DNA of 64,000 nt from Squalus acanthias (Eukaryota). The translations under genes were made by a program, and so were the position numbers. The stretch lies in NCBI GenBank assembly GCA_030390025.1, contig CM059432.1, positions 19,966,001-20,030,000 of the forward strand, in the 5' to 3' direction. Below are positions 1 to 64,000 of the stretch, piece after piece. The notes under the pieces are model-generated. The model was not told the origin of the DNA. It saw only the letters and a list, made by a program, of their open reading frames with translations, and searched no databases. Positions within the stretch are counted from its first letter, which is position 1, and each line of letters starts with the position of its first letter.

Positions 1-502
1 TAAACCTCCATTACGCACCAGTTCATTGATGCTTGTGAAATGTGGAACATGCTGTTGCTTGAAATAGAACCATTCACATCAAAGTTCAAGGCAGTGGTCA
101 GCCTCATAGCCACTGGCAGAGCCATGCCTATCCTGGACCTTGTCTGAAGGACTGCCTCCAGGAGATGCCATATTTCTGCAAATACCTCCCTAGTGAATTG
201 CACAACTCCTAAGGCATGTCTAGGTAGTTATGCCTTGGTCTGTGCACATGGGTGATTTGGTAAAGGCAGGTACAAGACTGCCTCTAAAGCCTCCTCAGAT
301 CCTCATCCATAACCAGCAAAGAGGGAGGTTTACCCAGCAGGAAGCATTCATTCCCTCCACCACCGGTGCAATGTGGTTGCAGTGTGTACGATCTACAAGA
401 TGCAATGCAACAACTCGCCAAGGCTTCTTCGACGGCACCTCCTAAACCCGCAACTTCTACCACCTAGAAGGACAAGGGCACCAGGCGCATGAGAACAACA
501 CT

Positions 503-1208
503 GGGCTGGATTTTGTCTTGGGGTCGGGTTGGGGTCGTGTAATCCGCATTTCGTGTTTCCCCCCCCGACTCCAGATTAATGTGGATGAATGATGCAATTT
601 TCACTTAATTGGGCAATTGAGTTCCAGCATGTGGGAACCCATGAACCAATTAGTGGTTTCAGTCTGTGAGTGGACCTGGATGCAAAATATGGGGGGGGAG
701 GGAGAAGGAGAGAGAGAGAGAGAGAGAGACAGAGACAGAGAGAGAGAGAGAGAATTTTTTTGCATCCAAGTCCTCTCACAGCAAAGGCCAGGCAGTCTCT
801 GAACACATTCAATGCAGCAGCGGCGACTTTCAGACCTAATACTACTACTACCTTCATCACATCTCCGTTGTAATAGTGGACCTGCAGCTGATAGTCAGCT
901 GTCCACTTGTGCTCCCGCCAGGTTTCACTGGAGTGTTTCACACCAGGCGTACTTCACGTCAGAAAAGGGTTAAACTAGCTAAAACGTTTCAAAATGGCAT
1001 TACAGAGCCAATTTAGAGCTTGTTAAGGGCTTTAATGGCCTCTCCCGCCTCTTGGAGGCGGGACGGAGTCTGGAACCCCGCGACTGATTTTGTCAAAATT
1101 GCGTGGAGGCGGGATGGAGTCGGGATGGGGTCGGAAACCCCGACCCCGCAAATTTAACCCCCCACACGCCTCCAAACCCGACTCCATGGGTCATTCAAAA
1201 TCCAGCCC
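503..1208. mobile_element. Non-autonomous DNA transposon (PIF/Harbinger-like MITE)
   Basis: TIR GGGCTGGATTTTG / CAAAATCCAGCCC; 3-bp TSD ACT (500-502, 1209-1211); internal (AG)n at ~709-752. Confidence 0.8.
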
Positions 1209-1264
1209 ACTGTCTCCAAGTTCCCCTCCAAGTCACACACCATCCTGACTTGGAACTATATTGC

Positions 1265-1746
1265 AGGTTCACCAGACTGATTCCTGGGATGGTAGGACTG
1301 TCGTATGAGGAGAGATTGGGTCGACTAGGCCTGTATTCACTAGAGTTTAGAAGAATGAGAGGGGATCTTGAAACGTATAAAATTCTGACAGGGCTAGACA
1401 GACTGATGCAGGGAGGATGTTTCCCCTGGCTGGGGGGTCTAGAACCAGGGGTCACAGGCTCAGGATACGGGGTAGGACATTTAGGACTGAGATGAGGAGA
1501 AATTTCTTCACTCAGAGGGTGGTGAACCTGTGGAATTCTCTACCACGGAAAGCTGTGGAGGCCAAGTCACTGAATATATTTAAGAAGGAGATAGAAAGAT
1601 TTCTAGACACAAAAGGCATCAAGGGGTATGGGGAGAGAGCGGGAATACGGTATTGAGATAGAGGATCAGCCATGATCATATTGAATGGTGGAGCAGGCTC
1701 GAAGGGACGAATGGCCTACTCCTGCTCCTATTTTTCTATGTTTCTA
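1265..1746 (+). mobile_element. CR1 (HER1-like) LINE 3' fragment
   Basis: Encodes RFTRLIPGMVGLSYEERLGRLGLYSLEFRRMRGDL...RVVNLWNSLP...GYGERAG; tail TTTCTATG repeats. Confidence 0.9.
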
Positions 1747-3244
1747 AGTTTCCTTCATCATTGCCGGGTCAAAATCCTAGAACTCCCTCCCTAACAGCGC
1801 TGTGGGACTGCAGCGGTTCAAGGCGGCGGCTCACCACCACCTTCTCAAGGGCAATTAGGGATGGGGAATAGATGCTGGCCAACGCCCACATCCCATTAAT
1901 GAATTTTAAAAAAAGGACGTCCACCTTCAGAATTGTGGCTGTGGCAACATAAAGTACAACTGGCAACAAGCCACAAATGGAAAATAGGGAGTTGAAAATT
2001 AATGGCAACAGTACTCCACAAGTGAACTGAACAACAAATGTTATTAAAAAAATGTAAAGACAATCAATCAACAAGTATTATAGCAAAGAAGATTATGAAG
2101 CTAATAATGAAACTCATCTTTAGATTGCATTATCTAAATAGATGAAGGTGCCTTCACGACAGCACTCGTTTCTTTCAGCAGCCGTCCTTTCAGCTGCCTA
2201 GGCCCTAAGCTCTGGAATTCCCTCCCTAAACCTCTCCACCTACCTCTCCTCCTTTAAGACAGCCTTAAAACCTGCCTCTTTTCATCTGTCCTTCGGGTGC
2301 TCGGTGTCAAATTTTGTTTGCTAACACTCCTGTGAATCTACGCACCTGGTAAAGTGACAAACACCATTTTTGCAATTTGAGAAACAACAGCAAGAGATTA
2401 TTGCCTGCCAGCAGATGGATGTTTTCCAATGAAGTATGAGAGCTTAAAATGCGAGGTGGACCTTTCCTACTCTGAGTATTTAATCAGAGACCCATGCAAA
2501 AATAGAAGTAAATTCAAACACATTTCCAGGAATGCAAACTCTCAAACAGTAGCGATGTTCTAATATGCATCAACACAGGAGGCTGGTGTTGACAAACTTG
2601 TTCATAATGGCCTAACTGCCGACTGGATTTGGGTGACATTCCTCATTCACCAAGTCATCAGTAATTTCGAGGTGTTCAATTCCAAGTTAGGAGTCATAAA
2701 AATGATCTAAGTGAGCTACTATTTTTTTTTGTCCTTTCTTACTTGAAAGCATCATTTTGCATAAGTGCCCTAAGGAGGAAACAGAATAAGAAATGTAATA
2801 TCCAAGCCATCTGATTATCATACTTCATAACACATGAAGAGGTCATCTCCATGTAGTCTTCTCCTTATTTCAGGGCAATGACGTCACAATTAAGGGCAGA
2901 TGGCAGTAAGAAAACAAAATAAGTGTAGTGCCGTCACTGAAACCATCCACAAGCTGTACAGCGATTTACATTGAACTTTTAGCATTTTCTCTTTAATTGT
3001 TCACATGCTGTGTGGTATCAATGGAATATATGACCAAAAGTCATGGAATTTGATCTATATCTGATTTGCGAGACTGATCATTACTTCATTGGCCATCTGC
3101 AGGCCACACTCATTGATTACATATATTATATCCCACATGTCCTTGTTGCACATTCTCTGTACATCCTCTCACCACCAACCCAAATTCATTTTATGGATCC
3201 AATTAAATATAAACATATTCCCCATGACATTCGATGGCACCACA

Positions 3245-3445
3245 CTCGTTTTCAGGATCAAAATGGGCACCTAAATGTCCAATAAGGCAGAGGAGGCAAG
3301 CACGCTCATTACGTGCCGGAAGTGCGCCACCCGCCATATTGGTTATAGCAGAAAAATTAGCGTCCAGGACTGGCGCCTGAAACAGGCATTAGTCACTTTG
3401 CATAAGCAAATAGGGAGCTTAATGCTTGTTTGAGGCCCCCTTTGT
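3245..3445 (+). mobile_element. Dispersed repeat end (MITE-like) upstream of minisatellite 1
   Basis: Homologous to the reverse complement of 53140-53345 (shared acgctcattac..gccggaa.tgcg...cccgccatattgg...ctttgcata...taatgc.tgtttga.gcccc). Confidence 0.7.
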
Positions 3446-3591
3446 AAATCTGTGCTGCATGTGGCCGAACCAGAGAAAACCACTGGAGGCCACCACCAAA
3501 AAGTTAAGTTTGGGGAAAGGTTCTTTTTTCCGTTTTGGGCACCCAACTCTACTGCAGTATCAAAAATCTTTGCTGGCCCCTGCTCAACCTC

Positions 3592-6500
3592 CTCCCGATC
3601 ACCCACCCTCCCTCTCCCGATCACTGCCTACCCCTCTCCCGATCGCTGCCCCATCCCTCTCCCGATCACTGTCCCATCCCTCTCCCGATCACTGTCCCAT
3701 CCCTCTCCCGATCACTGCCCACCCCTCTCCTGATCGCTGCCCCATCCCTCTCCCGATCACTGTCCCATCCCTCTCCCGATCACTGTCCCATCCCTCTCCC
3801 GATCACTGTCCCATCCCTCTCCCGATCACTGCCCACCCCTCTCCCGATCACTGTCCCATCCCTCTCCCGATCGCTGCCCACCCCTCTCCCGATCGCTGCC
3901 CCATCCCTCTCCCGATCGCTGCCCCATCCCTCTCCCGATAGCTGTCCCATCCCTCTCCCGATCGCTGTCCCATCCCTCTCCCGATCGCTGCCCCATCCCT
4001 CTCCCGATCGCTGTCCCATCCCTCTCCCGATCACTGTCCCATCCCTCTCCCGATCGCTGTCCAATCCCTCTCCCGATCGCTGTCCCATCCCTCTCCCGAT
4101 AGCTGTCCCATCCCTCTCCCGATCACTGTCCCATCCCTCTCACGATAGCTGTCCCATCCCACTCCCGATCACTGTCCCATCCCTCTCCCGATAGCTGTCC
4201 CATCCCACTCCCGATCACTGCCCCATCCCTCTCCCGATAGCTGTCCTATCCCTCTCCTGATCACTGTCCCATCCCTCTCACGATAGCTGTCCCATCCCAC
4301 TCCCGATCACTTTCCCATCCCTCTCCCGATAGCTGTCCCATCCCACTCCCGATCACTGCCCCATCCCTCTCCCGATAGCTGTCCCATCCCTCTCCCGATC
4401 GCTGTCCCATCCCTCTCACGATAGCTGTCCCATCCCACTCCCGATCACTGTCCCATCCCTCTCCCGATAGCTGTCCCATCCCACTCCCGATCACTGCCCC
4501 ATCCCTCTCCCGATAGCTGTCCCATCCCACTCCCGATCGCTGCCCCATCCCTCTCCCGATCGCTGCCACTCCCTCTCCCGATCACTGTCCCATCCCTCTC
4601 CCGATCACTGTCCCATCCCTCTCCCGATCACTGTCCCATCCCTCTCCCGATCGCTGCCCCTCCCTCTCCCGATCACTGCCCCTCCCTCTCCCGATCGCTG
4701 CCCCTCCCTCTCCCGATCGCTGCCCCTCCCTCTCCCGATCGCTGCCCCTCCCTCTCCCGATCGCTACCCCTCCCTCTCCCGATCACCCCCCCTCCAGATC
4801 ACTGCCCCTCCCTCTCCCGATCACTGCCCCTCCCTCTCCCGATCACTGCCCCTCCCTCACCCGATCACTGCCCCTCCCTCTCCCGATCACTGCCCCACCC
4901 GCTCCCGATCACTGCCCCTCCCTCTCCCGATCACTGCCCCTCCCTCTCCCGATCACTGCGCTCCATCTCCCGATCGCTGCCCCTCCCTCTCCCGATCGCT
5001 GCCCCTCCCTCTCCCGATCGCTGCCCCTCCCTCTCCCGATCGCTGCCCCTCCCTCTCCCGATCGCTGCCCCTCCCTCTCCCGATCACTGCCCCTCCCTCT
5101 CCCGATCACTGCCCCTCCCTCTCCCGATCGCTGCTCCCAACCTCTCCCGATCACTACACCCTACTTCTCCCGATCGCTGTCCTCACTCTCTCTCCCTCTC
5201 CTCACTCGCCCTCTCCCAATCCTCACTCTCCCTCTCCCTCTCCTCACTCTCTCTCTCTCCCGATCGCTGTCCTCACTCTCTCTCCCTCTCCCTCTCCTCA
5301 CTCGCCCTCTCCCGATTCTCACTCTCCCTCCCGATCGCTGTCCTCACTCTCTCTCTCCCGATCACTGTCCTCACTCTCTCTCTCCCGATCGCTGTCCTCA
5401 CTCTCTCTCTCCCTCTCCCTCTCCTCACTTGCCCTCTCCCGATTCTCACTCTCCCTCTCTCTCCCGATCGCTGTCCTCACTCTCCCTCTCCCGATCGCTG
5501 TCCTCACTCTCCCTCTCCCGATCGCTGTCCTCACTCACTCTCTCCCGATCGCTGTCCTCACTCACTCTCTCCCGATCGCTGTCCTCACTCACTCTCTCCC
5601 GATCGCTGTCCTCACTCTCTCTCTCCCGATCGCTGTCCTCACTCTCTCTCTCCCTCTCCCTCTCCTCACTCGCCCTCTCCCGATTCTCACTCTCCCTCTC
5701 TCTCCCGATCGCTGTCCTCACTCTCTCTCTCCCGATCGCTGTCCTCACTCACTCTCTCCCGATCGCTGTCCTCACTCACTCTCTCCCGATCGCTGTCCTC
5801 ACTCTCGCTCTTCCGATCGCTGTCCTCACTCTCGCTCTTCCGATCGCTGTCCTCACTCTCTCTCTCCCGATCGCTGTCCTCACTCTCTCTCTCCCTCTCC
5901 TCACTCGCCCTCTCCCGATGCTCACTCTCCCTCTCTCTCCCGATCGCTGTCCTCACTCTCTCTCTCCCGATCGCTGTCCTCACTCACTCTCTCCCGATCG
6001 CTGTCCTCACTCTCGCTCTTCCGATCGCTGTCCTCACTCTCGCTCTTCCGATCGCTGTCCTCACTCTCTCTCTCCCGATCGCTGTCCTCACTCTCTCTCT
6101 CCCGATCGCTGTCCTCACTCTCTCTCTCCCTCTCCCTCTCCTCACTCGCCCTCTCCCGATTCTCACTCTCCCTCTCTCTCCCGATCGCTGTCCTCACTCT
6201 CTCTCTCCCGATCGCTGTCCTCACTCACTCTCTCCCGATCGCTGTCCTCACTCTCTCTCTATCGATCGCTGTCCTCACTCACTCTCTCCCGATCGCTGTC
6301 CTCACTCTCGCTCTTCCGATCGCTGTCCTCACTCTCTCTCTCCCGATCGCTGTCCTCACTCACTCTCTCCCGATCGCTGTCCTCACTCTCTCTCTCCCGA
6401 TCGCTGTCCTCACTCTCTCTCTCCCGATCGCTGTCCTCACTCTCCCTCTCCCGATCGCTGTCCTCACTCTCCCTCTCCCGATCGCTGTCCTCACTCTCGC

Positions 6501-6700
6501 TCTCCCGATCGCTGTCCTCACTCTCCCTCTCCCGATCACTGTCCTCACTCTCTCTCTCCCGATCGCTGTCCTCACTCACTCTCTCCCGATTGCTGTCCTC
6601 ACTCTCTCTCTCCCGATCGCTGTCCTCACTCTCTCCCTCTCCCAATCCTAACTCTCCCTCTCCTCACTCTCCCTCTCCCAATCGCAGTCCCCTCGCTCTC
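3592..6700 (+). repeat. Pyrimidine-rich minisatellite with CCCGATC core; three sub-arrays with ~23, ~22 and ~27 bp units
   Basis: Units ccctctcccgatcactgtcccat (to ~4650), ccctctcccgatcgctgcccct (to ~5155) and ctctcccgatcgctgtcctcactctct (to ~6700). Confidence 0.95.
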
Positions 6701-8599
6701 CCTCTTCAAATCATTAAAAAAAAGCTTGGAGTTTTAAAAGATTCTCGGAAAAAGGACAGACTGAATTACACACGTACTTACATAAAGTATCAGATTTATC
6801 TTTGAGTGCTTTTCTCAAATTTCAGTTTCAAACCTTCGTTAATGGGTCACAAACCCATTAACAAGTGAGGTGAATAATGAGGTTCACCGTATAAGGTGCA
6901 CAACAGAGTGCAGGTTACGTAGAAGATCACCTTGAAAAATGGCTAGGTTTGCAGATCCTTGAAATCATCACTATCACATTGGAATGTCATTATCACTTTG
7001 CTGATTGTGGGAGCTTGCTGTGCAGAAATTGGATGCCCTGTTTCCTACATTACAACAGTGACTACAATTCAAAAGAACGTCATTGGCTGTAAAGTGCTTT
7101 GGGATGTCCTGAGGTCGTGAAAGGCGCTATATAAATCTAAGTCTTTCTTTCTTATTTTATGTTTACTTCAATTGCTTTGCAAAGTTACTGAACTGTATTT
7201 GCTGTGTCTAGCCTGCCAGTTCAAATATTGGGACTGAGTTGTTGGTCAAGACAGGCTATCTGACCTTCTAATACATACACTGCCATTTAAGCTATTTACC
7301 AAACTGAAACACGCTTGGAGGAGAACAGAAGGCTGATTAGTGACTGGAGGGCACTCTGGATTTATGACCTTTACTGTGTTTAGATCGTGAGAAAAGGGCA
7401 AGGGCTGCAATCAGTCTTTCTCCATGCTTCAATCTAGTTATCAGAGTACTGGTATTATTTTGCCACTCTCTGATCAATATCTGTTACAATAAGACAGTGC
7501 TGCTCGTGTGTGTGAAGTTGGTCAGTGATCTTCCTCCTTGTGATACAATAACTGATGACAACAAATGAGTTGTGCTTGGCTGGTATTGGGATATACTCCT
7601 ACTGGTGCAAAATTAGAAACCAATAATAAAAAGCTTGGGTAAATCTAACCGTTTAATCTATCTGCAGGGATGTCGATACTGGATAAATATCTTTCTTTAG
7701 TCTATAAAGAGCAAATCTCATCAACGAGACCCAGCTTAAAAACGGGTTCCAATTGGTCGCGTTGATTTGGAGGACTAATTAACGATCGTGCGTAGTCTGG
7801 TTCACACAATTTGCAGAGGCACAAACGGCATTCCAGGTGTTGTGGTTCATTACTTCATGCTTTCCATTCTGCCTGTGGCTAGTATCCACTGCAAACAGCA
7901 AAAGCCGCCAAGCTGTGAGAAGAGATAGTGGTGACACTGCTTCAATTTTCTTCAGGTGCGAGACAAAACAATGCGTGCTGGCAGATCATTCCACCATGGA
8001 GGGCAATGCAGGTCGGCCCAATTCTACCCGCATTTACATCCACAGGCACAAACCATCCGGCAGGGATCACTGGGGAGGTCAGGGATCAGGGAGCTTGGCT
8101 AAACGTTCCCCTTGCCTAGCCTAGGACTGCTGAAGTAGTTGTCGTGCCCTTAAATTCAGTGTGCCGTATATTGACTTTAGTGCCCATTTTTTTCTTTCAG
8201 CTCTATTAGTCAGAGAAAAGAAAAACAGTTCACTCTTATTTTTCTTCCCCCATTCAGCTGGAAGTTCTATTTCACTCACCTCCTTCATTCTCCATCCCAT
8301 TGTTATTTCCTTTTTACTGCATAAAAACTGCTATATAAATGCAGGTTGTTGTTGCTGTTACGTTTGATATATTTCTCTCTGCTTTAACTTAAATATCACC
8401 TTCTCAGCTCAGATTCTATTCCTTTCGGGTATTTTCTGTTCAGCATTCTTAAATATTTATACAGTAAACGCTGATGATATCATTTGGGAGAATTAGTTAG
8501 TGAGACCGACAGTGCAAATAAAAATAATGTAACACTTCCACGGTTAAAAGTGGCAAGATCATCGAGTTATTAACTATAGGTTGCAACATCGCACTTAAT

Positions 8600-9371
8600 G
8601 GCCCAAAAATTCATCCCGGTGCGCGAGAGTACGCACTGCGTACTCTCGCGTATTCCCTCTGCAATTGCCGGTTTTCTGCATGCCCTGCGCATGCGCTGAA
8701 AACCGGCAATTGCTCTTTTGAAAAGGGGGTGGTTCCTCGGTGCATCGCGTGCGCGCTACAGGCTGCGCGCACGCTGTGCACGCTACAGGCTGCGCGCACG
8801 CTGTGCACTTCATGCTTTGGACGCGCAGGTAAGTACGGAAGATTTTAGAAATGTAAAAAGGAGGAGTAAGACCCACTTTTAACAAGGTAAGTAGTGAATT
8901 AAGTATTTTTTTGAATTTTTTTTTTACAGGTATATCTTTTTTAGAGACTTTAAAGACAGGTAAGTTTATTTTTATAACTTTTTAAAAGATTTTAAATTTT
9001 TTCAAAAATTTAATTTTTTATTTAAAATGGTTAATTTATTTAACTATACTTATTTTATTAATGTGATGGTTTTTTTTTTAAATTTAATTGAGGTTTAGCT
9101 GTTATTTTGGGGGGGTGTAAGATCCATAGATTTCACAGCCGTGCTGTGAAACTTATGAATGGAAGATGGTGTGCTGCCATTGGCTCTAACTGAGTCACGT
9201 GATCCCACAGCTCGCACGAATTCACTACGCCGGTGGGATACGCAAGCACTGCCCGGCTGATGTCTGGAACATCAAGTTCGTGCGAGCTGGATCTGAAAAA
9301 GCACAAGCGAGGTGAGAGATCGCGGGGAAGGCTTACCCCCGCGGGAACAGAGCGAGATCAATTTCTGGGCC
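8600..9371. mobile_element. Non-autonomous DNA transposon (Harbinger-like MITE)
   Basis: Imperfect TIR GGCCCAAAAATT / AATTTCTGGGCC flanked by AAT/ATT; CpG-rich ends and an AT-rich core. Confidence 0.65.
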
Positions 9372-9734
9372 ATTATATTAACTTCATCTCTCTGTTATTT
9401 TAGTGGAGAAATAAACTTGCCTATGTTAAAATGCTGGACCAAGGAGTCTGGCATAAACACAATGATAATATCACACAGCCTAATTTCCAGACTTGCATTT
9501 CCACTGAAGTTAAATTAAATCGGGAACAGTAGCATAGTGGTTATGTTACTCGACCAGTAATCCAGAGGCCTGGGCTAATCATTCGGAGACATGAGTTCAA
9601 ATCCCATGGCAGCTGGTTGAGGTTGCATCCTCTGCAATGAAGAAAAAATGTGCCTAAAGGTTGGTGGGGTTCAGGAAGAGGATGTCAGGCCCTACCTCAG
9701 CATAAAGAGTAACATTTTGCATACACATGGGAAT

Positions 9735-10094
9735 GGTGGCGTATTGGTAATGTCACTGGGCTAGTAATCCAGAGGCCTGGACTAATGATCCAGAGACGTG
9801 AGTTCAAATCCCACCACGGCAGCTGGGGAATTTAAATTCAGTTAATTAAATAAATCTGGAATAAAAAGCTAGTATCTACCGGATTGGCGTAAAAACCCAT
9901 CTGGTTCATTAATGTCCTTTAGGGAAGGAAATCTGCCGTCCTTACCCGGTCTGGCCTATATGTGACTCCAGACCCACAGCAATGTGGTTGATTCTTAACT
10001 GTCCTCTGAAATGGCCTAGCAAGCCACTCAACTGCTACAAAGAACAGTGGTTCTCAAGGGCAATTAGGGTTGGGCAATAAATGCTGGCCTTGCC
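9735..10094 (+). mobile_element. tRNA-derived SINE sharing both head/body and 3' tail with the 33566-36970 LINE
   Basis: 9735-10030 matches the reverse complement of 36674-36970; 10050-10094 (ttctcaagggcaattaggg.tgggcaataaatgctggccttgcc) matches the LINE 3' end. A head-only fragment lies at 9527-9617. Confidence 0.85.
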
Positions 10095-10574
10095 CCTAAC
10101 GCGATCAGTATTCACTGATTAGACCAAAATACTGAAAGAAACAGTAGATCAGCAGAAGGAGAAAAATACTGTAATTACAATTTTTAAACAGCCCCAAGGA
10201 TAACCGATTGAGTTAATGATCTTGTCGTTTTAAGTCATTTTTCTGATGAATTTTTGATTTGAACCAGTATTTATTCTTTTATTATTGAGCAACCTCAGTA
10301 AAGATCGAGAACTATCAAGGTTGAAAAGAATAGACAAAATAAAACAAGTAGCATTGTTTAGGTGACATCAAGCTAGTAGATTAGAGGACAGAGTGGGGAA
10401 AAATTTCCTTAGTTTTAAGGTCCTAGGAAAGAGTGAGTTAGAGTATGAGACAATGTGATGATTCTTTATTTTCAATATAGTGAGGAGGCAGAGAGGCTGA
10501 AGATTGTGTAGGATGACAAGTTTGGAGCGAAGAGGATTAAGATAGGAAAGTTCATAGGAGCAATTGGTATGGTA

Positions 10575-10866
10575 AAGAAAGGTCTTGCATTTATATAACG
10601 CCTTTCACGACCTCAGTTTTTCTCAAAGCGCTTCAGAGCCAATAAAATACTTTTGAAGTGGAGTGGCTGTTGTAATGTAAGAAACGCGGCAGCCAATTTG
10701 CACACAGCAGATCCCACAACCAACAATGAGAAAATGACCAGATAATCCGTTTATGGTGCCATTGGTTAAGGAATAAATGATAGTGAGAACACCGGGAAAA
10801 CTCTGCTAAAATTTTTTACGGCATCTGAAAGGGCAGAAGGGGCCTCGAATTAATGCCTCATCCAAA
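10575..10866 (-). mobile_element. Deu-domain-type SINE with L2-like tail (SacSINE1-like), partial
   Basis: Matches 18533-18910. Further fragments at ~7000-7152, 25140-25469, 26920-27052, 42545-42655 and 44520-44610. Confidence 0.7.
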
Positions 10867-12065
10867 TGCCTCTATAGTAGTATATAACATTGACAGAGAG
10901 AGGGAGAGAAGATGATGTTGACAGGCAGAAGTAACAGAATGATGCATTACACCAAAAAGCACTCTGCATTTTTGGGTTCGAAAAGGAATATAATAGTGCT
11001 TTCCGAATACTTATCCAGGCTATAGTCAAGGAGAATTAGGGAAGAACTGTCTGTTTGCTATGTGCCCTGACAGTGTAAACATGCTGAAACCGCGCATAAC
11101 GCACAGAGGAAACTTACTACGTCTCTTCTGATCACTGTCAGAGTTTTGCTGCCAAGCCGTGCAGCATCACAGCCAATGAGTATTTAAATGGCTGATGTCA
11201 AATGCCCAAGAGCTACTTTATATCAACATGAACCCAGACATTGTCCCATAATTTCCTCTTGACTTGAGATTTCCATTCAGTGGTCCCAGATATATAAATA
11301 CATCACCAGAAAAGGCGCAAAGCAAAGGAATGCATCAATATGAAGCATCTCAGTTTCTAACAGCACAGCTGAAGAAACCAAAAGACAATTCCAATCACTT
11401 CCATATAATTTATAGAAGAATAGATTAAATAAATCAGGAGTCAGAAGGGTTCCAATGCTGTACCTTTATAAAGGCAGGAATGAACTGCTGTAAAAACGAA
11501 TCCATTTAAAGTAAATAGCATGTGTTAAATAGCCATATTGCACTGTGCATTCTGTATCAAAAATATCTCCAGTCATGAAGAAACCATAATCCATGATTTT
11601 GCTGCTGGTGATTTTACCTGATGACGCTCCTGTGAAGTGCTTTGGGACAATTTACTACGCAAGTTGTTGTGAGTTAGTTGGTCAGCTTTCCCTCTGTAAA
11701 TATTTCTAATGTTACACTGCTGTCACCAGCATGTACCAGTTCATGATAACACACGTCTTTTTTTTTTTGACTCCCAGAGGCCATTCTTGTTTCCTCTTAC
11801 TATGCTGTCAACAAAAAAAAAAAGGCTTTCTGTGCATTTTTCAAAAAAGCCTGGACTCTCACTAAAATATGCTGATAGTCTGTACGATATGAGCTGGGGA
11901 GGGTGGCGCTATATTTGGAGTCTTGCCATAAGTTTGTCACGAGGTAATCCTTGTAGTTTATAACACTTTTTTAAAATAGTACTCGGGGGATCTTCCATCA
12001 GATTCTGGAGATTCAGTTTAAGGACAGCCTGAAGTGCCAAGAAATTTCTCTAAACCGCACACTGG

Positions 12066-12658
12066 AGTGGGAATTTTAACTGGGAATGGGATTCGGGTGG
12101 GTGGGGGAGGGGCGAGCAAATGTGCCTGAAGTTGGCAGCGTGAGGCCTGGGTGACCTTATCAGTTAGGCCTCATCTGCAGGCCACCGGTTACGGGTGGAA
12201 AGCGGTAGCTAGCCAGCAGGGTGGGAGTGGGGGCTCGGGGAGCAGGAGGCCGCCGGCACTAAAGGAATGTTCGTCGGTGAGAAGGCAAGTCACGAGGAGG
12301 GGGTTTTCGGGAGGGTCTTGCCGAAGGGAAGGGAAGGGAAGGAAGGCGGGTGGGAGCCTTGGGACAGAGGAGGGCTCAACTTTCCTTAAACGGCATCTTC
12401 TAGTTCCGGATCGTCTTCTCGTTGTCTTCCCGTGCCCAGAAAGGCTTCCCCGCTCAGGCCAGAGTTAAAATTCCAATCGGGGCCTGATGATGTAATCGGA
12501 GCCCAATCTGCATATTTAAACAAGGCCTCTGTGGGTGCCTTTGCTGCCTGCTCAGAGGAGCTTGTTAAAATCAGGACTGGCGTGAAGCCGGCAGGAAATC
12601 GGTGAGGAAATCACCCAGGGAGGTTTCCGCCGGGCGGGTAGGGTTAAAATCACCCCCC
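12066..12658. mobile_element. Harbinger-like non-autonomous element (ATTTTAAC/GTTAAAAT termini family)
   Basis: Right part 12460-12658 is homologous to 58040-58270; ends gggttaaaatcacccc. Confidence 0.6.
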
Positions 12659-12876
12659 GAGAGTCTGAATTTTGAAATGGAAGTCTATGTCTCCCTGCTG
12701 ACCTCTGGGTCATTAATGCTTCCAATGAATGTTCAATGGCAGCGTCGTAAATGCCAGACCCCAAGCCATCATCCCACCTCTTGCCATACCTAGTGTTGGT
12801 TGTGACTATGACAATTGTTAAATGCAAATCCTGCAATAGCCAACAGTGACCAAACATCTCAGATGCGGTCGCTCAC

Positions 12877-13065
12877 CTCAATCTGTAATACTGCCTCCTC
12901 TCTTTGTTTTACGGATTCCACTTCATCCTCTGTGACCTCCGAAAGGAAAGCCTGGCTCTGGGCCTGAGCCAGATCTGGAGCTTCAGCCGCGGCCTGCCAT
13001 TTGCTGGACCCTCTGCCAAGGAACTCGTCCTCATCGCTGATCTCTGTAAAGGGGTTCTTGGCAAT
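12877..13065 (-). CDS. TSNARE1: Internal coding exon of t-SNARE domain-containing protein 1 (STX7/STX12-like Qa-SNARE): linker plus start of SNARE motif
   Basis: Acceptor ttctccttattgcag|ATT and donor GAG|gtgagc on the minus strand; 189 nt = 63 codons with no stop: IAKNPFTEISDEDEFLGRGSSKWQAAAEAPDLAQAQSQAFLSEVTEDEVESVKQREEAVLQIE. Aligns by eye with human TSNARE1 as recalled ([53 protein letters not shown]). Confidence 0.85.
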
Positions 13066-15474
13066 CTGCAATAAGGAGAATTCCGTGTCATCTTTTAGTT
13101 CCAAAACTTAAATAATGACAGAACCTTGCAAAAGATGACCTTACCATTGACATTATGACAAGCCAAAACCGCCACAATAGCACACATTGCATCGCTTATC
13201 AATAAAGTAAGTTTTTTGTTAATTGTTGGTACAGGTTTTGTGTCTGTCTTGGTTAGTTTCTCGGGTACAGCAGCGCTGGGTACTTCCTTAAGCATTCAAG
13301 ATTGTGCCCATATTGAGCAGATCTAATTGTATGGGAGCATAACCCAAGGATGTAACAATAGGACTCCCTTATGATGGGAACTGAATATTGTGTCGTTCAC
13401 ACGTGTCCTCATGTGCGCTTCTACGATCTGGTTGAAGGTGGACTGAAACACTAACTGAGACAAGGCCAGAGATGAACTGTTAAGCTGCTTTATTTTATGG
13501 ACAGCTAGGGTACATACAGAGTAACCATCAAAGGAAATTCCATTTACCTCATTTAATCTCCTTGAAAAATATGGAAAAATAATAAACCACGCACCCTGTC
13601 CCTTTCACGGGATGATGTACTTACTTTTGGCATTACCTTTTTTCTAGATAACTTCTAACTGCAGAAAGTGACGTGGTTGCAGTTCAGATTCCATTTTAGG
13701 ACTCCATGACTACCATCTCACAATCTCTGCCTATGTACAAGCTGCCTGCCTATATATCCCTTTGTCCTTTTTTCTGTATTCCCAGCCAGAAGAGGGTTGT
13801 GATGTTGACTTTTTCCCTGTTAATGATGTCCCAGTCGGCCTGTCAATGAAAAAAAATACACAGCTACCTCGCCTTCCACCTTGCGGTATAAAATAAAGAT
13901 CTCCTACTGGTCTCAAAATGAATGGGGGCCATTCTGGCTAATGCGCCTGGCATGAGGCAATTGATCCTAATGTACCAGTTTGAGAAAAACGGTGAGCTGT
14001 GATATTCCACAAACTGGCCTGTCTGTCTTTGAAGCAAATCTTCAATGCCTGCAGGCTAGGCCGTCTTTTTTTTAATAAAACTAAAGTGTGCAATTCACTT
14101 TGTTATAAAATACAACACTTCTACATAACTCAATCTCAATACCCTTTCTGGGAAGAAAATAAAGTCAAAAATCCAACTAATCATAACTTGCAAGTTTCAA
14201 AAAGGTGAATGGGGGTTGTTTTAGCTCTGCAAAGACTATCGGGTGAATTCTGCGTTTCCCAAGAGGGCGCTGCTTTCACAGGGAGCATACGTAGGAGAAT
14301 AAAGGCTACGGTTTTGTCGGTCCATCTCCGACCCGTGCTCCCTTCAAGCACATTGCAGAATTATCCCTTATAAGCAGCTCCATTTGTCAAAAAGTATCAA
14401 CTGCAAGTTGTGATCTGGAATGCACTGCCTGAAAGGCTGGTGGAAGCAGATTCAATAGTAAGTTTCAAAAGACAATTGGCTATATAGTTGAAAAGGAGAC
14501 ATTTGCAGGGCTATGGGGAAAGAGCCGGTGAGTGGGAATAATGGATAGCTCTTTCAAAGAGCCGGGCATAGGCACAATGAGCCGAATGGCCGCCTTCTGT
14601 GCTGTGTGATTCGATGAAGTGTGTCTAATGCTGGCAGATTTGCCCAGTTGGGTGTAAGTAATATTTAACTGCATGCACAGGCCTAAGTGGGGTTGTTCTT
14701 TATTGAACGTGATTGACGATGTACTTGACAACTGCCTTATTGCATTGATCTACATACAAATTTAACAGATAGAAATGCTGCTATTACGTTCAAAAACAAA
14801 ATTATTTGTGATCTTTTACGGATCAGACAGAAACGACCAAGCAATAAAACGAAACAGAACACCAAACAGATATTCAAAAAAAATCAAAAAACACCACAGA
14901 ATGGTGGTGGTCATTTTGATAGTGATGTCACATTCCCCGCATACATTGTCGGCCACAGGAGAAAGGGGAGAAGTGGGGAAGGGACAGAGTTCCACATTCC
15001 TTTAAAGGTGCTCAATGCAGACGAGCTCCTGGGAGAGAGACAGCAAAATGACCTCTCAGTGTCACATGCCTAGTTCAACATACTAACATAGGAATTACTC
15101 GACGAAAGAAAGACCAAGGTCCATCTAGATCGTCTTCTACCATCCCGGTAGTCACATGATACAATGATAATGGAGTTGTTGCCTAATCACAGCAATCAAT
15201 CTCTACCAATTAGTCTACAACAGACCCAGGCATGACGCAAAGAAAACCCCAGTGGTGGAGAGCTTTGGGAACCATAGGTCCAAAGTCACCTTTTCCTCCC
15301 CAGCCACGCTACGCTTACCAGCTTATTATTTTCTAAAAGCAATCTATCTATTTCGCATTTGAATTAATCAATACTAACTGCTTCCGCAGGGAACCTGTTT
15401 TAACATTTGAAGTCGGCCACCATTCTCCTGCAGGCCAACTGCATCCGTAGAGGAAATAGTTGTAACAGCGGATT

Positions 15475-18400
15475 TAATAGAGATTTTTAACATTATGAAG
15501 GGTTTTGACCGAACAAATAGGGAAAGCTATATTTTCTAGATTGGGGGGGGGGGGTCAGCAACAAGGGGTCATCAATTCATAATTGTCATCGAGAGTGAGA
15601 AGAGAAATTAGGAGAAAATTCTTTACACAGAGAATTGTTGGAGCACGGAATGCTACGCCACAGGGAGTGGTTGAGGCCGAGTCATTTGCCTCTTTCAACA
15701 GAAAATTAGATAAATATTTGAAGCACAGGAAGATACAGGGTTGTGGGGGAGAGCAGGGCAGTGGGGGAAGAGAGCAGGGCAGTGGGGAGAGCAGGGCAGT
15801 GGGGGAGAGAGCAGGGCAGTGGGGGAGAGAGCAGGGCAGTGGGGAGAGAGCAGGGCAGTGGGGGAGAGCAGGGCAGTGGGGAGAGAGCAGGGCAGTGGGG
15901 GAGAGCAGGGCAGTGGAGGAGAGCAGGGCAGTGGGGAGAGCAGGGCAGTGGGGGAGAGAGCAGGGCAGTGGGTGGGAGAGCAGGGCAGTGGGGAGAGAGA
16001 GAGCAGGGCAGTGGGGAGAGAGAGAGCAGGGCAGTGGGAGAGAGAGCAGGGCAGTGGGAGAGAGAGCAGGGCAGTGGGGGAGAGAGCAGGGCAGTGGAGA
16101 GAGCAGGGCAGTGGGGGAGACAGGGCAGTGGGGGAGACAGGGCAGTGGGAGAGACAGGGCAGTGGGAGAGAGCAGGGCAGTGGGGGAGAGAGCAGGGCAG
16201 TGGGGGAGAGAGCAGGGCAGTGGGGGAGACAGGGCAGTGGGGGGGAGAGAGCAGGGCAGTGGGGGGGAGCAGGGCAGTGGGGAGAGCAGGGCAGTGGGGG
16301 GGAGACAGGGCAGTGGGGGGGAGAGAGCAGGGCAGTGGGGGGAGCAGGGCAGTGGGGAGAGAGCAGGGCAGTGGGGAGAGAGCAGGGCAGTGGGGGAGAG
16401 AGCAGGGCAGTGGGGGAGAGAGCAGGGCAGTGGGGGAGAGAGCAGGGCAGTGGGGAAGAGAGCAGGGCAGTGGGGAGAGAGCAGGGCAGTGGGGAGAGAG
16501 CAGGGCAGTGGGAGAGAGAGCAGGGCAGTGGGGGAGAGCAGGGCAGTGGGGGAGAGCAGGGCAGTGGGGGGAGAGCAGGGCAGTGGGGGGAGAGCAGGGC
16601 AGTGGGGGAGACAGGGCAGTGGGGAGAGAGCAGGGCAGTGGGAGAGAGAGCAGGGCAGTGGGGAGAGAGCAGGGCAGTGGGGGAGAGCAGGGCAGTGGGG
16701 GAGAGCAGGGCAGTGGGGGAGAGCAGGGCAGTGGGGGAGAGAGCAGGGCAGTGGGGGGAGAGCAGGGCAGTGGGGAGAGAGCAGGGCAGTGGGGGGGAGC
16801 AGGGCAGTGGGGGGGAGAGCAGGGCAGTGGGGGAGAGAGCAGGGCAGTGGGGGGAGAGCAGGGCAGTGGGGAGAGAGCAGGGCAGTGGGGAGAGAGCAGG
16901 GCAGTGGGGGGAGAGCAGGGCAGTGGGGAGAGAGCAGGGCAGTGGGGAGAGAGCAGGGCAGTGGGGGAGACAGGGCAGTGGGGAGAGAGCAGGGCAGTGG
17001 GGGGAGACAGGGCAGTGGGGGGAGAGCAGGGCAGTGGGGGAGACAGGGCAGTGGGGGGAGAGCAGGGCAGTGGGAGAGAGAGCAGGGCAGTGGGGGGAGA
17101 GCAGGGCAGTGGGGGAGACAGGGCGGTGGGGGAGACAGGGCAGTGGGGGAGACAGGGCAGTGGGGAGAGAGAGCAGGGCAGTGGGGGAGAGCAGGGCAGT
17201 GGGGGGGAGCAGGGCAGTGGGGGAGACAGGGCAGTGGGGGGGAGAGCAGGGCAGTGGGGGGAGACAGGGCAGTGGGGGGAGAGCAGGGCAGTGGGGAGAG
17301 AGCAGGGCAGTGGGAGAGAGAGCAGGGCAGTGGGGGAGACAGGGCAGTGGGGGAGACAGGGCAGTGGGGGAGACAGGGCAGTGGGGGGGAGAGCAGGGCA
17401 GTGGGGGAGAGAGCAGGGCAGTGGGGAGAGAGAGAGCAGGGCAGTGGGGGGAGAGCAGGGCAGTGGGGGGAGAGCAGGGCAGTGGGGGGAGACAGGGCAG
17501 TGGGGGGAGACAGGGCAGTGGGGGAGAGCAGGGCAGTGGGGGAGACAGGGCAGTGGGGGAGACAGGGCAGTGGGGAGAGAGCAGGGCAGTGGGGGAGAGC
17601 AGGGCAGTGGGGGAGAGCAGGGCAGTGGGGGAGAGCAGGGCAGTGGGGGGAGAGCAGGGCAGTGGGGGGAGACAGGGCAGTGGGGGGAGACAGGGCAGTG
17701 GGGGAGAGCAGGGCAGTGGGGGAGAGAGCAGGGCAGTGGGGGAGACAGGGCAGTGGGGGGGAGAGAGCAGGGCAGTGGGGGAGACAGGGCAGTGGGGGGG
17801 AGAGCAGGGCAGTGGGGGAGAGCAGGGCAGTGGGAGAGAGAGCAGGGCAGTGGGGGGGAGAGCAGGGCAGTGGGGAGAGAGCAGGGCAGTGGGGAGAGAG
17901 CAGGGCAGTGGGGGAGACAGGGCAGTGGGAGAGAGAGCAGGGCAGTGGGAGAGAGAGCAGGGCAGTGGGGGAGACAGGGCAGTGGGGAGAGAGCAGGGCA
18001 GTGGGGGGGGAGCAGGGCAGTGGGGAGACAGGGCAGTGGGAGAGAGAGCAGGGCAGTGGGGGAGACAGGGCAGTGGGGAGAGAGCAGGGCAGTGGGGAGA
18101 GAGAGCAGGGCAGTGGGGGAGACAGGGCAGTGGGGAGAGAGCAGGGCAGTGGGGGAGACAGGGCAGTGGGGAGAGAGCAGGGCAGTGGGGGGGAGCAGGG
18201 CAGTGGGGGGGAGCAGGGCAGTGGGGGGGAGCAGGGCAGTGGGGGGGAGAGCAGGGCAGTGGGGAGAGAGCAGGGCAGTGGGGGGGAGAGCAGGGCAGTG
18301 GGGGGGAGAGCAGGGCAGTGGGGGGGAGAGCAGGGCAGTGGGGGGGGAGCAGGGCAGTGGGGGGGGGAGCAGGGCAGTGGGGGGAGAGCAGGGCAGTGGG

Positions 18401-18510
18401 GGAGAGAGCAGGGCAGTGGGATTAGTTTAAGATTGCTGCGGCCAAAGAGCCAGCACGGAAGCAATGCTCTGAATGGCTAACTACTGTGCTGTAAACGTCT
18501 ATGATTCTAA
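15475..18510 (+). mobile_element. CR1 3' fragment split by an internally expanded minisatellite
   Basis: 15475-15742 encodes RREIRRKFFTQRIVGARNATPQGVVEAES..KLDKYL; the CR1 3' UTR resumes at 18421 (attagtt...gaatggc...ctgtgctgtaaacgtctatgattcta). Confidence 0.85.
15743..18420 (+). repeat. G-rich minisatellite, unit ~18-22 bp GAGAGCAGGGCAGTGGGG(G)
   Basis: Continuous tandem units with an almost invariant CAGGGCAGTGG core and variable G/GA spacer. Confidence 0.95.
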
Positions 18511-18532
18511 ATAAAGGAAAAGTACTTCTGAG

Positions 18533-19729
18533 AAAGAAAGAAAGACTTGCATTTATATAGTGACTTTCATGACCTTAGGACACCCCAAAGCGCTTTACAG
18601 CCAATGAAGTACTTTTGAAGTATAATCACTGTTGTAATGGAAGATATGCGGCAGCTGATTTCCGCACAGCGAGGTCCCACATACAGCAATGAAAATAAAG
18701 GACCAGATAATGTTTTAGAGGTTGATTGAAGGATTCATGTTGGCCAAGACAGTAGGAGAACTCCCCTGTTTTCCTTCGAATAGTGCCATGGGGATCTTTA
18801 ACATCCACCCGAGAGGGCAGACGGTGCCTCGGCTTAACGACTCATCTGAAAAGACGACTCCTCCGACAGTGCTGCGCTCCCTCGGTACTGCATTGACGTG
18901 CCAGCCTAGATTGTGGGGTAGAGTTTCCGCTTTGGGCGCAATCGGCAATTCCAACACAAATTGCGGCCATTTTGAAAAGTATTTCTTTCCCCCCAAGTTT
19001 CCTCTCAAACTCAATTTGCATGTCGCCAAACGCAAAATCTGCCATGAACCAGCAGAATTGGGCAGCACTTCAAAACATAATTTAAAAAAAAATTTGCTTT
19101 AAAAAATTATTCCTTGATATATTTATGAGCGGTAATTTAGTAAAGCTAGATTAATACAGCTGAAAATAGGTTTATCACAAAACATAAGCATTTAACGCAC
19201 AGTGTCAATCCACCACCTGTGAGTAACCCAATTTTAAATGACTGAAAATGACAAAAAAAAAAATCGACAAAACTACTTTCTAGTTAGATTGGGGTACAGT
19301 AGTCAGTTCGCTAGTAAATTCAAAAAAAGTCATTCAAAACCTTTCAAAACGTACCAATTAGTGTTCTTGCACCCAAAAGAACCAGCTTGATTTTTGGAGC
19401 CTCCTCGAAGGCCGGCAAACGAGCGCAATTAGCGGAAACTCCCAATGGTGGGGAATTCACCCTGGGGGGTCGTGGCCAGTTTTGTGGGCGGGGCCTGCTT
19501 CTAGCTTTTAAAACTAGCTCAAAAGATCGTGGAAACTCGAGTTGCGCTGAACACAATTTGTGCTTAGTAAATAATTCCACGTTCTTTTGCGTCGGTTACG
19601 CCGCTATCAGGCGAATTACGCCAAAAAAAACCAGCACAATTGAGCGGAAACTCCAGGCCAATGTGCCCAAGTCTCTGGAGTGGGACTTGAACCAGAAGGT
19701 GAGAGTGCCACCACTGAGCCAAGGTTGAC
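18533..19729 (-). mobile_element. Full-length Deu-domain-type tRNA SINE (SacSINE1-like) interrupted by a MITE
   Basis: Tail (aaag)n-acttgcatttatatag at 18533, body to ~18912; tRNA head (gagtgggacttgaacc...ccactgagcc) resumes at 19661-19729. Confidence 0.75.
18915..19659. mobile_element. Harbinger-like MITE
   Basis: Imperfect TIR GGGGTAGAGTTTCCGCT / AGCGGAAACTCCAGGCC; the SINE is colinear across it. Confidence 0.75.
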
Positions 19730-19964
19730 ACTTCTGCTCTCGGACTTCTTTTTCACCTTACTCTCGCCGATTTTTATTTTGCCTCTTAGGATCTGTGTTT
19801 ATCCACTGGGAACTACACAAAAAAAACCTGGCTGAAAACTGTTCCAAAATATTTTTGTTACAGCCAACTAAGGCCCAGGGGCCTAAATATTGATAGTTAG
19901 GTAATCCGGTCAACTTTCCACACATTCTAAAGCGCCAAAAAATAGGAAGCACAAACACAAATAC

Positions 19965-20206
19965 AAAAGCAAAATACTGTGGATGCTGGAAACCTGAAAT
20001 ATAAACAGAAAATACTGGAAATACTCAGCCGGTCAGGCAGAATCTGAAGATGAGTATCATATTCAGAATGAACAGTTATACATAGCTTCACAGTAGAATT
20101 TCTTTTTTTTTTAAGAGAGAAAAACTTCATTTGAATTTACTTCAGTCAGTGGTACAGTCAGATGCTGCCTGAGCTCCTGAGTATTTCCAGCATTTTCTGT
20201 TTATAT
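19965..20206. mobile_element. Penelope-like element terminal fragments in inverted orientation enclosing a copy of downstream host DNA
   Basis: 19965-20046 and 20159-20206 are mutually inverted and match 21158-21240; flanked by aagcacaaa(c/g)acaa at 19947-19960 and 20207-20220. Confidence 0.65.
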
Positions 20207-20564
20207 AAGCACAAAGACAAGATGAGTTACCTCATCACAACACCCTCAATATGATTGCACCCAGACAACACAATTCGCCACTCATATTCAGAATTAAAAG
20301 TTATGCCTAGCCTTCACAAATAGAACTTTTTTTTTAAAGTGAAAAGCCTCATTTGAATTAACTTCAGTCAGAGGAAAACAGGAACAAACTGCAGTGGTGC
20401 AGTGAGTTAGCATCCTTTACTTGTGGGATCTAATCAAGCTGAGGAAAATCTCCTTTCTCTTGGGAGTTTTAAGCAGCTTACACGGAAGGAGCGTAAACAG
20501 TCCAAGTGGGTGCAGGTCCACGGCACAAAGCTGCGCATCTTGGAAACAAGTTGGCACGACGCCA

Positions 20565-20903
20565 TCAGTCTCCCACAACCCTCCGAGATATCTTTGCTCC
20601 TCTAATTCTGGGCTCTTGAGCGCCCCCGATTTTAATCGCTCCACCATTGGCGGCCGTGCCTTCAGCTGCCATGGCCCTAAGCTCTGGAATTCCCTCCCTA
20701 AACCTTTCCGCCTCTCTATCTCTCTTGCTTCCTTTAAGATGCTCCTTAAAATCTACCTCTTTGACCAAGCTTTTGGTCATCTGCGCTAATCTCTCCTTTT
20801 GCGGCTTTGTGTCAAATTTTGTTTTATAATGCTCCTGTGAAACACCTTGGGACGTTTTACTATGTTAAAGGTGCTATATAAATGCAAGTCGTCGTTGTTG
20901 TTG
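20565..20903 (+). mobile_element. L2-like LINE 3' fragment
   Basis: Encodes RSTIGGRAFSCHGPKLWNSLP...FKMLLKIYLFDQAF; tail ataaatgcaagtcgtcgttgttg. Similar copies at ~2180-2340, 38690-39075 and 55375-55790 (-). Confidence 0.8.
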
Positions 20904-21157
20904 AAGTGCTGGTAAAGGCCTCATTAAGATAAAGAAAGAAAGGCTTCAAGATGAAGTGATGGTATTTGGCAAATGCCTTTTTTCTAGCTTAACCACATGA
21001 GAAAGCAGTACTTCCTGGGGAGGCTGGGAAATCTCCATCCCTGATTCTAGTACTAAATTTTGTTTCCAGCCTTTTCAGCATCTTAAAGTAAGGGGTCTTA
21101 AGAAAGGAAATGAAAGGTCAGTGACCATTAAGGTACCGATCATATTAATTGAGTCAA

Positions 21158-21287
21158 TAGCAAAATACTGCGGATGCTGGAAAACTGAAATAACAACAGA
21201 AAGTGCTGGAAACACTCAGCAGGTCAGGCAGCATCGAGGAGAGAGAAACAGAGTCAACGTTTGGGTCGAACCGTTCGTCGGAACACC
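21158..21287 (-). mobile_element. Penelope-like element terminal repeat with degenerate hammerhead motif
   Basis: Minus strand ttccgacgaacggttcgacccaaacgttgac...gatgctgcctgacctgctgag; core is mutated (CCGACGA, CAAA). Confidence 0.6.
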
Positions 21288-21540
21288 GCTGATCATGCTT
21301 CAGACCTTGAGAGAGACCATGCTTAACTGAAGAATAGTCAGTTGACCGCAGGAAATGGAGATAAGAAGCCTGAGAAAGTGGGAAGCAAGATGTTTGAGAA
21401 ATGGAGTCATCTTCACCCATGTCAATCAATAGAAGTATTGTAAAATGACCCATTATTCATGTACTCTGTAGTGTGGAGATGTAAAAGTTACATGTGAACA
21501 AGACATGATTAGGTTATGCTCAGCCTACAATATATGGGCA

Positions 21541-22075
21541 TTTAGGGAAGGGTGATACCAGAACTGAGAGGTTATAACTATCAGGCACGACTGAAGAGGC
21601 TGGGGTTCACTAGAAAAGAGAAGGGTGAGGGGTGACCTGATAGAGGTCATCAAGATAATGAAAGGATTTGATAGGGTAGACATGGAGAAAATGGTTCCAA
21701 TTTTGGGGGCGACCAGAAATAGAAGCCATAAATATAAGATAATCACCAATAAATTCAACAGGGAAATCAGGAGAACCTTCATGTATTTATATCGCGCTTT
21801 TAACGTAGTAAAACATCCCAAGGCGCTTCACAGGAGTGTTATAACCCAAAGAGTGGTAGGAATGTGGAACAAGCTGCTACAAGTTGAGGCAAATAGCAGA
21901 GATGCATTTAAGGGGAAGCTAGATAAGCACATGAGGGAGAAAGGAATAGAAGGATATGCTGACAGGATTAGATGAAGAGGGGTGGGAGGAGGCTCATGAG
22001 GAGCTTATACGCAGGCATAGACCAGTTGGGCCGAATGGCCTGTTTCTGTGCTGTAGACTCGATGTAACTCGATGT
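21541..22075 (+). mobile_element. CR1 3' fragment with a short L2-tail insert
   Basis: RGDLIEVIKIMKGFDRVD...QRVVGMWNKL...FKGKLDKHM; insert at ~21779-21842. Confidence 0.8.
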
Positions 22076-22544
22076 AGATAAGAAATTAAAGGTATAAAAA
22101 GTAGCAAATTATAACGAGAAATTGGATTCAAAGATTTAGATCAACCTGAATACAGAGTTCAGAACTGTAACATGTTGAATCCCACAATTATCAGGTCTGA
22201 CTGTAAGTATGATATGATGAAGTGTATGCTTAAGTACTATTGCATGTACTATATACTCAATAAATCTGTGAATTCTTGACCTTAATGTTTCTGGAAGCTT
22301 ATTGATTTTGATGAATAGATAAAGCATCTAATCATAAATAAATGCATCTTCTAACAGTCTATACTTAAAGAAATATAGTAAATTAATAGAAACATTCAAT
22401 TAATCATAGCTTCTTTGTTTCTTGTCCCAGTACAACTTGCCAATGTGGAACTGTGATAGGATGACTTACATATCCAAACTGTTTGGACCACAGTTCAACT
22501 TGGATATTTCAGATATATATTTGAAGAGATTCTGTATGGCACAT

Positions 22545-23610
22545 GAGCTTCCTGAATGGTTAAATATACTGCCAGGTGTGGTACTGCATGGATGGTTCCA
22601 GGTTTGGTCCCTGATCTGTGCTGAGTTATCTGAACTGGGTCAGGGTAGCAGTAAGGGTGCTGTAGGGTCCTGGACTAGGGAGAGCAACAAAATCAGCCAT
22701 GTTTACTATTCCTGATTGCTATTTATTTTATTCATTCACGGAATGTGGGCATCGCTGGCAAGGCCAGCATTTATTGCCCATCCCTAATTGCCCTTGAGAA
22801 GGTGGTGGTGAGCCGCCTTCTTGAACCGCTGCAGTCCGTATGGTGAAGGTACTCCCACAGTGATGTTAGGGAGTGAGTTCCAGGATTTTGACCCAGCGAC
22901 GATGAAGCAACAGCGATATACTTCTAAGTCAGGATGGTGTGTGACTTGGAGGGGACCATAGAGGTGGTGTTATTCCCATGCGCCTCCTGCCCTTGTCCTT
23001 CTAGGTGGAAGAGGTCGTGGGTTTGGGAGGTGCTGTTGAAGAAGCCTTGGCGAGTTGCTGCAGTGCATCTTGTAGATGGTACACACTGTAGCCACGGTAC
23101 GCCAGTGGTGGAGGGAGTGAATGTTTAAGGTGGTGGATGGGGTGCCAATCAAGCGGGCTGCTTTGTCTTGGATGGTGTCGAGCTTCTTGAGTGTTGTTGG
23201 AGCTGTATTCATCCAGGCAAGTGGAAAGTATTCCATCACACTCCTGACTTGTGCCTTGTAGATGGTGGAAAGGCTTTGGGGAGTCAGGAGGTGAGACACT
23301 CACCGCAGAATACCTAGCCTCTGACCTGCTCTTGTTGCCACCGTATTTATGTGGCTAGTCCAGTTAAGTTTCCAGCTATCCAGTGATTCCCTCTGGAAAG
23401 TGCGTGTGTATGTTGAGCAAGGATATGACTGATGCCAGCTGTAATACTCAATACATATATATATACTATATACTCAAATAGGCTACCGACACTCATTAAG
23501 GTCCAGATCTAAAATGACAACCTTCTGAGGTAGCAGAGGCTTGCTGGCAGTTGTGGATCCATGCACCAGCATGAAACAGTCCCTTTAGGAGAGGAAGAGT
23601 GGGATTTGCG
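22545..23610 (+). mobile_element. Old tRNA-derived SINE split by a LINE insertion
   Basis: ctgtgctgagtta.ctga...aaaatcagcca...gctatccagtga..ctggaaagtgcgtg. Related copies at ~24240-24655, 40660-40985 and 41325-41685. Confidence 0.6.
22723..23372 (-). mobile_element. 5'-truncated copy of the 33566-36970 LINE family
   Basis: SHLLTPQSLSTIYKAQVRSVMEY...; near-identical to 33570-34230. Confidence 0.9.
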
Positions 23611-23761
23611 GATGGGAGAAGGAAAGAATAGATGTATAGTTGCAGGGCTAAGACAGATTGCTAGTTTTGGGGCCATATAAGTTTAATTCATTGTTTCTGG
23701 TGTTGAACTAATTTAATTGCTGCTTTTGGTAGCAGCTTTCAATTACCGCTATAACTATATA

Positions 23762-24125
23762 CAGGAAACTCTCTTTTAACCGGCACCCAAATAACCGGAA
23801 ATCTCTCTTAACCGGCAAAATTCTTGAGTAGGTAACCGGGGTTTTCCTTCATCTCTCCTTTAAAAATAACTTTAAAAAAAACCCCGAGGCGTTTGCCTTG
23901 TATCGGAGCATGTAGATTGGGAGGGGAATGTGCAGCCCGGGTAGGCAGCGGACACGACAGATGGTCAGCTGGCGGTCCCCGGGGAGACGGAGCTCCGAAT
24001 GCAGGCGCATGTCAGTGTGTACGGGGCTCTCGTACGTTGGGAGATATAACTCTCCATTATCCGGACTTTTTGATTAACCGGCACCACGCCGGTCCCGTCG
24101 GTGCCGGTTAATAAAGAGTTTCCTG
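23762..24125. mobile_element. Tc1/mariner (pogo/Tigger-like) MITE
   Basis: TA target duplication on both sides; 25-bp TIR CAGGAAACTCTCTTTTAACCGGCAC, 23/25 match; subterminal TAACCGG repeats. Confidence 0.85.
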
Positions 24126-27100
24126 TAGATGGACTGAAAAGACAATCCTACAACTGGCCTGAAGTCATTGGACAGTGTACTTATGAGGACTTAGGAAGTG
24201 CTAATACAGGAGGAACAATGAGGTCCAGGACAAGAGGGCAAGCACTCCCTCTATGGCTCAATTGGTGTAAGTGCGATGCCCAATCTGAAACTGACCCATG
24301 CAGGACCAAGAAGGTATTAGCTTCCCTGGCCTATAAGTGCTGGAAAATGGGATTAAAATAGACAGGGCTTGATGGCCGGCGTGGACATGATGGGCCGAAG
24401 GGCCTCTTTCTGTGCTGTATAACTCTATGACTCTGTAACGAGTTCACTGATTTTAGCTGGGGTGGTGATACCTGGGTAGGAATTATTCTCAGCCCATGGG
24501 GGAAGAGGAAATTTAGTCAGGTTTCCCACTCCTAATGGCTACCCAATGTTGGAAAATGTGCGGCTGTGATGCCTACATTTTATTTTACATGAACAAAATA
24601 CCCACGCTCACTCTCTGTCGAGGCTCAGACATGAAGAATGGCTACTTGGAGGGGGAAGAAACAGTGCAAAAGCTAAATCATAGAATCATAGAATTTTACA
24701 GCACAGAAGGAGGCCATGCAGCCCATCGCACCTGTGCCGGCTCTTTGAAAGAGCTCTCCAATTTAGTCCCACTCACCTGCTCTTTTCCCATAGCCCTGCA
24801 ATTTTCCCCTTCAAATATTTATCCAATTCCCTTTTGAAAGTTACCATTGAATCTGCTTCCACCGCCCTCTCAGGCAGTGCATTCCAGATCATAATAACAT
24901 AACTTGTTGCCACTTGATAGATGATGACCAAGAAAGAAAAGGGCTTGGAATTTCCTTGGAGCTGCTCCTACTCTGCCGCTGTAGCTTTGCTGGTAGTCTG
25001 GCCTAAATAGGGTCTCCGCCACACATCTGTTGACGTTATGGCAGCAGAGCGGGAGCGGCTCAGTTTCTGGCTACGTTTACTGAAGTTGTTATGATGTATT
25101 TTTTCTGTATGTTTGTTATGTTGTAAAGAGTTTAATGTCTCACCCATCTTTCGAATGAGATGTTAAACCAAGGCCCCATTTGTCCTCTCAGGTGGAGATA
25201 AAGGATCCCATGGCACTTTCTGAAGAACAACAGCGGAGATCCTCCAGTGCACTGTGCAACATTTATCGTTCAACCAACATCCTCAAAACGGAATCATCTG
25301 GCCATTTATCTCATTGCTGACTGTGGGATTTTGCTGTGCACCAACTGGCTGCCTACATTTCCCTATATTACGACAGTGACTACACTTCAAAACTACTTCA
25401 TTGGCTGTGAAATGCGTTGGGACATCCTGAGGTCATGAAAGATACTATATAAATGCAAATTCTTTCTTTAGAAACATAGAAACATAGAAGATAGGAGCAG
25501 GAGTAGGCCATTCGACCCCTCGAGCCTGCTCCGCCATTCGATGAGATCATGGCTGATCATCCAAATTCAGTACCCTGTCCCTGCCTTTTCCCCATATCCC
25601 TTGATCCCTTTAGCCTTAAGGATTTTTTTACTTATGAATCTTGTTTTTAGTACTATGTTGGGCTACTGACAAAAGAAGACAGCAGCAAGAAGGACTTTCA
25701 AAAACTATTTATAGCATTTCCATTGCTTTTTCTCCCACTCTTTTGCTATTGATATCTGCTTGAAAGTGCTCATTTTTAATTCCTAGTTTTGTAAATTCCT
25801 ATCTGGTAGTTTCCTTTTTTTTTGTTCGTTCATGGGATGTGGGCGTCGCTGGCAAGGCCAGCATTTATTGCCCATCTCTAGTTGCCCTTGAGAAGGTGGT
25901 GGTGAGCCGCTGTCTTGAACCCATTGTTAGCTGTTCATTGGTAGGAACGTACACAAGCGAAGCTGTGATTTGTCAGTGTTTCATGAATACAACATTCTAA
26001 CCCAATCAAGTGCAAGTGTGACACAGAAATTTGCATGCAAGAAAACGAGACACAGGGAGTGTGACATCTGAGGTGTGATGCCTGAAAAACCTGGACAAAT
26101 ACTTAAATAAGAACATAAAAACATATGGGGAAAACAGTAGGAAAATGGGATCTGTTTGGGTGAAAAGCAATAAAATGGGTGTGTAAAATGAGGGGGGCTA
26201 AATTCAACACAGGCAAGCATGGCCAAATTGTTTCCTTTTGTACTAAATTTTCAATGCTTTTATGTACGGTGAGTACAGAAGCGTGCCACTGAACGATTTA
26301 CATACACACAAGTACAGCTGAATTTGCTTGTACTGATCGGGCAGATGTAGCACTTGATTTTTAAATGCCAAAACCCCACCGTACTGAATGCTGTAATTTT
26401 CCACCTGCTTGTAGAAATTCGTTTTCCAGGGCTGCCCAAAGCGTCTGCACTGGTAATTGACAGGTGATTTCTCAAGTAATCAACAGGGTTGCATCTAATG
26501 TAGCTGCAAATAAGAAAGTGCTCGAAAGAGGCCCTCTCTCATCTGCTCTGCTATGAATCACCACGGCAAGTGAATCACCGTCAGTTTTACCACTTTGCTG
26601 GAAAGTTTCAAAGTTTCTAGAGATGGAACACTGCCTAATATGACTCAGCCATAGCTTGTTCTTGAAGCTCTCTCAATCAATAATCACCGTGGCAGCTTGG
26701 GGCACAACAAACCAAAATGAGTGATTTTTTAAAAGTTTTATTCCATTTTTTTTTTAAATGTTGTTACAATTTGCAACCTTATTTTGAACATCCTTGAGTA
26801 AAGTCGAATCCATATGGATGAATGGGGCGATTTTATGAATGGGGAATGAAAATATTGCAGGTCACCATCAACAGACAGGAAATGAATGACCACTTAACTT
26901 ATTTCAGTGGCTCGGAAACATTGGCCAGGATACTGAGAGAACTCCTTGCTTTACTCTGAGTAGTACCATGGGATCTTTAATGTTTATTGAAGCACCAGAA
27001 TAAATAATGTTTCATCTGAAGGATAGCACCTCCATCAATGCAGCACTCCCTGAGAATGCTATCAAATCAGCTAAGCTGACACGACTTAGTCAGTCTCTTC

Positions 27101-27194
27101 AAACAGTGAAATATCACACATTAGACCGGGATTGCACAGTATTTTAGATTTAAACTGTATATATAGCAGTCCACATGGGATATAATGGCCATCT

Positions 27195-27412
27195 TGTGGT
27201 CTCTGTGAATGCTTTTACTAATTAGTGCTGAACTAGAACAGTTATGTGCCACAGGTGCATGTCCACAAGGAACTGGATTGTGACTGACCAAACTCATATC
27301 ACATAGGAGTCTTACAGCCAGCAGACAGAGAAGGCTTGCATCCCATAAGTCTGGATTGGACACAAACCCAGGTAACCAGGGGTAAAAGGCAAGAGCTATA
27401 TAATGCACTGCA
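27195..27412 (-). mobile_element. LF-SINE-like element, 5' half, diverged
   Basis: Minus strand gccttttacccctggttacctggg...cctatgtgatatgagtttggtcagtcacaatccagttccttgtggaca...gcactaatt resembles the LF-SINE consensus as recalled. Confidence 0.55.
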
Positions 27413-28043
27413 CAACCCTAAAATGTATTTTTTTTTTACTGCTTAAGATTCTGATAGCACACAGCAAAGCAAAACTCCCAATTCCTCGAGAACCTTCATA
27501 GAAAAATCATTCTCCTTTCAGGTTTTTAGAAATACTTATGTTTAGCGGTAAAACTTCCCATTCATGAAGAATTAACAAGCAAACAAAAGGTCTTGCATTT
27601 ATATAGCGTCTTTCATCACCTCAGGATGTGCCTCAGAACCTTGGCATCCTAAGCTTGACCCTGAGCTGAGCTTCCCCCATATCCTCTCCATCACCAAGAC
27701 CAACTACTTCCATCTCTGTCCCTGCCTCAGCTCATCTTAAGGTGATTGGCAGAAGAACCAAAGGCGACATGAGGAAAAACTTTTTTACTCAGTGAGTGGT
27801 TAGGATCTGGAATGCACTGCCTAAAAGGGTGGTGGAGGCAGATTCAATCACGGCTTTCAAAAGGGAGTTGGATAAGTACCTGAAGGAAAAAAAATTGCAG
27901 GGCTATGGGGAAAGGGCGGGGGAGTGGGACTAGCTGAAGTGCTCTTGCAGAGAGCCGGCACGGGCTCAATTGGCCGAACGGCCTTCTTCCATGCTGTAAC
28001 CATTCTATGATCTGCTGCTGAAACATTCATCCATGGCTTTGTT

Positions 28044-29533
28044 ACATAGGAATATAGGAACAGGAGTAGGCCATTCAGCCCTTCGAGCCAGTTCGATCAT
28101 TCAATTAGATCATGGCTGATCTGTGTCTTAACTCCATCCAACAATCCTTGGCTCCATATCCTTTTATACCCTTAGCTAGCAAAAATCTATCGATCTCAGG
28201 TTTAAAATCATGAATTGAACAAGAATCTACTGCTTTCTGTGGGAGAAAGTTCCACACTTCCACCTCCCATTGCGTGAAGAAGTTTCCTAACTTCTTTCCT
28301 GAATGGCCAAGCTCTGATTTTAACATTGTGTCTTCTTGTCCGAGACTCCCCCACCATAGGAACATAGCAACAGGAGTATGCGATTTAGCCCCTCAAGCCT
28401 GTTCCACCATTCAATGAGATCATAGCTGATCTGTGGCCTAACTCCATATACCCGCCTTTGCCCCATATCCCTTAATACCTTTGCTTAGCAAAAATCTATC
28501 AATCTCAGGTTTAAATTAACAATTGACCTCGCATCAATTGCGATTTGCAGAAGAGACTTCCAAACTTCTACCACCCTTTGTGTGTAGAAGTGTTTCCTAA
28601 TTTCAGTCCTGAATGGCCTGGCTCTAATTTTTAGACTATGCCCCCTAGTCCTAGACTCCCCACCCAGCGGAAAAAGTTTCTCGCTACCCTATCAATTCCT
28701 TTCAAAATCCTAAAAACCTCAATCAAATCAACTCTTAACCTCTATATTCCAGGGAATACACGCCTAGTTTATGTAATCTCTCCTCATAATCTAACCCTTG
28801 GAGCCCTGGTAACATTCTGGTGAAATGAACTGCACTCATTCCAAGGTCAATATATCCTTTCTAAGATGCGGTACCCAGAACTGTACACAGTATCCAGATG
28901 GTCTAACCAGGGCTTTGTATAGCTGTAGCAAAACTTCCTCCCTTATATTCTAGCCCTCTAGTTATAAAGGCTAACATTTCATTAGCCTTTTTGACTATTT
29001 TTTGTTCCTGACATCTGTGTACATGAACCCCAAATCTCTTTGGACCTCGACTGTTCCTAGCTTTTCACTATTTAATAATTCTCAGATCTTTTCCTTTTTT
29101 GGTTCAAAATAGATGACCTCACATTTACTTGCATTGAAATCCACCTGCTGCAGTTTCGCCCACTCACTTAATTTTATGCTCCCGTCTACATTACTTACCA
29201 ATATTTGTATCATCAACAAACTGAAGTCATTAATAAATATAGTGAATAATTGAGGCCCCGGCACAGATCCTTGTGACTAGTGACACTAATCACTTCCCTC
29301 CAGTTACAGTACATACCCATTACTCTCTGTCTTCGACCGCCTGACCAGGTCAATAATTTGCCTTCAATTCCATCAACTTTAATTTTAGCTAACAGTCTCT
29401 TACGTGCAACCTTATCAAATGTCTTCTAAAAGTCCATATAAACTACATCCATAGACATTCCCTGTCTACTAATTTAGTGCCTTACTCAAAAAATTAAATT
29501 AGGTTCGTTAGACATGACCTACCCCTTTACAAA
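28044..29533 (-). mobile_element. CR1 fragments: two tandem 3' ends plus deleted RT region
   Basis: Tails at ~28044 and ~28356; RT remnant GPQLFTIFIND...LSEWAKLQQVDFNASKCEVIYF. Confidence 0.8.
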
Positions 29534-31036
29534 TTGGATAGCTCTACCAAACAGCCGGCACAGGCACGATGGGCTGAATGGACTCCTTCTGTACTGTGTC
29601 ATTCTATGATTCTATGATATACATTTCTCTACTCTCCTTGATTATTTATATAACATGCTTCCTTTCTAAACATGGACCTTAAACAGAAGTGCAATTACTG
29701 TAAACTCACTCTTGCCTAGATCTCTGGGTAGGCTGGCACAGACTTTAAAACCAAATAACCTGAAACTTAACACACTGGCTGGCTGCCCACTGAAGACTGG
29801 TTGTGAGGTGCCAACATAAATCTGTAAGAGGAAATCTCTGACCACAGGCTGTCCATTATAAAGAGCTCCAGCCAATCGATGACTCTGCCCTCATCTGAAA
29901 AGGTCTCAGAAACAGATCTCAATCAAAGGAGTATACCACGCTGGGGCCCACCCTTTGATCTGGGACAGGTCGCTTGTGAACACCCCTGCAGATGTCCTGA
30001 CACAAAGGCAGCCAACAACTGCATCGCTCATTAACACATCAGAACAAATAGTTAATCATCAGTATTGACTCAATGCAATCATTGACAATGGCGAAGATGC
30101 TTCCGGCTAATTGACACCTGGAACTTATGATTGTCTTCAGACTTATTAATTCACACAGATGAAGATGCCATAGTCAGCTCAACTGGACCTGAACTGACTG
30201 TTCTCGTTTGAGAAATGCTCTGTGCAAACCCATTTTAACCCCTTGCATGCTTATTCTATTATATGTAATATACAAGTTCAAAATGTTTTTGTCATAACAA
30301 GGTTAACCTTCACAAACTCTCCTAATAATGCAATTGGTTGATTAGCTGACATTCGATGAGGTTACAAAATATAATTATCAATGGACCCAGACAATTCAAA
30401 TAATACTCACGAGGAGATGCCATTTATCCATGCAGGCAATCTTCCATCAAAAGCATATTTAATCTGACAAAGAATGGCTATTTACATTCAAGCAGACAAT
30501 GTCAATTAGCAAACCATAATCTAATATAAACACAGAGCAATCCATAATCTAAAATAGACACTGAGCAAAAAGAATCTTAAATATCGGTCAACCCCTCATT
30601 GATGCTTGAAACAACTTTAGATTTAAGGGAAAAAGAAGAGAATCCATCTCAATTCTGGTTTACAACAATGCATAAGAAAAAAAAGTGGCTAACAGAACAA
30701 ATTTTGAAATTTATAATTCTCCCTGTGATTTTCTCTCCTTTCCCTTGGAGAGTGCCTGGTACCATGCATGGTTAAAACTGGTAACCAATAAGGAACTGAA
30801 TATTGGTATTGATCAAAATTTCCGGGTGTTTACATACATAAGATGTAAAAGGACTTATAAATTTCTACTTGCAACATCACTTCCTAACAAAAGGTTTTAC
30901 CAACCTTCTTGCCTTATTTGAGGTCGAGCCTTCCTAAACAGAAGTTGGAAAGCCTTCTGATGTACCGTACCTACACATTTAGAAAGCCTACTGCTTCACA
31001 AGCTTAACATAGTGGGTATTCCAGGTCAAAATTGGA

Positions 31037-31110
31037 GAAGGAGCAGCGCTCCGAAAGCTTGTGATTTCAAATAAAACTGTTGGACTATAACCTGGTGTTG
31101 TGCGACTTCT
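31037..31110 (+). mobile_element. Penelope-like terminal repeat fragment (hammerhead core truncated)
   Basis: Near-identical to 40327-40401 but lacks CTGAC. Confidence 0.75.
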
Positions 31111-31119
31111 CAAAATTGG

Positions 31120-31900
31120 AGTTGGTTAAGGAATTGGCTAAACGGCAGGAAGCACTAGTAGGGGAGTGACAGGGTGCTGGGAAAAGTTACCGAATGAGTT
31201 TCCTTTAAGGGTGCGTGTTGGAGCCTGTACTGTTTCTATATCTAAATAAACAAGGTAGATTCAGAAACCCAATGCAAGCTGGAGGGGCCAGTCAAGTCTA
31301 ACAAAGCAGCCAAGAAATTACAGAAGAACCTAGACAAAATTGCAAGTGGGCAGAACTAGGGAAGATTAAATTTACTACAGGTAAATCTCAGTTGTTACAC
31401 AATGGAAGAAACACTGGGACATATTCAATGGCTGGTGTCAAACTAGCTAGGCGAGAGGGTGACACTAATGTGGGTGAGATAGTACACTTTATACATACCA
31501 CGGCCAGTCATTGTGGAACAGTAATAACTGAAGCAAACAGAATGCTGATCTATATTATGAAATCAGTAGACCATAAATCTGAGGCTTTCAAGCTGAAGCT
31601 CTGTAGTGCATTGTTCAGGCTACATCTTGTGCAGTGTTCAGTTCTGGTCACTGAGGAGCAGGGTAAGCTTCTATCCTGGAAGCAGTGCAATGAAGAGTCA
31701 TAAGGCTGATGCATAATGTGTTACGGTCTGAGTTATCAGAATAGGCTATTAAAAGCTCCAGCTCCTCAGCCTTGAAAGGCCACAAATGGGAGGGGACTTT
31801 ATAAATTACCAAGTGAAACTGAAAAAGTTAATCCAGACGTTGTTTCAAATTAAATTAAGATTACAGGACAAGGGGATGGAGGCACAAAGTGGTAAAAGAG
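31120..31900 (+). mobile_element. Highly decayed CR1-type RT fragment
   Basis: Remnants such as EANRMLIYIMKSV...LKLCSALFRLHL and ttacagaagaacctagac. Confidence 0.55.
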
Positions 31901-32669
31901 AGGCAGTTAGATGCTCTGATGGGGTGAAGGTGGTTTGACTTCTTATCAGTATTTTTCTGTGATCTATACCACTTAATATTTTATTTCCATTGATTAGGTC
32001 CTCCCATTTAACCACCTTCTTTCTAAACTATACTGCGTGATCTTCTCTACTCTTGTCAAAGTCAAAATTGCCCCATAAACTCCACTGTTCTGTCTATATA
32101 TTTCAGCTTTTTAAATTGTTTTGCTACATAGCCTGGATATTGTTAGTGATATGTCTTATTATTCCCCAGTCCCTTTCTAAATCTCAATGTTGCAGTTTAA
32201 TTCCATTGATTGTACACATAGGATGCACATTTTGTGACAAGGTCCAATGCTTTGTATTTTCATTGTTAAATTTCATTTGCTATCTGTCTGCTCAGTTGCA
32301 TAACTGATGTAAATCGTCCTGCTGCAGTTAGACGCCAGCCTTATTCCCTACCACAGTAACTCTATCACCCCCTCTGTCAACAGAATATGGCAGCAAACTA
32401 CGCCAGCAGGAGGACAGGGTGTGCCAGCTGCACAGGCAAGCTTTCTTTCTAGGTTTCAAAAAATACAAGAATTAGCTCGCTCGCCCCCTCAGATATACAG
32501 GCAATGCCCTTCGACAGCAAACTGAGGAAACATTCTGCAATACATGAAGTCCACAGTGTGGACATGAGCATTTGGAGAGTCTCTGGGTTGAGCTACATAG
32601 ACTGAAATGGCCCTATTTCCATATAATTCACACAAATATGCGGGAGAATAATTATATCAAGCGCGGGTA

Positions 32670-33213
32670 CGGTATCAGTGTGGTGATTTTATTGGACTGG
32701 TAATCCAGAGGTCTAGACTATAATAGTCCAGAGAATGCGAGATCAAATCCCACCAATTCAGTAAAAAAAAATCTGGAAATAAAAAGCTGGCCTCAGTAAA
32801 AGTGACAATGTAGTTGTCGGATTGTCATAGAAATCCAACTGGTTCACTAATGTCCTTTAGGGAAGGAAACCTGCCCACCTTCTCTACCCCAGAGAGCTGT
32901 GGAGGCGGAGTCATTGAATATATTCAAGGCGGAGATTAACAGACATTTGAACTACAAGGGAGTCAAGGGGTATGGGGAGAGAGCGGGGAAGTGGTGTTGA
33001 GGCCAAGATTGGATCAGCCATGATCTTATTGAATGCCCTGTTCCTGTTTCTTATGTTCTTTTGTTCTGTTCTTACCCGGTCTGGCCTGTGTGACTCCAGT
33101 CCCACACTGACGTGGTGACTCTTAACTGCCCTCTGAAGTGGCCCAGCAAGCCACTCAGTTGTATCAAGTTGCTAGGGATGGGCAGTAATGTGCTGGCCCT
33201 ACACATCCTAAGA
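32670..33213 (+). mobile_element. Second copy of the LINE-related tRNA SINE, interrupted by a CR1 3' fragment (32881-33070)
   Basis: Body ggttcactaatgtcctttagggaaggaaacctgcc|...|cttacccggtctggcc...gcaagccactcagttgta joined to tail ctagggatgggcagtaa. Confidence 0.8.
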
Positions 33214-33624
33214 GTTTTATTGACGGCAGCAGTTGGTGAGGTCGACACTATCCTGCCAATAGGAAAATCTCCGCTTCTATCTGTAAGCTTACTGAAAATG
33301 AGCAAATGCTTCCATTGAGAGGGGAAAAAAAAGAGCAAAAATAATGACAGCTGAAAGCAGGTCTGTGTCAAGTGACTTCCTTTATTTGTGGTGCTGGAAA
33401 TGTCAAACAGAATATTGTCATGTCAAGAAGAGAGTTGCTGTTTATTCAAGGAATTAATTTATAAAATACTTGAAAAAGATATGGAAACAAAATGTACTGA
33501 TCCAAGTCAGATGCTTTGAAGAAATACTGGTGTCAGAACACAGGTACATTTACTTGTGGTGCCAATTTTTATTCGTTCATGGGATGAGGGTGTCGCTGGC
33601 AAGGCTAGCATTTATTGCCCATCC

Positions 33625-36581
33625 CTAGTTGCCCTTGAGAAGGTGGTGGTGAGCCAACTTCTTGAACCGCTGCAGTCCGTGTGGTGAAGGTACTCCCACA
33701 GCGCTGTTAGGGAGAGAGTTCCAGGATTTTGACCCAGCGACTATGAAGGAACGGCGATGATGAAGGAACGGCGATTTACTTCTAAGTCAGGATGGTGTGT
33801 GACTTGGAGGGGAATTTCAAGGTGGTGGTGTTCCCATGCGCCTGCTGCCCTTGTCCTTCTAGGTGGAAGAGGTTGCGGGTTTGGGAGGTGCTGCCGAAGA
33901 AGCCTTGGCGAGTTGCTGCAGTGCATCTTGTAGATGGTACACACTGCAGCCAAGGTACGCCGGTGGTGGAGAGAGTGAATGTTTAAGGTGGTGGATGGGG
34001 TGCCAATCAAGTGGGCTGCTTTGTCTTGGATGGTGTCAAGCTTCTTGAGTGTTGTTGTAGCTGCACTCATCCAGGCAAGTGGAGAGTATTCCATCACACT
34101 CCTGACTTGTGCCTTGTAGATGGTGGAAAGGCTTTGGGGAGTCAGGAGGTGAGACACTCGCCGCAGAATATCCAGCCTCTGACATGGTCTTGTTGCCACA
34201 GTATTTATGTGGCTGGTACAGTTAAGATTCTGGTCAATGATGATCCCCAGGATATTGATGGTGGGGGATTCGGCGATGGCAATGCCGTTGAATGTCAAGG
34301 GGCGCTGGTTGGAGACAGTCATTGCCTGGCACTTGTATGGCGCGAATGTTACCTGCCACTTATCAGCCCAAGCCTGAATGTCATCCAGGTCTTGCTGCAT
34401 GCGGGCATGGACTGCTTCACTATCTGAGGAGTTGCGAATGGCACTGAACACTGTGCAGTCATCAGCGATCATCCCCATTTCTGACCTTATGATGGAGGGA
34501 AGGTCATTGATGAAGCAGCTGAAGATGGTTGGGCCTAGGACACTGCCCTGAGGAATTCCTGCAGCGATGTCCTGGGGCTGTGATGATTGACCTCCAACCA
34601 CCACAACCATCTTCCTTTGTGCTAGGTGTGACTCCAGCCAGTGGAGAGTTTTCCCCTGATTCCCACTGACATCAATTTTACTAGGGCTCCTTGATGCCAC
34701 ACTCAGTTAAATGCTGCCTTGATGTCAAGGGCAGTCACTCTCACCTCACCTCTGGAATTCAGCTCTTTTGTCCATTTTTGGAACAAGACTGTAATGAGGT
34801 CTGGAGCCAAGTGGTCCTGGCAGAAACCAAACTGGGCATCGGTGAGCAGCTTATTGGTGAGTAAGTGCTGTTTGATAGCACTGTCGACAACACCTTCCAT
34901 CACTTTGTTGATGATTGAGAGTAGACTGATGGGGCGGTAATTGGCTGGATTGGATTTGTCCTGCTTTTTGTGGACAGGACATACCTGGGCAGTTTTGAAC
35001 ATTGTCGGATAGATGCCAGTGTTATAGCTGCGCTGGAACAGCTTGGCTAGAGGCGCAGCTAGTTCTGGAGCACAAGTCTTCAGCACGACAGCCGGGATGT
35101 TGTCGGGGCCCATAGCCTTTGCTGTATCCAGTGCGCTCAGCCGTTTCTTGATATCACGTGGAGTGAATCGAATTGGCTGAAGACTGGCTTCTGATATGGT
35201 GGGGACCTCAGGAGGAGGCCGATATGGATCATCCACTCTGCATTTCTGGCTGAATATCGTTGCAAGCGCGTCAGCTTTGTCTTTTGCACTCACGTGCTGG
35301 GCTGCACCATCATTGAGGATGGGAATATTCATGGATCCTCCTCCCAGTTAGTTGTTTAATGGTCCACCATCATTCCCAACTGGATGTGGCAGGACTGCAG
35401 AGCTTTGATCTGATCTGTTGATTGTGGGATCACTTAGCCCTGTCTCGCATGCTGCTTCCGCTTTTTAGCATGCATGTTATCCTGTGTTGCAGTTTCCCCA
35501 GGTTGGCACTGCATTTTTAGGTACGCCTGGTGTTGCTCCTGGCATGCTCTTCTACACTCCTTATTGAACCAGGGTTGGTCCCCTGGCTTGATGGCAATGG
35601 TAGAGTGAGGGATATGCCAGGCCATGAGGTTACAGATTGTGGTGGAATACAATTCTGCTGCTGCTGATGGCCCACAGCGCCTCATGGATGCCCAGTTTTG
35701 AGCTGCTAGATCTGTTCTGAATCTGTCTCATTTAGCACGGTGGTCGTGCCACACAACACGATGGAGGGTGCCCTCAGTGTAAAGACGGGACTTAGTCTCC
35801 ACAATGACTGTGCGGTGGTCACTGCTACCAATGCTGTCATGGACAGATGCATCTGCAACAGGTAGATTCGTGAGGACGAGGTCAAGCAGGTTTTTCTCTC
35901 TTGTTGGTTCTCTCACCACCTGTCGCAGGCCCAGTCTGGCAGCTATGTCCTTCAGGACACGGTCAGCTCGGTCAGTAGTGGTGCTACCGAGCCACTCTTG
36001 GTCATGGACATTGAAGTTCCCCACCCAGAGTACATTCTGTGCCCTTGCTACTCTCAGTGCTTCTTCCAAGTGGTGTTCAACATGGAGGAGTACTGATTCA
36101 TCAGCTGAGGGAGGGTGATAGATGGTAATCAGCAGGAGGTTTCCTTGCCCATGCTTGACCTGAAGCCATGAGACTTCATGGAGTCCGGAGTCAAGGTTGA
36201 GGACTCCCAGGGCCACTCCTTCCCGACTGTATACCACTGTGCCACCACCCGTGTTAACACTCACAACTAGGGGGATCAAGGGGTATGGCGAGAAAGCAGG
36301 AATGGGGTACTGAGGTAGCATGTTCAGCCATGAACGCATTGAATGGCGGTGCAGGCTCGAAGGACCGAATGGTCTACTCCTGTACCTATTTTCTATGTTT
36401 CTATGTCTGTCCTGCTGGTGGGACAGGACATACCCAGGGATGGTGATGGAGGAGTTTGGACATTGGCTGAAAGGTATGATTCTGTGAGTATGACTATGTC
36501 AGGCTGTTGTTTGACTAGTCTGTGGGACAGCTCTCCCAATTTTGGCACAAGTCCTCAGATGTTGGTGAGGACTTTGCAGGG
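33625..36581 (-). pseudogene. Disrupted ORF2 (endonuclease + reverse transcriptase) of the LINE above
   Basis: Pieced from ORFs 35728-36339, 35434-35685, 34703-35332 and 33741-34700. Starts near PCKVLTNI*GLVPKLGEL and ends HHHLLKGN-TAG (33625-33627). Contains stops, frameshifts and a CR1 tail insertion. Confidence 0.88.
36254..36405 (+). mobile_element. CR1 (HER1-like) 3' tail inserted into the endonuclease region
   Basis: ggggatcaaggggtatgg...gaatggtctactcctgtacctattttctatgtttctatg interrupts otherwise colinear LINE sequence. Confidence 0.8.
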
Positions 36582-36893
36582 TCAACTGCGTTGGGTGTGC
36601 CGTGGTCGTGTCCATAGCCGGTGCCGAGGTCGATGTCGGGTGGTTCGTCCGGTTTTATTCTTATTGGTTTGTTACAACTGCGTGGCTTGCTAGGCCATTT
36701 CAGAGGGCAGTTAAAAGTCAACCACATTGCTGTGGGTCTGGAGTCACATATAGGCCAGACTGGGTAAGGACAGCAGATTCCCTACCCTAAAAGACATTGG
36801 GTTTTTACGACAATCCGATAGTTTCATGGTCACCATTACTGATGCTAGCTTTTCATTCCAGATTTATTTAATTAACTGAATTTAAATTCCTCA

Positions 36894-36968
36894 GGATTTG
36901 AACTCACGTCTCCGGATCATTAGTCCAAGCCTCTGGATTACTAGTCCAGTAACATAACCACTATGCTA
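36894..36968 (-). promoter_or_regulatory. tRNA-like type-2 Pol III internal promoter (A box 36958-36968, B box 36894-36905)
   Basis: TAGCATAGTGG ... GAGTTCAAATCC fit the A/B-box consensus. The same head occurs in SINE copies at 9527 and 9735. Confidence 0.7.
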
Positions 36969-39900
36969 CTCTTATTACAAAAAGTGGGGAAAACGGCTAC
37001 TGTTTGGGAGGTTCTTACCTCCGTTTTGGCAGTGTCTTCTCAAGGCTTCCACCCAGGCCCTATAATTCTGTTTATTTATGCTGTAGAGTCCCACTGTTGG
37101 AGTTTGGGTGTCTCAGAGCACGATGCCAAGCTCTGTGATGTCAGGTAGTGTACTGTTTAGAACTAGTTCCTTGAGCTGTTCTTTGGTATTCTATCAAAGG
37201 TAATTCCTTTGAAATTAAATGCATTAAATAGTAAAATAAATATAAAAGGTTATTTACGACAATATGCCTCTTTATGATGCCATCATAACTGTTCTGATGT
37301 CACAGAAGCTTCTCTGTAACATCACACAGCAGCCTAACTGCCATCTCTATCTTTTAAGGGGAAGGGAGGTCTGGGCAAATTACTGTGTGTTCAAAGAACC
37401 TCAACTTTGGTCTCAGAAACAAATACACAATTATTGGTATCGAAATACCATTGAATTTCTTGCCTGATGGAGACCTGCCATTTCAAGTCTCCTTCCCTTC
37501 TGGCGAAGTCAGTTATGATTACCACTCTCCTTTGGATTTTTCTGACCAGCTTCTGCACAAAAGTCTCCGAACAGAGATAGCCGCAGAGATCCAGAAGTCA
37601 CTACCTCCAAGCCAACCTTTTCTGTTCATCGACACTTTCTGCTTCCTGGTTTTCAATTCAGCTAGCTGAGCTGTTATTAATTCCAAGGGTTAATCTTTTT
37701 TAATTGCCTCAACGTAAAACTTTATTAAATGTCTTCTAGAAGCACCACTAAATTATATCCACCGGATATTTAAGAAGGAGATAGATAGATTTCTAGATGC
37801 AAAAGGCATCAAGGGGTATGGGGAGAGAGCGGGAATATGCTATTGAGATAGAGGATCAGCCATGATCATATTGAATGGCGGAGCAGGCTCGAGGGGCCGA
37901 ATGGCCTACTCCTGCTCCTATTTTTCTATGTTTCTATTGTCTTCATCTACTTTCTCAAAGACTTCTCATAGATTAGTGAGGCATGACATTGCTTCAAAAT
38001 CCAAGCTGACTAACGTTTACAGCTGGTGTGTTCTTGAACACTGATAAGAGCCTGTAAAATACCTCTGGGCATTTTCCTACCAGGGATAGACTATCTGACT
38101 CTGAGGGAGAATGAAACAAAAAGTTATGCTGATAGGGTTAGATGAAGAGAGGTGGGAGGAGGTTCGTGTGGAGCATAAACACCAACATAGACCAGTTGGG
38201 CTGAACGGCCTGTTTGTGTGTGGTAGACTCTAGGTAATTCTATGTAACAATTCACAGCACAGCACGGAAAGAATCAGCAGAAGCTGAGAAAATAGCCAGA
38301 GAGCAAGAGTAGCAAGATAGGGATGGAAAAAGCAAGCCTGTAAACAGCAAAAAAGAATGAAAATCATCAGCTAGGGAAAAAGCCACAAAGATACTGCGAT
38401 ATCTCTTTTCTTATGAAAGCATTATGGACATGTGGACTAGGTAACCAGAAAAGCCCATGGAAGTGAACAATATAAATGTCTTCACGCGTTTCTGTTTGAG
38501 ACTATGGTGTGAAGGTGGGTAAGCGGGGTTAGACTCTGAAATAAGGTATAGGCTTCTTGAGTTTAACGGTTCTTTTCGGTTTGTAAAAATTCTTATGTTC
38601 CAGGAAGAACAGGCAGAGAAACAAGAAGAAATTGAAGGGCAATAAGCCAGAGAAAACTCATCCAGACTCACACTGTCCCATCCACCCATCACCCTTGTGC
38701 TCGCTAACCTACATTGGCTCCCAGTTTTTAAATTCTCATCCTCGTGTTCAAATCTTTCCATGGCCTTGCCCCTCCCCATCTCTGTAACCTCCTCCAGCCC
38801 TACAACCCTCTGAAAACACTGCGATTCTCCCCCCTCGCCCCACTATTGGTGGCCATGTCTTCACCAGTCTAGGCCCTAAACTCTGGAATTACCTCCCTAA
38901 ACCTCTCCGCCTCTCCACCTCTCTCACCTCCTTTAAGACACTCCTTAAAACTTATCTCGTCAACTGTCCTAACGCTCCTTATTTGACACACTGTAAATAT
39001 TTGCCTGATTACGTTCCCGTGAAGCCCCTTGCGACGTTTTATTACATTCAAGGCACTGTATGAATGCAAGTTGTTTGAAAAGAAAATCAGACCAAAGACA
39101 TACAGGAGGAACAACAAAATAGCATGGCGACTGAGGAAAGAAATAGAAAAAAGAGAATAGTGGCAGAAGGCAGCGAAAGAGTGAGCGATAGGAATTCAAT
39201 CTCAGAAAAAAAAAGTGTGGCAACAACTGAACTGTTTGTGTGCGTTTTCTGCCAATGCCTCCCCCATTCCTCCCTACTGTCCAAAAAGATATTGACTCAT
39301 GGCTGGGTTACAGACTCACAGGCACCAGCAGCCCTCCAGTGCTTGGTCCAAGTGACTATTCTTCATGCGTGAGCCTATATAGTGGACGCTGACAGCATAG
39401 TGGACCGCAAACACCATCAGAGCTGATCCTGATCCTGAGCTTACCTGATGTCTCCACGTACAGGCTTTTCAGCAGGAGTCCAATAAAACCTTGTTAATCC
39501 TCCTCTGTCATGCGACCGAGTTGATGGACACAATGGCAGTGCTTGGTGGGCTTAAAAAAAAGTGCATTGAAACCATTATCAAATGCTGAATGGAAAAGCT
39601 CGGAAAAAGGCTCGGGGTCGCGGACGGGAGTGTTTCCAAGCAAGGAAAACACAGCTGAGAGTGTGTTAGGATGACAGTGTAAGCTGCTAGAGCTTTGCGT
39701 TCGCGGTTTGTGGTGTCATCCTCGTCCCTTGAGTGTTGCCTGCTCCCAGCCATCTGTTCTCCTCTGTTTACCGCCGCACCTCACTGAGCTTTCTGGTGGC
39801 ACCAGAAAGACAGCAGCAACTGAGTGTTTGAATCAAGCTCCGACAAACATTCAGAGCTTCCAGGGTTTCTTTTGTTGTGCATGGAGCCTCCAAAATAACA

Positions 39901-40157
39901 CCAGGCTTGTTGTGACACTTAATTTAAATGATTTGGCTTCAAAAGTATAACATGCACTCCAGATAAGAACGACTCATCATTTGGGAAAGATAAGATCCAG
40001 CTTGTATAGATTTCTCTGCTGCTGTTCTTCAAAACTTGTGATAGCAGTAGCAAAAGAAAAGAAAGCATATGCTAGAAGTGTTTGGCTACACTGACCAAAT
40101 CAACAATTGTGAGAAGTCGCACAACACCAGGTTATAGTCCAACAGCTTTATTTGAAA

Positions 40158-40194
40158 TCACAAGCTTTCGGAGCGCTGCTCCTTCGTCAGGTGA
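40158..40194 (-). ncRNA. Identical minimal hammerhead motif on the minus (TSNARE1 sense) strand
   Basis: Exact reverse complement of 40318-40354. Confidence 0.7.
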
Positions 40195-40317
40195 AGTGAA
40201 GAGATGCATATAGACACAGCATATATAGTCAGAGAACACTGCCAGATGATTGCAGTTAATAATCATCTGGCAGTGTTCTCTGACTATATATGCCGTGTCT
40301 ATATGCATCTCTTCACT

Positions 40318-40354
40318 TCACCTGACGAAGGAGCAGCGCTCCGAAAGCTTGTGA
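40318..40354 (+). ncRNA. Minimal type-I hammerhead ribozyme motif (Penelope type)
   Basis: UCAC-CUGACGA-A-GGAGC-AGC-GCUCC-GAA-AGCU-U-GUGA: stem I UCAC/GUGA, stem II GGAGC/GCUCC, palindromic AGCU as minimal stem III. Confidence 0.7.
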
Positions 40355-41978
40355 TTTCAAATAAAGCTGTTGGACTATAACCTGGTGTTGTGCGACTTCT
40401 CACATGTGTCCACCCCAGTCCAACACCGGCATCTCCACATCAAATCAACAATGACAGCACATTCCAATAATACAAGCCACACCGTGCTTAGATTCAGGTT
40501 CAGGGCTGCAATTACTCGCCTGAGTAAATTCCACTTTTAGTTGGACTACAAATGGCCTTATATCACTGCAATGTCCTGCCAGTTTATTTTTTTGCGCTCC
40601 CGATGCCTTCGTCGGTCAGTGCATTGCCAAGAGTGGAAACCAGCCGTACAGAAAATAGTGGTTGCAGATTTGGTCCCCTTGTTCTGTGCTGCGTTAGCTG
40701 ATCTGAGCCAGGAGCCGCAGTCGGCACCGCAATTAACCCCAGCGCCCCTGGCCTAGAGAGTACGAAAATAAACCTGGTCGCCGCGTCTGATCACTATGCA
40801 TTGAATCCAGCTGGAAAGTGCGCATGCATGAATACCAGGTGGGGGCAGGAATCAGGCTCTGTTGTCATGACTCCCAGGCTCGCCAACAGCTATTCTGAAT
40901 GGCCACTTGCACGAGAAATTAGAGGGCTTCCAGCATCCATGGAACCTCAGCATGAGCCAGCACCTTCAGCAGAGAACGGGGAAAACTGGGAAGAAAGATT
41001 AAAAAGCACTACTTTCCTCAGTGACCCACTGTTCATCATTATTAAAGAGTCACATATGTTGTAAAATCTCTGCTTTAGCTATAATGAAGACTGTTACTCT
41101 GATTTAACATCATCCTCCCAGATTTACATGGCTAAAGTTACTTTGATTTTTGACGAATGTAATATTGGTGGTTAGTTGTTGGAAATCCTAGACTGATCCA
41201 TTTGTCTCTAAGACTCTACAACAATTGAAGTAACTCTTGGCATCCAAGGTTAGAGCTAAAATTAATTTTGTAACATTTTACTTACAACCTCCAAAAACAG
41301 ATGTACAAAAAGGTCCCTAATGATCTTCCTGATGGTTCAGTTGCTAGAGGCAGTGTGTAACTGAGCATTACGGACCATAAGGTTTGGTTTAATTCACAGT
41401 CTCTGCTGAGGGAGTTGACTTTAGCAAGTGTTCGGATGCTACAACTGGTCTTCGTGCTCCCGGACTGGGGAAGGGGGAAAAAGAATCAGCCAGATTTCCC
41501 CACTTCTGAATGCAGTCCAGTAATACTTGCTGGAAAGTGCGTGAGTGGACATCAGGTGAGGACAGGACTGGGCTTGGCTGTCATGCCCCCACAGTCAAAT
41601 AACCTGTCACTAGTCTCCATCTTGGCTCACATCTAAAGATTGGCAACTTGGGAATGGTACCAGAGGGCGACTGGCACACAGGGATTGACTGCAAACCAAC
41701 AAAGTTATTTATTTTCATCTCATCACTACATAATTCCTGCCTGATAGCTCAGCTTTCATTAGAAACCCCAGGGCACCAGGTGCTTATGGCACCAGGGTCA
41801 ATACAGTTTATTTAATTAAAGGCAATATTCCACATGGAGGTGAACTGGGGCAGATACTTGGAGTAAAATTGCTGCATTTAAATCTGTTTGAATTGCTATG
41901 GTTTACGTTAAATGATCCAGATAATGTTGCGAACAAGACCTGTAACACTGTCGATGCAACAAATGTACAAAACATTGA

Positions 41979-42183
41979 GGGGGTCATTTTAACTTAACCC
42001 ACTCAGTGGGAAATTTACCAGGATTGGGTCGGCCGCCCGTTTTACTCCCTGCCCGATTTTACACATTGCCCAATTTTACTATTCACTGATTTCAATGGAA
42101 AATAAAATCGGACGGGGTGTAAAATGGCATCCAATCTGATCCCATCAGTTTCCCGCCGGCTGCGTTAGGTTAAAGTTACCCCC
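41979..42183. mobile_element. Foldback Harbinger-like MITE
   Basis: GGGGGTCATTTTAAC / GTTAAAGTTACCCCC with internal inverted symmetry; TGA/TAA flanks. Degraded relatives at ~43030-43130 and 43460-43600. Confidence 0.7.
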
Positions 42184-43306
42184 TAAGTGGTTTAATTGTT
42201 TCCGTCAATGTAGCACGAATTGAAACTGTAATTAGCTGCCCGAATGAATTTTCTGGTTGACGACACTGTGATTACAATGGATGTTGACCAATGATTCTGA
42301 AGCTCCTCAACCTGTTGAATAATTAGGAACTACTTCCAGGGTCCTCCCAGAGCTCCATGGAGTCTTATAGAATTACACAGAATCTACAGCACCGAAACAG
42401 GCCATTCAACCTCACTCTCTATGCCAGTGTTTATACTCCAAATGAGCCTCCTCCCATTGTTCCCACCCTGCCCCCGGATCCCTTTATTCCCTTCTCCCTC
42501 AGGTGTGCATCAAGCCTCCCCTCAAATGCATCAATGCTTCAACCATTCCTACATTACAACAGTGACTACACTCGAAAAGTATTTCATTGGCTGTAAAGCA
42601 CTTTGAGACGTCCGGTGGTCGTGAAAGGCGCTATATAAATGCAAGTCTTTCTTTTTCATTCCATGTGGTAGCAGTTTCCACATTCTCATCACTCTCTGTA
42701 AAGAAATTCATCTATTTTTTTTTTATTTGATCGGTTAGTGGCCATCATATATTTATGCCCCCTTGTTCTGGATACACCTACAAGTGGAAACAGTTTCTCC
42801 ATGTTCACACTATTGAAGCCCTTCATAGCTTTAAAGAATTCACTCAGGTCTCATCTTAATCTTCTCTCTTCCAGAGAAAAGAGCCCAGCCTGCTCAGTTT
42901 TTCCTGACAGTTGCATCCTCTCACTTCTGGTAAAATCCTTGTAAATCTTTTCTGTCATTGCTCGAGAACTTCAATATCGTTTTGGTACTATGAAGACCAG
43001 AAATGCACACAGCCAAGTGTGGTCTAACCATTGAAGTCAATAGAGAGTAATATTGGGTGGACTGTAAAACCAGTGTTGCACCCGATCCTGTGGACTTCCC
43101 GCCCAGCAAGTTAGGTTAAAATCACACCCATGGAGTGGATATTCTTCTTCCTGTCAAGACTAGAGCACAAGCGGACTTGTGACATTTCCAGTGAGCAAAT
43201 TACAGCAACAAGAGTTTGAACCTGGGCAATGCTAAATTACCACGGTCAAAGGTTGGTTCAAGGGACTGAGGGCTCTCTTATGGGAGTGGTCCTTGTCCTC
43301 ACTGTA

Positions 43307-43388
43307 CCTGACGAAGGAGCAGAGCTCCAAAAACTCATAATTTCAAATAAAACTGTTGGACTATAACCTGGTGTTGTGCGACTTCTCA
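43307..43388 (+). mobile_element. Penelope-like terminal repeat fragment, hammerhead GAAA mutated
   Basis: cctgacgaaggagcagagctccaaaaactc...ctgttggactataacctggtgttgtgcgacttctca. Confidence 0.75.
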
Positions 43389-44658
43389 TTCTTGTCAAAG
43401 AACACAGAGTGATATCTGGGGAGGGCCCAGAAATCATAACACCCATTCATAAAGCATATTGGGGTCAATTTTCACTGTTCCCTCCGGGCGGGAAACAGGC
43501 GGAGTGGAGTGGTTTTACACCCTGCACAATTTTACTTTCCACTGGGCGGGATGTAAACCGGGCAGCTGATCTGCTGCCCCTTAGCAATTAAAATCAATCC
43601 TTTGATTCAAACGTTCTCTTTCAAACTTTTCAATATCAGAGCAGGACTTTTTATACAATTGCTTAATTCAGTAACAGGAGAATATAACCTGTCCTTTCTT
43701 TTTGCAGATCCTGAATAATCTGTTTTTATTTTTATTGGCTCTCAGAACATACTGTGTAAATCTAACATGAGTGCGCGTATTGTACAGGTATTAAACAGAA
43801 TCTGTGGGCTACTTCTACTGGCGGTGTACACCCTTGGAGACAGGAGAGTATGTCATTTACCTCTCTGGTCCCTCCATCGCCAGCATAGTTTCTCTCATCA
43901 ATTATCAGCTTCCCTGGTACCGTGGCCATATCATTTACCCAGTTTACAGCACCTCACTGTCGGAGCTGACGCTGAGATACACATAAGACCAAATGCCAAA
44001 ATGTGAGCGAATTGCCTGCATTTATCCTAGCTTGTATTAAAAGGTGAGAAGTCACTGCTGTTATCTGTCTCAATTACTGCTGTGCTGATTTTAAAATAAT
44101 AAAATATGAACCGTATTTTTAAAGGTGGTAAAGTGTGAAAGATTACACTATGGAAACATGCGCTGCCTTGAGGTGAAATTATAGCACACATTGGGGGGAA
44201 AAGCAGACAGTTGAATCACATTTGGTTCTTTGTGGATCATGTGCATGTCAGTGTCAGTTCCTGTACATGTGTGCTGTAAACCGCCTCTAAGAAGCTCAAT
44301 TTCATTTTGTGCCAAACACTTCCTTTCCCTTATTAGGCACTGAATTTATCCACAACTTAAATGCTGTTTCCATGTCTGATGAGATATTTCTGGCATTGCT
44401 TTGTATTCCTGAACGGGATCGAAGAAAAAAACTTGTCCTCTGATGGGCAATTCCTCTTTGACCACTAATCTCTAACTTCATTGTATCCTTTCTTCTCTCC
44501 CTTTCTCTGTTTTATTGACACTATTACAGTGACTACACCTCTAAAGTACTTGATTGGCTGTAAAATGTGGTTGTGAAAGGCGCTATATAAATGCAAGTCT
44601 TTCTTTCTTTCTATTACAGGAAGTGAACTTTCCTCCCTTGCTCATTCTACGCTCCAAA

Positions 44659-44925
44659 TCATCATCTTCTTAGGCAGTCTCTCGGAACTGAGGATGACTT
44701 GCTTCCACACTAAAAATGAGTTCTCAGGTGACTGATGAGTCCAATGCGGGACCTACAGTCTCTGTCACAGGTGGGGCAGACGGTGGTTGAAGGGGTGGGT
44801 GGGTGGGGTGCTTGGGTTGACGTGCGCTCCTTCCGCTGTTTGCGCTTGGCTTCCGCTTGCTCCCGGCGAAGAGACTCGAGGTGTTCGGCGCCTTCCCGGA
44901 TGCTTCTCCTCCACTTTGTGCGGTA
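44659..44925 (-). mobile_element. RTE-clade LINE 3' end with C-terminal C2H2 zinc finger
   Basis: KWRRSIREGAEHLESLRREQAEAKRKQRKER...VCPTCDRDCRSRIGLISHLRTH, short 3' UTR and (GAT)n-like tail. Confidence 0.8.
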
Positions 44926-45910
44926 ACTGCCAGAACCCAGGAGCTCCAAATACACCAGCCTGCATACACTTTCCCCTCCCTCCATCCTTCTTGCAATCTG
45001 CATTAATCTACTTGGGACGTTTTACTATGTTAAAGGCGCTATGTAAATGCAAGTTGTTGTACTACTTTAATTCATTCTTTACTGGCACCACACAACTGAG
45101 ACATTTCTCACTGCCCTCAGTTTTCCTTCCTTTCTATATTCTACTGGATTTTAAAACTCAAGATGGCCATCGCAGAATCACTATTTCTTGACCTTGAGTT
45201 GCATTTCTGTTGGCCACTCACTTTGCTTTCTCAAAAAGGCCTGTGTCTGCTACAGTGAGGGACCAACTAGCACAAGTTCATGCTTGGATTCTGCATTTAA
45301 AAAGGACATTTAATCATACAAAATGGTAAAAGAAAAATCAAAAGATGGAAAAACAACCTCAATGAAAGGTAAAACTAGCTGTGTCAGCCTTCTTTCAACT
45401 GTCAGGGAACATTTCAGGGAAATGATAGGAGTGACATTTATGATCGGCAAGAGCAATTGATTGCAAATCTATTTGAAATATGGAGCTGTGCTTCCTTCTC
45501 AGAATGATATGATCACAATAGGTCACATATGCAGATTGTCACTCCTAATAATTGACACTTTGTCGGTCTGCCTGCATCTACCATGAAATAGGTTTGGATT
45601 AACACAATCTTATTTCATCTGAGTCCTTGTCAGTCAGGAGTGGAAGGAGAATTTCATCTTATCCGTCAGCACTGAATTCTAAACTCTATTCTAAGGTACT
45701 GGATTGCTCAGTCTCTTCTTGCCATCAACTTTTGCTGAAACTAATGTTTAAACCATGAATGGGTAAAACCTGATGTGAGTTGTTTTCTAAGGAACTTTAA
45801 TTTAATTAAATATGTCTAACTGATATCTAGGGGTGCTTCAGTAGTCTTTGTCCCTTCAACTACGTGTATATTAATTCACCAGTCTTGGTTCCCTGTCCCA
45901 ATAAAACTAT

Positions 45911-48900
45911 ATCGGGAGGGAGGGTGGCTGTGATCGGGAGGGAGGGTGGCTGTGATCAGGAGGGAGGGTGGCAGTGATCGGGAGGGAGGGTAGCTGTGAT
46001 CAGGAGGGAGGGTGGCTGTGATCGGGAGGGAGGGTGGCTGTGATCGGGAGGGAGGGTAGCTGTGATCGGGAGGGAGGGTGGCTGTGATCGGGAGGGAGGG
46101 AGGCTGTGATCGGGAGGGTGGCTGTGATCGGGAGGGAGGGTGGCTGTGATCGGGAGGGAGGGTGGCTGTGATCGGGAGGGAGGGTGGCTGTGATCGGGAG
46201 GGAGGGAGGCTGTGATCGGGAGGGTGGCTGTGATCGGGAGGGAGGGTGGCTGTGATCGGGAGGGAGGGTGGCTGTGATCGGGAGGGAGGGTGGCTGTGAT
46301 CGGGAGGGAGGGAGGCTGTGATCGGGAGGGTGGCTGTGATCGGGAGGGAGGGTGGCTGTGATCGGGAGGGAGGGTCGCTGTGATCGGGAGGGAGGGTCGC
46401 TGTGATCGGGAGGGTCGCTGTGATCGGGAGGGTGGCTGTGATCAGGAGGGAGGGTGGCTGTGATCGGGAGGGAGGGTGGCTGTGATCGGGGGGGTCGCTG
46501 TGATCGGGAGGGAGGCTGTGATCAGGAGGGAGGGTAGCTGTGATCGGGAGGGAGGGTGGCTGTGATCGGGAGGGAGGGTGGCTGTGATCGGGAGGGTCGC
46601 TGTGATCGGGAGGGAGGGTGGCTGTGATCGGGAGGGACGCTGTGATCGGGAGGGAGGGTGGCTGTGATCGGGAGGGAGGGTGGCTGTGATCGGGAGGGAG
46701 GGTAGCTGTGATCGGGAGGGAGGGTAGCTGTGATCGGGAGGGTAGCAGTGATCGGGAGGGAGGGCAGCAGTGATCGGGAGGGAGGGCAGCAGTGATCGGG
46801 AGGGAGGGTAGCAGTGATCGGGAGGGAGGGTAGCTGTGATCGGGAGGGAGGGTAGCTGTGATCGGGCGGGAGGGTAGCTGTGATCGGGAGGGCAGCAGTG
46901 ATCGGGAGGGAGGGTAGCTGTGATCGGGAGGGAGGGTGGCTGTGATCGGGAGGGAGGGAGGGTAGCTGTGATCGGGAGGGAGGGAGGGTAGCTGTGATCG
47001 GGAGGGAGGGAGGGTAGCTGTGATCGGGCGGGAGGGTAGCTGTGATCGGGAGGGAGGGAGGGTAGCTGTGATCGGGCGGGAGGGTAGCAGTGATCGGGTG
47101 GGAGGGTAGCAGTGATCGGGTGGGAGTGTAGCTGTGATCGGGAGGGAGGGTAGCAGTGATCGGGAGGGAGGGTAGCTGTGATCGGGTGGGAGGGTAGCAG
47201 TGATCGGGAGGGTAGCAGTGATCGGGAGGGTAACTGTGATCGGGAGGGAGGGTGGCTGTGATCGGGAGGGAGGGTGGCTGCGATCGGGAGGGAGGGTGGC
47301 TGCGATCGGGAGGGAGGGTAGCTGTGATCGGGTGGGAGGGTAGCAGTGATCGGGAGGGTAGCTGTGATCGGGAGGGAGGGTGGCTGTGATCGGGAGGGAG
47401 GGTGGCTGTGATCGGGAGGGAGGGTGGCTGTGATCGGGAGGGAGGGTGGCTGTGATCGGGAGGGAGGGTAGCTGTGATCGGGAGGGTAGCTGTGATCGGG
47501 AGGGAGGGTGGCTGTGATCGGGAGGGAGGGTGGTTGTGATCGAGAGGGAGGGTGGCTGTGATCGGGAGGGAGGGTGGCTGTAATCGGGAGGGAGGGTGGC
47601 TGTGATCGGGAGGGAGGGTGGCTGTGATCGGGAGGGAGGGTGGCTGTGATCGGGAGGGAGGGTGGCTGTAATCGGGAGGGAGGGTGGCTGTGATCGGGAG
47701 GGAGGGTAGCTGTGATCGGGAGGGAGGGTGGTTGTGATCGGGAGGGAGGGTGGCTGTGATCGGGAGGGAGGGTGGCTGTAATCGGGAGGGAGGGTGGCTG
47801 TGATCGGGAGGGAGGGTAGCTGTGATCGGGAGGGAGGGTGGTTGTGATCGGGAGGGAGGGTGGCTGTGATCGGGAGGGAGGGTGGCTGTGATCGGGAGGG
47901 AGGGTGGCTGTGATCGGGAGGGAGGGTAGCTGTGATCGGGAGGGAGGGTGGCTGTGATCGGGAGGGAGGGTGGCTGTGATCGGGAGGGAGGGTGGCTGTG
48001 ATCGGGAGGGTCGCTGTGATCGGGAGGGAGGGTGGCTGTGATCGGGAGGGAGGGTAGCTGTGATCGGGAGGGAGGGTGGCTGTGATCGGGAGGGAGGGTG
48101 GCTGTGATCGGGAGGGTGGCTGTGATCGAGAGGGAGGGTAGCTGTGATCGGGAGGGAGGGTAGCTGTGATCGGGAGGGTGGCTGTGATCGGGAGGGAGGG
48201 TAGCAGTGATCGGGAGGGAGGGTAGCTGTGATCGGGAGGGAGGGTGGCTGTGATCGGGAGGGTCGCTGTGATCGGGAGGGAGGGTAGCTGTGATCGGGAG
48301 GGAGGATGGCTGTGATCGGGAGGGAGGGTAGCTGTGATCGGGAGGGAGGGTAGCTGTGATCGGGAGGGTGGCTGTGATCGGGAGGGAGGGTAGCAGTGAT
48401 CGGGAGGGAGGGTAGCTGTGATCGGGAGGGAGGGTGGCTGTGATCGGGAGGGGCGCTGTGATCGGGAGGGTAGCAGTGATCGGGAGGGAGGGAGGGTCGC
48501 TGTGATCGGGAGGGAGGGTGGGTCGCTGTGATCGGGAGGGAGGGAGGGTAGCTGTGATCGGGAGGGAGGGAGGGACGCTGTGATCGGGAGGGAGGGAGGG
48601 TAGCTGTGATCGGGAGGGAGGGAGGGTAGCTGTGATCGGGAGGGAGGGAGGGTAGCTGTGATCGGGCGGGAGGGTAGCTGTGATCGGGAGGGTAGCTGTG
48701 ATCGGGAGGGAGGGTGGCTGTGATCGGGAGGGAGGGTGGCTGTGATCGGGAGGGAGGGTGGCTGTGATCGGGAGGGTGGCTGTGATCGGGAGGGAGGGTG
48801 GCTGTGATCGGGAGGGAGGGTGGCTGTGATCGGGAGGGAGGGAGGCTGTGATCGGGAGGGAGGATGGCTGTGATCGGGAGGGAGGGTGGCTGTGATCGGG

Positions 48901-51900
48901 AGGGAGGGTGGCTGTGATCGGGAGGGAGGGAGGCTGTGATCAGGAGGGAGGGTGGCTGTGATCGGGGAGGGTAGGTAGCAGTGATCGGGAGGGAGGGTAG
49001 CTGTGATCGGGAGGGAGGATGGCTGTGATCGGGAGGGAGGGTGGCTGTGATCGGGAGGGAGGGTAGCTGTGATCGGGCGGGAGGGTAGCTGTGATCGGGA
49101 GGGAGGGAGGGTAGCTGTGATCGGGAGGGAGGATGGCTGTGATCGGGAGGGAGGGTAGCTGTGATCGGGAGGGAGGGTAGCTGTGATCGGGAGGGAGGGT
49201 AGCTGTGATCGGGAGGGAGGGTAGCTGTGATCGGGAGGGAGGGTAGCTGTGATCGGGAGGGAGGATGGCTGTGATCGGGAGGGAGGGTAGCTGTGATCGG
49301 GAGGGTCGCTGTGATCGGGAGGGAGGGTGGCTGTGATCGGGAGGGAGGGTAGCTGTGATCGGGAGGGAGGGTAGCTGTGATCGGGAGGGAGGGTAGCTGT
49401 GATCGGGAGGGAGGGAGGGTCGCTGTGATCGGGAGGGAGGGTGGCTGTGATCGGGAGGGAGGATGGCTGTGATCGGGAGGGAGGATGGCTGTGATCGGGA
49501 GGGAGGGTAGCTGTGATCGGGCGGGAGGGTAGCTGTGATCGGGAGGGAGGGTGGCTGTGATCGGGCGGGAGGGTAGCTGTGATCGGGAGGGAGGGAGGGT
49601 AGCTGTGATCGGGAGGGAGGGTAGCTGTGATCGGGAGGGTGGGTAGCTGTGATCGGGAGGGAGGGAGGCTGTGATCGGGCGGGAGGGTAGCTGTGATCGG
49701 GAGGGAGGGTGGCTGTGATCGGGAGGGAGGGTGGCTGTGATCGGGAGGGAGGGTAGCTGTGATCGGGAGGGAGGGAGGGTAGCTGTGATCGGGAGGGAGG
49801 GAGGGTAGCTGTGATCGGGAGGGAGGGTAGCTGTGATCGGGAGGGAGGGTAGCTGTGATCGGGAGGGAGGGTAGCTGTGATCGGGAGGGAGGGAGGGTAG
49901 CTGTGATCGGGAGGGAGGGTGGCTGTGATCGGGAGGGAGGGTGGCTGTGATCGGGAGGGAGGGTAGCTGTGATCGGGAGGGAGGGTGGCTGTAATCGGGA
50001 GGGAGGGAGGGTAGCTGTGATCGGGAGGGAGGGAGGGTAGCTGTGATCGGGAGGGAGGGAGGGTGGCTGTGATCGGGAGGGAGGGTGGCTGTGATCGGGA
50101 GGGAGGGAGGGTGGCTGTGATCGGGAGGGAGGGAGGGTGGCTGTGATCGGGAGGGAGGGAGGGTGGCTGTGATCGGGAGGGAGGGTGGCTGTGATCGGGA
50201 GGGAGGGAGGGTGTGATCAGGAGGGAGGGTCGCTGTGATCAGGAGGGAGGGTCGCTGTGATCGGGAGGGAGGGTGGCTGTGATCAGGAGGGAGGGTCGCT
50301 GTGATCGGGAGGGAGGGTGGCTGTGATCAGGAGGGAGGGTCGCTGTGATCGGGAGGGTCGCTGTGATCGGGAAGGAGGGTAGCAGTGATCGGGAGGGAGG
50401 GTAGCAGTGATCGGGAAGGAGGGTAGCAGTGATCGGGAGGGAGGGTAGCAGTGATCGGGTGGGAGGGTAGCAGTGATCGGGTGGGAGGGTAGCAGTGATC
50501 GGGTGGGAGGGTAGCAGTGATCGGGAGGGTAGCTGTGATCGGGAGGGAGGGTAGCAGTGATCGGGAGGGAGGGTAGCAGTGATCGGGAGGGAGGGTAGCA
50601 GTGATCGGGAGGGAGGGTAGCAGTGATCGGGAGGGAGGGTAGCAGTGATCGGGAGGGAGGGTAGCAGTGATCGGGAGGGAGGGTAGCAGTGATCGGGAGG
50701 GAGGGTAGCAGTGATCGGGAGGGAGGGTAGCTGTGATCGGGAGGGAGGGTAGCAGTGATCGGGAGGGAGGGTAGCTGTGATCGGGAGGGAGGGTGGCTGT
50801 GATCGGGAGGGAGGGTCGCTGTGATCGGGAGGGAGGGTAGCAGTGATCGGGAGGGAGGGTAGCTGTGATCGGGAGGGAGGGTAGCAGTGATCGGGTGGGA
50901 GGGTAGCTGTGATCGGGAGGGAGGGTGGCTGTGATCGGGAGGGTGGCTGTGATCGGGAGGGAGGGTAGCTGTGATCGGGAGGGAGGGTAGCAGTGATCGG
51001 GAGGGAGGGTAGCTGTGATCGGGAGGGAGGGTAGCAGTGATCGGGAGGGAGGGTGGCTGTGATCGGGTGGGAGGGTAGCTGTGATCGGGAGGGAGGGTAG
51101 CTGTGATCGGGAGGGTAGCAGTGATCGGGAGGGAGGGAGGGTAGCAGTGATCGGGAGGGAGGGAGGGTAGCAGTGATCGGGAGGGAGGGTGGCTGTGATC
51201 GGGAGGGAGGGAGGGTCGCTGTGATCGGGAGGGAGGGAGGGTAGCTGTGATCGGGAGGGAGGGAGGGTAGCTGTGATCGGGAGGGAGGGAGGGTAGCTGT
51301 GATCGGGAGGGAGGGAGGGTAGCTGTGATCGGGAGGGTCGCTGTGATCGGGAGGGAGGGTAGCTGTGATCGGGAGGGAGGGAGGGTAGCAGTGATCGGGA
51401 GGGAGGGTAGCAGTGATCGGGAGGGAGGGTAGCAGTGATCGGGAAGGAGGGTAGCAGTGATCGGGTGGGAGGGTAGCAGTGATCGGGAAGGAGGGTAGCA
51501 GTGATCGGGTGGGAGGGTAGCAGTGATCGGGAGGGTAGCAGTGATCGGGAGGGAGGGTAGCAGTGATCGGGAGGGTAGCAGTGATCGGGAGGGAGGGTAG
51601 CTGTGATCGGGAGGGAGGGAGGGTAGCAGTGATCGGGAGGGAGGGTAGCAGTGATCGGGAGGGAGGGTAGCTGTGATCGGGAGGGAGGGTAGCTGTGATC
51701 GGGAGGGAGGGTAGCTGTGATCGGGAGGGAGGGTAGCTGTGATCGGGAGGGAGGGTAGCAGTGATCGGGTGGGAGGGTAGCTGTGATCGGGAGGGAGGGT
51801 AGCTGTGATCGGGAGGGAGGGTAGCAGTGATCGGGTGGGAGGGAGGGTAGCAGTGATCGGGAGGGAGGGTAGCAGTGATCGGGAGGGAGGGTAGCAGTGA

Positions 51901-52856
51901 TCGGGAGGGAGGGTAGCTGTGATCGGGAGGGAGGGTTGCAGTGATCAGGAGGGAGGGTAGCTGTGATCGGGAGGGAGGGTAGCAGTGATCGGGTGGGAGG
52001 GTAGCTGTGATCGGGAGGGAGGGTGGCTGTGATCGGGAGGGAGGGTAGCTGTGATCGGGAGGGAGGGTAGCAGTGATCGGGAGGGAGGGTAGCTGTGATC
52101 GGGAGGGAGGGTAGCTGTGATCGGGAGGGAGGGTAGCAGTGATCGGGTGGGAGGGTAGCTGTGATCGGGAGGGAGGGTAGCTGTGATCGGGAGGGAGGGT
52201 AGCAGTGATCGGGTGGGAGGGAGGGTAGCAGTGATCGGGAGGGAGGGTAGCAGTGATCGGGAGGGAGGGTAGCAGTGATCGGGAGGGAGGGTAGCTGTGA
52301 TCGGGAGGGAGGGTTGCAGTGATCAGGAGGGAGGGTAGCTGTGATCGGGAGGGAGGGTAGCAGTGATCGGGTGGGAGGGTAGCTGTGATCGGGAGGGAGG
52401 GTAGCTGTGATCGGGAGGGTTGCAGTGATCAGGAGGGAGGGTAGCTGTGATCGGGAGGGAGGGTAGCAGTGATCGGGTGGGAGGGTAGCTGTGATCGGGA
52501 GGGAGGGTAGCAGTGATCGGGAGGGTCGCTGTGATCGGGAGGGAGGGAGGGTAGCAGTGATCGGGAGGGAGGGTAGCAGTGATCGGGTGGGAGGGTAGCT
52601 GTGATCGGGAGGGAGGGTAGCAGTGATCGGGTGGGAGGGTAGCTGTGATCGGGAGGGAGGGTAGCAGTGATCAGGTGGGAGGGTAGCTGTGATCGGGAGG
52701 GAGGGTAGCAGTGATCGGGAGGGAGGGCAGCAGTGATCGGGAGGGTCGCTGTGATCGGGAGGGTAGCAGTGATCGGGAGGGAGGGTAGCTGTGATCGGGA
52801 GGGAGGGTAGCAGTGATCGGGAGGGAGGGCGGCTGTGATCGGGTGGGAGGGTAGCG
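45911..52856 (+). repeat. ~6.9 kb G-rich minisatellite, unit GGGAGGGAGGGT(G/A)GC(T/A)GTGATC (22 bp; 18 and 26 bp variants)
   Basis: Continuous tandem units; length variants differ by one GGGA. Confidence 0.97.
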
Positions 52857-53367
52857 GCAGAAATCAGGGAGGGCAGCGGTAGCGATAGCGATTCTGGAGG
52901 GTGGCGGTGGCGAAGGGCGGGGAGCAGTAGGCAGCAGCAACCCGCTTGGTTTGAATGTGGAGCCGAGGGGAAGAGCACACCCTCCCTGCTCCACATTTAG
53001 GGGTGTATATTTTAAACACTTACCTTGTTGGTTGGAGCCTGCAGCGATCCCTTTAAGGACGGACTGCCTATTAGGCCGCATGTAGAACTGGTTTCCCTGA
53101 ACACAGCTGACCCAGTGCCGGCTGCATTCAACCTAATACTGCAGAGGGGCCTTCAAACAGGCATTAGGCCCTTAATTTGAATATGCAAAGGGCCTAACAT
53201 GTGTTTCAAGCTTGGACTCTGGACCCCTATTTTTGGGCCTTTACCAATATGGCGGGCAACGCATTTCCGGCTTGTAATGAGCGTATGCTTCTTACCCGCC
53301 ATTTTGAAAGCTTAGGGGCCCATTTAGCGCCCGCAAAAATAGGCCCACACCATCCAAGTTCTAGGCC
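52857..53367 (-). mobile_element. MITE-like element end adjoining minisatellite 3
   Basis: Terminus GGCCTAGAACTT on the minus strand; 53140-53345 is homologous to 3245-3445. Confidence 0.65.
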
Positions 53368-54213
53368 AATGAGTTAAGACACAAAACTAGAAGGTAGAAG
53401 GGAAATTTGTTTTTAAGGCACTGAATCAATAATTCTACTGTGCCTTTAAAAAGATGCAAATTACACTCATTAAACATATGATGAATAATGTACACGAGTC
53501 CTCATGAGCCACTAAAAGCTGAAGGTCTAATTACAGCTGCATCTTTATTAGGGACACATTACGCATTGTATTATTAGTACAAGGCTCAATGCAGCAAAGG
53601 TAATAACATTATATAAAAAGATTATCCGAGTGACTTCAATCTGTATGTCGCACACATTTTCTCAAACTGACGAATTAAAGCACGTACGTACTTTTTACGT
53701 CGTACATCCTGAAACTACTGTGAGGTTCTTCAGCAGCCCAAGCAAGATTGTCTTGGAGAGTTCCAAGGAAGCAATTGCTCTGTTGGAAATCTATATTTCA
53801 GTCCTTAACAGGGAGGACCAGCTGATGTCTGCTGAGCAGCACCAAAAGCTTTCTAAACCTGCAAACGCTGAAGAAACCCTCAAAGGGTTAAATATATAAC
53901 ACACGCAGACTTGGAACTGCCTCTCTGCCCGCACTTGGCTACAAGTTTTGCTAAAGATGAAGTACTGCATAAAACTCTCACACTGTGCCCATGCTGTTGT
54001 TCCTCACAGATATTCTGTCTGTTCTCAGTTACTCTGTAGAAAATCTAGGACATCTCGCGTGAGGTGATGAGACTGTGCCTGCATCTGCCTCTATCCCTTT
54101 CTGAGGGAATTTTTTCCTGAATGCCCCAGTACCAAATGCATATTCAGCGCAGTGCCATGCTGCACCGAGCGAGAGAGAGAGAGAGAGAGAGAGAGTGAGT
54201 GAGTCTAGGTCCC

Positions 54214-54446
54214 CTCCCCTCCAAGTCACACACCATCCTGACTTGGAAATATATCGCCGTTCCTTCCTCGTCACTGGGTCAAAATCCTGGAACTCCCTCC
54301 CTAACAGCACTGTGGGAGTACTTTCACCACACGGACTGCAGCGGTTCAAGAAGGTGGCGCACCACCACCTTCTCGAGGGCAATTAGGGATAGGCAATAAA
54401 TGCTGGCCTTGCCAGCGACACCCACATCCCAGGAACAAATTTAAAA
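54214..54446 (+). mobile_element. Short 3' fragment of the 33566-36970 LINE family
   Basis: QVTHHPDLEIYRRSFLVTGSKSWNSLPN...HHHLLEGN; a similar fragment lies at 25813-25921 (-). Confidence 0.85.
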
Positions 54447-56899
54447 TAAACAGCAATTCCTGGTGCACTGAGGTCCCAACCAAGCAAAATGGAGAATACA
54501 GATCCATTCAGCCATATATTTCCGAACTTTCCAAAACCTTTATGTCAAAAGCAAGTCCTTTAAAAATGATTCTGACCACAAAGTTCAAAAGGTTGGAATA
54601 ATGTCCTGTCAATCATGAGCAAGTGGCTATTATCGATGTAAAAGCCTTTTGACAGCAGCCACTCTTAAATCATGTATAGAAAGAAAAATCGGGATATCTT
54701 TTCTTAGACAACATTTTATTACAATCTCCCATTATTCATAAATATGGATGTGTGAATATTCCTTTGAGTATATAACAATATTAAATATGCATATACTTCA
54801 GTCACCTAATGTTAGAGCAAGTTTGGTTAATAGTTTATGTACTGCATGCATGAAGATTATTTGCAATGACACAAAGGCTTTCTAAAATAAACCCATGGGT
54901 TCTATTCATCAAACAACAGGGATTAACAGAAATTCACTTTCACCATGCCGAACAGATTCCAAAATGGCTTTAGAAGTCGGTTACTTTTCAGCAGCTCGAG
55001 CCTGTATCAAGTATTCCGTCATCCGCAATACTGTGCATTTTTCAACAAAAGTAAACTTTTCTACTCCTATCTCAGAAAGTTGTTAATACAAACACTGTAG
55101 AACATCGATTTGCCTATGTGACTGAAGTGAATAAGCACAGCAGCTTACTCTCAACGTAAAATAAAATATATAGTCGGACCCTGACTTACTGAACCCTGGA
55201 TGTCCATAGTGCCTGTGTATCAATGTTTCCCAGTCAGATGCTGCACTCACCAGGCATGTGCCAAGTGCCTCTCTTCGCCTGTCTGACTGTGGAGGACATT
55301 ACTAGCACAGTTAGTTATCAGCTGGTCTCACATCATTTATCTGGATGTGGTACCGGGGCTGTTTCAAATTTTAAACAACTTGCATTTACTGTATATAGCA
55401 CCTTTAACGTAGTAAAACATCCCAAGGCACCTCACAGGAGAGATTATCAAACAAAATTTGACATCGAGCCACATAAGGAGATATTAGGACAGGTGAAAGA
55501 GGTTGGTTTTAAGGAGGATCTTAAAGGAGAAGAGAGGTCGAGAGGCGGAGAGGTTTAGGGAGGGAATTCCAGAGCTTAGGGCTTAGGCAGCTGAAGGCAC
55601 GTTAGCAATAGTGGAGCGATTAAAATCAGGGATGCGCAAGAGGCCAGAATTGGAGGAGCGCAGAGATCTCGGAAGATTGTAGGGCAGGAGAAGGTTACAC
55701 AGATAATGAGGCCATGGAGGGATTTGAAAACAAGGATGAGAATTTTAAAATCGAGGCATTGCTGGACCAGGCGCCAATGTAGGTCATAGAGCACTCCTAA
55801 GTCTGAATTAAAGAGCACAACTTGATTGCAATTCCTCGGCCTACAAGTTGCTAAATACAACAAATGCGTTGTTTTAATTAATGTGACTCAACATTTCCAT
55901 GTCCTTGTTAATGGCATCATAATGAATATACGCAAGCTGAACAGATTATTGTGGCACATTCCCACTTAGCTGCAACCTCCTCCCCCTAACCCCTGTTCCC
56001 TCAACTGAATCCAAGAACCCATGCTTTATCTACGGCACTTCATCTCACTGCAGCACAGCTTACCAGAGAGTGTTTGAACAGAAGGGACTAAAATCTGCAA
56101 ATGGTCAACCTGTTGATACTACCGGCTCATGTTAAGTGAGATGGTTCTTCCACAGTGACACAGAAAAGGCAGGCTTTTATAAAGGTGTACATTGCTACCT
56201 CTTTGAAATATCAGAGCAGTTGATGCAATACCTGCCGACAGCTCCCTGAGTAATAAAGTAGAAAAAGTTCACATGATGGAATCGGGCCCGAGTGTGACCC
56301 TCAGAGGGAGCGTACTTGCAGGTTATGCACTAAATCTATTTTCTGCCAACACTTTTTTGATACCTCGACTCCAGAGAAACTACACAGCAAAATCAAAGTA
56401 AAATCATTAACAACCAACAGTGACTCCATTTTAGTCCAGGGGGAAAAGCAGCCTCGTAAATTACAATGCGCTAATGGCACAAAGCCAGTTGCCAGCAAGC
56501 TGTAACCATGCCAACATGTGTAAGTGTGTGTGTGTGTGTGTGTTGGTGGAACGACGGGATGGAATGAGTTTGCAAAAATTGATAACTATGCATATATATC
56601 TCATGCTTTTGAATACTGCTCTCTCATTCCTCCCACCTGCTCTACATAGTCCCTATTTCCTCACTGTGTTGAAATCAAGACTCACTGAACTATCGCCTAC
56701 TCTAAATCACTCTTTCCCAGGACCTCAAAACTGCAGAACTCCTTACTGCTCACAGTCCTCCTTCCTAAAATCTTTATACTTTTAAAACCTAAGCTTGGGT
56801 CACCTTACCGCTACTTCTTCACAAGATAAGTGTGGGTCAGCAATGCCTTTGAGCTCATTTAATCATGTCTTTCCAACCCTTCCATCTTCCCATTATAGC

Positions 56900-59330
56900 A
56901 TCTGAATCCAGTGGTCTGGCTTCAATCACCCTTCCTGACAACTCTCACTGTAAAGAAATGTTTCTCAGTATTGTAATCAATGCTGAAATTGTGCTCCATT
57001 GTTCTGATATTCTGGCATATCTGAATGCACTGTTTTGGCCTTAGTTTCTTTATCCCAATAAATATCATACATTAGGTCTCTACTGAATATATGATATTTT
57101 TTGTGGCTGAAGAGCCTAGCCTATCAAGTCATCCCTCACAAGTCATTCCTCAAACACTGGGAATCAGTCTTGTTGCTGTCCTTTCTGATCTTTTCTCTAG
57201 GAGCAGGATGTCATGGTAACCAGACTGTATGCCATACTCCAAGTGTCACCTGACTAGAGCTTTGTGCTGCAGCACCATGACTTCCATGGATTTGAACTCA
57301 ACTGATATAATCCAGGATCCTATTTGTTTTGTTTATTGCCAACCCACTCTGTGTGGACACAATGAGCAAAATGTCAACTACCACCACTGGGGCTCTTTCA
57401 ATTTCCACTTGGCAAGATTGATCCCACCCATAGATTACATCTGCCTCCTACTTTTACCCCCAATATGCAATATTTTGCATTTGTCTTTATTAAACTTCAT
57501 TCACCCCGATTAGGCCAAATGTAAATGCTGTAAGATCTTGGCTGTCTCTGCTAAGTTCATAGCTTGGTGTCAACTGAAAGTTTAACTACCTTGAATTTAG
57601 AGTGCACATACAGGTCATTTATGTACGCCGAGAACAGGAGAGGCCCCAGCACTGAATCCTAGGGGCAACTCCATTGAATAGTTCCCCAGATTTTTACTGA
57701 GCACCGCTTATGACTACACTCTGCTTTCATCCCTTTAACCTGTTCCATATCCGCGTCTTACCTTGATTCTCACGTGAGCTTGGTCAGGCAAGAGATACCC
57801 CTTTTGAAGACATGTTGGCTGCGATTCACGAAGTCATTTTCAAATCGATGCTCTTCCAATTTGATTCTGATTATCAATTCAACCGTTTTCAGGGTAATGG
57901 GTCTTGATATTCCCAGATAGGGCTCTGTTGCCCTTCATGAAAACGAGACCTACCTTTACCTGTTGCCAGTCTGTTAGAATCTGTCCACTGCTCAATGATA
58001 GAGGCCCTGATTTTAACTCCAGGTGGATTCCCCGCTCGGGCCCGAGTTAAAATTACAGTCGGGTCTCAATGATGTCATCGGGCCGCAACGTGCATGCGTA
58101 AAGAAAGACCCTGTTGGCTCCGGGTGTGTGTCCTCGCTGCCTGCTCAGCAGAGCAGGTTAAAACTGCAGATATTGCGATCATGGCGGCTTTCTAACAGGT
58201 AAGAACCAGGGTGATTTTAACTGCCCACCGGCGAGGTTTCTGCTGAGTGAGTAGGGTTAAAATCGCCCCCATATAGGAATGTTTCAAAAATCTCCTCCTT
58301 GTCAAGATACCCTACCTCACTAATGTCAAAATCATGTTGGATGATATATTGTTGGTGTCCTCTCTGATCAAAACCTCCAAGAAGTCATTTTGCATGTTTA
58401 CTATATTCTGCTCATCCTCATTTATAATTCTATATGGGGCTCTAGGGGTTTTAACTTCCTCCCAACTGCCCTCTTATAGGCTGGCATAGTATTCGAAGAA
58501 CTTTGTATCTGCTGCTATGTGCCTTTCAAATTCTCTTAGCATCCCTAATCTGTATATGACCTGCATCTGGATCATCCTGTGCCCAGTGGTCATCCTCTAC
58601 AATCTCCCCATCGCTTGGTAAGTTGTTTTTTTAATGTTCCTTTCAATTCCTCTGTTGATCTATTTCTGGGCATTTTTGCTCTCTTAACTTTGCTGCAGTT
58701 GTGCGATATTTCCAGCATGACGTTTTTGAAGAATCCCCTCCCATTGACGTTACTAGGCTCAGCATTCACCTTTATGTTTGTCTATCTGAAATTACATCCT
58801 GGGATTTGGTTTCTTACTTCCCAGGTTAGATTGAAGGTTATCACGCTGTGTTCACTATCACACCTGCTCCCTGAATAGTGCCTGGATCACTCCCAAGAAC
58901 CAAGGCTAGGAGAGGGATGCCTCTCATGGCTGACTGAGTCAGAAAGCAGTCATGTATGACATTGATAAACCCAGGGACCTTCACACTTGAGTATCTTCAG
59001 TTTATGTTGGGCGAGCTGAAGTTCCCCGTCAGTGCTCTTTTCCTGGTCTCACTCGCTCTTTTAACATCACATAAAGTGCTGAGTTGTTCTAATTTTGGCT
59101 TGGTAGCAAGCCCCAAATATCGTCTGGGTTCTTTTCTCATTAAACACATATAGCCAGAGAATTTTACGTCACAGCTTTTCTGCAGTGCTGGGTCAACCAC
59201 CTAAACTCCCTCTTCTCCTTTACGTAAAAGGTAACCTCAGCTAACTTTCCTGTCCTCCCCATCCTTCCTGACGATCTATATCCACGTCCATCATCCTGTG
59301 TTAAACTCGTTTCTGTAACTGATGTTCTTC
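56900..59330 (-). mobile_element. Highly decayed CR1-type LINE (RT and endonuclease remnants)
   Basis: Patchy CR1-like sequence (gccatactccaagtg..., ggccccagcactga.cc..ggggcaactcc, GNFSSPNIN) interrupted by a MITE. Confidence 0.5.
58003..58270. mobile_element. Harbinger-like MITE
   Basis: GGCCCTGATTTTAAC / GTTAAAATCGCCCC termini; homologous to 12460-12658. Confidence 0.65.
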
Positions 59331-60106
59331 GTCTTCTCTCCTGCTCTTTTCAACCTTGGTGATGTCCTGCACTATTGGCCTTGGTTGTTCACCTAGGTTA
59401 CTTCATTTAAAATCTATTCCTGTTGATATAAATCACATTAAGTGCCGTTCAGGTAGTATCTCAAGTACTGAGTTACTCTATGTCCCCAGCACCAATATAC
59501 TTCCAATCCAAGCATCTCACCCGAAAGATTTTTTTATGCAAAACATAACTGCAATGATTTTCTCCAATGATGCTGTGGTGCAGGCTCTTGTTCAGTGCTT
59601 GAAATTGAACGTGCCAGATTGACTTGAGCAGCTCCTTTTAAGGACAGCGATGCTAATTTCTCCTGACTAGCTGTGCAATCAGCTGTGATATTCCCCCTTC
59701 CCTTCTGTTTTGTCGGTCCTAGAAAGGGGATTAACCAGTTTGACCATTCTGTTCTGGCTGAAGGTTCCCATCTGAACAATGAACCAATCTTTCTCTTTCA
59801 GACACTAATTTGTGAAGTATTTTTGCTCAGCTCTCCCCCTCCTCACCACACCCTGAACCGGGGTGAGGGGTGGGGGGGGTGAAATTATATTGCTATGTAT
59901 AACGATGTGTAGCTGGATCATTGGACTTAAGGTAGCAGGTGCAGGACACGCACACTCTTTTGCTGTTTTCCCAGGGTTTCCACGGCCAAGGTTACAGCAT
60001 TTGAGTGGGAAAACTTGCGCAGAAGTTCACTCACCCGCCTTGTGTCTGGCCAGATGTTTCAGGGAGAGGACCAAATCGCTCAATTCAAATACATGTATCT
60101 TATATA

Positions 60107-61147
60107 TGTGGTGGTTGGAGGTCAATCATCACAGCCCCAGGACATCGCTGCAGGACTTCCTCAGGGCAGTGTCCGAGGCCCTACCATCTTCAGCTGCTTC
60201 ATCAATGATCTTCCCTCCATCATAAGGTCAGAAATGGGGATGTTCGCTGATGATTGCACAGTGTTCAGTGCCATTCGCAACTCCTCAGATAATGAAGCAG
60301 TCTGTGCCCGCATGCAGCAAGACCTGGACGTCATTCAGGTTTGGGCTGATAAGTGGCAGGTAACATTCGCGCCACACAAGTGCCAAGCAATGACTATCTC
60401 CAACAAGCGAGAGTCTAACCACCGCCACTTGACATTCAATGACACTACCATTGCCTAATCCCACACCATCAATATCCTGGAGATCACCATTGACCAGAAA
60501 CTTAACTGGACCAGCCACATAAATACTGTGGCAACAAGAGCAGGTCGGAGGCTGGGTATTCTGCGGCGAGTGTCTCACCTCCTGACTCCCCAAAGCCTTT
60601 CCACCATCTACAAGGCACAAGTAAGGAGTGTGATGGAATACTCTCCACTTGCCTGGATGAGTGCAGCTCGAACAACACTCAAGAAGCTCGACATCATCCA
60701 GGACAAAGCAGCCCGCTTGATTGGCACCCCATCCACCACCTTAAACATTCACTCCCTCCACCACCGGCGTACCGTGACTGCAGTGTGTACCATCTACAAG
60801 ATGCACAGCAGCAACTCACCAAGGCTTCTTCGGCAGCACCTCCCAAACCCGCGACCTCTACCACCTAGAAGGACAAGGGCAGCAGGCGCATGGGAACACC
60901 ACCACCTCCAAGTTCCCCTACAAGTCACACACCATCTTGACTTAGAAGTATATCGCCGATCCTTCATCGTCGCTGGGTCAAAATCCTGGAACTCCCTACC
61001 TAACAGCACAGTGGGAGTACCTTCACCACACGGACTGCAGCGGTTCAAGAAGGTGGCTCACCACCACCTTCTCAAGGGCAACTAGGGATGGGCAATAAAT
61101 GGTGGCACTGCCAGCGACGCACACATCCCAGGAATGAATTTTATAAA
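60107..61147 (+). mobile_element. 5'-truncated copy of the 33566-36970 LINE family (RT C-terminal half)
   Basis: GLPQGSVRGPTIFSCFINDLP...MFADD...HHHLLKGN; one internal stop. Confidence 0.9.
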
Positions 61148-61519
61148 ATCTGTTTTACTTGCATTGACAGGTCTTTTCAAGTTTAAAAGGCGCTCATCTA
61201 AAATATTATTGGTCCCTGCCATTTCCTTGTGAAAACTATTCTTCAGTCTGTCTTGTTCACGTTGTGTGATCCAACTTAAGCCAGCGAGAGAGATAAGCTA
61301 GAAAGACTTCACGGACACTCAGCAACAAAGTGCCATATAGAGATTACTATTCATGGATCTTGTGTCCGGTCCAGTTTACATTGCAGTTTAGCATAGCCAG
61401 CAAAACTGTTTGCTACTTTCCATCTTCCAAGGAAAGATAATTAAGGCTGCAACTACTGCAATTAGTGAGCCATCGTTACAACATTGATTACACTTCAAAG
61501 GTACTGCAATGGCTGTAAA

Positions 61520-62872
61520 GAACATAAGAAATAGGAGCAGGATTAGGCCATTTGACACTTCAAGCCTGCTCCGCCATTCAATATCATGGCTGATCTTCTA
61601 CCTCATCGTCACTTTCCTGCACTATCCCCATATCCATTGATTTCCTTAACATCCAAAAATCTATCGATCTCTGTCTTGAATATACTCAACGACTGAGCCT
61701 CCACAGCCCTCTGGGGTAGAGAATTCCAAAGATTCACCACCCTCTGAGTGAATAAATTTCTCCTCATCTCAGTCCTAAATGGCTGACCCCTTATTCTGAG
61801 ACTGTGACCCCTGGTTCTAGACTCCCCAGCCAGAGGAAACATCCTCCCTGCATCTACCCTGTAGGAATTTTGTATGTTTCAATGAGATCACCTCTCATTC
61901 TTCTAAACTCTGGAGAATATAGGCCTAGTCTACTCAATCTCTCCTCATAGGACAATACCCCATCCCAGGAACCAGTCTGGTGAACCTTCGTTGCACTTCC
62001 TCTATGGCAAGTATATCCTTCCTTAGGTAAGGAGACCAAAACTGTACACAATACTCCAGGTGTGGTCTCACCAGGGCCCTATATAATTGCAGTAAGACAT
62101 CTTTAACCTGATACTCTTGTAATAAAGGCCAACATACCTTTTGCTTTCCTAATTGCTTGTTGTACCTGCATGCTAACCTTCAGTGATTCGTGTAAAAGGG
62201 CACCCAGGTCCCTCTGAACTCCAACATTTCCCAATCTCTCACCGTTTAAAAAATACTCTGCTTTTCTATTTTTTCTACCAAAGTGGATAACTTCACATTT
62301 CTCCACATTATATTCCATTTGCCATGTTCTTGCCCACTCACTTAGCCTGTCTATATCCCCTTGAAGCCTCCTGGCATCCTCCTCACAACTTACATTCCCA
62401 CCTAGAATTGTATCATCAGCAAACTTGGATATATTACATTTGGTCCCCTCATCCAAATCATTGATGTAGATTGTGAATAGCTGAGGCCCAAGCACTGACC
62501 CTTGTGGTACCCCACTTGTTACAGTCTGCCAACCCGAAAATTACCCGTTTAGTCCTACTCTGTTTTCTGTCCCTTAACCAATCGCCAATCCATGCTAGTA
62601 TATTACCCTCAATCCCATGAGCCCTAATTTTGTTTAATAACCTCTTGTGTGGCACCTTATCGAATGCCTTCTGAAAATCCAAATACACCACATCCACTGG
62701 TTCCCCCTTATCTATTCTGGTAGTGACAGCCTCAAAAAACTCTTATTTGTCAAACACGATTTCCCGTTCATAAATCCGTGTTGACTGCCCAATCCTATTA
62801 TTATTTTCTAAGTGCCCTGTTACCACGTCCTTAATAGTAGATTCTAGCATTTTCCCTACTACTGATGTCAGG
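61520..62872 (-). mobile_element. CR1 (HER1-like) LINE, RT region and 3' end
   Basis: DVVYLDFQKAFDKVPH, LGPQLFTIYINDLD, KFADD, LSYEERL, WNSLP; several frameshifts. A deleted relative lies at ~63530-63810. Confidence 0.92.
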
Positions 62873-64000
62873 TGCTTTGGGTTGTTCTGAGGTTGCGAAA
62901 AGCGCTATAGAAATGCTATCTTTCAAGTCTTTCTTTTGTTTCTGTTTACTTATCCATTTAGTAAATGTATTTATCACTTTATGGCCCAAGCTGTAGTATA
63001 GTGATGTCATTATTCCACCACCTTTTCAAGATGTGGAGGATCATGTGAGGGAATGCGACATAACCTGGAGCTCTGTTTAATCCCTGAGCTTGATAGAACT
63101 GACCATATAGTAGGTGGGGAATGGCGCACGGTGATCAGAGGGGGTGAGGGGTCTCATATGGGAGTGGTCTTGAACCCAAGATAAAAATTGGAAATGTGAC
63201 ACAAAAGTCAAAGGTTATCGAATGCAGCAACAAGGACAGTGACTAAAACAGCAACACAGAATTTCATTCATAAGTTATTCCTATCAGCACGTGACATCGC
63301 TGCACAGAGGACATGTGACTTAAAAGAGGGAAGATAAAAAGAGGGAAAAGGAAATATCTCTGGAGTAACAGAAAATAACCATTGCACTTTGAACAATTTA
63401 CTTCTTTGAGTGTTAGCCATGGCCAAAGAATTCTTTCTTTCCCCCTTCAATTTCTCTCCAATGAATTTATTTTTAAATTCTATTGCTCAAAAACAACAAA
63501 GAAGGACCACTGCCTGTTTTGTGCAAATGAACATAAGAACGTAAGAAATATGAGCAGGAGTGGGCCATACGACCCATCGAGCCTGCTCCACCATTCAATA
63601 AGATCGTGGCTGAATATTCATTGCACCCCCTCTAAGGCAAGTATATCCTTCTTTAGGTAAGAAGACCAAAACTGTGCACAATGTGGTCTCACCAAAGCCC
63701 TATATAATTGTAGCAAGACTTCCTTACTCTTCTACTCCAACCCCCTTGCAATAAAGGCTAACCTACCATTTGCCTTCCTAATTGCTTGCTGTACCTGCAT
63801 GTTAATTTCTGTGAATATGTGAATAGAGTTCCTCTCCTTGGTTTACTGATACGAATCAAACCTCAACAGGGTTGACTCTGGATTTTGTGTGCTAAAGAGT
63901 GTTTCAAAAGGTCTTAGTTTCGAGGCTGTATCAAAAACCATACCATTAACTCTATAATTTTTTCCCTCTTCTGCGTTATTGAATAGTCAAGGTCGCGATT

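Follow-up and report, generated by a model that had tools for sequence, protein, structure and literature searches.

The genome of Squalus acanthias contains a real, heritable, multicopy LINE family in which the 5′ terminus consists of the head and body of a SINE, joined to one open reading frame (ORF) for an APE endonuclease and a reverse transcriptase (APE-RT), with no ORF1. The family is old, high-copy, about 3.3 kb long and autonomous, and apparently inactive at present. Taken apart from the question of the polymerase that transcribes it, this structural and evolutionary account of a chimeric coding LINE is, in our judgement, highly probable. One member lies in the window, the 64,000-nucleotide stretch of DNA analysed here (contig CM059432.1 of assembly GCA_030390025.1, positions 19,966,001 to 20,030,000), and is composed as follows, in window coordinates.

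36969-33566, minus strand: SINE-headed LINE copy, a dead member of a large family
36885..36969, minus strand: tRNA-like head, the 5′ terminus of the element; the DNA upstream is unrelated in 25 head-bearing copies
36958..36968, minus strand: A box TAGCATAGTGG, which fits the A-box consensus TRGCNNAGTGG and is present in the majority sequences of both subfamilies
36894..36905, minus strand: B box GAGTTCAAATCC, i.e. (G)AGTTCAAATCC, which fits the B-box consensus RGTTCRANNCC and is the same in both subfamilies
36669..36884, minus strand: SINE body, ending in ...CAGTTGTAACAAA, from the alignment with the short SINE at 9730-10110
~36575..36668, minus strand: linker, found in the coding form only, A-rich (AAT/AAG-like) and then CpG-rich
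35728..36574, minus strand: APE domain, broken in this copy (Pfam Exo_endo_phos_2, E=5.6e-12; ORF pieces)
36254..36404, minus strand: fragment of a foreign repeat inside APE, in the window copy only; other copies skip 36405-36253
33628..35727, minus strand: remainder of the ORF, from the APE-RT interval through the RT domain to the C-terminal region, split here into three or more frame pieces
34703-35347 and 33741-34706, minus strand: RVT_1 (Pfam) in two pieces, E=1.3e-7 and 6.5e-15
33566..33641, minus strand: 3′ tail in common with the short SINE, comprising the last ~5 codons, the stop, a hairpin-bearing 3′ UTR of 59 nt, AATAAA and a short run of A
33627-33625, minus strand: stop codon TAG, within the 3′ tail

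Both boxes are found exactly where an earlier note on this DNA had placed them, and the order that it had described, from the SINE body through the linker to an APE-RT ORF and the 3′ tail with no ORF1, was confirmed, Pfam recognizing both the APE and the RT. After the boxes, ~215 nt of SINE body extend to ~36669; the long frame opens in the linker, past the TAA of GTTGTAACAAACC, and the element ends with ...GAATAAAAA at 33566 on the minus strand. No ORF1 was found in the window copy, and the layout leaves no space for one. The copy is dead, as its frame is split into at least four pieces in the ORF list. Missing from it are the ~7 nt with which the family begins (GGGAAYG), 12 nt of the head on its 3′ side and, in the linker, 15 nt. 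The fragment inside its APE domain, ~151 nt long, belongs to an unrelated repeat with more copies at 37942-37805, 25474-25608, 1749-1615 and 61521-61641. The hairpin in the 3′ UTR has a fold z of -2.86 (calculated on the copy L061).

Besides 5′-truncated copies, the window contains a single head-bearing one, as might be expected of a one-off event at this locus in which a SINE was inserted beside a truncated LINE or recombined with it. A 24-mer across the junction between SINE body and linker, however, has 4,818 matches at ≤2 mismatches in the 3.7-Gb genome, against 0 for a reversed-pattern control of the same 24-mer; the 40 matches that were scored, which are distributed across many contigs, all span the junction, and their flanks are independent. 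A local accident can therefore be given practically no credence, and a template-switch chimeric retrocopy of the U6/L1 type, a single event the junction of which would be private, is ruled out by the same 4,818 copies. The earlier note had proposed a search with this junction as the way to tell a real family from a junction unique to the locus; the outcome was a family, with a majority sequence that has an intact 972-codon frame.

The 5′ end of the family is fixed at GGGAAYG, as in the short SINEs of the window, and 12 of 19 copies selected by the junction start at the head. In a second sample of 29 copies, picked by an APE-internal query and thus chosen irrespective of the junction, 13 begin no further in than nt 13 of the head and the other 16 at consensus nt 140 to 615. 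An alternative 5′ UTR or an ORF1 is absent from all 29, so the longer copies with an ordinary UTR and ORF1 that the earlier note had set against its own proposal did not appear in this sample. Collinearity from head to tail was observed in 10/20 copies examined. The truncation points are continuous through head, body, linker and APE, and the copies thus display the graded 5′ truncations and the one common 3′ end by which a LINE is recognized. Target-site duplications were not evident by eye in 16 copies.

The short partner SINE, which may be HE1-like (V-SINE), is the long element less an interior of ~2.84 kb, and the two forms have both ends in common. The joint of the short form (~521 to 3361 on L061) was seen in all four contig sets (organisms A, B, D and G), the contigs of which span the whole element with a depth that increases toward the 3′ end; no head-to-linker bridge was present among the contigs listed for these four organisms. 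A short SINE equal to the two ends of the long form would also be produced by a site-specific LINE inserting at one position in SINE copies, in which case the SINE halves would be mere flanks. The probability of this we take to be negligible: SINE sequence is found in the 250 nt upstream of 0/12 copies truncated downstream of the junction, the truncation points run without a break from the head into APE, the ORF together with its stop extends into the tail common with the short SINE, and the type of head tracks the type of linker. The first ~20 nt of the linker are absent both from the short SINE and from the copies that begin at the junction, and would not be regenerated by repeated independent fusion.

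The coding capacity of the family was assessed on majority sequences built from 15 copies, which fall into two subfamilies, A (6 copies) and B (9 copies). The majority sequence is 3.3 kb long (3,310 nt) and contains a single 972-codon APE-RT frame, in which the endonuclease and the reverse transcriptase (Pfam Exo_endo_phos_2 and RVT_1) are encoded by one ORF, as in a LINE. The parts of the family follow one another as the head with both boxes, a strongly conserved SINE body (~230 nt), the linker (~100 nt), the APE-RT frame (~970 codons) and a hairpin tail (~60 nt) that closes with AATAAA and a few A. The subfamilies have distinct heads paired with distinct linkers: head type matches linker type in 14/15 full-length copies, the exception being L052, with a B-like head and an A-type linker, and gapped patterns that connect each head type to the LINE junction have 204 (A) and 336 (B) exact matches genome-wide. 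The B-headed short copy at 9730-10110 was considered as a second SINE family and rejected as a sporadic internal deletion, its joint having just two genome matches. Of the differences between the ORFs of A and B, 23 are synonymous and 19 nonsynonymous (dN/dS 0.25, P=1.5e-5), with stops in neither. Since this ratio was obtained between head-linked subfamilies, the very lineage that bore the head was coding and subject to purifying selection. These comparisons of copies show that head and coding part were passed on together as a single unit, and that selection of this kind acted on the ORF during the subfamily split. The SINE body, with one difference in 233 nt between the LINE subfamilies against a dS of 0.034 (P=0.003), is more constrained than synonymous sites inside an autonomous element.

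A SINE is short, non-coding and LINE-dependent. The long form, at 3.3 kb and with a selected 972-codon ORF, is therefore not a SINE, and the short form (for example that at 32672-33200 of the window) is one. The LINE appears to be a member of the CR1 group, and its matches in a protein atlas are APE+RT clusters from eukaryotes, chiefly chordates. No in-frame ATG occurs before codon 286 of the frame; the ATGs closest to its start either lie in another frame or have a stop after them. A start codon in the SINE body (ATG at ~nt 273) was tried and rejected, as it is in frame in 8/33 copies and stop-free in only 1/33; in one subfamily sequence it seemed to be in frame, but this was an artefact caused by the length of the linker. 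Linker indels are multiples of three in 21/33 copies, a bias that was not counted as evidence of coding because the AAT/AAG-like linker could slip by threes.

Of the 15 copies examined not one is intact, and a frame that is open for more than 874 aa and has zero stops was not seen in any of the 58 protein matches that were scored, which places the active form beyond direct observation in this genome sample. Such a lack of intact copies might be expected if the long form were a passenger, that is, a SINE with a dead LINE interior copied in trans by a head-less autonomous LINE of the same tail. The head-less form could be represented by four of the 29 APE-selected copies, in which the first base lies at the junction or slightly 5′ of it (consensus nt 317-348) and the DNA further upstream is unrelated. 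Nevertheless, the dN/dS of 0.25 was found between subfamilies that both carry the head and both have open frames, and a different common 5′ region was seen in 0/29 copies. Moreover, the junction-start copies are few, begin at an A-rich stretch and in two of the four cases retain part of the chimera-specific linker, as 5′ truncations do. We consider a passenger very improbable, and an autonomous LINE with a SINE head as its own 5′ end remains the preferred description.

The head itself contains the small-RNA-derived promoter motifs of a SINE, with an A box at nt 8 and a B box at nt 72 that fit the consensus sequences in both subfamilies. Neither ARAGORN nor Rfam (E≤10) called the window head a tRNA. 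Among 10 better-preserved copies, one had an Rfam tRNA match, which was sub-threshold (24.6 bits against a cut-off of 29) and in which the D and T arms were aligned around a 30-nt insert mid-way; the majority head was reported as tRNA-Thr(agt) by ARAGORN at a relaxed threshold only. As the matches are limited to sub-threshold scores or relaxed settings, the head is, judging from its sequence, tRNA-like in the promoter-bearing arms and not a tRNA gene. A likeness limited to these arms is usual for SINE heads.

The chimera most likely originated when a reverse transcriptase switched template from a 5′-truncated LINE RNA to a SINE RNA, in a single event that then bred true. In the life cycle that we propose, the A and B boxes, forming an internal type-2 promoter, would recruit RNA polymerase III (Pol III), with transcription starting at the first base of the element, so that the entire element, promoter included, would be carried into every new copy. 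The RNA would pass through the T-run-free body, and its end would lie either at the AATAAA tail or in flanking DNA. The APE-RT protein would be made via a start with no nearby AUG, would bind its own RNA at the 3′ hairpin, and would serve the short SINE as well. For this full account, in which a chimeric LINE would be transcribed by Pol III from its head, we put the chances somewhat below even.

A head is kept over generations only if initiation occurs at its first base, as it does at type-2 promoters, and the fixed, retained head of this family thus requires such initiation. One difference between subfamilies A and B falls inside the A box, at an N position, and none of the five differences in the head affects a specified position of either box, an outcome expected by chance in ~37% of cases. 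The sense strand of the majority sequence contains no run of T≥4 in 3,310 nt, versus 15 runs of A≥4. As T≥4 runs are likewise missing from 21% of sequences after dinucleotide shuffling and from 12% after synonymous-codon shuffling, this absence is not significant and was discarded as a Pol III signature; the lack of an internal T≥4 terminator would permit transcription by Pol III without demonstrating it. Runs of T≥3 in the ORF number 5, versus 11.2 in synonymous-codon shuffles (P=0.006, uncorrected, in a test chosen after the T≥4 result), and runs of A≥3 are at expectation (34 versus 35.9). Together, the canonical boxes, the fixed 5′ end, the small number of T runs and the constraint on the SINE body would be a modest fit to Pol III. 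According to PMC8466645, an AATAAA tail is consistent with a SINE transcript made by Pol III. The CpG-rich linker and the AATAAA tail are features that would also suit a Pol II transcript.

The same heritable chimeric LINE could indeed be transcribed by Pol II, with the SINE-derived 5′ region, the CpG-rich linker or both acting as an internal promoter with its start at the first base or very close to it; the RNA would be capped and polyadenylated at AATAAA, and the boxes would be leftovers or of use to the short SINE only. A selected ORF of ~970 codons must be translated, for which a capped mRNA would be best; we know of no natural protein-coding Pol III transcript of 3 kb, and such a transcript would be uncapped and in consequence poorly exported and translated. 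The observed/expected CpG ratio is 1.25 in the linker versus 0.31-0.44 elsewhere, the 3′ end carries AATAAA and an A run, and the absence of T≥4 runs is not significant. Internal Pol II promoters that start at base 1 are, furthermore, described as the rule in LINEs (Kojima 2018, PMC5786205). On the other hand, the 5′ end is the same as that of the short SINE, a coincidence that a newly evolved start would have to reach by chance, both boxes are still canonical in both subfamilies, and the depletion of T≥3 runs is confined to the sense strand. The lack of an in-frame AUG near the start means that translation by cap scanning would not obviously be served either. Transcription by Pol II is thus a possibility that we take seriously while rather doubting it.

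If Pol III is indeed the polymerase, the SINE and the LINE may be a single Pol III element in two lengths, the partner SINE being the unit minus its coding interior and the conserved body serving the life cycle of the long form. We put this forward tentatively, as a reading that falls somewhat short of probable.

In the textbook division, a LINE is coding, transcribed by Pol II and provided with its own 5′ UTR, and a SINE is non-coding, with a Pol III head and a borrowed tail, so that the tail alone is common to the two. The existence of thousands of copies of a coding LINE with an inherited SINE head and body blurs this divide. Were transcription by Pol III true, this would be the first retrotransposon both to encode protein and to be transcribed by Pol III, and it would have to be asked how an uncapped RNA of 3 kb could be exported and translated. 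Even under Pol II, it would mean that a LINE can swap its whole 5′ region for a SINE and thrive, would provide a concrete route for the exchange of modules between SINEs and LINEs, and would offer an explanation for the long-puzzling conservation of SINE bodies. For annotation, repeat libraries that split the element into a SINE and a LINE miscount both.

Regarding known systems, the loss of ORF1 is by itself ordinary in this LINE group. According to a 2026 survey of vertebrates, elements devoid of ORF1 are common in the CR1 group, universally so in Rex1 and Zenon and also in chondrichthyan L2 (PMC13343379), which weakens the premise of the earlier note that the lack of ORF1 is unusual. These three groups likewise have a single APE-RT ORF of ~3 kb; the main text of that survey nowhere mentions tRNA, Pol III or a promoter. 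Zenon, which is defined there by a poly-A tail together with the absence of ORF1, is reported to occur in sharks and rays (PMC13343379). The present family has no ORF1; at its 3′ ends, AATAAA is followed by some 5 to 12 A, few for a poly-A tail.

A similar system is formed in sharks and rays by HE1, a SINE of the V-SINE superfamily, with the LINE HER1 as its partner (Ogiwara et al. 1999, 2002, as tabulated in Ohshima 2013, PMC3747384). There too a tRNA-derived SINE with a strongly conserved central body is paired with a CR1-like LINE through a common 3′ tail; however, the tail alone is described as common in that account, whereas the LINE described here also has the SINE head and body as its 5′ end. 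A LINE with a tRNA-derived 5′ end was not found in the literature searched, outside of which lay the original HER1 papers (Ogiwara 1999, 2002) and the supplements of PMC13343379.

Bipartite non-autonomous LINEs, such as those treated by Kojima 2018 (PMC5786205) and Persaeus, derived from CR1-Zenon (PMC6740152), resemble our pair in that the two ends of an autonomous LINE, 5′ and 3′, together make up a short element, and template switching has been proposed as the source of such mosaics. The short forms have no Pol III head, as is stated for Persaeus (PMC6740152), however, and the LINEs of the bipartite elements have ordinary 5′ UTRs. In the account of Kojima 2018 (PMC5786205), only RTE and Vingi 5′ parts are found in SINE bodies, and SINEs are said to be unable to encode protein. 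In contrast to those cases, the 5′ part common to both forms here is a tRNA-like head plus body, in a LINE that apparently belongs to the CR1 group.

Chimeras of U6 and L1 formed by template switching likewise have a Pol III-type small-RNA sequence 5′ of a LINE, and probably mirror the origin of the present element. They are dead-on-arrival single events with private junctions, whereas here one junction is found in at least 4,818 copies and has bred true through two subfamilies. Finally, R2, which inserts in 28S rDNA, is a LINE that borrows a host promoter by insertion in RNA genes (PMC3414825). Such LINEs rely on a promoter unlike the usual Pol II type of LINEs, as the present element would under Pol III; in their case the promoter remains in the target, whereas the promoter-like head of the element described here travels with the mobile unit.

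On the minus strand, at 36969–33566, a tRNA-like head is followed by a SINE body, a linker, an endonuclease, a reverse transcriptase and a 3' end, in the order that the earlier note had described, and its positions for the A and B boxes are confirmed. The features of the window are as follows.

36969–33566, minus: whole element (the window copy)
36968–36958, minus: A box
~36943–36905, minus: tandem anticodon-arm-like hairpins (consensus nt ~27–66)
36905–36894, minus: B box
directly after the head, minus: SINE body, ~215 nt
~36668–36575, minus: linker, ~95 nt, after the SINE body (consensus nt 334–436)
after the linker: endonuclease (APE) domain (Exo_endo_phos_2, E=5.6e-12)
36404–36254, minus: foreign-repeat piece, ~151 nt, within the APE
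3' of the endonuclease domain: reverse transcriptase (RVT_1, two pieces)
33627–33625: ORF stop TAG, inside the tail common to LINE and SINE
3' terminus of the window copy: ...GAATAAAAA
60107–61139, 54215–54440, 1750–1904, 342–501, plus: truncated or fragmentary LINE copies
23372–22726, 25921–25819, minus: truncated or fragmentary LINE copies
37942–37805, 25474–25608, 1749–1615, 61521–61641: further fragments of the APE-inserted repeat
9730–10110, plus: short copy, head type B, with the LINE-type AACAAA retained where body and tail join

The window copy is dead, since its reading frame is split into at least four pieces, it has lost ~7 nt from the start of the family sequence, 12 nt from the head and 15 nt from the linker, and a repeat piece lies within the APE. 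This piece is a ~135–150-nt fragment of an unrelated interspersed repeat, of which the window holds at least four others; the repeat is also present in the flanks of several fetched LINE loci. The 64-kb window further contains six pieces of the LINE itself, 5'-truncated or fragmentary, which are 75–91% identical to the studied copy and all come from toward the element's 3' end.

The 3.71-Gb assembly containing the window was searched with the junction between SINE body and linker (window 36560–36760), as the earlier note had advised, and many copies share it. First-look candidates numbered 4,068, and the 40 scored among them all span the junction, at 86–91% identity and spread over many contigs. 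A 24-nt stretch over the joint has 4,818 matches at ≤2 mismatches (reversed control, 0). The DNA upstream of 25 head-bearing copies, most of which start with GGGAAYG-GTAGC, is unrelated. The number of matches, their spread over many contigs and these flanks contradict a one-off fusion unique to this locus; the LINE with a SINE head is a family, and no accident. The head start is present at 12 of 19 other junction-selected loci, the remaining seven being truncated inside the head or body. Twenty copies were fetched at full length: ten are collinear from head to tail (~3.26 kb), five extend to the tail but carry internal deletions or insertions, and five have no tail in the stretch fetched.

To avoid selecting for the junction, 29 copies were sampled with an APE-internal query. 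Thirteen start at consensus nt 1–13 and the other 16 at 140, 212, 276, 317, 328, 346, 348, 405, 444, 451, 481, 551, 562, 574, 596 and 615. No alternative 5' region is common to these 29 copies, which argues against longer copies with another 5' region, as envisaged earlier. The closest rival explanation, that the LINE inserts site-specifically inside SINE copies, fails: the truncation points are evenly spread across head, body, linker and APE, SINE sequence was found within 250 nt upstream in none of the 12 copies whose truncation point lies 3' of the junction, and the last ORF codons and the stop (TAG, 33627–33625) lie within the tail common to the SINE.

A majority sequence of 3,310 nt, built from 15 copies that are 93.7–97.2% identical to it, contains a single 972-codon open frame from nt 329. 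No intact copy was found among those sampled (longest frame among the 15, 778 aa), and none of 58 scored matches to the majority-sequence protein combines zero stops with a frame >874 aa. The 3' tail forms a hairpin fold (z = -2.86) and terminates in AATAAA and a few A; no target-site duplications were seen by eye.

The LINE copies split into two subfamilies, A and B. Head type A (..GCATAGTGGTTATGTTACTGGAC..) is paired with linker ..AATAAAAC..CACGAC.., and head type B (..GCGTAGTGGTAATGTCACTGGGC..) with linker ..AATGAAAC..CACGGC..; the types match in 14 of 15 copies, one (L052) being mixed. Head and coding part were thus passed on as one. The two majority sequences differ at 5 positions in 100 nt of the head, 1 in 233 nt of the SINE body, 5 in 103 nt of the linker, 40 in 2,808 nt of the ORF and 1 in 62 nt of the tail, the head and linker figures being inflated because the subfamilies were defined on those same segments. 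With its single difference, the SINE body has diverged less than synonymous sites would predict (P=0.003). The ORF is free of stops in both subfamily majority sequences, and of the differences between them within it, 23 are synonymous and 19 nonsynonymous (dN/dS 0.25, P=1.5e-5). Selection therefore maintained the ORF of the head-bearing lineage, which was autonomous in this sense.

A TAA stands at the end of the SINE body, and the long frame opens directly behind it; within this frame no ATG precedes codon 286. ATG302 has the right phase, yet a TAG follows two codons on; ATG354, confined to the B subfamily, is shifted by one base, save in two copies with an extra T; and an ATG within the SINE body matches the frame in 8 of 33 copies only. 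A frame that was under selection with no usable ATG nearby must have been entered in an unconventional way, for which AUG-independent translation of ORF2 in L1 is a precedent. Read in the long frame, the linker gives a basic run rich in Arg, Thr and His.

Short copies in the window consist of head and body up to ...CAGTTGTA, followed by the last ~75 nt of the LINE. The same ~2.84 kb is skipped in contigs of four sequencing runs, and one 18-mer over the short-form joint is found 2,459 times in the genome at ≤1 mismatch (control, 3). The body of one short copy (32672–33200, plus) is split by ~190 nt of foreign sequence, and a partial SINE head lies at 9525–9604. Exact gapped patterns, counted genome-wide, connect head A with the LINE junction 204 times and with the short-SINE junction 152 times, and head B 336 and 9 times, respectively: the A head is common to both forms, and the B head is almost confined to the coding form. 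The B-headed short copy at 9730–10110 appears to have arisen from the long form by a sporadic internal deletion and not to belong to the main SINE, because its own joint has just 2 genome matches. For one genomic LINE copy (L061), the unique 3' flank (positions 3467–3937) is covered by a contig of run X18 (organism G) with 26 differences in ~470 nt; given this divergence, that run may represent a diverged haplotype or a related species instead of the assembled individual.

As to origin, the favoured reading is that a 5'-truncated LINE would have captured the 5' part of a SINE through template switching, because tRNA-plus-V-domain SINEs are reported with differing LINE partners across vertebrates (a table in PMC3747384). 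The first ~20 nt of the linker are absent from both parents.

The window copy's head receives no tRNA call from ARAGORN or Rfam. Among ten better-preserved copies, one has an Rfam tRNA match, at a sub-threshold 24.6 bits (cut-off 29), in which the D and T arms are matched around a 30-nt insert; the insert arises because the head holds a tandem pair of similar anticodon-arm-like hairpins, CTGGRCTAGTAATCCAG and CTGGACTAATGATCCAG. ARAGORN reads the majority-sequence head as tRNA-Thr(agt) under its relaxed setting only.

Use of Pol III by the chimeric LINE is plausible but unproven, and we put it somewhat short of probable. In its favor, the A and B boxes are canonical in both subfamilies (nt 8 and nt 72), the LINE 5' end is fixed and identical to that of the short SINE, and a head kept through generations would need initiation at its first base. 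The 3,310 nt contain no T≥4 run, versus 15 A≥4 runs, but zero T≥4 runs also occur in 12–21% of shuffles, which is neutral or unfavorable. T≥3 runs are depleted in the ORF (5 versus 11.2 in synonymous shuffles, P=0.006 in a post hoc test), and A≥3 runs are not (34 versus 35.9). Transcription of the same LINE by Pol II is a rather doubtful but serious alternative. It would suit the 11 CpG of the 103-nt linker (observed/expected 1.25, versus 0.31–0.44 in the CpG-poor rest of the element), a feature neutral or adverse to Pol III, and the AATAAA of the tail, a signal that PMC8466645 also describes on polyadenylated Pol III SINE RNAs.

The chimeric structure is real, abundant, heritable and formerly autonomous. 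A full-text literature search returned no LINE whose 5' end derives from a tRNA, and the chimeric LINE is undescribed to the extent of that literature, outside which the original descriptions of HE1 and HER1 (a known shark and ray SINE and its partner LINE) fall. The absence of ORF1, considered unusual in the earlier note, is not remarkable by itself, ORF1-less forms being common according to sections of a 2026 survey of the CR1 group (PMC13343379), which also state that elasmobranch Zenon elements (CR1-group LINEs) were never formally annotated; its main text has no mention of tRNA, Pol III or promoter. Passages of Kojima (2018; PMC5786205) give RTE and Vingi as the only sources of 5' parts found in SINE bodies, describe SINEs as unable to encode protein and suggest a possible conflict between signals for Pol II and those for Pol III. 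In the Persaeus paper (PMC6740152), on a short derivative of CR1-Zenon, internally deleted LINE derivatives are, in the passages concerned, set apart from SINEs by lacking a Pol III head, whereas here the short element is an internally deleted LINE derivative and a SINE at once.
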